Assembly: GCF_004010195.1 (NCBI RefSeq)
Contig: NC_057718.1
Span: forward strand, 91,620,634 to 91,673,625
Source of the DNA: Chiloscyllium plagiosum
Lineage: Eukaryota
Direction of reading: 5' to 3'
Length of the DNA stretch: 52,992 bases
Positions 1-52,992 of this stretch are shown piece after piece. Each line of letters opens with the position of its first letter. Position 1 is the stretch's first letter. The position numbers were made by a program, and so were the translations under genes. Under the pieces are notes generated by a model. The model did not search any database, was not told the DNA's origin, and saw nothing but the letters and a program-made list of their open reading frames with translations.

Positions 1-197
1 GGTGGGTTCTTTACCCAGAGAGTGGTGGGGGCATGGAATGCGCTGCCTCTGGGCGTGGTAGAGTCAGAATCTTTGGTGACCTTTAAGCGGCAATTGAATA
101 GGTACATGGATGGGTGCTTAAGCTAGGACAAATGTTCGGCACATCGTGGGCCGAAGGGCCTGTTCTGTGCTGTATTGTTCTATGTTCTATGTTCTAA
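1..197 (+). mobile_element. CR1 LINE 3' end
   Basis: FFTQRVVGAWNALP-type ORF2 C-terminus, then gggccgaagggcctgttctgtgctg and a (TTCTATG)n tail. Confidence 0.85.
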
Positions 198-1519
198 TGC
201 TAATTCAGTTCTGAAGTGGAATTGAGCCCATGCCAAAAAACAACCCTGCTCCAAGCCAATACATAGTTGATATTGTAAATAGCAAATATGATCTTGGTAC
301 AATAGCAGTCACACATAAGATAATGATGTAAAAATGCAGAACATTTATTCAACATTCCAATGTAAATTTCCTCAATTGGGAATGCTTGACTTTAGAGAGT
401 TGGTACCGAAAAATATTCAATTTCTCAGGATTTGTATCCAAAACTTGACTACTTAATTAATATGCTTTTAAAAAAAAGTACCACCTTTATAAAACAATCA
501 CTTGATTTGTTTTGAAATTGATCTAACATTTTGTCATAAATAATAACTGAAAATAAGTCTCCAAATATCAGATATCAAGCTAAAATAACCTTCAACTCAA
601 ATAATGTTGAACTGTTGTGAGCGAATATCTAATAGGCTAATGAAAAAGTATTCATGTGGGATGAACAGCATGTTAAAAAAAAATCACAAACACCTCAATT
701 GCTTTTTTCAAACTTGTTAGATATACACCAACGCCACAAAGCTGCCCATTCACCTTACTTGCTCCTGTGTATTGTTGATGCTGCTAAAATCCACCTTCAG
801 GAGGGTTAATATGAGTAACTGAAAAAGTAATTTAAAATAAATTAAAAATTTACAAATTCTGAAACTAAATCATCAAAATTAACCGCCAAAACATATAACT
901 GCAGGATTCAAATACATCTACACAGCTGCTTTTAGTTCATAGGAGTTTAATAGTTCAATAAAAATTCAATGTGGAGCATGTCCTTTGGCATGAGGACATT
1001 TTGTCCTGTGAAAGAGAAATGATGTTTTTTTCTGTTTCAGTGGGACTATCTACAGCACACTTCAGCATTTAATTTAGCAATTGGAGGCTCAGTCAAACAG
1101 CAGCAAGCCTGGGCAACACAATGTACAGATGATGGTAAGTGGAGGCGTGATGGGGAGAAAAACTTGAGAAATGCTAGTTCACTGACAGTTTCAGCAAGAA
1201 CTACAAATTCATGTTTGAAAGTAAGGCAATACAATTTGAACATTTGTAATTATCTAAATAACTTGGGACAGGAAGAAAATTTTCAAGGGGGACAATAAAT
1301 AATAAAGCATTTGTATATTTAAAATCCTTGAAATCCACATTGGATGCTGAAGTATTTTTTCACCTGAAAAATCTGATTGCAAATGGTTTTGGGCAAATAA
1401 ACCAAACAATGTTATTTTGATACTCAGCAAGTTGTGCAATTTGGTAGGTGAATTATGTTACAAATGTACAATAATAAATCTAAAGGGCCAATGTGCTCTG
1501 GGACTAGGCTTCTGTGCAA

Positions 1520-1779
1520 CTGTAAAATTTACAGGATCTTTTAACTCAGAAACATAACGAATATTAAAACAGGTGACCAAAAGTTGGTTAAATAGTAAAG
1601 AGGACTTTAGTGATGCCAATATGTGGAGAAGTTTAAGTAAGGAATTCCAAAGCTTTGGACTTAGACAGCAGAGGCATGGCTGGCAATAGATGAAAGAATG
1701 CAATCAAAGACACAATGAGATCAGAAGTCAACAGACAATAAAGATTTTAGGGCTGGAGGAAGTAAACAAAATAGGAGAA
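1520..1779 (-). mobile_element. Old L2-like LINE fragment, left part (interrupted by CR1)
   Basis: Degenerate similarity to shark L2-type sequence (ggaattccaaagct...ggcatggc...gggctggagga); appears to continue at 5650-5830. Confidence 0.5.
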
Positions 1780-4700
1780 GGACACAAGAAATCTGGCCCT
1801 TTGAGCCTGCTCCGTCATTCAACAAGATCATGGCTGATCTTTTCGTGGCCTCAGCTCCACTTAACTGCCCTCTCACCGTATCCCTTAATTCCTTCACTGT
1901 TCAAAAAATTATCTATCTTAGCTTTAAAAACATGTACTGAGGAAGCCTCAACTACCTCACTGGGCAGGGAATTCCAGAGATTCACAACCCCCTAGATGAA
2001 GAAATTCCTTCTCAATTCTGTCCAAAATCTGCTCCCCCTAATTTTGAGGCTATGCCCTTTTGTCCTAGTTTCACCCGCCAGTGGAAACATCCTCTCTACT
2101 TCTATCTTATCTACTCCCTTCATAATTTTATACGTTTCTATAAAATCCCCCCCTTCTAAATTCCAATGAATATAATCCCAACCTACTCAGTGTCTCTGCA
2201 TAAACCAACCCCTTCAACTCCAGAATCAACCTAGTGAACCTCTCTGCATCATTTCTTGTGCACAAGTAAGGAGACCTCACCAGCATCCTATACAGCTGCA
2301 ACATCACCTCCTTGCTTTCAAACTCAATCCCTTTAGCAATGAAGGACAAAATTGTATTTGCTTTCTTAATTACCTGTTGCACCTTCAGGCCAACCTTCCG
2401 TGATTTATGCACAAAAACACCCAGGTCCCTCTGCACAGTAGGATGCTGCAATTTCTTAAGATTCAAGTAACAGGCCTTTTTACTGCTATTGCTACAAAAT
2501 GGATGACTTCACATTTATTAACAATGCACTCCATGTGCTACAGCTTCGCAAAATTTCAAAGTCCTCTGCACACTTTGCTCTACCACTCAGCTCAGTGTCA
2601 TCCGCAAACTTTGAAACATGACACGTGGTCCCCAACTCCAAATTATCTATGTAAATTGTGAATAATTGCAGTCCTAACACTGATCTCTGAGGCACACCAC
2701 TAGTCACCGATTGCCAACCAGATTTCCACACTTTGCCTCCTGTTGGTTAACCAATCGTCTATCCATGCTCTTGGTGCTTTGCATCTTTATCTTATGCAGC
2801 AGCCTTTGTGTAGCACCTTGTCGAATGCCTTTTGGAAATCTAGACATACCACACCTACTGTGTCCCCGTTGTCCACAGTGTTCGTAATGTCTTCATAGAA
2901 TTCCAAAAGGTTAGTTAAGCATGACCTGCTCTTCATGAACCCATGCTGTGTCTGTCCAATGGGACAATTTCTATCTAGATGCCTTGCTATTTCTTTCTTG
3001 ATAATAGATTCAAGCATTTTCTCTACTACAGACGTTAAGCTAACTGGTCTATAATTCCCCATCTTTTGTCTACCTTCCTTTTTAAACAGTGGCGTCACAT
3101 TTGCTGTTTTCCAATCTGTGTGAACTGCCCCAGAGTCCAGTGAATTTTGGAAAACTACCACAAGTGCATTTGCTATTTCTCCTATCATGTCTTTTAGCAC
3201 CCTGGGATGCATTCCACCAGGACCAGGAGTTCTGTCTACCCTTCGCTCCATTAGCTTTCCTAACACAATCTGTTTCGTGATAATGATTGTTTCCAGGTCC
3301 TCACCTAACGTCACCTCTTAGTCAATTTCTGGCATGTTATTTGTGTCCTCCACTGTGAAGACCTACACAAAATACCAATTCGATACCTCGGCTATTTCCT
3401 CATATCCCATCACTAAATCCCCCTTCTCATCCTCTGAACAACCAATGTTTACTTTAGTCACCCTAATTTTACATATTGATAGAAACTTTTGCTATCGGTC
3501 TTTATATTCTGAGCGAGGTTTTCTCATAATTTATCTTATTTTCCTTTATGGCTCTTTCTGTTGAGCTTTAAAGCTTTCCCAATCTTCTAGTTTCCCGTTG
3601 ATCTTGGCCACTTTGTATGCCTTCTCTTTCAATTTGATAGCCTCCATTATTTTCTGAGATACCCATGGCAGATTACTCCTTTTCCTACAGTCCTTCCTTT
3701 TCATTGGTATATACTTTTGCTGAGCACTTTGAAAAATTGCTTTGGAAGTCCTCCACTGTTCATCAACTGTCCCACCATAAAGTCTTTGCTTCCAGTCTAC
3801 TTTAGCCAACTCCTCCCTCATCCTATTGTAGTCTCTCTTGTTTAAGCACAGGGCCCAGGTACTGGATTTCAGCTTCACACTTTCCATCTGTATTCTAAAT
3901 TCAACCATATTGTGATTGCTCCTTCCAAGAGGATTCCTAACTATGACATCATTAATTATTCATGTATTATTACACAGGACCAGATCAGTTGCAGAAAACA
4001 ATTCAAGAAAACTATTGTGGTTACATTCAATGAACTCCTCCTCAAGGATACCCTGACTGACCTGATTCGACCAATTGATATGTAGATTAAAATCCCCCAT
4101 GATAATTGCTGGATCATTTTACAGGACTAGTTATTTCTTTGTTTATTGCCTACCCCAATGTGATGTTATTTGGTGCCCTATAGACTATACCTATCAGTGC
4201 TTCTTCCTTCTTAGAATTTCTAATTTCCAGCCAAATGGATTCAACCTCATTCTCCAAAGAATCTATATCCTCTCTCACCATCACCCTTACCTCCTTGTCT
4301 GTCCTTCCAAATGGTATGATACTCCTGGATATTTAACTCCCAAGTTGTGACCATCCCGCAACCTTGTCTATGCAATGGCAACTAAATCATATTCATTTGC
4401 GATGATTTGTGCCATAAACCCATCTATCTTATTACGAATGCTATAAGCATTCAGGTAAAGTGCCCTGGTGCTAGTTTTTGTACCCTCTTTATGAATTCCA
4501 ACATCTCCAATAATAATATCTCCTTCCTTTTTACTTCTTTTATAGTCTGCCAAGTTAAACCCTCCTGCACATATGCTAACCTGCTGTTTTCCTTTTTATT
4601 TGTCACCATACTTCCTGTTGTTTTCTCCTTCCCTTCCCCCTGATTCATTTGGTTAAAGTCCAAGTGACCACCCTATTTATCCTTTTCACTAGAACACTGG

Positions 4701-5648
4701 TTCAAGATCAGTACACATCCCTCTTGTTCCAAAACTGATGCCAATGCCCCATGAAATAGAACCCTTCTTTCCCACACCACTCCCTTTGCCTTGAGTTTAC
4801 TTCACACATTTTTTTTAAATCCCTAAACCGATTTGCATGTGGCTCAGGTAGCAATCCAGAGATTATAACCCTTGAGGACCTGTTCCTTCATTTTGTTCAT
4901 GGTGATCGATAATCCCCAAACAGGTCCTCATTCGTAGCCTTGCCGATGCGGTTTGTCCCAACATGGACCACAACAACTGGATCCTCCCCCTTCCAATCCA
5001 TTATCCTTTCAAACCAGTCATAGATGTCCTGCACCCTGGCACCGGACAGACAACGTAACATGCAGGACTCACAATCCTGCTTACAAAGTAATAATAGAAT
5101 CCTTACAACTACCACTTGTCTTTTTGCTCTCCCCTCTTGAATGGCCTCCTGCATCACAGTGCCGCGGTCAGCTGGCTCATCCTCCCTGCAGCCTTTTCCT
5201 CATCCACAGAGGGAGCAAGTTCCTCATACTTGTTGGACAAGGTCAATAGCTGAGGCTCCTCTGTCCCTGAACTTAGGATCACCCTATCTGCCTCACTTGC
5301 AATACCACTCTGCTGTCCCTGATCACAGATTGAATTTGAGTCTACCAGGTGTAACCGCCTCCTGAAACAAAACGTCCAGGTACTTCTCCCCCTCCTGGAT
5401 GTGCCGCGGTGTTTGAAGCTCAGATGCCAGATCATCAATTAACACTTGCTGCAGATGTATCCACTGCAGCTCGCAACAAGATCTGCCAGTTCCCACATCA
5501 TACAGCTACAGCGCATCACCTACCCATCCATCTCTACTTAGTTACTTTATTAATTTATATAAACTTATCAGTTAATTAATTTCTTAATACTTTTCTATGC
5601 TCTTTTTCAAACTTAGTACAGATTTCCTACCAGCCAATCAGTTCACAG
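1780..5648 (-). mobile_element. Near full-length, decayed CR1 LINE with ORF1 (Zn finger + SGNH esterase) and ORF2 (APE endonuclease + RT)
   Basis: ORF1: CLSGARVQDI...DPVVVVHVGTN (4897-5157). Endonuclease: LYLNAYSIRNK (4368-4553). RT: WKTANVTPLFKK..NYRPVSLTSVV..QHGF..LDFQKAFDKV (2787-3314), VTSGVPQRSVLG..KFADDT (2492-2731), RDLGV..KKAN (2128-2466). Frameshifted with internal deletions. Confidence 0.95.
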
Positions 5649-5649
5649 A

Positions 5650-5830
5650 ACACAAATAAAATTTTTTAACTTTGGAATGTTGCTGAGTTGGGAGTCAATT
5701 AAGTCAGCAAGCACAGGACTGATGGCTGAATGGAACTTGGCACAAATCAGCAGTTGCAGTATGAAATAGCTAAACTTTACAGAGTAAGAAGATTGGAAGT
5801 GTGTCAGGATAATATGGTGAAAGGTGCATG
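5650..5830 (-). mobile_element. Old L2-like LINE fragment, right part
   Basis: gtcagcaagcacaggactgatggctgaatggaacttgg resembles the L2 continuation of 1520-1779. Confidence 0.45.
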
Positions 5831-6084
5831 CAATTGTGTGATTTGGATTTTAAATTCAACATGGATTCCAGTCATTTCTATGAAAGTGTTTTTTTTTAAA
5901 AGAATAGGTCAAAGCCATTTGAAACAGTGATTTAAGTGCATCAATTTCAATTAAGCATATGACTGCAGTCAAGTTTCTGGAAGAATCCCTATAGTGAAAG
6001 CAGATACAAAGACAAAGTGAGATGGCGGCATGTGAAGGAGCAGCTTTTACACAAATGGTGTCCCACAATATCCACAACAATGTC

Positions 6085-6583
6085 ATAAGAAGAGCCGAAA
6101 GAACTGCAGATGCTGTAAATCAGAAACACAAACAGAAACTGCTGGAAAGGCTCAGCATTTCTGGCAGCATCTGTGAAGAGAAATCAGAGTTAACGTTTCA
6201 GGTCTGGTGACCTTTCCTCAGAACTGATGGTAGCCAGGAAAATGCTGTTTTTTTTATACAGAAGATAGGTTGGGGGAGGAGGTACAGAGCAAACGATAGG
6301 TGGAGATAGAGCCTAAAGAGAGAGAAGAATAATTGGACAGACAAAAGAGCGGATAATGATCTGACTAGGAGGGTGAATGGGGGCCGGGGGTAGGAAGAGG
6401 GGGAGCGAGTGAGAGCAAAAGAGAATCCTTAGGGGAAATCAATAGCTGCTAATTGGGACAATTTGTAGCTGACAATGAGATTGTTGTGATAGCAGCTCAA
6501 ATGATGACAAGGCTGGTGTGCGGAGGTTCGGATAAACACATGGGAGAAAGTACTTAGGCTCTAAAATTATTGAACTTGAGATT
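6085..6583 (-). mobile_element. Penelope-like element 3' end / pseudo-LTR
   Basis: Minus strand starts with the ORF terminus NLKFNNFRA* (6583-6554), followed by a pyrimidine-rich UTR, a hammerhead motif and the agatgctgcc...ccagca...cagcatctgcag tail. Confidence 0.7.
6188..6225 (-). ncRNA. Minimal type I hammerhead ribozyme, intact core
   Basis: AGUU-CUGAGGA-A-AGGUC-acca-GACCU-GAAA-CG-UU-AACU: 4-bp stem I, 5-bp stem II, palindromic ACGU in place of stem III. Confidence 0.8.
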
Positions 6584-6879
6584 ATTATAGAGGGGGGATT
6601 GTTAACAATATCAGTTAATATTGGGACCAAGAGAACAGCTAAGACAGCCAGCATTTTAGTGCAGACCTTAATTCTGTGGTTTAGCTCCAGGTATAAAAGA
6701 TATTTTAAAATTACAAATATTAATTTGCAGGGAATTCTGAATTGGTCTTTGGAAAATCATATCCTAAATAATGATATTTAAAACAAATGTGTGAAGTACA
6801 TGACCCGCACTTCAATGGAGAAACTGACATCTGAACACAGCCTAGTCATAAAGTTCAACATTTCTACAAGTGATAAAAT

Positions 6880-8480
6880 ATAAATCTGACATTTTTGACA
6901 CCGAGAAATGCAAAGAACAGTACAAGTCCCAAAGAATGGGACAAATGCAAAGATCAAAGGGCCACAAAGCCGCTACAAAGGATTATGAAAGCAAAATGCA
7001 TGGGCCATAAAGATGATAAAAGGATCTTTTATGGTTATATAAAGGAGAAGCACCCATTTAAGAGGACTATTGGCCCACTAAAGGCTGAGAGTGGGACTGT
7101 TCCCATGATCATGGAAAAATGGCAGACATGCCGGACGATCATCTTATTTCAGTATTCACAGCAGAAAAGGAGGATAGTTTGCCCGATGTCCCAAAAAAAC
7201 TTGAGGATAGTGACCAGGTCTAAATAAAATTAGCTTAAGTAAATCGTCAATATTGGATAAATTAATGGAAGTGAAAAGTGACCAGTCCCTAAGACCTGAT
7301 GGTTTCCATCCATGCGTGTTAAAGAAGGTAGCAGCACATTGCTGATTGTCAGGACATGACTAGTGCTGTTTCACAGGGATCTGTACTGGACCCGAATTAT
7401 TCACAATATTCATTAATAATTTGGATAATGGCAGAAACAGCAAATTATCCAAATTTGCTGAAAACACAAATTTAGGCAGCCAGTGTTGAGGACAGCATAA
7501 AAGTACAACAGGATAGATCAAGTGGGGCAGTCTCGAACTAGAGGGCATAGGTTTGGGATGAGATGGACCTAATGGAAACCTTTTCATGCAGAGGGTGCCA
7601 AAGGAAGTGGTGGAGGCTGGTACAATTACAACGTTTAAAAGGCATCTGGAGGGTATATGAATAGAAAGGGTTTAGGGGCATATGGTGCTGGCAAATAGGA
7701 CAAGGTTAATTTAGGATTACTGGTTGACATGGAAGAGTTGGACCAACGGATCAGTTTTTATACTGTACATCTTCATGACTCTAAGTGAATGCGCAAAGCT
7801 GTGGCAGATGATTTTAATATCAGCAAGTTTGAGGTTATCTATTTTGGACAAACAAAGGATAGATCAGGGATTTTTTTTTAAGAAGGTGCGAAAAAAATAT
7901 ATTGGATGTCAAATGAGATGTGGGTGTTCAGTTGTAAAGCTTGTTAAACTGCACGAACAAGTGCAGAAAATAGTCAAGATGGCTAATGGAATGCTGGCCT
8001 TCATATCTAAAGGGCTGGAGTACAGTGATATAGATTTTATGCTGCAGTCATACAAAATCCTACTTAGACCTCGCCTGGAATACTGAGAGTAGATCGAGGC
8101 ACCACATTTAGAAAGGATGTTTTGGCCCTGGACAGAATTCAATGTAGTTTTATAAGGATGACATCTGGACTGGTTAAGTTACGAGGAGAAATTATACAAA
8201 TTAAGCCTTTTTTCTCTATAATTAAGAAGGTTAAGGGATGACCTAATACAGTTCTTAAGGATAGTAACAGGGAAAGATGATAGATAATGATAAATTATTT
8301 CCACTGATTAAAAATTCTAGAACGAGGGGCATAATCTCAGAATTATTGCTAAGGCTTTCAGGAAGGATGTTAGAAAAACAGGCATATGTAATTAGGCCAC
8401 AAAAGAACCATGATCTTGCTGAATAGTGGAGCAGGCTTGAAGGGCTGAATGGCCTACTCCTATTCCAATGTCTCTGATAA
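6880..8480 (+). mobile_element. Decayed CR1 LINE ORF2 and 3' end
   Basis: KRIFYGYIK..IGPLK, SKFA.NT and KMANGMLAFISKGLEY..RPRLEY pieces; 3' end gggctgaatggcctactcctattcc. Confidence 0.85.
7525..7783 (+). mobile_element. CR1 3' fragment of a second subfamily, nested inside the 6880-8480 CR1
   Basis: gaagtggtggaggctggtacaattacaacgtttaaaaggcatctgga...tgtacatct..atgactcta; same family as 33550-33730; the host RT resumes afterwards. Confidence 0.75.
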
Positions 8481-9379
8481 GTTAAATCAATCACATAAAT
8501 ACCTGGCAATAAATGATGGTAGATCAATGCAAACTAGCATCTACGATTTTGTTTTATCGAGCAGATAAATGAGGATACTAAAGCAACCTAAATACTTCAG
8601 TTAAATTCTTTTCTGTAGGTTTTACGTAGAGATTTGGTGAGATCTTTCCATCCTGCTAATCACATACCAAATTCCTTTGCTGTCTTATTAGAAAAGGTTA
8701 AAAAAAAACTATTCACTGGCTCCTTTCAATTACTTTAACGTGCAAATATTTAGTTCACTTCAGCATTCAGAAATTGTTTACTGCTTGTTTGTTTTACCTT
8801 CTGTAAAGATATTCAACCTTTTCTCAAGCTAAGTCACCAATACTGTCTCAGACTACTGACAACTGAAAATACAGAATCAGCATTTCCGTTGAAACTCTTC
8901 TTATCTGGAATAAGAACTGGGGAAAAGTTCACAGTCCTTGAGTAAAATGTTAGATACTCAGCAAAAGTCCTTTTTTTAAAAAATGAGCATGGTGGAAGAA
9001 TTGGATGTTAGTGAGGATATATTTATTTGAACACCTCAGCACTCAGAACACCTTTACTTCATTAATGAATGTGTTTCCTGGTCAAGATTTATAATATGAT
9101 TTCTTGTGTGAATTTTGAAATTATCTATCAAATTGTCAGATTGGCATTAAGACTTCGAGTCTGGAAAAATTGCAAATAGTTTGCTCTTGCATAACTGCAA
9201 TACCTTTGATTCTTAAAATGTGATTATTACCCTATCAGTATCAATTTTTATAATCAGATTAAACAAATATGATTGATGGAAACGTTAACATTCTTTTGGT
9301 TTCTCCTGACTGCTGTTCCTGCTTTCTGATTGCTTCAATGATTTCCAAAGATTTCTTCAAGGTGCTGGCTTAAAGAGAT

Positions 9380-9580
9380 CATTCCATTTCAAGCAGAAAA
9401 GCAGATTTAATAGAGGTATTTAAAATGATGATGTGTTATGATAGCGTAAATAAAGAAAAGCCAGAAACATCTAGAATCAAAGGATATAGAATGTAAGTGA
9501 TGGCAGAAGAATAAGAGACAATATGACAATTCTTTTTTACACAAGAGATTATTAATTGGAAGGTACTACCATTGGCCTCC
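9380..9580 (+). mobile_element. Highly decayed CR1 3' fragment
   Basis: gatttaatagaggtatttaaaatgatg...ttttacacaagagattatt. Confidence 0.5.
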
Positions 9581-9849
9581 GTATGCATGTTTCATTCTAT
9601 GAAGATATTTTTCTTATTCACTTTGTGTGTCTATTCAGAGTTCAACCCCACTTCTGCAGAATTCAGTGTGTACAAGGAAGAATTATAATTCTTCAGAGTT
9701 TATTTCTTATCTCTGATGTACTGACCAGTCCATCTACTCCACAGTTTCTCTTTCAATATCCAGTTGAATAGCACTCCAATTCCATTATATAAATTCTGCC
9801 TTTCTTAATTAAGCCAGTACATCTCTTGCAAAGGTTTTCCTCTAAGCAA

Positions 9850-10588
9850 AGGACTTGCACATATGTAGCAGCTTTCACAATCTGAGACTGTCCAAATGTG
9901 CTTCGAAGGCAATTCAGTATTTGTGAACGGAACTACTGCAATGTAGGAAATACCATGACCAAATTATGCTCACCTAGGTTTCTACAAATGGCAATGAGCT
10001 AAATGAGATGATACATTATTAATGCTCTCAGTTGAAGGATCAGTGGTTGACTAAGATTCCTGAAAAAACAAGACACACTTTCTGAATACTACTGGACCTT
10101 TTATTTGCACCAGGTGGGAGGGCAGGTGGGACTTTGATTAAATATTCCATGTGAATTCTCTTCTAACCTCTTCTGTCAGGCACAAGATACAGAAACCTAA
10201 ACACACACATGAACAGGTTCAAAAACAGCTTCTTCCCTGCCATTATTAGAATGCTGAATGGACCTCCCTGACTTAAAATAATGTTGATCTTGCTTCGTGC
10301 ACCCCCTGTGCAGCCGTTATCTTGTATCCATTGCTCTAAGCACCCTATGATCTGTTTATCCTTGTTTGCTATGATCTACCTGTACTATTTTCAAAACAAA
10401 ACTGTTCACTGTACTTAGGTACATGTGGTTATGATTAAACCAATCAAAGACATATTGCATCTCCCAGTTTGCTGCACTCCTTCAGTATTGCATCAAAATT
10501 ACAGGCTATGACTGGCAAACTGGAATCTGAACATCCGATCTTCTGATTCAGGTGTGAGAACATTACCACTTAACAATGGCTGATACCT
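9850..10588 (-). mobile_element. Ancient tRNA-headed SINE (DeuSINE/SacSINE1-like), split by a Rex1-type insertion
   Basis: tRNA-like head at about 10520-10588 on the minus strand, central gctgcactccttcagtattgca, and an L2-like tail at 9850-9960. Confidence 0.55.
10156..10447 (+). mobile_element. Rex1/Babar-type LINE 3' end
   Basis: Encodes LLSGTRYRNLNTHMNRFKNSFFPAIIRMLN, a Rex1-like C-terminus; tail ttcactgtacttaggtacatgtg...aatcaaa. Confidence 0.75.
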
Positions 10589-13269
10589 AATCTCATACAT
10601 ACTGCATTGGGGAACAGGAATCAGGAATGAGTCAATTCACAATACTTTATATATGATCACCAAAATGTGGATGTGCAGTACTATTGCAATCAATTTATTA
10701 TAGAAGTTTTGAAGAAAGTAGAGAAAATCAGGAAGTTTGGAATTATATATTTTTGTCTCAAGATTTGTATCAATGACTGAAGTTAATGGCATTGAGCTTA
10801 TACAGTTGTCAAAACTTGATAATATAAGACTTGACTACACAGCTAAGCCATACTTGACAAAATATCTGCCATAAAAGCTTTGAGAAAATAACACAACTTT
10901 TAAGGTGAAAAAAAGTCTCAAGAGTGGAATTTTTTTTCTGACAGTGCTGTCACATTGAATTGCTGCACCTGTTAGGTTGGAAAAATTTATGGAAATAAGG
11001 TTCCAGAAAGTATTGTGTGCAGATGTTGGGAATTCCCTTGCCCAAAATAACCTGCATTGGTTTTTTAAAAAAATCCTTCTACAGAAAAAGTTTTCCAGTA
11101 GATAGCCCCTGGATTGGCTGTTAACTTGTATGAGTAGTTTTAAGAAATGAAAAGTAATAAATAACAGTAACCTAATATTTTCAATTAATAGACTGATATC
11201 AAATTTTGCTTAGATTGCTTGCAAGAATTACTAACAAAGTTTACAATCCAGATTAATAATACATTAGTATGTTTTTTTTAAAAATACATTATCAGGTTTC
11301 TTAGAAACTACAGATAAACTTTGTTAGGTTTCCACAGACTTTAAACACTGATCTTATGATCTGCTTCAAAAATAATTCATTAAATAAGTTATTTCAATTC
11401 ATGACTGGTGAAGTGTACGCTGCCTTAAACCTCAGGTACTACACCTGCAAGCTATCCTCACAAGGAGAGCAGGTGCTGATTGGCAATTGTCAAGCATGTG
11501 AGAAAAGGACTTGTTGTCAGGCACAACCTTTGTGTAAAGCTCATTCCACTGGAAAGATCAGGGTTGAAAGCACTTGTTTCATTCCAGCTATTACAAGAGA
11601 CAAATCCCTAGGTCGGCTTTCCGCTGAGATCAGTGTAACAATGTAAGTGTCCCATTTTATCAGTGTATGCAGAGGTGCCAATGGTCATTTGTCTAATTAT
11701 CTGGCATGTTCTGTGAACAAGGCATGCATCAGGGGAAAGAAACTAGGAAAAAGACCGCATATAACTGTGCAACCAAACTCCCCACGTGCATTATTACAGT
11801 TTTTAATCTCAGCTAAATTGCTGACGAGATATACCTAGTCCCAATATTTAATGAGCTTTCTCTCCCAAGCCTTTGGCAACAGGGTGACTGTAGCTTAATT
11901 GAACCTCTGGGATTTTTTGTGACAAATAATCTAGTACAGACTCCCTTAGATAGCAAACCAAGAGTCGAACAATCTGTAGATGATCTTACTATTGTGTTTT
12001 CTTTACAAATAATATGAATGAAATCACCTTATATTGAAGCAAATATCAGATTTCTGCCATCTTATTGTATATAACATATTTTCTATTCCCCAGTTTGAAA
12101 AGGATTCTTCTGAGTTTTGTCAGCAAAGAACTTCAATTACCTTGCTCATATGCCAGAGTAAGGGAATTTACTTAATGAGGAGTAAAAGCTTCTTTATACC
12201 ACTGTGACAGAAAATGATGAGTCGGCCATCTGTGTCAAATTCAATTAATACCATAGTAATATTACAAAATCAAAGACATCAAATTAGTTGAGTGAAACAA
12301 CAAAATAGACCATGTATGCTCTAAACATAGGAAGGCTAATCCAATTTTTTTTGGACAGGGCATTTGTCCTTACTTATAACAACATCCTAACGTTATCAGT
12401 CAGTGGCACTACAATGCCTGCAGTTAAGCGTTAATGGATCAATCCCTCTCTATTATCTTATGCAACCACAAATCCAGAAAAATGTGTCTAGTCCATCTTA
12501 AGATCTGTCTGTAGCGTTCCTACAGGTAGGTATGTTTACATTGCATGTGTTAATAAAAAGTTACTGTTTCAGAAAGCACCAAACTGATTAGACTTGCCAG
12601 TTTCACAAGATGTTAAGAACACCTTTAAATTCTACATAAATACTTTATTAATGCTCTATACCAAAATGTTTTTACTGATCTGCTAAAACGTGAAACTAGC
12701 GTTTTGAAAATAAGACAATTGTCTTGCTTATGACCAAACATATTTCTGCATGATCAGATGTTGCTTTCAAAGCAATTTGAGACTGTTACTCAGCCAAACT
12801 TGTAAAACGATTTACTAACATCTGTGCCGTCTAGGCTTTATTTTTTCGTAACACTTTTTAAATTCAAAACTACTGCAGCTAGGACATAAAAACATCTGCA
12901 ATACATATCATCTGATATAAAGATCACATTATTCCCCATTAATGCTGATGTTGTTCATAAGCAGCAGTGAAATAGACTTAAGTTCAGGAATCATGAACAG
13001 ATGCTACCCTCAATTTTAGGGAAAGGATACTGTCACAGCAATATCTGGCCAATCTCGCAAAACAGGGATATACTAATCTACATTGATGTAATGATCACAT
13101 TTTTCAAACAGTCAGACAATATGTTACAAGTGATTCAGTCCTCAAAAATATATCTAAGTATTTGGATAGTATTCCACAGAGTTTTTTCCTCCCTTCTATC
13201 ATGTTCTTACTAATTGAGCAATGTAATTTTGTCACCCACATTATCTTCAAAAAGCATAAATCAAAACTT

Positions 13270-13430
13270 AAAATAAATGAAGAACTGCTAGATCTAAAAC
13301 AAATGAAAAACAGAAATTGCTCAGAAACTGAGCAGGTCTGGCAGCATCTGTGAAGTGAAGAGTTACTATGAAGTCCAGTGACCTTTCTTTAGTTCTGCCA
13401 CACTTGCTAAGTTTCTCTAGCAATTTCAGA
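13270..13430 (-). mobile_element. Decayed PLE-derived short repeat with inverted arms
   Basis: Same family as 6085-6230; 13313-13344 is an imperfect inverted copy of 13395-13427. Confidence 0.6.
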
Positions 13431-14558
13431 AGCTTCTGTTCTTTCATGATAAAAACCTGATGTACCGCAAAGAAAGATCCTGAAGTCCACAATAATGGCT
13501 TTAGTTGTATTTTAAAAGAAAGAAATCTCACTACAATTTCATGATACTCAAACTGAGTGACAAAACTATACCTCCACTTCCATTTACTACTACCTTCAAA
13601 TTCAGGATGCAAAATCTTTTAAGCTAATAAGTTTGTGAAATTTATAGCAACACACGTTTTTCTCTCTTATAAACATCCATGAAAAGAGACTTCCATAAAT
13701 TCAAACCATTAAAAATGTAAGTAAAAGATGAAACTTTTAAAATTTAACAACTCAAAATAAAAATGTTACTGGTTTTAAATATGGCATAAAGTTTCTGTAT
13801 AACATTACAAAATATTTTGTAATGTAGGAAGTGCAGGGATATTTCCTTTATTGTGTTCCAGCCTATGTGACACCACCTCAGTTATGTACTAGTAAAAATA
13901 AGAAAACAAATTACATGCATCTAATAGAAACTATAGATGTTACAATATTAAAAGGTAACGCTTATCCTGACAGTCACAACTTAGTTGAGCTTTGCTCTTC
14001 TGTTTATTAATGTGATCAGAACAGCTCAACTGAATTACTGGCAGCCATCTGTTCTATATTATTAATTTAAAAAAAGGTCCAAGTTGTTTTACAAGAGAAT
14101 GGCTCTGTTATTGCAGCAACATTCCAGCGCAGAGCACAAATTCTATTTGTTGCTGTTTTAAGGAAGTTGTAATTGAATTTCAATGTCCAAACAAGAAATT
14201 TGTGGATGCTAAATCTCATTCATTTTAAATAAAAGTCAACCTTTTTCCAATCCTATCATCAGTGAACTATTGTCTGATTTAAATGATTATTTTTACACTG
14301 CATATCCAGGGTGTACACAATGATGCTGCGAAAATGCAGTTAGCTTGAATAGATTATGAAGATTTTATAAGTAGTATCAAACAAAAATCTCAATGACAAA
14401 GTGCTCACGTGTGAACTTGAAAGAAAGATCTTACAATAGATTTCAGCTTTCTAAGTAAGGTATATTGGAAAAGATCATAACTACATAAAGTTTTTTTCTG
14501 TAATTAGCATTGCAATTATGCAGCATCTGCAGAGAGTTGATAACACAGCAGATCTAAA

Positions 14559-14579
14559 ATCAGCACCACGAACAGCTAC
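14559..14579 (+). promoter_or_regulatory. Candidate REST/NRSF RE1 element
   Basis: aTCAGCACCACGAACAGCTAC versus consensus TTCAGCACCACGGACAGCGCC, with canonical 2-nt spacing. Confidence 0.5.
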
Positions 14580-15499
14580 TTTGATAAATGCCTCATAACA
14601 GAGCGCTGCCACTAGAAATCAACTTAGGTAATAGCAGCTGGAGGTAGTTGTTGCTGTGGAGACGAGGAACTTGGGACTGCTAACGATGTAAAAGCTGCCA
14701 TAAGGGAAATGTAAGAATAGTGAAACAAAGACACAGATTCACTCTTGATTGCTGTAATCTAAGGCACAATCTTTTGAACAGTAAATAGCCAATTTTATTC
14801 TTTAAAATTTATAGATGAAATTATCCATCAAACAATTTATAACGTTGACAATTTTTTGTATAATTATACAAAAAGAAAGCTACCAATCTTGAGAACATTA
14901 TTACATGTACGCCACATCTAGACACAATGAAGAATGCTGATCTTGGTCAGTAAACTTTTAAATGAGACAGATTATTTACTTTCTTCCAATTACAACTGTG
15001 TTTACGGTAGATAACTTTATTGATCATCATGCTATTTTGAAAATAAGGAACATAAAAAATATTTCCTTCCCAAAAAAATGTAGCTTTCAAGAAAATTTCA
15101 ACATTGATAATAGAAATTCAAATCTAAAACTGCTACACTAATACCTATATGTCAAAGTGTTAAACATAAGGTTCAAAACATATGATTCATTTATAAAAGG
15201 GTATAGCTCCAATTATACATGTTGCAAACTAGTCAAATCATTACTGGGAATTTTGCTTTACCATACCAGTCAGATTATTCCTTTTCATTTAACATGACTT
15301 CCTCGCTTTATCCCTTCTAAAGAATTAAGCTCCAGAGATTTTCACTTCTGCAATTTAACTGGACAAAAAGCCCTGGCAGGCAAATTTAATTTCAACATTA
15401 ACTTCCATCTCTTTGTCATCGAGGTTCATATGGTGCAGGGGATTTATATCTACCACTAACTAAAATTCAAAGCACAAAATGAAACAAAACATCTTTGAG

Positions 15500-15820
15500 C
15501 TACGTTAGATCTATTGCAACAAATTTATTAGGAGCATTATCAAAACATTCTAAGACTAAGATGCACACGGAGATTCAAGGACAAAACATGATCTGAAAGA
15601 TAAGTTTTAAGAAATTTCCTCAAAGAGTAAAATGTACAGAAATGCAGAGATCTTGTCATAAATTCCTGAACTCTACATATTTGAAGGCATGAATATCAAG
15701 CAAAGAAAACTTGGAATTAAATAAAAGAAAGAATTGGAGGAGCACAAAAATTCCAGAAGTTTGCAAGGGTGGATGAGATTAAATAAATTGGATAGATGAG
15801 GCTATGGAAGGATTTGCATG
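15500..15820 (-). mobile_element. Decayed L2-like LINE fragment
   Basis: Same family as 1520-1779 (aattcctgaa...gaaggcatg...gaattggaggagcac...gaggctatggaaggatttg). Confidence 0.5.
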
Positions 15821-15829
15821 CATGCGACA

Positions 15830-16930
15830 CAGCTGCTAGACTGGGCCAGTGGCATGTAGTGAAATAATCAATTAAGGAAAATCCTACTTGGCCACATCTG
15901 CCCTAATCTACCTATTGCAGATGCATTTGTTATCATAGTACTGGGAGAAATGACCATGACAGAGAACTATTAAACACAAGGTCCACCTTCCACAGCGCTA
16001 TAGGGGAGAGATTCAGAACAGATCTAGCAGCTCTAAACTGTGCACCTATTAAGTATTGAGGACCACCATCAACAGCAGAATTGCCTTCAATCACAAGCCA
16101 TAATCTTATGGCTCAGCATTTCTCTCAATCTACCACTGAGCTAACCAACTATGGTTCACTAAGCAGCACTAGGTTTATCTAAAATGAGGTGTCAATCTGG
16201 TGAAGCTACACAAGGGACTTCATTTATGTAAGAGCAGAAGCAGCACACGATAGAAAGAACCAAGTGATCCCACAACCAACAAATCAGATCAAAGCTCTAC
16301 AATTGTGAATAGTGGTAAACAATTAAACAATCAACTGAAGGAGAAGACTGCATAAACATCCTAACCCTCATTGTATATCAGTGAAAATTATAAGGCAGCT
16401 ACCTTCAGCCAGAAGTATTAAATGGATCATCTATTACGGCCACCTACTGATGTCTCAGCATCTCTGATGCTGGTCTTCAAGCAGTCTCTTTCACTTTGCA
16501 TGATGTCAAGAAACAACTGAATGCACTGGAGACAGCAAAGCTTTGAACCTTGAAAATTTCCCCTCTCACACTGAAGGCATGTACTTCAGAATCAACTGTG
16601 GCTCCAGTCAAGATGTTCCAGTGCAGTTGCCACATTGGCACCGATTTACCAGAATGGAAAACTGTACAGGTATATCTAACCAACAAAAAGCAAGACAAAT
16701 CTAATCTAGCCAATTAACACCTGTTAGTTTATCCCCAATTAACAGTCAAGTAATGGAAGGTGTCAATATTGCCATCAAACAGCACTTACTCAGCATAACC
16801 CTCACACTGTTGCTCAGTTTGGGCTTTATTGTCAATGGAACTCCCTGGCTAACAGCACTATCAAAGAACCTTCACCTCAGATTTCAACAACACAAAGAGG
16901 TAGCTTGAGGAAAATTAGGAATAGGTATAA
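15830..16930 (+). mobile_element. Decayed CR1/L2-clade LINE RT fragment
   Basis: Degenerate WK..QV...KKQDKSN.ANY.P.SL...SKVMEGV; same family as 27690-28350. Confidence 0.7.
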
Positions 16931-18039
16931 ATGCTGGTCTTATATTCTATGAATTACTGTTAAAAATTTATAAAAATCCCGAATTTTATCTATATAAATA
17001 CTCATCTCCTGCGTGTGTATCTATGTATGCATACAATGCGGCATAAGACAAATTAAACTCAAACACTCAAGCATGAAGTGGTAGATTGACCTATTTTGCT
17101 TTCCAAATCAATATTCACATCAAAATAAGAGGAAACTATAAATCTGAAGTAAGGAGAGAAGATGCTGGAAATACACATATCTGGCAGCAAATGTGGAGAG
17201 AGAAATAGTAGTATTGACTATTACAATGTAAGAGTGAGAACTTAACATTTCTGCTTACATACTTTGCTGTGTTCACTTAAAAATGTATTCACTAATCCTT
17301 TATGTATATATGTAGATTACAAGGTTACTGTCTTAGAAGATAAAGTACAAATTCATAACATTCTGACAGAAGTTTATTCAGAATTTGATTCAATTCACAC
17401 ATAGGAAATCCCTTAAGAATAAAAGGTCATATTTCCAAATTGTTTTCCTTAAACCTAGCATGGTGAGGGTTTTTCTAAACTTGTGTCTCAATAGACAGTT
17501 CCCAACCCAAGAGGGCTTTAGGGTGATACTGTTGATTGTACTTCAGTGGGTCAAGTGGTGAATGTCAAAGCACTGAACAAAATGTTTCCCTTCATTATTT
17601 AAAATGTAGAAAATAATGGTTTTCCTGGAAATCATTGAGTGTTTGCTCAACAGACAAAAGCAGTTCAACATCTAACAGTTTCAGTCTTCACTGAAAAATT
17701 GAAGTCTTGTTCTGAAATAAATATTTGTAATATTTCACCTACATCTGGTGAACAAACTTTGGACCAACTTAGTCTTTGTTGCCCACTGTGGAACAATGTG
17801 CTTGCATTATCAGGCCATATTAATGCATTTAGTAACTTGGAACAATACTCCAGCAATGAACAATAACTGAGTAAATTTGAGAGAAGCACTGTGTGAAATT
17901 TTCAATCTTTTCACTTTCTGGTTGTACAAGATCTGCGAAAATATGGCTTGAGAACAGACTTCAAGCATACTTTTTCACTTATTTCTAATGCTCTTTGCAA
18001 CTTGAATCGTATTTCGCAAAGGAGAAAGAATAGTAAACG

Positions 18040-19110
18040 TTACTCTGGAAGAGGTGGTCATTTAGCTCTGCATACCTGTAGCAGCTATCCAATGAGGATT
18101 ATGACTTAATATCTTTCTTCTGTTTTTCTTCCATACTCTTGCACTTTTTTTTATTCAAATAATCATTCAATGCCCTGTTGAATAGCACATTTCCACAAAA
18201 TGGATTCCATCTCAAACTACTCCTATTAAGAAGTTCTCTCTCATCACATTTGCTACATTTACAAATCACTTTAAATTTCTTGACCTTTTTACAAGCGGTA
18301 ACCGTTTCTCCCTATTTACTCTATCGTGACCTATTGCAATTTTGAAAACATCTATATATTCTCATAGCCTTTTCTTCTCCAAGATGAATGCATCCAGACT
18401 CCCCAAATTATCCTTGTAATTGAAGTGTCTCATCCCTGAAACAATTTTTATAAACTACTTCTCCACTCTCCAATGTGTTCACATTCTTCATACAGTGTGA
18501 CACCCAGAACTACACTCAATACACCAATTGAGTCTACAACGTGTCCTGTACAAGTTCAGAATAAACTGTCTGCTCTTCTACTCTATGGTTGATATAATAA
18601 AGCTCAGGATACTATATGCTTTATTAGCCAATCTCCACCTGTCCTGACACCCTCAGTGATCTATGCACATGCAAGAGTGCAGGGACTTGGATGTGCATGT
18701 CCATGGGTGTTATACCTCTTACTGTGTGTTGTCTGTCCACAATCTACTTGCCAAAATGTATCAGTTTTCACTTCTCTGCATCGAACTTCACTTGCTACTC
18801 ATCTGACCACTTCACTATTCTGCGTCCTTTTGGAGTTCTACACTGAACTCCTCACAGTTTACAATGCTTCCAAATTTTGTATCATCTTAAAACTTTGAAA
18901 TTATCCCCCACACAGCAATATCTATATCATTCACATATATCAGAAATAGAAAGGCTCTCAATACCTACCCTTGAGGAACTCTACTAAAAACTTTTCTCCA
19001 GCCTGAAAAATGCCCATTGACCACCACACTATATTTCCTCCTACCCGGCCAATTTTGCAGCGATGTTGCTATTGTTTCTTTTATTCCATGGGTAATAAAG
19101 TTTCACAAGT
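18040..19110 (-). mobile_element. Decayed CR1 LINE 3' part
   Basis: Reverse-strand RT remnants (cccagaactacactcaatacacc; acttctctgcatcgaacttcacttgc; ccttgaggaactctacta). Confidence 0.7.
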
Positions 19111-19702
19111 CTATTGAGTGGCAGAACTGCACAAGATAGAATAAACAGCAGAGAAACAGGATATTTGTATCAAAGGTGCATGCTGATGTATCCAGTTTAT
19201 ACAAGCTTCATCCTACTCTATTTCTTTCTATTACTCCTTTCTTGTGTTTACATCAGGTTTTTCCTTAAATGTGTCAATGCTACATGTATCAACCGTGTTG
19301 AGGATCTTCTACTAAATGTTTTTTTCATCTTAGTGACTATTTTATATTTATGACCCACCATTTCAGTTTTCCATGTTGACTCCTACAATCTGCTCCATAA
19401 TTTTGAAAGCTTCCATCTCACTTCCATTTCAACTTGTTTTTACCCAAATTAAAAATCAGTCAACCTTTAGCAACAACAACATCCTCTCAACCTTTGTAAT
19501 ATATTTATATGTTTTTCTGTACCAGTGTTTCGAGGTCTTTCAATTTTTAAAGTAACACACTTTTCTTTTGAGGGTGGTGGCATTCAGCATACACTAAGTC
19601 AAGAGCAAAACATATTTAAAAGTCATGTAATTCCTAGTTAGCAGAGGACAGCCAATGAGCTAGAGGCCTGATCAGAGTGGGATGGCCAGCATGCCCAGTG
19701 CA

Positions 19703-19742
19703 AGGTTCCTGAAGAAGGGCCTGTGCCCGAAACGTCGAATCT
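19703..19742 (+). ncRNA. Minimal type I hammerhead ribozyme, intact core
   Basis: AGGUUC-CUGAAGA-A-GGGC-cugu-GCCC-GAAA-CG-UC-GAAUCU: 6-bp stem I with one GU pair, 4-bp stem II, GUC cleavage triplet. Confidence 0.85.
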
Positions 19743-19797
19743 CCTGTTCCCTGGATGCTGCCTGACCTGCTGTGCTGTTCCAGCAATAAAGTTTCAA
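19707..19797 (+). mobile_element. 91-nt PLE-derived mini-insertion (hammerhead + AATAAA) with 11-bp TSD
   Basis: Flanked by cagtgcaaggt at 19696-19706 and 19798-19808. Confidence 0.85.
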
Positions 19798-22700
19798 CAG
19801 TGCAAGGTGGGGTTGGTTGTTGGACTGGGGACTGGTGAAGGTGGTCAGTGTCCTAAGAGTCTGGTCAGACCAAGTGTGGAAGCCCCCTGCATTGATCTTC
19901 TGCAGGCCTTTTATAGAAAGGTCAAAAGGTTTTGTTTTTAAACTGTATTTCTTATTTTTCTACATTATACTGTATGGGAATGTAATTTTTTAAATCTTTA
20001 TTTCTCTATTTTGTATCTAAGATCTGTACCCAGGTATTTTTTACCCAAGATGGCACAGTGTGCAGCAACACTGTAAACATTTCTCTGTACTCATGTGCTT
20101 TTGTAGTTGAGTACGTGACAATAAACCAAATTTTAATTCTAGTTTGACTACTGTAGGTTGTAGCTCTAATGCGTACGCTGAAACTGGTAAATACATTTCG
20201 AAGAACTTCAAAATAATTTTGTCTGCAAAAAATCTGAAGTTTAGAATTAATAAGTATTTCTAAAATAGAAAAATAACACTAACTTTTTTCTGCAGTGGAG
20301 GACAATGGGATTTTTTGAGATGACAATATTTTTCATGAATAGCAGAAAATCACAACAGTTCAAGACACAATTATCACCGTCTTCAGTGATTTCTTCCATG
20401 GGATAACAAGATCATATTAATATGCAAAACCTTAAGAACAGAGAGACTGATAATCATTCATTTAATACAAAATGAGAACAGGATGGCCATCTCATTTCCA
20501 CATAATGAAAAAAATGAGGTATTTACTCATCATAAAGTAGGGAGCATTTTCAGCCAAAAAAAATTTGAGATTCTCTAAATGTATTTTCAGCTTTGGAGAA
20601 AAGAATTGTATTTAATTCCATCTGGCCAAAAGTAGAAGAATAAGTAGGCAGCATAGATTTTATTTTAAGCATGAGTATGGCATCCATAAGAGTTTAATGT
20701 CAAAACTTGGAGGTAAAAACATAGGTTGCAATTTTTATTTAAAAAAAGCTTAGTTGAAAATGAATTTTGAGCTCTAATTTTAAAAAGTACCCTGGTTCCA
20801 TTTAAAGTAGCTGACTTAAGACAACAATTTGGAAATAGAATGGAATTTTAACTAAAATTACGAGATTGCAAAATGACTCAATGCTAAATATTCAGAGATT
20901 AAAATCTGTACAATGTTAATTTTCAAATTAATTAGAAGAACCTTTTCAAAGTCAGAACTTTGTTTTATCATTATGATATTTGGATATAGTGCCCAACACA
21001 GGCAAGAAGCAAAAATTCGAGTGTATTATCATCCAAATAGAGTTTTCAGATTATTCAATGAAAGAGACCCACTTTCTTTATTGTATACAAGTAACAGCTA
21101 TCTGTCAGAGGGGTGCAATAATTAGCAGATGGGATCTACAATCTATTTCACAAAAACTACTCATCAAACATATTTTGGGTAAAATGCCAGGATTTTGTTG
21201 CCTTATGATGAAATCAGAAACACATATACTATATGAAAGATGTACAAGTATCACAAGATTCACCTGAACTGAGCAATGTCTTTATGAACAAAGTAAGACC
21301 AAATGAAAGAGAGGCAACTTGCATATTTGCAACAGCCTTCTAATCCTAGCCCCAAGCCATACTGTGCAGTCAGCCTGTCTATTACAAGGCAACAATTAGG
21401 CGGCCTGAGCAGAACACCTGGTACTTTCAATCCTGAGCCTTCTGTGGCAGCTGAGTGCAAACAACTCCATGCAAGTAGTTGTGCCTCTCAACACTGACTT
21501 GCCAGTCTGGGGTAGATAAAGACAATTTTTTTTTCCCCTGCGACTTTGAAAGCCATTCATCATTTCTAATTAAACAAAATCCTTAAAATGGTTTGCTGGT
21601 CTTAAAGTGTAAATTCCAATGTCTCCATGCAATTGTACTTGAAATGTGTTCAGATTCTAATAAAATTGAGTACAAAATGTCATTTAACATCTGTGGAATA
21701 AACTTTCAATGAAATTAGAACTGTCTCTAAATCAGAATGTTTATAATATTAAATGAATCTTTACGGATCATAAAACATTCCATCATATTCTCACTACTAA
21801 CTGAAGAAAATTGAAGACTAATTTTCAACTTTGATGAAAAAGTATGATCATCATCTTCAATTCCAGAGCTGCTTTCGATTATCAGTTGAAAAGTTTGTGT
21901 GGATATAACATCGTATTTGTTGCTGGTATTTTTCAACACATGCTGAAATAGTGTTACCGAAGGTTATAGAATTCTAAATTTTATCACACATGATAGTTTT
22001 TTATGGCCTACACAATGTCATTGCAGATGTTTTTAGTGCAATGCTTGTTTTTAGTTATAAATAATTTTTCTTTGTATCTGGTTGTCCATTCATTTTTGTT
22101 TCAAATGGAGGTTAACCAGAATGTCACTGTACCCCACCTTTGCAAGATGCGACTACAAAGTCCAATAAAAATGCACCCACATACAGCTTGCGCTCTTCAA
22201 CAACTCAAAACAACAGTGTTTGTCTATAAAAAATGAAAATGTGAGTATTAACACATCAAAGCCCATTATTATGTAAGAATATAAAAAAATTGCATGATGT
22301 ACACTTTAATCTTTCTGAAAACCTATGCACAGATTCAACTGAAATTTATTTTTCACAATGAATGCTAATACCTTTTCAGAGGAGAGCCTTTCTATTGCAG
22401 CAGGCAGGGAACGTGATATGGACCAAAGACATTATCAAGGCCTTTGAACTGTTTAAAACTGTATCAAAGCGAAAATGATAAATAATTAACTGCTGCTGTA
22501 TCTCAGCACACAATGGTTTTAAACACATTCTTTTCAGTAGGTTCCACATTAAAAACATCTAGGAACTGATAGAATGTGGGATTTTGGTAATTAACACAGA
22601 TGCATGACCACCAAAAAAAGAACAAATCATTATATAGAGCAAAGCTGGTGAGGAAAACCTCTGTCGTACTCTGAAAAACAGCCTGCGAGAGGCAGTGCAA

Positions 22701-24599
22701 TAGATGTGTAAAAGTTCATTAATTAAACCGTTCTTCTGAAACAGATGGAACTGGCTAGCTGGACTCTAATTACTCGTAGCAGGAGCAGAGGCTTGCAGTT
22801 CTTAATGAGGTTCAATAAAACAGCTAATTGCATATCAATCACAATTAAAAGAACCCTGCAAGACGAGTTGAGTCATCCTGCAACAGGTCAGGAAATCGGA
22901 TAAGAGACCAACAGGCATAGCAAAACATACTAAAGATGCTTATGCACACAAATCTACACTGCAAAAGAAATCCTAATAATTAATTCTGCAGTATATTGTA
23001 GTTAAATATCATGGCTTTCAATTTTTATTATTTTTTTTTAATAAGACTAATCAAGAGTTGAAACCACATCAGCAATCTTATAACAGTTAATTTGAGCTCA
23101 AGCAATCAGAATTAAAATGAAAACAAAAAATTCAAAATTCGAGAGTAAATATTTGCAAACTGCAGAAAGCAAAGCAATGCCTTAAATCACTTTGAGGTTA
23201 CAAAACAATTGACTTTGTACTGAAGACAAACTTGAACCTATAAATCATAGATATTGTTTATTTAAATAGAAATTTAACAGGATAATAAAATATTTATTTA
23301 AAAAGATCATTTTTATTAGGTTGCCAGAATGTAATTATAAATTCAGAAAAATAACCTTAATACAGAAAGGATCTCTGGTTTGAAATATTTAAATTGTGAG
23401 CCTTCACCCAGTATATAAACAACTGCACACTGTCAAAGGTCCATTGGGACATTATATTGCAAGACTGCATAAACAGGACACAAACTTTAAGGGCCGCAAG
23501 CAGTTCTTATTAGTAACCAAATGAGTCAAATTTCATGTCAGTGATTGAAGAATACTTTTGCATTTTGTATGAAGCTAGACACCATATGCCATATGGAGAC
23601 TCCATTACTTTATTCTGTGCTATCACTATGAACCAGACATATTGGTAATCCCAATGGAAATGCTGTCTCCTCTTTGAGGTGAGGAGCAAGATCTTGGGGA
23701 TCTGCGTGCATTAGACATTGTAACAATCTGCAGGAACAGCTGGTCAGCTAGTAGGGAGCATCATGGAAATACATATAAAATTATGACGACTGTTTGGACC
23801 AATATAAGCACTGAATGTGAAATGGACACTATACAAAATCAACTTTCCCAACTTCAAGGTTACATTAGGTCCAACAAAAGCAAGATACCCCAGAGCAATA
23901 TGAATCCAAGAGGGTTAAATGCATTTCAGCAAAACTTAGAGGGGGAAAAACATCAGGCCTTTAAAATTCTAACATCAGATCATCTATTTAAATAACATAA
24001 TCCGGTTTCCAAATAAGACCCCCATGTGTGCATTGCGGATGACCTACAATTGTTGGTGCCCTGCAGAATCGAGTTCAGGTGATAGTGGATTCAATTAAAA
24101 TTTATGCACTTAATTCAAACAGAGATTTAGTGCCTATCAAAAAAAAATTGGCACCCATCTAACCTAAAGAATTTCTAATAAGACTGACCAGTCAATAACA
24201 GCCATATTTTGTTTTGAAAAAGAAATCCAGTTTAATAGTGTTAAATGGAGTATGAATATAGCAATATAACTAAGATCACAAATCACGTGCAGGTTGTCTA
24301 GAATTGCAACTTCTATGGTGCTGGTTCTTAATGAGCATCCATCTTTACAGGGGCACACAGGTCTTCGTTATAATGTGCGTTTCGCAATGCAAATTCGCTG
24401 CAACATGACTGATGAATTGGGGACACATTTTACAGCACAAACTTTTAAAACTTGTGCTGGCTGTAACACAATTACAACATCAACACTTTAAGCACTGTTT
24501 CTAAAGCACAATCTTTCTATAATGCAAGCATCACATTATAGACGAACTGACTGTATTAAATGTTCCATACATATACATGCAAACAGAACAGAACAGTGT

Positions 24600-27100
24600 G
24601 AAACCTGCACACAGCTTATAAGAGCAGCAGCAGAGACAGCCAGAACAGAGTAAGGCTAGTGAAGAGAATAAAAGAGTTAGCAGGTAGGGGTTTGAAAAAA
24701 TAATGTTTGGGACATGTCAAACAGAAATAGGTTAGTAATAAGTTGGTGACTACTTTTCACCTTATCTGTCTAAAATGAGAAATTAAAAATTCCAGTTGAG
24801 TGACTATAACAGGAAACAGCAAGGAGGAATGAAGCAAGTATGAGTAAGAGACTAAGTACAAAACAGGATTAGAAGCATTAATTTACTGGGACTGAGGTTT
24901 ATCAGGTACAGGGCAGATTATAAATACAGCATTATATTTATAGTTTAACTTATTCATCTCCAAATAGTGTTAAGTGATACAAATTGTTCCTCTCTCATCC
25001 GGCACTCTCTGGTGCAGCAATCTCTGAGATCTGCTAGATGCAGTACTCTCAGTTTTCCGAAGAACATTTGTGTTTCACGTTTTTCTGAAGATGCACAAAG
25101 GAAGATTTTCAGGCATTTAACTGCTATAAAGACATCTTAAAATGCAAGCAGGGTTGCTGCTACTTAACTATGATAAAGGCAGCTTGAAGTATAGCAAGCA
25201 AAGAATCCCACAGTTTTCACAAGGGGAATGCTTCCAACAAATCAGCACTTTCAGGATGGTCAAGGAGGGACATGAGTAGAAAGAGGAATGATTTAAAAAC
25301 TCTTGCGCTGACCTCCTCTGACCTGGCAAATTCTCTGGTTAATGGGTACTTCCTGTACATCTAAACCATAGACATAATTATTTAAATCAAGCAAAGTTAA
25401 AATGGCAGGACAGATGTTGCTTATAGTATAGCACATGTGAGTTGGCAAACACCCCTGTGATCCACTGTAATGACATCTGTCGTTAAGTGTCTGTACTTTG
25501 AGCAAATTCAGTTCACTGAGCTCCACTCCAAGGTTTGGACATTGCAATGACGGGAAATTACATAGACATTTTGTTACTGTAAGGTTTGGGGGTGCCGGGC
25601 AGAGGGGACTTTGATGACTCACAAAGTTTGCAAGCTGAAACACAACCATGCCATTAGCAATACAGATAATGGCGATCATAGAATTATAAGAAGGAACTGA
25701 GCAAATATGAATGCATGAGCAAATATGAATGCATGAGCAAATAAGATCAGAATACAAAAAAAAGACAAAAGGCAGAATAAAATACTCTTTACCTATATAT
25801 TTGCAGCACTTGAAACAAGATGGACGAAATTGCACAAATGAAAATCAAACATAACAACATGAAAACCGTTATAAAGCCATGGTTACAAGGGATCAAGGCT
25901 GGCTCTTGAACATTCAAGACTACAGTATTTTGGAAGGTCAGGAAGCAAGGAAAAAATGATAGGGGAACTCTATTGATAAAATGATGAGATTAATACATAG
26001 TAAGAAATAAGCTTTGCTTGAAAGATGAAGATGTAGAATGAGTTTGGATGGAAGTAAGTAATAATAAGGAAGAAACTGGTGGGAGTAGATTACAGTCTCT
26101 CTATGATTGTGGAAGTGAGTAAAAATCAAGAAATAATAGGTGCGATTAAGAAAGATCCTGCAAGAAAAGGTAATTTTAATCTTCAAATAGATTGGCTGAA
26201 TCAAATTGGCAAATATAGCCAGGCAGATGAATTCAAAGCATGTAATTGAGGCAGTTACTTAGATCAGTATGCTCTGGAACTAATCAGGGAGCATGTTATA
26301 TCAGACGTGGTTTTAGTAGACAGGATTAATCAAAGATCTAACAGTAGAGTGTCCTCTCCAGAAGAGTGATCATAACATGCTAGAATTTCACATTCAGTTT
26401 GATGATGTGAAATGTGGTTTGAAAGATAGTGTCTAAATCTTGAATAAACTCAAAACAAGGGTATAAAGTTAGAGATGGCTAAAGTAGACTGGGTAAATAG
26501 CTTAAAAGGTACAATAGCTGAGAAATAGTTGCAGACAGTTATGAAAATATTGCACAACTCTCAAAGATATATTTAACTGAAAACAGAAGACTACGAAAAA
26601 GGTGCACAGTCTGTGGATAACTAGGAATTTTAAGGATGGTATCAAATCAAAAGAAAAACTTTACAGAAATTAATAATAGGCCAAAGGATTGGGAATTTTT
26701 TAGATGTCTAAAAATTAGTGTTAAGAATTAGAGTACATGAGAAAGTAGATAAAAAGGAAAAGAGAAACTAAAGTGAGCACAAGACCATTGGTGAATAACA
26801 CTAGATAATTAATTATGGGGAACAAAGAAATGTTAGAGAATTTGAATATAAATTTGTCTGTCCCTTCACAGTACAAGACACAATAGGTATTCTACGAGTA
26901 GAAGAACATCAAATGGCAAAGAAAGGGAAGAAGTTAACAAAATTACAGGAGAAAAATATTTGAAAAACCAAAAGTGCAAAAGACTGACAAGCCCCTTTTA
27001 CCTGATCTCTTTTATTCTTCAGTCTTGAAAGAATTGGGAGAGATTGTTATGCATTTGTTGTGATCTTCTGACAGATCACAGCAGATTGGAAACCACAAAG
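24600..27100 (+). mobile_element. Very decayed CR1 LINE (5' region, ORF1 remnants, endonuclease/linker)
   Basis: Remnants such as PWLQGIK..LNIQDY..F, gtgatcataacatgctagaatttcacattcagtttga, gctaaagtagactggg, cagcagattggaaa. Confidence 0.6.
25698..25743 (+). repeat. 18-bp tandem repeat (tgagcaaatatgaatgca) x2.5
   Basis: Perfect copies at 25698 and 25716, partial copy at 25734. Confidence 0.9.
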
Positions 27101-27689
27101 GTACATGTTTGATTTAGGCACATGCACAGAGGTATCTTTCATATCTTCTCAGCGCTGTGAGGAACAGCTTTCATATTTCACATAGATTATATTGGTTGAT
27201 TGAAAGATTTCAGTCTTAAAAGTACAGGCTGATCATCTCTACAGTAATACATTTGACGATTTGTTGAAGTTACCTAACATTTTTAACTCCAAATTTTTGC
27301 ATTCTCCTGCAAAATTATGAACCTCACCAATGGCAAAATAATTCATTAACCTTTGTTTATGGAGACTCTGGTGCTTTCATAAAATTACAGACTACTAGCT
27401 GAATTTTCAGTTGTAACGAAGACAAAACTATTAAACAGTTGTCGTCACGATAGCTGTGAAAGTACATCAAATTTTGGCATTTGTTCATGTGCTTTAAAGA
27501 CAAAAACACAAACTGCTGGCAAGAATTCCTTCATTGTTGAACTTCCAAGCTGACTGAAATATTTAGAACTGTGTGACAAAATGTGAACTTCAACTTTTAT
27601 GTAATTGGCTCCAGTACAAAAGGTTGTTAGATGAAAGATTACTGGGTTTTCATGTAGCCAAAAATTTAGAATGATCTCTAAATAACCAT

Positions 27690-28350
27690 AACCATCTTCT
27701 TAAGTGCTGTGTATGATGCCAACCAGCAGGGAGCTTGCCCCAATACCCATTGACTCCAGTTTTGTTAGGGCTCCTTGATGCCATAACTCAGTTGAAAGGG
27801 GCCTCGATATCACACTTGGTCGAATGCAGCTTTGATGGCAAGGGGTGACACTCTCATCTCATCTCTGGAATTCAGCTCTTTTGTCCACGTAGCAATCAAG
27901 GCTGTAATGAGGTCAGGAGCTGAATGGCCCTGGTGGAACCCAAACTAGCTGCCACTTTACAGCACCATTAAATTATACCTTCCATCACTTTACTGATACT
28001 TGAGATTATTCTGATGGGGGTGCAATTGGCTGGGTTGGATTTGTCCTGTTTTTATGTACAGGACATACCTGGGCAATTTTCCACATAGTTGGGTCACTAA
28101 TATTGTAATTGTACTGGAAGAGCTTGGCTATGGGAGCAGTAAATTCTGAAGCATAAGTCTTCAGTACTATTGACAGTATGCTGTCAGAGCCCATAGCCTT
28201 TGCACTATCCAATACCTCCAGCTGTTTCTTGATATCATGTGAATTAAATTGAATTGGCTGAAGACTGATATCTGTGATGCTGGAGACCACTGGAGGAGCC
28301 AGAGATAGATATCCACTTGGTTCTTCTGGCTGAAGATTGCCACATGCCTG
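27690..28350 (-). mobile_element. CR1/L2-clade LINE RT fragment
   Basis: ORF 28006-28386: DIKKQLEVLDSAKAMGSDSI..LKT.A.E...P.AKLFQ..WKIAQVCPVHK. Confidence 0.85.
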
Positions 28351-28486
28351 CATGATAACTGAAAAACAAATCAAGAAGCAGTGCATTGTGTGTCTCTGTT
28401 TGCTACTCTTGAAAACTCTTCAATCTGCTTAGATGTTCCATCTGCTTGATGACATTACTGCTGCTGGGTGCCAGAGATCCTTTACA

Positions 28487-29387
28487 ACTTCAAAGCTTGT
28501 GAGAAGATTTGTAGCTCGGATGCTAGTCCTTTGGGTTGTGGCATGTCCTCGTTCCCAGCTCGACGAACAGAACCACAACAACGAGCACCCGAGCTACAAA
28601 TCTTCTCACAAACTTTGAATACCTACAGGCGAGAGACGCTAAGACAAGCCAGGAAATGGGAATCCTGTGCCAACCGCCTAAGCGCCACATACGAACAACT
28701 CCGGTTCCTGCATGAATGCCCAAAGAATCGAATCCTTCCACCATGTGTCAGATGCAGATCACCAGTCAACAACCCACAAGCCAGGGACATAGCCAGACAG
28801 AACGGATTCAGGATGATCCAGGTAATGATTACAGACGCTCACAACAGACTTCACAAATACAGACAAGAAATTGCGCCCCAAAAATCGTTACAAAGGACTA
28901 GCCACACTACCATACATCAAGAGCAATTCCAAACTGACAGCCAGACTACTGCGACCACTAGGACTCATAACAGCACACAAACCAACAGCCACTCTCAGAC
29001 AACAACTCACCAGAACGAAGGACCCGATACCCAGCATGAGCAAAACCAATGTAGTGTACAAAATCCCATGCAAGGACTGCACAAAACACTACATGGTCCA
29101 GATCGATGTGCTTCTTGATTGAATCTGTGGATGAGTGCCATTGCCTCTAGGAATTCCCTGGCTGATCCACAGACTCGATCAATAAGCACATCGACCTGGA
29201 CCCAATATACCGACCACTGCAACGGACAGCTGGAACTGACAACCGGAAGCGGCAGATTCAAACCACTACAAATGCCGGAGGAAAGATCACAGAAGCGCTT
29301 CACAGGAGGCTCCCAAGCACTGAGGATGTCACGTAGACAGGGGGCGTCTACAACACAAATTCCCAACTCGGCGAACAGAACCACAAC
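28487..29387 (+). mobile_element. Rearranged, RT-deleted Penelope-like retroelement
   Basis: N-terminal ORF (RQARKWESCANRL..LRFLHEC) joined to the linker/GIY-YIG start (TLPYIK..RLLRPLG..AHKPT..VVYKIPCKDC..Y); pseudo-LTR end gaacagaaccacaaca at both ends; TSD atcctttaca at 28477-28486 and 29388-29397. Confidence 0.92.
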
Positions 29388-29782
29388 ATCCTTTACATCT
29401 GATACATGAAACAAATTACAAACAAGAAAGGGAACGTTCATGACATAGACATTATGGACCATGGGTCTTCAAGATCAGATATAAGTGCCTTTCATTTGTA
29501 ACTGATTGATCATTTTGAGCTATAGAATTTGCCACATGAAACAGATCATTTGGCTTATGTGCTCCGCACAAGCCTCCTCCAGTTTACTTTATCTAATTCT
29601 ATCAGCATATCTCTTCAAATTTTTCATTAAAGCATAAATTTTAATTAAATATTGTCAATAAAATAGAATAGGTTAACAGAGTTCATCCAATATTTTAACG
29701 TTCTTTGATGTTGAGGAGAGTAGCATACATAGATTCTGAGTATACTGTTGAATAGCAGAAGTATGAAAAGACAGCACATGCA

Positions 29783-29904
29783 GAGGTGAAAGTGGGTACT
29801 GTAGATGCTGGAGATGAGAGTGGTGCTGGAAAACCACAGCAGGTCAGGCAGCATCAGAGGAGCAGGATAATTTACCTTTTGGGCAAAAACCCTTCATCAG
29901 GAAT
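29783..29904 (-). mobile_element. PLE-derived short repeat with a decayed hammerhead
   Basis: Minus strand auuc-CUGAUGA-A-GGGU-uuuu-GCCC-AAAA-GG-UA, then gatgctgcctgacctgctgtg..ttccagca as at 19707-19797; GAAA box mutated. Confidence 0.75.
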
Positions 29905-30501
29905 GAGTACTTGCAGAGGGCAGAGTTTTAGAAAGGGAGCATCACTAATCTTGAAAAGTAAACGCTGAAGGAGATACATCCCCTTCCCATCTCAAGCTGG
30001 GTCCTTCCAAGCTTTGACCTCCTTCCCCTATTCCTAAACTCCCCAGTGTGCCTTAACATGTAGATTGGATGGGGACTGGCCATTAAGTGGTCATCAAATG
30101 CTCTCTTCAGAGTCTCAATTGGGCAATGGCAGGCAGGTTTGCCCAAGCCCTTGCTTATCATTGACCACTTATTTTATGGGCCATCTCCAGGTTATTAAAA
30201 ACTTGCTGCTGAGAAATATCAGATCTTTTAAAGACTCCAGTTGGGATTAATATTTACTGAAAAAAAAACACCGTGTACTTGAAAACTGAAGTTAACTATA
30301 TGCAGCAAGATGGCTCTCACGTGAGAAAAGAGGTGAGACAGGTCTGGTATCTTTGTACTGAATGGCCAAGTTTATTTTCACAGGCCATATGGTCATCTTC
30401 TGCTCCTGTCTCCAATATTCTTATGAAAGATAGTTTAAATGCAGTTATATAACAACCTCGAGGTTAGATGTTATCATGCTAGTAAAACCTGCGGGATTTT
30501 T

Positions 30502-30811
30502 TTAGATTAGATTCCCTACAATGTGGAAACAGGCCCTTTGGCCCAACCAGTACACACCGACCCTCTGAAGAGTAACCCACCCAGACCCATTTCCCTCTGA
30601 CTAATCCCCCTAACACTATGGGCAATTTAGCATGGCCAATCCAGCTAACCTGTACATCTTTGGAATGTGGGAGGAAACCGGAGTACCCGGGGGAAACCCA
30701 CGCCGACACAGGGAGAATGTGCAAACTCCACACAGATGGTCACCCGAGGCTGGAATCGAACCTGCGACCCTGGTGCTATGAGGCAGCAGTGCTAACCACG
30801 GAGCCACCCCC
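30502..30811 (-). mobile_element. HE1-type (V-SINE) tRNA-derived SINE
   Basis: A/B-box head (gtggttagcactgctgcctca...ggttcgattcc), V-domain tgtggagtttgcacattctccc, CR1-like tail ending (AATCT)n. Confidence 0.92.
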
Positions 30812-33225
30812 ACTTGTCTGACTATAGAAACCATAAAGCAAAGAGGAAATGTGATCAATGTTCAGAAAACATAATTAAATAATTTACTTATTAATTGGCA
30901 GAGGTACACAAAGTCATGGTGAACATGAGATGATCAGATACAATTTTGTCTGGTTTTGGTTTGACTATGGGTTCCCATATTTAAACTTCCAAGCAACCAA
31001 TTGGTAGCCCTTGCATTATGTTCATGAAGAGCTACACTGAGTGAGGAGCCAGAATTAGCCTTCAACCATGAATAACTGATTTGTTCAGTTGTGAGAGGCT
31101 GGTAACTCCTTCTAAACTTACCCTGATATATTATTCAAATCTAAGAAGTCCCAGCTACATTTGGGGTGGACTTAATTCATTAGGCAAGTCACCTTCAGTG
31201 TTCTGTAACTTTATGAGGAGATTATATTTATTCTCATGTACAAATTACAAATGTAAATCCATTTATCTTTTGTTAAGATACCTTTCTTGTCGGACTCAAC
31301 TGCCATAGAAGATACTTTAAGGATAATGCTACCAATGTAAGGACAATGGTGTTAAGACAAAGGACAGAACCAATTAGGTCATTAAATAGGGCGGAGTTGG
31401 GAATGGATACTCAATGCATCAGAAGTCCCAGTTCTTCAGCCTCACGAACACCTATAGTACTGGTGGCTGGCATACAAGTAAAATAAACTGTATACAGTAG
31501 GGCACCCAGCCCATCAAAAGAGTTCTGGACCAAGACAAATGCAGAAGAGTGTAGAACACATTCTTAAAATCACTATTGCCTGCTACCACAATGAACAGGA
31601 AGTTGGCATTATTATCTTATCAGTGTGTGCCTGGAACAGACTGTGACACCCAATTCCACCCAAGGTACATTCACAGTGCCACTAACATGATTGTTGTGTG
31701 GCTGGTACAGGAGACTAGCATCCAACACCAGGAAGGGAACCACATAGTGACATCATCGTTGTATGCCTGTGGAATGTTAACTCACCACACCTTCTTGCTG
31801 TTTTGCTCATGCACTGCCTCATCACTTTGCAGGGCATTGAAGGGAGAGAGACAGTAAGGCATTAAGAGTGGGATGGCTAATTAGGCAGCAACAGGGGTGC
31901 AGAGCAAATCGAATACCAAGGTTTTTAATTGTCGTGGTAGGGTTCGATATTCTGTGAAAAATGCAATCCTTGACAATGGTATTAGGCTGTCAGTGATATG
32001 TTTGAAAGAAAAACATATTTATTTGTGCTCATTGTTGCTCAATATTTTGAATGGTTTTATTCTTTCATGTAGGTAACCATCTGCAGTGCATTAGCAGTGA
32101 CAACAGGCATTGCAACTGCATGTGTGGTGTGTGTGCCCCCTGCAGTTGCGGTGACAGCAAATACGGCCTTTTTAAATTGGGTTCTCCACACCAGTTTTTC
32201 AGGGATTCTGTCCAGTAACAAACAGTATCCCTTGGATCTGGAAACTTGCATGGGCAGTTTCCTCCTAGTACGTGCATCTGCTGACCTCAGTGAAACTAGA
32301 AGCATCCTCCTCGCCCTACATTTATAAACAGAGACCATTCTAGGATTGCAGCATATACAACACCTTTTTGTTTTAGCTTCAGACACTTCCCTACCACAAA
32401 GTCAGTACAAATAATACTGGAGTTGTACTGCAGGAATTATTACGGGATTTATTTCAGTAAACTATTTGATCGGTTATTTCAGTCAACATCTGATTAATGA
32501 ACCATCTTAAAGAAACGGACGAGAGGTACTTGTGCTAGCACACTTGTTGTTTATGCAGTAAATATAGTTCACCAAATAGTATCAAATGATGATCTTGATC
32601 TCTTTTAAAAAGAATCCAAATTGCAAAGCCAATAAGCAGGTCTAGAAATTTGTGAGCATTGCAAATATTACATCAGTATGAAATATAAACCACAATGATA
32701 ATGCTTGTGCATCTCTTGCTAAGTGCCGATAAGAAAACAATGGATAATTTTATTTCTTTTCCTCTTGAGATTCAGAGACAGTTTGTATAAATCACCACCT
32801 AACCCATTCCAAAATTAACCTGGGAATTTAACTGATAGCCCCTATATCATGACATCTTAATATTTTGCTTGGTACCTTTCCTGCTGGTGTACTACACTAC
32901 CTAATATCTTGATCTCACGTGATGTCTGGTATGCTAATACCATTCACTTCATATCACAGGTTATTGTCCTTCATTTTGTATTCGTCAATACAAACACACA
33001 CGCACACACTCCAAAGACAAAACTGCTTGAATCTATCCTAATGTCTGTATTTGGTTCACTTGCTCCCCTAGTTTTATACAGCTGTGCTTTTATTGCCAAT
33101 TATTAATTATTTCTATACAAGAAATGAAACAATGGTCCCGGTACTGACAATTCTGTCTTGCTGTTACAGCTCCAAGTGGTATAAGAGTTTAAGTAGTACA
33201 GAGATGTGACAGAAAAATAAACCTT

Positions 33226-33545
33226 TAGATTAGATTAGATTACTTACAGTGTGGAAACAGGCCCTTCGGCCCAACAAGTCCACACCGACCCGCCGAAGCG
33301 CAACCCACCCAGACCATTCCCCTACATTTACCCCTTCACCTAACACTATGGGCAATTTAGCATGGCCAATTCACCTAATCTGCACATTTTTGGACTGTGG
33401 GAGGAAACCAGAGCACCGAGGAAACCCACGCAGACACAGAGAGAATGTGCAAACTCCACACAGTCAGTCGCCTGAGGCCGGAATTGAACCCAGGTCTCTG
33501 GTGCTGTGAGGCAGCAGTGCTAACCACTGTGCCACCGTGCCGCCC
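33226..33545 (-). mobile_element. HE1-type (V-SINE) tRNA-derived SINE
   Basis: Full-length copy: gggcggcacggtggcacagtggttagc head through (AATCT)n tail. Confidence 0.93.
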
Positions 33546-33549
33546 ACAA

Positions 33550-33730
33550 ATTGGAGGAGACTGATACAATTATAACATTTAAAAAGCATCTGGATGGGTA
33601 TGTGAATAAGATGGGTTTAGAGGGAAAGGGGCCAAATACTGGCAAATAGGATTAGATTTATGTGGGATATCTGGTCAGCATGGACAAGTTGAACCGGTCT
33701 GTTTCCATGCTGTACATCTCTATGACTCTA
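33550..33730 (+). mobile_element. CR1 3' fragment
   Basis: tacaattataacatttaaaaagcatctggatgggtat...ctgtacatctctatgactcta. Confidence 0.85.
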
Positions 33731-34180
33731 TTTCGCTCTTTCTTCCTTCAAAATTTAGTCACCATTGATATGTAATAAGTTCAGGTCAAATCAGTTAGAA
33801 ACTGAGGGAGAATTCCTCCCTCCCTGATATGGTATGGGCAACTTCAAGAAAGATGTGAAAATGCAGCAACAGCAAACAAAAACATCAGAATTGCAATGTG
33901 GAGGATAGAGTAACCTTCTTGGTCTTGTACAATTTTGGTTTCGATGATTAACTATAAAAATAAATAGCATGATACTGTGAGGTATTAACCTTTTAACTTG
34001 AGCAAATGATCTTTAATTGATTCTGGACATTTGTTTTAGAATTTGAATATTTAGCTTCTTTTTGTGCTGTAATCATTCTATGATTTGAGAAAGGCAAAAC
34101 TACAAACGTATAAAGTTGTGACTATTTTAAAACAGCAGAGTGTTGTTGTGGTTCTGTTCGCCGAGCTGGGAATTTGTGTT

Positions 34181-34220
34181 GCAGACGTTTCGTCCCCTGT
34201 CTACGTGACATCCTCAGTGC
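34181..34220 (-). ncRNA. Minimal hammerhead ribozyme in the Penelope pseudo-LTR, intact core
   Basis: GCA-CUGAGGA-U-GUC-acguagacaggg-GAC-GAAA-CG-UC-UGC. Confidence 0.75.
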
Positions 34221-34469
34221 TTGGGAGCCTCCTGTGAAGCGCTTCTGTGATGTTTCCTCCGGCATTTATAGTGATTTGTATCTGCCGCTTCCGGTTATCA
34301 GTTCCAGCTGTCCGCTGCAGTGGTCGGTATATTGGGTCCAGGTCGATGTGCTTATTGATTGAATCTGTGGATGAGTGCCATGCCTCTAGGAATTCCCTGG
34401 TTGTTCTCTGTTTGGCTTGTCCTATAATAGTAGTGTTGTCCCAGTCAAATTCATGTTGCTTGTCATCTG

Positions 34470-34720
34470 NNNNNNNNNNNNNNNNNNNNNNNNNNNNNNN
34501 NNNNNNNNNNNNNNNNNNNNNNNNNNNNNNNNNNNNNNNNNNNNNNNNNNNNNNNNNNNNNNNNNNNNNNNNNNNNNNNNNNNNNNNNNNNNNNNNNNNN
34601 NNNNNNNNNNNNNNNNNNNNNNNNNNNNNNNNNNNNNNNNNNNNNNNNNNNNNNNNNNNNNNNNNNNNNNNNNNNNNNNNNNNNNNNNNNNNNNNNNNNN
34701 NNNNNNNNNNNNNNNNNNNT
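34470..34720. other. Assembly gap (251 N)
   Basis: Run of N. Confidence 1.
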
Positions 34721-35849
34721 TCTTCTTCCTCTTTTTGCAGTTCTGGTGTACTGCAGTGCGTTGTGGCCCTTTTGAACAGTGTCTTGATGCAACTTCTTGT
34801 GTTTGTGTTGGGATGGTTGCTTTTGTAGTTCAGGACTTGGTCTGTGTGTGTGGCTTTCCTGTATACCTTTGTGGTGAATTCTCGGTTCGGTGTTCTCTGT
34901 ACCATCAAGTCTAGGAATGGATAGTTTCTAAAATAAAGTATTTCTTGAATACAATTAGACACTGAAGAACGTCAACATATTCATATATGATCGTTGCATG
35001 GAAACAATCATTTTAACTGAACCACTGTATTCCCTTCGAACACCAAATTTCAATGCTGTTTTCCAATATGGAAATTGTATTTATTTAAATTTAAATACTT
35101 AACTTAAAGTATTTCTTGAATACAGTTACCAGAAATAAAAATGCTTGAGACGCAAATGGTAAATTTAAATAAATACAAGTTCCCATTATTGGAAAACAGC
35201 ATTGAAATTTGGTGTTCGAAAAGAATACAGTGGTTCAGTTAAAATTATTGTTTCCATGCAATGTTCATATATGAATATGTTAATGTTCTTCAGTGTCTAA
35301 TTGTATTCAAGAAATACTTTATTTTTAGTACATAAATATCAGGAAATGTAGATCAGGTTTTGAACTTTTGTGTAAATTAATTTAGTTCATTGATTAAATG
35401 TCTGTTTTACAAAAAAGTCAAATTATATTTGCATTGAATGCTCTCTGCAGGTTTAAAATAGCCACAACTTTATAAGTTTGTAGTTTTGCCTTTCTCAAAT
35501 CATAGAATGATTACAGCACAAAAGGAAGCTAAATATTCAAATTCTAAAAAAAATGTCCGGAATCAATTCAAGATCATTTGCTCAAGTTAAAAGGTTAATA
35601 CCTCACAGTATCATGCTATGTATTTTTATAGTTAATCTTCAAAACCAAAATGGTACAAGACCAAGAAGGTTACTCTATCCCTCAAAGGTTCATTTTTCTG
35701 TCATATCTCTGTACTACTCAAACTCTATATCACTTGGAGCTGGAGCAGCAATATAGAATAATTTGAATGTTGCATCTCTTTATGCTGATAGGACAGATCA
35801 TCTCTCAAGCTTTGATTTTACACAGTCTAACCTTTAGATGGAGGATACC

Positions 35850-36760
35850 ATCCATCCTATTATGTCGCATCACTACCGTATTTAGTAGCAGAGATCTCAC
35901 AAATATAAATAGGAGAGTAACTTGAGTATTGAGTTTACAAAACCATATGGATAATTTCAATGGACAAATTTTGGCAGATGGAGAATGACATGAAAATGTG
36001 AAGTTGCTCATTTGACAAGAACAACAGAAAAATCACCTTTTAATTTGGATTACAGATTCCCTTAAGTACAGAGACACCTGGGTGTCTTAGTACACGAATC
36101 TCAAAAAGTTAGCATGCTGTTTTGGAAGTGATTAGGAAGGTGCGTGGAAGTTAAATATAAGGATGTTTTGCTACCGTTGTACAAGGCATTAGTGAGACTA
36201 CCTCTGGAGTATTGTGCAGTATTTTGGCCTTTTTTTTAAAAAAAGAAAGGGCATGCATGAAATAGGAACATTTTAGAGAAGGTTCACTGAAGTGATTCCT
36301 TGGTTGGGGAGAGGTCTATCTTTTGAGGAAAGGTAGGAGCAGCTTGATATTTATCAAATGGAGATCAGAAGCATAATAAGTGACTTTGTTAAGACATACA
36401 GGATTCCGAGAGGACTTGACAGGGTGGGTGCTGAAAAGATATTTTCCCTTGTGGGAGATACTATAGCTAGGGGGATACAGTCGAAAAGCAAGGGATTTTC
36501 CACACAAGATAGAGAGGAGGAGAAATTCTCCCATTCAAAGGGCTGTACACCTTCCTCAGGGAGTGAGAAAGCAGCGTCATTCAATATTTTAAGGCAGAAG
36601 GAGATAGATTTTTGTCTAACAAGGAAGTCAAAGGTCATCAAAAATATGGCAGCGATGCAAAGTTGAGCTCACAATCAGATCACATCCTAATGAATGTCAG
36701 CGCAGATTCAAAATGTCTAATGACTCACTGCTACTCTTACTCTGAATTCATATGTTTATA
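35850..36760 (+). mobile_element. Decayed CR1 LINE 3' portion
   Basis: gagacacctgggtgtcttagtacac, ctggagtattgtgcagt, YRIPRGLDRV, degenerate 3' tail. Confidence 0.8.
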
Positions 36761-37174
36761 GATTTAGAATGGATCCAGCAGTTCAAAACTGGGATCTGAG
36801 GCCAAATGGGCCATTTTTGTACCATGATCTGTAGTTTAAATTCTATGTATACAAGAATTAAATATGTAATATTTGTTGTAATTAGAGAATTGCTCAAAAG
36901 CATGTCAAAAACCACCATTACAGGCAACAGAAAGTTAATGAGAGATTAATGGTATCACTTGGAAGAACTGACCGCAGAGTACTTGTACAATAAAATATAT
37001 TTACATGCTTTATTTTTATGGTGCATCACTGAAAATCTGTTTGCCACAGTGTAAGAGATGCAAAGTCCAAGAGTTCAAATTGTCATTAATTTTAACCATG
37101 TATTTTATTATTAGGGGATTCGAACCAAATAACAGAAAGAAAGAGTAAATTAAGCAAACGTAAGACAAATACTT

Positions 37175-37531
37175 GGGCGGGCACGATGGCTCAGTTGTTA
37201 GCAATACTGCCTCTCAGTACCAGGGACTCAGGTTTGATTCCAGCTTTGGGTGAAGCTTGTGTGGAGTTTGCATGTTCTCCCTGTGTCAGTGTGGGTTTCC
37301 ACCTGGTTCTTTGCTTCTCCCACAGTCCAAAAATGTGCAGGTTCGGTGGATTGGTCATACTAAAAAAAATGCCCAGAGTGTTCAGGGCTGTGTCGGCTAG
37401 GTGGATTAGCCACAGTAAATGTGGGGTTATGGGATGTGGTAGGAGGCTGGGTCTTGGTGTGACGCTCTTCGGAGGATCAGTGTGGACTTGATGAGCTGAA
37501 TGGCCTCCTTCTGCATTGTACGAATTCTATG
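37175..37531 (+). mobile_element. Older HE1-type (V-SINE) SINE
   Basis: Head gggcacgatggctcagttgttagc, V-domain tgtgtggagtttgcatgttctccc, tail tggcctccttctgcattgta..attctatg. Confidence 0.85.
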
Positions 37532-38944
37532 TACATTAGAAGTATATAATGCTAGGTGAGACTTTATTGTTAAACACAGATGATTTCTATTTAATAAAGA
37601 TAGATCTCAAAACAAAAATATACTGTATATGCAAGATCAAACTTTAACAGATCAATATAAAATAATTATTATGATCATTTAAATGCTGGTCAAAATATAT
37701 GGAAATATTCTGTCGTAGGATCACGGTTTTTCTGATAATTGATCAAAATTCTGGTTCTAGTTGGGGTTGCCCATAGAGAGAGAGTATGTTTGTGTGTGTA
37801 TCTGTGTTTGGGGAGGGTGGGGGTGGGGGGAGGTGGGAGGAGTAGATAGAATAAGTAGCATATTAATGAAGTAACATTACTGAAGTCAAAACACATGCTT
37901 CTCGAAAGGAGCAGAAGGATCTGTCGACTTGCACTACGGCAATTTGAAAAAATCTAAAGCTTAAACAACACTAATTGGACAGTAGTTGCAATATTTTATC
38001 AAAAATAAAACTTCAATGTCTGGGATTCTTCTGGCCTTTCCTGAGTTAGTCAAATACAAGTGTCTAATGCTACTCTGAAGATGCAACCTGGAGAATCTAT
38101 AATTAGTTAAGAATGACCTGAAAGGCAATGCTTAACAAAGCAGGCAGAAAATGAAAAAAGGTCTGCTTTCAGACAACACAGGGAGTCAGATGAAAAGATG
38201 TATGAACAGCTTTAACAGTCAGACAAGATGCTAAGAAAGCAGGCAGAAGTTCACTGGCAGCTAAACCAGGAGTCAAAAATATTTGAATTCAGAGGTAAAA
38301 ATGAGGAACGCCTACAAGTTTGAACTATTAGCAGTTATTTTAATCTTCAACTTTTTGAAAAATGTCAATGATCATACTTCATGTTTTCATATATTGTCAA
38401 TCTCCAAAAAATTGAACTTCTAGTGATTAGAAACAAAAATTATCTTTTATATCGTTGCATTCCTGCTTATTGATTCATTTTTGAATCAATTTCTCTAGTA
38501 AATCATTTCATATTTCCAGATGACAATTAATTTAAGTTACTTATGGTTAAACATTTAGCTTCTATCATCAGAATCAGTTCAGTTCATTTCTCTGCTTTAT
38601 CTCTCTTAGGAATTTTCAACACTTGTTTACTTTCATTCTCTTGAACTCCTGTGATTCCTCTCATTATCCACCTTTTTCATTTATTTATTTATCCAAATCA
38701 TATTCTTAAAAAGTGATTAGCTTTACTTTTCATGTTGCATTATTGAATTCATTTATGTTTCTCCATTTTGAAAGGAGATTCTGAAAATAATTGCATTTTA
38801 TTTAATAGTTATTTGGTTATATAAGGCAGTATTTCATTTTTTGTTTCCAAGTTGCTTCAAAGCCTCAGCATTCCAGCTAACTGATTGGAAAGCAATAGTA
38901 TTAGACATTTTAGTACTTATGCCAGTCAAAAGCAATGAAATCAA

Positions 38945-39110
38945 GAGTAAACTTTGTCCCAGAGAGCTGTGGAAGCTCAAACATCGAGCATGTTCAAGAT
39001 AGAAATCAACAGGTTTCTAGAGATCAATGACACTAACTCTGGTTCCCTCACCTCAGATGCGGCCAAACTTGCTTAGTTTTTCCAGCACGTTTATATTCAT
39101 GTTTTTGCTT
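38945..39110 (+). mobile_element. Short CR1 fragment followed by a decayed PLE-derived repeat piece
   Basis: cccagagagctgtggaagctc..ttcaagatagaaatc, then cagatgcggccaaacttgcttagtttttccagca. Confidence 0.5.
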
Positions 39111-39114
39111 TCAT

Positions 39115-40050
39115 TGCTTTTTAGTATTTTATTCTTTCATGGGCCATAGCCATCACTAGCAAGGCCAACAGTTATTGTCCATCTTTAACTGTCCTTGAGA
39201 TAGTGCTAATGAGCTGGGTTCTTGAACCACACCAGTCTATTTGCTGTGGAAACATATGTAGTGCATCTGAGAAGGGAACTCCAGGATGTTTATCTGCGAT
39301 AGTGAAAGAGCGGCAAAATAGTTCCCAAGTCAGGGTGGTGCGTACCTTGGAGGGAAACTTGTGGCATTCCCTGTATTTACCACTGTCATCCTTTCATGCA
39401 TTTGAGAGTTGGACGGTTTTGTCAAAGGAGCCTTAATGAGATGTACTACAGAGCACATTGTAGATGCTGCAAACCGTAGCAATGTGCATTAGCAGTGAAA
39501 TAAATGAATGTTTAAGTTGGTGAATGAGCCACTGATCAAGCAACTTGCTTAGTCTTGGATGGTGTCAAGTTTCTTGAGTCTTGTTGGGGTTGCACGCATC
39601 CAAGCAAACGAAGAGCATTGCACCCTACTCCTGACTTGTACCTTGTAGATGGTGGAAATACTTTGGCAAGCAATGTTGAGTTAGCTGCCTCACATTTACC
39701 AGCTTCTGACCTGCTCTTGTAGCCACAGCATTTATATAATTAGTCCAGTTCAGTTTCTTGTCAATGGATGTTGGTTACAGGGCTGAGACGGTTAAATCTT
39801 CCCTATTTGGAAAGGGTCATTTAAGGGCACGTGTATGATGAAAATACCACTTGAGACTTCAATTAACAGTTCAAATCTTTATGTTGTCCAGGTCTTGCTG
39901 CATATTGGAACATAGTGCTTCAGTGTCTGAGGAATTGTGAATGCCACTGAACATTGCGAAATCAATAGCAAATATTCTCATTCTGAACTTATGATGGAAG
40001 GAAGGTAATTGATGAAACCTCTGCAGATGATTGGGTCTAGAGCTATTCTG
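39115..40050 (-). mobile_element. CR1/L2-clade LINE 3' part (probably the 27690-28350 family)
   Basis: Minus-strand remnants such as MQQDLDNI and ctacaaggtacaagtcaggagt; 3' UTR near 39130-39300. Confidence 0.7.
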
Positions 40051-43000
40051 CAATATTTTACCAACAGATGGAAATTTTTTTTGTGAGCGAAAGGCATCAT
40101 ATGAAAAGCTTCTGCCAGATCCAGTATTTCAAGTCTCATTCAGGCAATTCATGAAGGCCAAAATATCTGATGGATCAAGTTAGAAGTAAATTACCTAAAG
40201 CAAGGCTATTCAGATTGCTGTGTGGTTGGCTTGAAGATGCCAAGTTCTTTTACCATACCCAGGAGGAAATCCAGCATGAAACTACAAGAGAATTACTGAC
40301 AAATGGATTGAAGAACCGAAGTGACAGTTGACAGAACATAAAAAATAGGTCAAATTTGGGCTGATACAAAACATTATAGAAATTGAAATAGAGAACATAA
40401 AGGTGCTCAAGCCCAAATTTCAGCTCTGCAGTGTAATTTCACAAACTTTGGTGAACAGTGGTCTATTCTGTAAGTTTCAAACATTTTCCTGTTAAACTGG
40501 CCGAAATGTGTTTATTTCAAGTACAAGCATATTTCATGACAATAAAAATCAACATGAATTTTTTTGATGAGCTGCACGATAATGTACTGTGCAGCTCAAT
40601 GGATTCCAGTTCTCACTTTGCTAAAAGTGCCAATATGGTATGAATCATCATTACAGAGCAGGATTAATATTAAGGCTTTGGTGGAATCACCCTTGTTGTC
40701 ATTTATTTGCAAGTGTTAAATGGAAGTGTATCATGTTTAAAGGGAACCAGAGATCACGAGCAAATGCTTGTAATATGAATTTAAACATGGACAGAAGACA
40801 TATTTATATTATAATTAATTCCCTGAGTAAAAAGATGTTATGGGATAAAAATCTACAAAAGCTGAAGTAACCGCTTCCATCAACCCATAGAATTCCAGCT
40901 CGAAACTCTGCCTTGCGCAACTTATTATAGTGAAGAACAGATTAAAGATATTGATTCCAGCCTGGAGATAGGACTCAGTATGAGAACAGAGGTAAGCAGC
41001 ACAAGCAGGTTGCTAAACTATTGATCCTCTCTGACAGGAAACCAGCACTACAAAAATGAAGGTCAGCACACTTTCATCCAAGAAATGCTAACTGCTGGAG
41101 TGCTCAGTGGGGTGTACTCTGATAAGTGTGACTTGCCCCAACTCCAGGCTAAAAAAATCCACAAGCCATCATGTAATTATTGCTTTATAATGCCTGATAT
41201 TGCGTGTATATAGCAAGCTAAATCTTTGACTTCTCACTGGGCAAGCAAACAGAAGTGACTAAGGATGACACGATTAGTCAAAACTGATTATTCTGCTTTC
41301 ACCAGTGGGTTACAATGTCACTGCATAAGGTTTCACGCATCTATTTAATCTGAATCACACCTTTTTGTGTAAATGTGCCTAGAATGTAATTGTTTCAGCT
41401 AATATAATGTTCTCACTAATAAAATAGCATTTCTGTATTTATACAGGAACAAAGAGCATTATCTGTACAGAACCTAGTATTTCTTAAAACTTCTTCAGAC
41501 TTGTAAATTTGAAAATAATTCAAATTAGCAGGGAAACAGCTCATTGCAGAATTAGGATGCCTTAAGGAATGAAATTTCTTTAATCTGACTTAATGAAATT
41601 TATATGGGATTCCATTCTGATCCTGTCAAGAGCAATTTATGCCAAAATTTCCTTACAAAATAATTATCATATGTCCAAATGTAGCAACCAGCACACAAGT
41701 GGAAATCAGTGTAAACTTTCAGGGCTTGATGAAAATAAGAACATTCGACAGCTACCTGTTTTTATTAAGCCCCTCTTCATATCACTAATGTAAACACCAT
41801 AAACAATTGCATATATTTATACATAACCATGGCCTGGAATTTGAGAACGTGGGTAACATCTCTGAGTAAATCTGGAGTAATAAAGGTACAAATCCACTCT
41901 AACATCACAATTGCATTGAAATCTTCCAAGAAATACTTGGCTACTGGATAAGCATCAATCAGATTTTAACATACTTATTCAATCCAATATTTAAAGAAAT
42001 TTAAAAATGTTCACATTTCAATTGGCTTGATAGACTAATTAAGCAAGGTTAATCAGAAAAACCTGCGAAAACAACACATCTACAATAAAAGGTGCACATT
42101 ATTGTGTATTCAATAACACACTGACATGGTCATTAGTACTGTGTTCTGGACACAATAATTTGAATTTTAACATGCAAGAATATATGGGTTTGGCTATAGT
42201 AAGAAAGTTAAAATCAGCATACCAGTGATTTTGCTTCAACATACCAGCCTCTGTATTTAAACCTTATCACATTAGGCTAAGTAGAAGAAAATGCTTCACG
42301 GTAGGTGGTTTGCCCAGTTCACTCTGTGAATTGTTTAATTACTGTAAGATAAATATGGTGCTTACTATTTAACTATAGGTCCATAGATTTCTCTGAGTTC
42401 ATGGAAGTGATCAGATTTGACCAGAGGGTAGATTTTATTCACTAGCATTTCAAACATCAAACACACAAATCAAGTCATTTTTTGTGTTTACAACAGTAAC
42501 ACGTAGTATGAGTTTAAATATAGGTCATATCGTTTGTTGCATTCACTGAATGGCTACTTCCATTATGTACTGAGGAAAAATAGTGACGACAGATGATAAA
42601 TGAGTAGAAAGACACCACTTTGCTTGCTTAGGCCTCATTTTTTGAATTCCACTATTCATTGCATACTTATTAAGATAGTCAAAAATCAATAGGCCAAAAC
42701 CAGAAGCTTACTATCCCTAAATATTGTTCAATCTTAATCATATCCATTACTTGACAATCTCATTTCTCAGCTTGGTTCTTTCTTTGGATATCTCTTTAAC
42801 TCTTTTATCAAACATGACAATTAATAGGAAATACATTCACTTATTATTGTTATTCACCGAGATGCAGATGAGAGCAAAATTGTTTAATTTGTTTTAAAAA
42901 ATGGAGGTTAGTACAGGAAAATGATGTGGAGTAGAAGATTTCACTATCATCAAAGAGATCAAAGAGCTGACTGGCTTGCTTATGTTCCTATTTCCTGTGT

Positions 43001-45734
43001 TCTTACATATGGAATTTGCACAGAAAATGTACAAGATCATTTTTCAACTGGAAGATACTTGGAGAACATTTTCTTAATCATTCACATTCCATAACTTTCA
43101 GTAAATATCAAAAGAAACAAATATATTACCATATGAAAAAATGTTTTTAAAAGTAGTATGATTATAACAGAGACAATTTCATTAAAATTGTAAAAATATA
43201 ATTCCAAGTTCATCTAGATCAGTGAGTACAAACAGAAAATCTAGTCCATTACTTTGCTTTCAGAGACTTCCTGCTACAAAGGGGGCAGATAATCTATTGT
43301 CCATCCTTCATCAGCGCTTTAGTTTTGCTTACTGGCTTGCAGTGGGACAACAGCAACCAATTAATGGTGATTAATCTGATGCCTCCTCACCTTATATGTG
43401 GAAAGGGTTCTGACATTTAGCCCGACAGCTTATCTCACTAAAATGTGTGAATCAATCTGTCTTTTTCCATGCCTAGACAACATTTGGTCCATCACAGTAC
43501 AGCGGCACCTCATTCAGTACTTTTCACACCAACATAACAGATTTAATGAGTTCTTTCTTCTTGTATATTTCCTTGTCATAGTTCATATAAATAAGTATCT
43601 TTGTAACCATTCCTGTACACGCACTGCGATTTTTTTTCCTGCGGTGTGATGCAATACTGCAGGTTGCTGGTAACAAAAATATGTTTTCAATGTAGGACAT
43701 TTAACATTAAATGCACACAGCAAATAGTATATGCAAATTTATGGCAAGTAGATTATTTAGTTAATAGGAAATGAATATACATATGGAAACAGTATTTGTA
43801 TTCTAGTTTTTCTGCAGAACTGACTGCAGAATTCAGTGATTTCTGATGGCTAATGCCAAATGTCGCACCTGCTTTTCTATGATAATAGCTCAGATGCTTG
43901 AGTTTGCCACTGGGGATCAAACCTCAAGCCTTTGGTTCAGGAACAAAAGGAGGTGCATTCCCCGATGGACCTTGCTCTTGGATGGCAGTGTACAATAAAT
44001 GCCGCGCAGCAGACTGTGACAGCATGTGGTTGCACTTGTGTCTGCTGTGGGACCTGTAGCAGGAATTTCCAAATGCTATCACCCCTACACCAGCTTCATT
44101 CTAATTTTGATCTTTATATTGTGGGTTAGGAGAAGGAACGCACAAAATTTTAAGAAGTGAAATATAAGTATAGAATGATAGCAGATGTTATAATTTTAAT
44201 AATTTATATGCAAAATACGCTGTGCCAAAGTAAGTAAACATATTGTTACTGTTAAGTTTTTTAAATCACCAGTTTATCAACTACCAACATTTGAAATGAC
44301 TCAACACTTGTTTATCTTTTAATAAGGCCTTTGTTAATTACCAAATCATGTTATACAACCAAATAAAATGAGTGGAAGAACAATGCTAGCTGTCGCATTT
44401 CAGACAAGAATTATACCTTCATTTAAATGTTGGTGAGAACAGAATGTTTTGCAGGAAACTTCACTGAATGCTTTAAACTTCTGAAATACTTTACAGCTTT
44501 AATGACCTATTTATGTCAAATTTACTGTAAGCAACATATTTCCTTTTCTAAGCAAGTCCTCCACATCAAGTAAATTCAATATAATTCCATTCATTTTAAT
44601 TCACAAAATACTGAATTCAACAGAATATAACTTCAAACGAGAGTAAAGTCACTACTCGAACAAGTGTTTTGAGTTACCAATAAATTGAAATATTTCTCCC
44701 CAATGCAAAAAGTACCATTTTAAAAATACAAACATTATAATTGATGTTGTCTCCAGGAAGAGAGTTTTAATTTTTCTTGTAAGTGCAACTCATCTGTAGG
44801 AGAATATATCTACTGGTATTTTAACTGCTAACATTATACACAAAACATGTAAGATTTTTCAAAGGTTTTATGTATTTTTAGATTATCACAAATATAAATG
44901 GTTCAGTCTAAAATGGTTGACTGCACCTCAGTGGGATTTGGACTGTACCTGCAATTTACGATGGAAAACACCATCTTGCATAAGTAGCTACATGATCCAC
45001 TTTCAGTATAAATATCAGTGAACACTAATTAAAAATGCCCATCTTTGAAAGGCTCACATGAACACATACACAAGCAGGCTAACTAAAACTTTCCAAATTT
45101 AAAGAACTGCAAAAGAAGAAAATCACCACAGTTCTTCACAACTTAAGTTAAAAAGAACACTGGAATATGTGCATTCAAATACATCCAATATCTTTTGTGT
45201 AATTCAATATAAAAGGGTATTTAAACTTTACTGCAACAAGCTTCAGGCAGAAAGATGTGTCTCCTACTTGACCCAAAAGCATTGTGGTGTTTATTATTAT
45301 AATGGATTAATTGGGATGTATTTCCTTAATACGCTCATTGCAACTGAACAAACAAAATCCTTTCTAAAGCATCCATAGAAGTTCATATTACTTCCATTAT
45401 GATTACACAGGAGTTAAAAGAATGAAATTCAACATGTAGGAAATAATTTATACAGACTTATCTACACTGTGAGCTACTAAACATGCACAACACCGGAATT
45501 ACTTTTACACGAAAATAATATTTAATATAGATTTGTCAAATTGTTTTGGCTACTGTAAACTTAAATCTGAAACATCCACAACGTGCTTTACAAACACAAC
45601 CTTTTGGAATTATGCTTGATTAAAAACAAAAACAGATCTAATTCTCCATAATTTTAACAATGCTAGACACTGTCTTTTTGACCAAATGACTGCAATGCAC
45701 ACCCAAGGCTAAACAAAGAGCAACGAACCTTTAG

Positions 45735-45748
45735 GTTGCTGTGGCAAC
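45735..45748. promoter_or_regulatory. Candidate RFX X-box
   Basis: GTTGCTGTGGCAAC, close to the palindromic consensus GTTGCCATGGCAAC. Confidence 0.45.
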
Positions 45749-46379
45749 ATATCCTCTGATATTGTCCTCCACTCAGCTGGAGTATTCACTGCTAGTAGGC
45801 ATTGTGCCTTATCAGATTTCTTTTGCAACCTGCTGGCTGCAGAGTGCAATCTTTTTCCTCCTACCTCTCTCCAATTGAGATGCAAATTAATCTTCTCTGC
45901 TGATTAAATTCTCCTTAATCTGACTGTCAAGTGCAGATGTAATCGGAGTTTACAGTCGAGCAATAAAAGCTGTCAGAATGAGGGAGTGTTTTGTTCACAG
46001 ACATATTATGAAAAGGGCAAGATTTGCCATACAGATTTTTAAAATTCAACTTCACTGCATCGACAAATAATGCAACATGTCAAAAAATGTCCTACGAGTT
46101 TACTGTACAGAGGTTATTTAATTCTCTGTGCTCAAGTTCTTCCTTAGGATTTTTTGAAATGCAAGCTCTGTGAAGCATGTTGCTCCTTCATATAATGCAT
46201 TGCATCACAGTAAAGAAAGCAGATGTTCAACAATATCTCTGGTGTACGAAACGGTTCAAACATTTTATAACTAAAATAGTATTTATTCTTTCTGTTAACG
46301 ACGTCAATTTGATAAATCTAATTCATTACTAAGGAAGTGAATTTCAGTCAAATCCAGGAATATACACCACAATAATATA

Positions 46380-47215
46380 AAAACAAAATATGCAGATGCT
46401 GGAAATCTTAAACTCTCACAAAGAATGTTGAAGAAACTCAGCAGATCTGACAGCATCTTTATTTCAACATGGCAGCAGTGGAGTAGGCAGTATCCAGAGC
46501 CTGGGCTTGTCCACTCAGTCCTTCTGTTTTTCCCCTTTTTCAGTTTTTAAACTTTTTTTTGATTTACCTTCTGGAGAGAGATCAGGGTCGACAGCGTGGC
46601 AGTGGTTGAAGTATGTAACGGGAATTTGGTGCTCAGCCATAAGGCATCTGTTTAGCCAGGTGGACCAGTAGCACTAGGTAGCATTGTGACATCATCGAGG
46701 CCTTCAGTGGTTGATGGTGAGGTGGCTGGTGAGTCTGGATGGAAGTCGGCAGCAAGGGGTGGGAGTCGAGTGGTGGTGACACAGCAGCACGGAGGACATT
46801 GACCCCAGCATGGGGGAAGAGAATGAACTTTTGTGGGGAAAGCCAGCGTGAAGTGACTGCATGTGGAGGACTGCAGGCCCATGGCTAAATGGGCCATGAT
46901 GTAATGCTGAACTTCTAACTTTATTTTCTTTATTTTTCTACTTTTTATTAAGAACTGTAATTTTGAACTTTTATCACTTCTTTATTTTTCTACGTTGTAC
47001 CTAATATTTTATGACGAGTTACCTTTGTACCTAAGATAGTGCCAGGAATGGCGACTTTGTACACTTTTCACTATGCCTGTATGGGAGTACATGTGGCAAG
47101 AAAGCCCAATTCCAATTCATTTGTAGAGAGAACAAAAGAATTAATGTTTCAAATCTGGTATGACTCTTCTTCAGCTCAAAAATAAAGATTTCTGAGTTTC
47201 AACAGCATTCTGCTT
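46380..47215 (-). mobile_element. PLE-derived short repeat (46380-46458 and 47120-47215) split by a later insertion
   Basis: gcagatgctggaaatc..gaaactcagcagatctgacagcatc resumes as ttgtagagagaac..; decayed hammerhead at 47138-47177 (CUGAAGA-A-GAGUC-auacca-GAUUU-GAAA-CA-UU). Confidence 0.7.
46460..47119 (+). mobile_element. Non-autonomous SINE-like repeat with a Rex1-type 3' tail
   Basis: G-rich body; 3' part similar to 19930-20140. Confidence 0.55.
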
Positions 47216-48249
47216 GATTAATATACATTATAAACTATCCTCAATAGACAGACAATTTCAACAATAGTTTCAGTTTCAGTTATTCCGCATGAACACCATT
47301 ATAAACATTAGTCAATTTAGGAAACATTGCTTGCAATCAAATGCAAGCCCTGCAACACCAGAAGTCGCTTTAAAAATTATATTAGCAGTGACTTGTAGAA
47401 CATTTGCAGTGACACTGGCAACTCAAATGTAACTATTTCTTTAAATAATCATCTGACTTCATTCTGACTTTCCTATGCCTTAATCATCCTGTTCCTTTCC
47501 TCCCTCTTGCATCATTCCCATTCCATCCCTTTGTCCCATGCCAATCCCCAGCCCTCTCATCTCCACTGTATATCTTCCATGTTAAACCTTTTCACCCATA
47601 CTGTCTAAATCAATATCTTTCATGCTGCTTCCACTACCCTTTCCATGCCATTCTCTCTCTCCTGATACTGAACCCATACCATATGATCTCTATCTTAACT
47701 CAGACAGTCCCTCTAATCAAGATACCTTTATTATCAGGCTCCCCTCATCTTCAATCCAACAAAACATCTGCAGTGAAATTAGTACCTCAATTATTGCTGC
47801 ACTTCCTTAAATACCTATTGCCATTCTAACCTTCCCATGCCAATTCATCTTTCATTACTTTTGCACTGTCCCTTCATATGCCAACACCATCCCTATTCCA
47901 TTTCTTCATACAATCTATGTACCTATTCCATTCTATTCTTAATCCTTCCCATCCTGTCCTGACACTCTCTTCTTGTAGAGCCCTGTGCCTCATGTGCCAG
48001 ATTGGTCCGCTGCCATATTGGTTGATCAGATACATTGTCCCAAACATTCTGAACAGGAGGTAACAAAATCTTTTGAAATTTTCAACATTATTGAATGACA
48101 TCTGTGATGATTAATTTGAGAGATTATGTATATATACATTTATCATTCCTAAAATATGGATCTAAAAATACTGAATACAGGTGTTGGTTACTTCTGTGAA
48201 GTGTTTCTAAAATAAAAGAAAATAGGTCTGGCTTTTCTTAAGAACAGTG

Positions 48250-49300
48250 ACCTCACTCAGTATGTGTCAGAGAATAGGTGATTGGGAGTTCCTAGAACAC
48301 TGATGTAAAATTTTGAACCCTGGTGGTTTATGACAGATAAAGTACATAATGAAGGCTTTTAGCTAATCCTCAGTTTAGAATAATCAAGGACTGATTTTAG
48401 CTTAGAAAATCCAGAGACTGAAAGCATTTAGAGCAGTTTGGAGGAGTCCTGATGGGGACAGGAAATAGCCTATATTCTCACCTGGAAAGGTGTTTTAGAA
48501 TAGATCAGAGAAGACATAGTTACATCAGTGGCAAGTTTTAGTTAGTGCAACTTCCATACCAAGAGTGCATGGTTAGAAATTGCAGGTTATTAAAGCTGAG
48601 AAGGTTTAAGCTTTCAGTTTGGTGAGTATTTTGAAATTGTTAAGAGTTCCTAGATTATGTCCAGGAAAATTTCCTGTAGCAGTATGTGACTGGCCCAACA
48701 TGAAAGGATGAATTGTTGGACCTGGTACTTGATCTGCTTGGCCCACCTTGCTTCCAAGTGTCAGTGGGGAAACATTTCGGAAACAGTGATCATTATATTG
48801 CAAGATGATGATAGAAGAGGACAATACACAACAGAGAGTGGGAATAATTAACATGAGGAGAGCTTACTTCAATGGAGCTCAAAAAAATGCGAGGCTAGAT
48901 AAACTGGAACACAATGTTGGAGAGAAAAACTGTGGCTGAATGATAGGCTACCTTCATAGCTTTGGGAACAGTCAGGGTATATTCCTTCAAAAGGAAAAAA
49001 TAACGCAAATCCAGAGCTCCTTAGATGATAAAAGAAATCAAAATTAAAATAAAAAAAGACAAAGTATGCTTTTGACAGGTATCAGGTAGGAAATACAATT
49101 CGAGTGGTTTGGATGTCTGGAATGCACTGTTTGGATATGTGGTGGAGGCAAGTTCAATTGAGGCATTCAAGAGAAGATAAAACAATTATTTAAATAGAAA
49201 GATTGTGCAAGGGCAGGAGAAAGGCATAAATCACAATGCTTGGTTTATGGCCAGTGCTGAAATGATGGGTTGAATGGCCTCCTTTTATGCTGTAACACCT
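48250..49300 (+). mobile_element. Decayed CR1 pieces (ORF1/endonuclease remnants and a 3' end)
   Basis: 3' end tctggaatgcactg..gtggtggaggca..gcattcaagaga..gatgggttgaatggcctcct is clear; the upstream part is faint. Confidence 0.55.
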
Positions 49301-50426
49301 CAAATTCTACAGATATAAAAATACTTCACAGTTCCCAGAAGAGAAACTGGCGAACTTGTTAGGTAGAACTTAAAGATTTTATATAGGGGGATAATTTCTC
49401 TGGATTTCAATTGCAATAAATAGATGAAGTTGTTAAAGGTTGAAGCTTAATTTTGCTGGCTGTTTGAAGATTTTCTAAACTATGCTCTTTATCTGGACAG
49501 CTTTTTTGTTTTCTATTCAGAAACTTCTGTTCTGATGTTAAAGAAACACCCCTGTATCGTGTGACTATGTTTCAGTGACTGACCACTACATTAACCAAGT
49601 TTTTGAAAAGCATGTATCAAGCCAGGTTTCTCTTGGATCAGAATTGTCTAGTCATTCCATCCACTGGGATCACAACATTAATGCCGAACCACAAGTTTGC
49701 AAACGAGCACACACTGCAGAAATATTACCTGAAGCATAAAACAAAGTGATCAAAACCTTAAAAAGCAGAAACAAAAATGGTTTTACTTATCAGAATACTG
49801 TATCTTCCATGTTTCTGCTCCCGAAGTTCTGTACTAAAATGATGCTGATGTTATTGAGAGACTGCTCACAAAATTCTGTATAACTGGACCTTCCAGACAA
49901 CAAACTTCTTGGCTGGAGTGATTATAACACATTTTAAAATCTTCCTGTAACATTTGGACACTGACAATATATGGGTAATAAATGTTTGTCCAGCCAGCGA
50001 TATTCACACCTCACGAGCAATGAAAAAAATGATGTATCCAGGCATTGCCTACCAAATCAAAACACTTCAGACAGACAAAAACAAAGTACAACATCGAGAA
50101 AATCTTTTCTCTTTGTCAATGTTGTCAATAGAGAAATGAACTATCCACAAAAGACTGAACAACACAACAGATTTCAATAATGGTGTCTCGACATTTGAAA
50201 TTTAAATATTCAATAAGGTGATGTTAAAATCAATGAAAATTGTGATGTCCAAATAATGAAATGATTTAAGTCCAATTTGGCCACTCAATGTGCATTAAAG
50301 AATGACTAAGCACCACATCAATGGCTTCACTCCAAAAACAGCATGCCATTACTTACCAGAAAAGTGAACAAAATAAGTTTAGGGAAAGAAACCAAAATTT
50401 TCATCAAGACTGTACTGCATCGGAAG

Positions 50427-50436
50427 AAAAGGATAC
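50427..50436 (-). other. U12-type (minor spliceosome) 5' splice site GTATCCTTTT
   Basis: Exact match to the U12 donor consensus RTATCCTTT, immediately after the RalGAP-alpha-like coding sequence ends. Confidence 0.88.
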
Positions 50437-50564
50437 AAGCTCTGATAGAGAGGTATAAGTGACTTCACAGCTCGACTGGCATTGATGCCTGTGGCACGAA
50501 CAAGACTTGGCAGAAGTTTTTCATTCACAATGGCTCCATCAAAAAGAGGACCAAAAAATGGGAC
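50437..50564 (-). CDS. RALGAPA2: Internal coding exon (128 nt, phase 0 to phase 2) of Ral GTPase-activating protein subunit alpha, C-terminal end of the RapGAP-type domain
   Basis: Translates [42 protein letters not shown](F), which I recognise as the RalGAP-alpha C-terminus. [10 protein letters not shown] and LYQS fit RALGAPA2 better than RALGAPA1 as I recall them. Acceptor is gtttttcag|GTC at 50565; donor is TT|GTATCCTTTT at 50436. Confidence 0.9.
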
Positions 50565-51829
50565 CTGAAAAACATTAAGCACCTCTAGAGTTATGTCACA
50601 ATATGTAGTTCAATATTCACATCAAGAGAATTAAAAGTTAATTGCTAACTGCAACATGAACAATTTCTAACTTCCATCAGATGTGTGTCCTATGAGAATG
50701 TACAAAAGCAAGTACAAGCCAGGAAAGGTCCAATTGTCTCATTAAGTTCATTCATTCTATATATAATCTACCTATACGATATGCTAGTACATTAATAATG
50801 ACCGTTGAAAATGAAATACGTCATATACATGATAGCAGGGATTTTAAACCATCAAACAAATGTGATATGGCTAAACCCGCAGCGCAATTCATAAAAGCCG
50901 AATTTGCATCGTTGTTAACATATTTAAATCAGCCTCCCAGCAGCAAAAGGGTGGTAAGAACAGTCAGATTTAGGTCAAAAAACATTACCAGAATTGTTTG
51001 AAAATTAGGAGGCAGCACTGATATCTTCAGCCAAATATACATACATACACACATCCATCTGCCATTTACTTTACCTCCCACCTTGACCCTCTTCCAGCAG
51101 TTGAGTTGTCCTCCACTCTCAATAGGTTCAAACTCAAAAATGACAATGCACTATTGTGACGCCCGAAACCCCAGCACAATCATTGCTGTCCAATCAGTAA
51201 TTCCCTTGTAGCCACCATCCAAAGCATGGAATTTATGAATGAAAAGTAATTGCTGTATCTCCAAAGATCATGCACATTAGAATTGCTCACTACCAGGTTT
51301 GAAGATGAGGTGCAGGCGTCTAAGATTCAGTCGGAGGCCTTCTGGCTGCCTGAGTGCCTGCCTCTGACATGTCTGAAACTTTTATGGCAGAGAGAGTAGA
51401 CAGCATGACCATTAGCAAAGGTTCACACCAACTCATGAGGCATTTTTACAAGGGACCAAATACTCGAAACAGGTAGATTTTAAGAGGTTTCAATCTCTCT
51501 CCAAGCCACCTGAGCTTTGTCTACAGGGCTTCATTCACCTTTCTCATTCTCCCTAATCATTGCTGCTGATATGGACCACAATCTCTACTTGTTCACCCTC
51601 CCAGCTTATATAACAGCTCAATGAGATCCTTGACCTTTGTACCAAAGAGGCAACATGCCATCTTGGGAGGAAATTTGAAGGCGCAGAAGTGCCTTTTTGT
51701 CCCTCTCACTATCCCTCTCACATTTTCATTCTTACTTCCCCGCAAGTTCAGCTCAGCCAGCCACGTAGACTCAAAGGAACCATTATTTTTACTAATTTTA
51801 ATTAACAGTAATTAACAGCTAATCCTAAA

Positions 51830-52450
51830 GCTGAACAGAATAGCATCGTTACAGCTTCAGGACTCCACATTCTGCATGAATCTTCCTCATGTTCCTGAAA
51901 TCTTGATATGTCCTGTGGTCTCATCAAAATTATGGGTTTTTACATGGGAAGGGACCAGCAGGGTCATATTATAACTAACCAAAAAGATTAATGGTAATTT
52001 CCTGTGAACAGAATCTGTTCAACAACCCCTCAACATTCCCTCCCAACCCTATTCAGCCATGATCTAATCCAGTAGCATATCTGCATTTTAACCGCCTGAC
52101 TGCAGTAGATTTTATTCCCCAGGTTGTAGGAAAAATCCAAGTTTTTAAATTTTCATTTCAATAGTAGTATTTTGGGATGGTGACAATCCAGATTTTTACT
52201 TTGCATTGTACAAAGAAATGCTTTCTAATAAAATGCACATGAAAAAAATGGCATTGAATGAATGATGCATGATCACTGACTGTATTAAAGGCTGGGATTG
52301 ACACATTTTTAGGTTTTCAGGGAATTGAGGAACTTGGGCATTGGTCAGAAACTAGAATTCATGCTCAACTTCAATCATGATTGCACAGAATGATAGAGCG
52401 GGCTCAACAGAACATATGATCTGTGGTTATTCTTGCCCTATCTTAATGGT
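51830..52450. mobile_element. Decayed CR1 3' fragments in both orientations
   Basis: attcagccatgatct on the minus piece; caatcatgatt..agaatgatagagcgggctc on the plus piece. Confidence 0.45.
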
Positions 52451-52529
52451 TGATGTGTGACAGCATTCAACAGCTTGGCTCTAAGCTGATATCCAGTCTT
52501 TCTGGATTTCCACCCGAGAAAACATTGTT

Positions 52530-52992
52530 TTGGAACTTTGGGAAAAAAAAAAGTCAAAACAACAGTTTAAAAAGGAGAAGAGCAGACAAAGGAAGCACAT
52601 GGTGAGGACAGTGCAGGACAGAGAGAGAGAGAGAAAAAACCTGCACAGTTACTGCCTTTGCTGTTTGAATTCGTGTATGGCTGGACATCGGAGTGCATCT
52701 GGGAAAATTAACAAACAGTGAAATTCACGACTAATCTTGGAGGAACTGTTGGGCAAAGTTCACAGCACAGAATCAGATAAGTTAATTGTTGTTTTAAGTC
52801 TGTCCAAGAGAAAGGCTGCAGTAGTGGGTACAGTGGATTCTTTCTTGATTATATGTTTTTGGAGATAAGTCTCTTGATTAAACTTAAAATATAAGCCATA
52901 GCTATTAATTTAACCTGGGGCAGTGTTTGTAGAGGAATAAGACAGTGTTATTTTCTGGGTCTGTAGATTGTGAAGGAGCAAAAATGGCCTTT
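52530..52992 (+). mobile_element. Probable 5' UTR of a young retroelement (CR1-like) running off the window; candidate ORF1 ATG at 52984
   Basis: Resembles recurrent shark repeat sequence as I recall it (gtctgtagattgtgaaggagcaaaaATGGCCTTT); no coding sequence in the window to confirm. Confidence 0.4.

Follow-up and report, generated by a model that had tools for sequence, protein, structure and literature searches.

The window is the whole stretch of 52,992 nucleotides analysed here, and unsigned positions refer to it. It carries a short insert between two copies of an 11-mer that occurs on the plus strand of the window only at 19696-19706 and 19798-19808. The features of the locus are listed below.

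19696..19706, plus strand: left target-site duplication of 11 bp; its final T doubles as the first matching base of the element
19706..19798, plus strand: stub of the pseudo-LTR, or 5' leader, of a Penelope-like element (PLE) provisionally of the Neptune type; 93 of 93 bases identical to the ORF-linked copy L145
19706..19798, plus strand: the same stub by its ends, running from the putative transcription start, less one base, to the nearer of two fixed 3' ends, with the tail absent
19703..19742, plus strand: minimal type I hammerhead by sequence, fold, and layout as in PMC4209133; cleavage is predicted
19785..19790, plus strand: AATAAA hexamer, a subfamily-specific variant missing from sister families; the copies examined are without A tails
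19798..19808, plus strand: right target-site duplication of 11 bp; its initial C doubles as the last base of the element

The element match (19706-19798) overlaps both repeats, leaving a 1-nt microhomology on each side of the insert. The 91 bases of the insert are all identical to those of an ORF-linked copy (91/91), and its three CpGs are intact. A first-pass annotation of this DNA had described an insert with a perfect 11-bp duplication and, from its intact CpGs, a young appearance, and both descriptions hold. The annotation also stated that the insert held little besides its motifs, whereas the entire insert is ordinary end sequence of the parent element. The window insert is a real, young, ordinary-looking PLE stub and not a new ribozyme element.

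Hammerhead motif and AATAAA hexamer

All of the features of a minimal type I hammerhead are present, namely, the conserved core, stems I and II, and a palindromic stem III devoid of a loop. In the layout deduced from the sequence, CUGAAGA (19709-19715) is followed by one extra A, by a stem II of 4 bp (19717-19720 paired with 19725-19728), and by GAAA (19729-19732), with a predicted cut after C19736. The minimum-energy structure of the 40-nt piece consists of stems I and II, with a probability of 0.49. The stability of the 113-nt region is unremarkable (z = -0.74), and stem I disappears when the whole leader is folded computationally. The intact minimal hammerhead reported in the first-pass annotation is thereby retained as a sequence layout and a predicted fold.

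Stem I comprises 6 bp in the window (three native pairs and three lent by target bases 19703-19705) versus 4 bp in the parent context, confirming the earlier remark that bases of the left duplication extend this stem. A special meaning of the 6-bp stem was rejected, the extension being an accident of the target site of the window copy. The pairing of stem I is kept in a sister family despite different letters. A hammerhead-model search, proposed as a check of the earlier reading, was performed with Rfam and returned no hammerhead match in the gathering or E-value mode. Such an outcome may be anticipated for a motif devoid of a stem III loop.

The AATAAA hexamer had been read as a poly(A) signal. 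This reading was rejected, since the hexamer is replaced by other words in sister families and the copies examined pass into flanking DNA without an A tail.

Parent element and abundance

Copies in the genome were counted by exact sequence patterns. The 83-nt core of the insert has 9,975 exact copies in the 3.56-Gb genome, versus 0 for the control, and a 19-nt motif from the 3' end of the core occurs 20,016 times genome-wide. In four copies (L052, L144, L145, and L149), a GIY-YIG frame runs into an end identical to the insert, and a short 3' untranslated stretch separates the GIY-YIG-ending frame from the hammerhead end in several copies that continue upstream. A sister copy, L148, contains a 654-amino-acid open frame with a reverse transcriptase (RT), a cysteine-rich CxxxxCxxC linker, and GIY-YIG. 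The matches of this frame to RVT_1 (E = 1.5e-6) and GIY-YIG (E = 2.7e-4) each fall about 1 bit below the Pfam cutoff, and the L052 piece clears the GIY-YIG cutoff.

As judged from sequence, the parent of the insert is a young EN+ PLE, of which the insert represents the end that carries the hammerhead. The Penelope origin suggested in the first-pass annotation is borne out by identity with the ORF-linked ends, and this identity also indicates that there is no separate retrozyme. The CxxxxCxxC linker, present in the frames of L148 and L150, resembles the zinc-finger-like cysteine motif described in the RT-EN linker of Neptune and Nematis elements (PMC8557442). The parent is therefore provisionally classed as Neptune type, by a linker motif that Nematis shares rather than by a tree. 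Pseudo-LTR traits are also present, including the hammerhead, a 35-nt tail in 24 of 40 solo copies, and an inverted arm in 57 of 112 insertions. The optional tail of such elements measures 30 to 40 bp. No intact full-length element was found among 8 long candidates drawn from at least 150 endonuclease matches, most of the long frames corresponding to assembly gaps. In copy L146, a 33-bp unit is expanded about 15 times within the 3' untranslated region of the element.

The window contains other pieces of related elements. Two older sister-family stubs, at 29783-29907 and 6100-6225 (both on the minus strand), begin near the front of the hammerhead. The latter has TATA-like and initiator-like words upstream and a stem I that is changed but paired. 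A different PLE family, with another hammerhead stem II and an inverted arrangement, occupies 28450-29390 and 33900-35680 and includes an endonuclease-like frame with a gap (34201-34971). Frames resembling decayed LINE reverse-transcriptase pieces were noted by eye at 2128-3959 (minus strand), 7715-8086 (plus strand), and 28006-28419 (minus strand).

Distribution of the ends of copies

For comparison of copy ends, position 0 was set at the C of CUGA (19709 in the window). The end sample consisted of the 3'-motif matches listed first (n = 100), located in the first 17.7 Mb of contig C1; it comprised 101 arms and was chosen irrespective of the 5' end. The 5' ends of these arms were found at -7 to 0 (51 arms), +1 to +9 (17 arms), +15 to +69 (18 arms), and upstream of -8, as far as -319 (15 arms). 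The pile-up sits where hammerhead stem I begins, the stop rate at -7 to 0 (about 0.10 per nt) exceeding that at +10 to +69 (0.003 per nt) about 30-fold. None of the 101 arms started exactly at the cleavage product (+28) and five started within 4 nt of this position (+24 to +29), leading us to reject a 5' end defined by ribozyme cleavage. About one-third of the copies reach upstream of -4. Genome-wide, the match extends a further 12 nt upstream from 4,772 of 13,837 core starts, the former count being somewhat lowered by point mutations. The existence of these copies implies longer RNAs or template jumps.

These data bear on the proposal of the first-pass annotation that the insert might be an extreme 5'-truncated PLE, with other copies running from random 5' ends into a PLE ORF. 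The insert is indeed a PLE stub in kind, and some copies do enter the ORF, but the 5' ends are sharply fixed rather than random. Ordinary random 5' truncation, stopping by chance just before the ribozyme, would account for the copies that run into the ORF and for the window copy, which has a microhomology joint and lacks the extra G described below; heavy 5' truncation is, moreover, known for PLE insertions (PMC8557442). However, chance stops do not predict the approximately 30-fold difference in stop rate or the recurrence of the anatomy of the window copy in 7 of 40 solo copies. Random truncation is refuted for the family by the end distribution, and, although the single window copy may still fit it, we regard it as very unlikely to be the explanation.

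At the 3' side, 37 of the 40 solo copies end at one of two fixed sites 35 nt apart. Of these 40, 24 extend through the 35-nt tail, 13 stop at the short end, and 3 stop in between; 21 of the 40 start at -7 to 0, and 20 have a duplication of 7 to 16 bp. A larger set of 112 insertions combined the end sample with loci found with the core, the latter biased toward copies reaching position 0, and comprised 52 solo, 57 inverted, and 3 tandem insertions. In 50 inverted pairs, both arms carried the motif; 43 of these combined a short and a tailed arm, 7 combined a tailed and an intermediate arm, and none had two arms alike. A duplication was present in 41 of these 50 pairs, and its length was 13 to 17 bp in 39 of the 41. 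Two junction types recur at different loci and account for five of the 50 pairs; these five do not represent separate events. Identical breakpoints were found at -149/-76 at three loci (L007/L008, L017, and L071) and at -127/-91 at two loci (L049 and L070); the flanks of these pairs are partly common, and the pairs were apparently mobilized as a unit after their formation.

Relation to retrozymes

The headline of the first-pass annotation was a tiny non-autonomous ribozyme retroelement family. In this scheme, the unit would be transcribed, cut, circularized, and moved as a self-cleaving retrozyme by PLE proteins. Discrete ends, target duplications, a very high copy number, and an intact minimal hammerhead are expected features of such a family, and PLE ends are the reported origin of non-LTR retrozymes (preprint 10.64898/2026.07.22.740005). 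However, the short copies have no private variants. The sequence of the window copy is shared by 37 of 50 short arms (one arm being dropped for an indel) and by 9 of 13 long arms; the mean numbers of differences from the window copy are 0.30 and 0.31 for short and long arms, respectively, and no variant is present in more than two copies. Copy ends do not match the cleavage site, and single minimal hammerheads failed to cleave in vitro (PMC4209133). The tandem arrays that had been proposed as a check of the earlier reading were likewise not found, since the 91-nt unit forms no head-to-tail arrays among the 112 insertions and the three tandem groups have longer units. As to cleaved or circular RNA, one run of raw RNA reads (1,147 reads of mixed families, in both directions) listed neither a pile-up of starts or ends nor a back-joint. 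The window unit itself is a solo copy without its own lineage, in a family whose 5' ends are off the cleavage site. We therefore consider a retrozyme family to be the least probable of the explanations, with a very small chance of being correct.

The arrays that are present in the genome have a 224-bp unit and only 40 junctions. They are exemplified by L043 (contig C1, ~16.163 Mb) and L075 (contig C1, ~26.522 Mb), which are head-to-tail arrays of a unit extending from -18 to about +204, with an identical joint; the 40 occurrences of this joint are spread over many contigs. The 224-bp array unit, rather than the 91-mer, qualifies as the candidate for a retrozyme-like element in this genome.

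An extra G and the start of the RNA

Position -4, the A of TCATTCC, is also the first base of stem I, 4 nt ahead of CUGA. TCATTCC conforms to the short initiator consensus YYANWYY and is a putative initiator here. In sister families, the A of an initiator-like word falls at the matching position, and one such family, represented in the window at 6193-6221 (minus strand), shows a TATA-like word some 33 nt ahead of its initiator-like word.

Copies starting exactly at -4 were retrieved with a pattern that excludes a templated C and most plain fold-back joints (1,208 matches). In a hand count of the first 100 of the 1,208 matches listed, the base preceding the start was G in 52 cases, A in 37, and T in 11. 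The observed frequency of G at -5 (52/100) exceeds that expected from composition (about 24; p = 2e-9), and at the next base out, G was found in 16 of 74 cases. For starts at -3 (1,476 matches), G preceded the start in 7 of the first 100 matches listed, this control being rich in fold-back junctions and hence biased to C. In about 26 non-inverted-looking rows of the -3 list, C precedes the start in about half, as judged by eye. Sixteen of the 37 A rows at -4 correspond to one recurrent fold-back joint (16 of 100 rows, contigs C1 and C2), which may be a favored microhomology or a mobile hairpin unit.

Junctions were inspected at 40 of the listed -4-start places. Thirteen solo copies starting at -4 had a duplication, with one clean single G, four fillers ending in G, three Gs inside the duplication, and five without G. 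A single G separates the duplication from the element in L076 and L158, and G begins both arms of the inverted pairs L168 and L179. The window copy begins at -3 and misses -4 by a single base, with a 1-nt microhomology joint and no extra G. A splice acceptor at the pile-up was considered and rejected, as the sequence has no AG before -4.

An extra G at the junctions of full-length L1 copies has been read as the mRNA cap (PMC11702581). It is likely that the common start point of the stubs, frequently accompanied by an extra G, corresponds to the capped 5' end of the element RNA. This layout is not general, since Drosophila Penelope starts upstream of the ribozyme, 46 bp before an intron (PMC2377424 and PMC4209133). 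A fixed, cap-marked 5' stop in PLE insertions was not found in the literature searched, which excluded most subscription journals and Repbase, and a cap-derived G is not treated in PMC11371274.

The same stub could also have been copied from a longer RNA, with no start at -4, if RT stalling or RNA processing at the border of the hammerhead fold set its 5' end and a biased untemplated base were added. The pile-up exactly at the first base of stem I and the upstream extension of about one-third of the copies agree with this explanation, as does the run of raw RNA reads described above, in which starts did not pile up; reads of mixed families in both directions make this a weak test. However, RT meets the ribozyme at +31, where a pause on entry would be expected, and only 5 of 101 arms end at +24 to +29. 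Moreover, stem I is only 4 bp long and does not survive in the fold predicted for the entire leader, and an excess of G was seen only with starts at -4. Stalling or processing is accordingly unlikely, although we give it more weight than random truncation or a retrozyme.

Model for the formation of the stub

The insert is a very short recent copy of the element end, probably made by an RT that started inside the RNA and then ran off its capped 5' end. From the copy ends, we infer an RNA start site, a cap, and two priming sites. Transcription by Pol II would start at the A of the initiator-like TCATTCC, i.e., at the first base of stem I. The RT-endonuclease protein would introduce a staggered cut of about 13 to 17 nt, as suggested by the copy ends and by PMC11167929. 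Synthesis of the cDNA would be primed within the RNA at either of two sites separated by 35 nt (+89 or +124), the window copy having used the nearer one. The DNA copy runs through an intact ribozyme, indicating that the template RNA was uncleaved. The cDNA would end at the 5' end of the RNA after about 93 nt, often with a cap-derived base, and its attachment to the opposite target end would involve slight trimming, which in the window copy may have removed one base and left an 11-bp duplication. Priming at both target ends would generate a head-to-head pair in which a short arm faces a tailed one, and the duplications would be untrimmed.

Long copies would arise from RNA started upstream or from template jumps, as exemplified by L047, L067, and L079. 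These three insertions, distant from one another, share a 99% identical stretch located about 900 to 940 bases upstream of the core and composed of LINE-like sequence and a decayed endonuclease piece. The stretch joins the element end at three different points, and two of the copies have pieces of the element ORF further upstream. The shared stretches are foreign DNA and were rejected as element body; they represent repeated template jumps to one donor. The window stub was probably dead on arrival, because it has neither the promoter flank upstream nor the sequence that follows the tail. By analogy, stubs in general would not serve as templates, as they do not include the sequence beyond the tail.

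We incline, with some reserve, to extend the run-off reading to a "strong-stop" scheme for PLEs. A capped start at the first base of the hammerhead would be combined with RT priming on a sense, uncleaved RNA, 93 or 128 nt from its start, with each cut strand using its own site. Most events would end as stubs or mirror pairs, and long copies would require a template jump or read-through RNA. If true, this scheme would unite solo hammerheads, the one-sided tail, and head-to-head repeats. It would also argue against the antisense-template self-priming proposed in PMC3846280 for inverted repeats with a one-sided tail and duplications.

The window locus itself is ordinary; it is a dead stub like thousands of others, and such stubs have been noted in print before. 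The interest lies in the copy ends of the stub family, which are a record of the copying mechanism of PLEs. The probable capped start at the fixed 5' end with its extra G would reveal how this poorly understood group of elements copies itself. The ends lead to testable statements: the template would be a sense, capped, uncleaved RNA, its start would be the first base of the ribozyme, and two RT sites would be used, one per target strand. They also call for caution, since run-off alone can produce solo hammerhead monomers of the sort that are counted as retrozymes.

Comparison with known systems

The parent element resembles the EN+ PLEs of the Neptune clade (PMC8557442) in its single frame with RT, cysteine-rich linker, and C-terminal GIY-YIG and in its pseudo-LTR hammerhead, inverted truncated arm, and one-end tail (35 nt here). 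The window copy differs in being a terminal stub only. Heavy 5' truncation is described in the publications on EN+ PLEs consulted, where the fixed 5' stop with an extra G seen here does not appear.

A mechanistic parallel is PAc, a Poseidon PLE of the green anole analyzed in vitro (PMC11167929). In that system, two adjacent internal RT starts define the tail, the protein cuts and extends both target strands and requires RNA downstream of the priming sites, and insertion is independent of ribozyme cleavage. In bulk, no difference between the strands was seen there in the use of the start sites. The present element would be alike in having two RT starts that define the tail, cutting and extension of both strands, and an uncleaved RNA template. 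The two elements differ in that the PAc ORF begins inside the ribozyme, whereas the likely start codon here, as read from L043, lies about 40 nt beyond the tail.

Thousands of single minimal PLE hammerheads per genome, read as truncated PLEs, and close hammerhead pairs on opposite strands have already been described (PMC4209133). The window motif shares with these metazoan hammerheads the core, the unpaired base before stem II, the missing stem III loop, and the palindromic 15.2-16.2 positions, but its stem II is shorter (4 bp versus 7 to 8 bp). Animal non-LTR retrozymes (PMC7229834 and preprint 10.64898/2026.07.22.740005) are similar in their type I hammerhead, PLE ancestry, and long target duplications. 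As described there, they form tandem units, mostly of 150 to 450 bp, and cleaved and circular RNAs, unlike the solo copy studied here, which has no lineage of its own.

Full-length L1 copies likewise display an extra G where the cDNA meets the capped RNA end, and L1 twin priming, in which both target ends serve for priming, yields duplications that are long and uniform (PMC11702581). L1 primes at the 3' poly(A) of its RNA, whereas priming here would occur near the RNA 5' end, leading to a run-off stub of about 93 or 128 nt. Unlike with L1, both arms of the inverted pairs copy the same leader. In LTR elements, strong-stop cDNA is a short cDNA of the RNA leader, and it is this product that the stub resembles.
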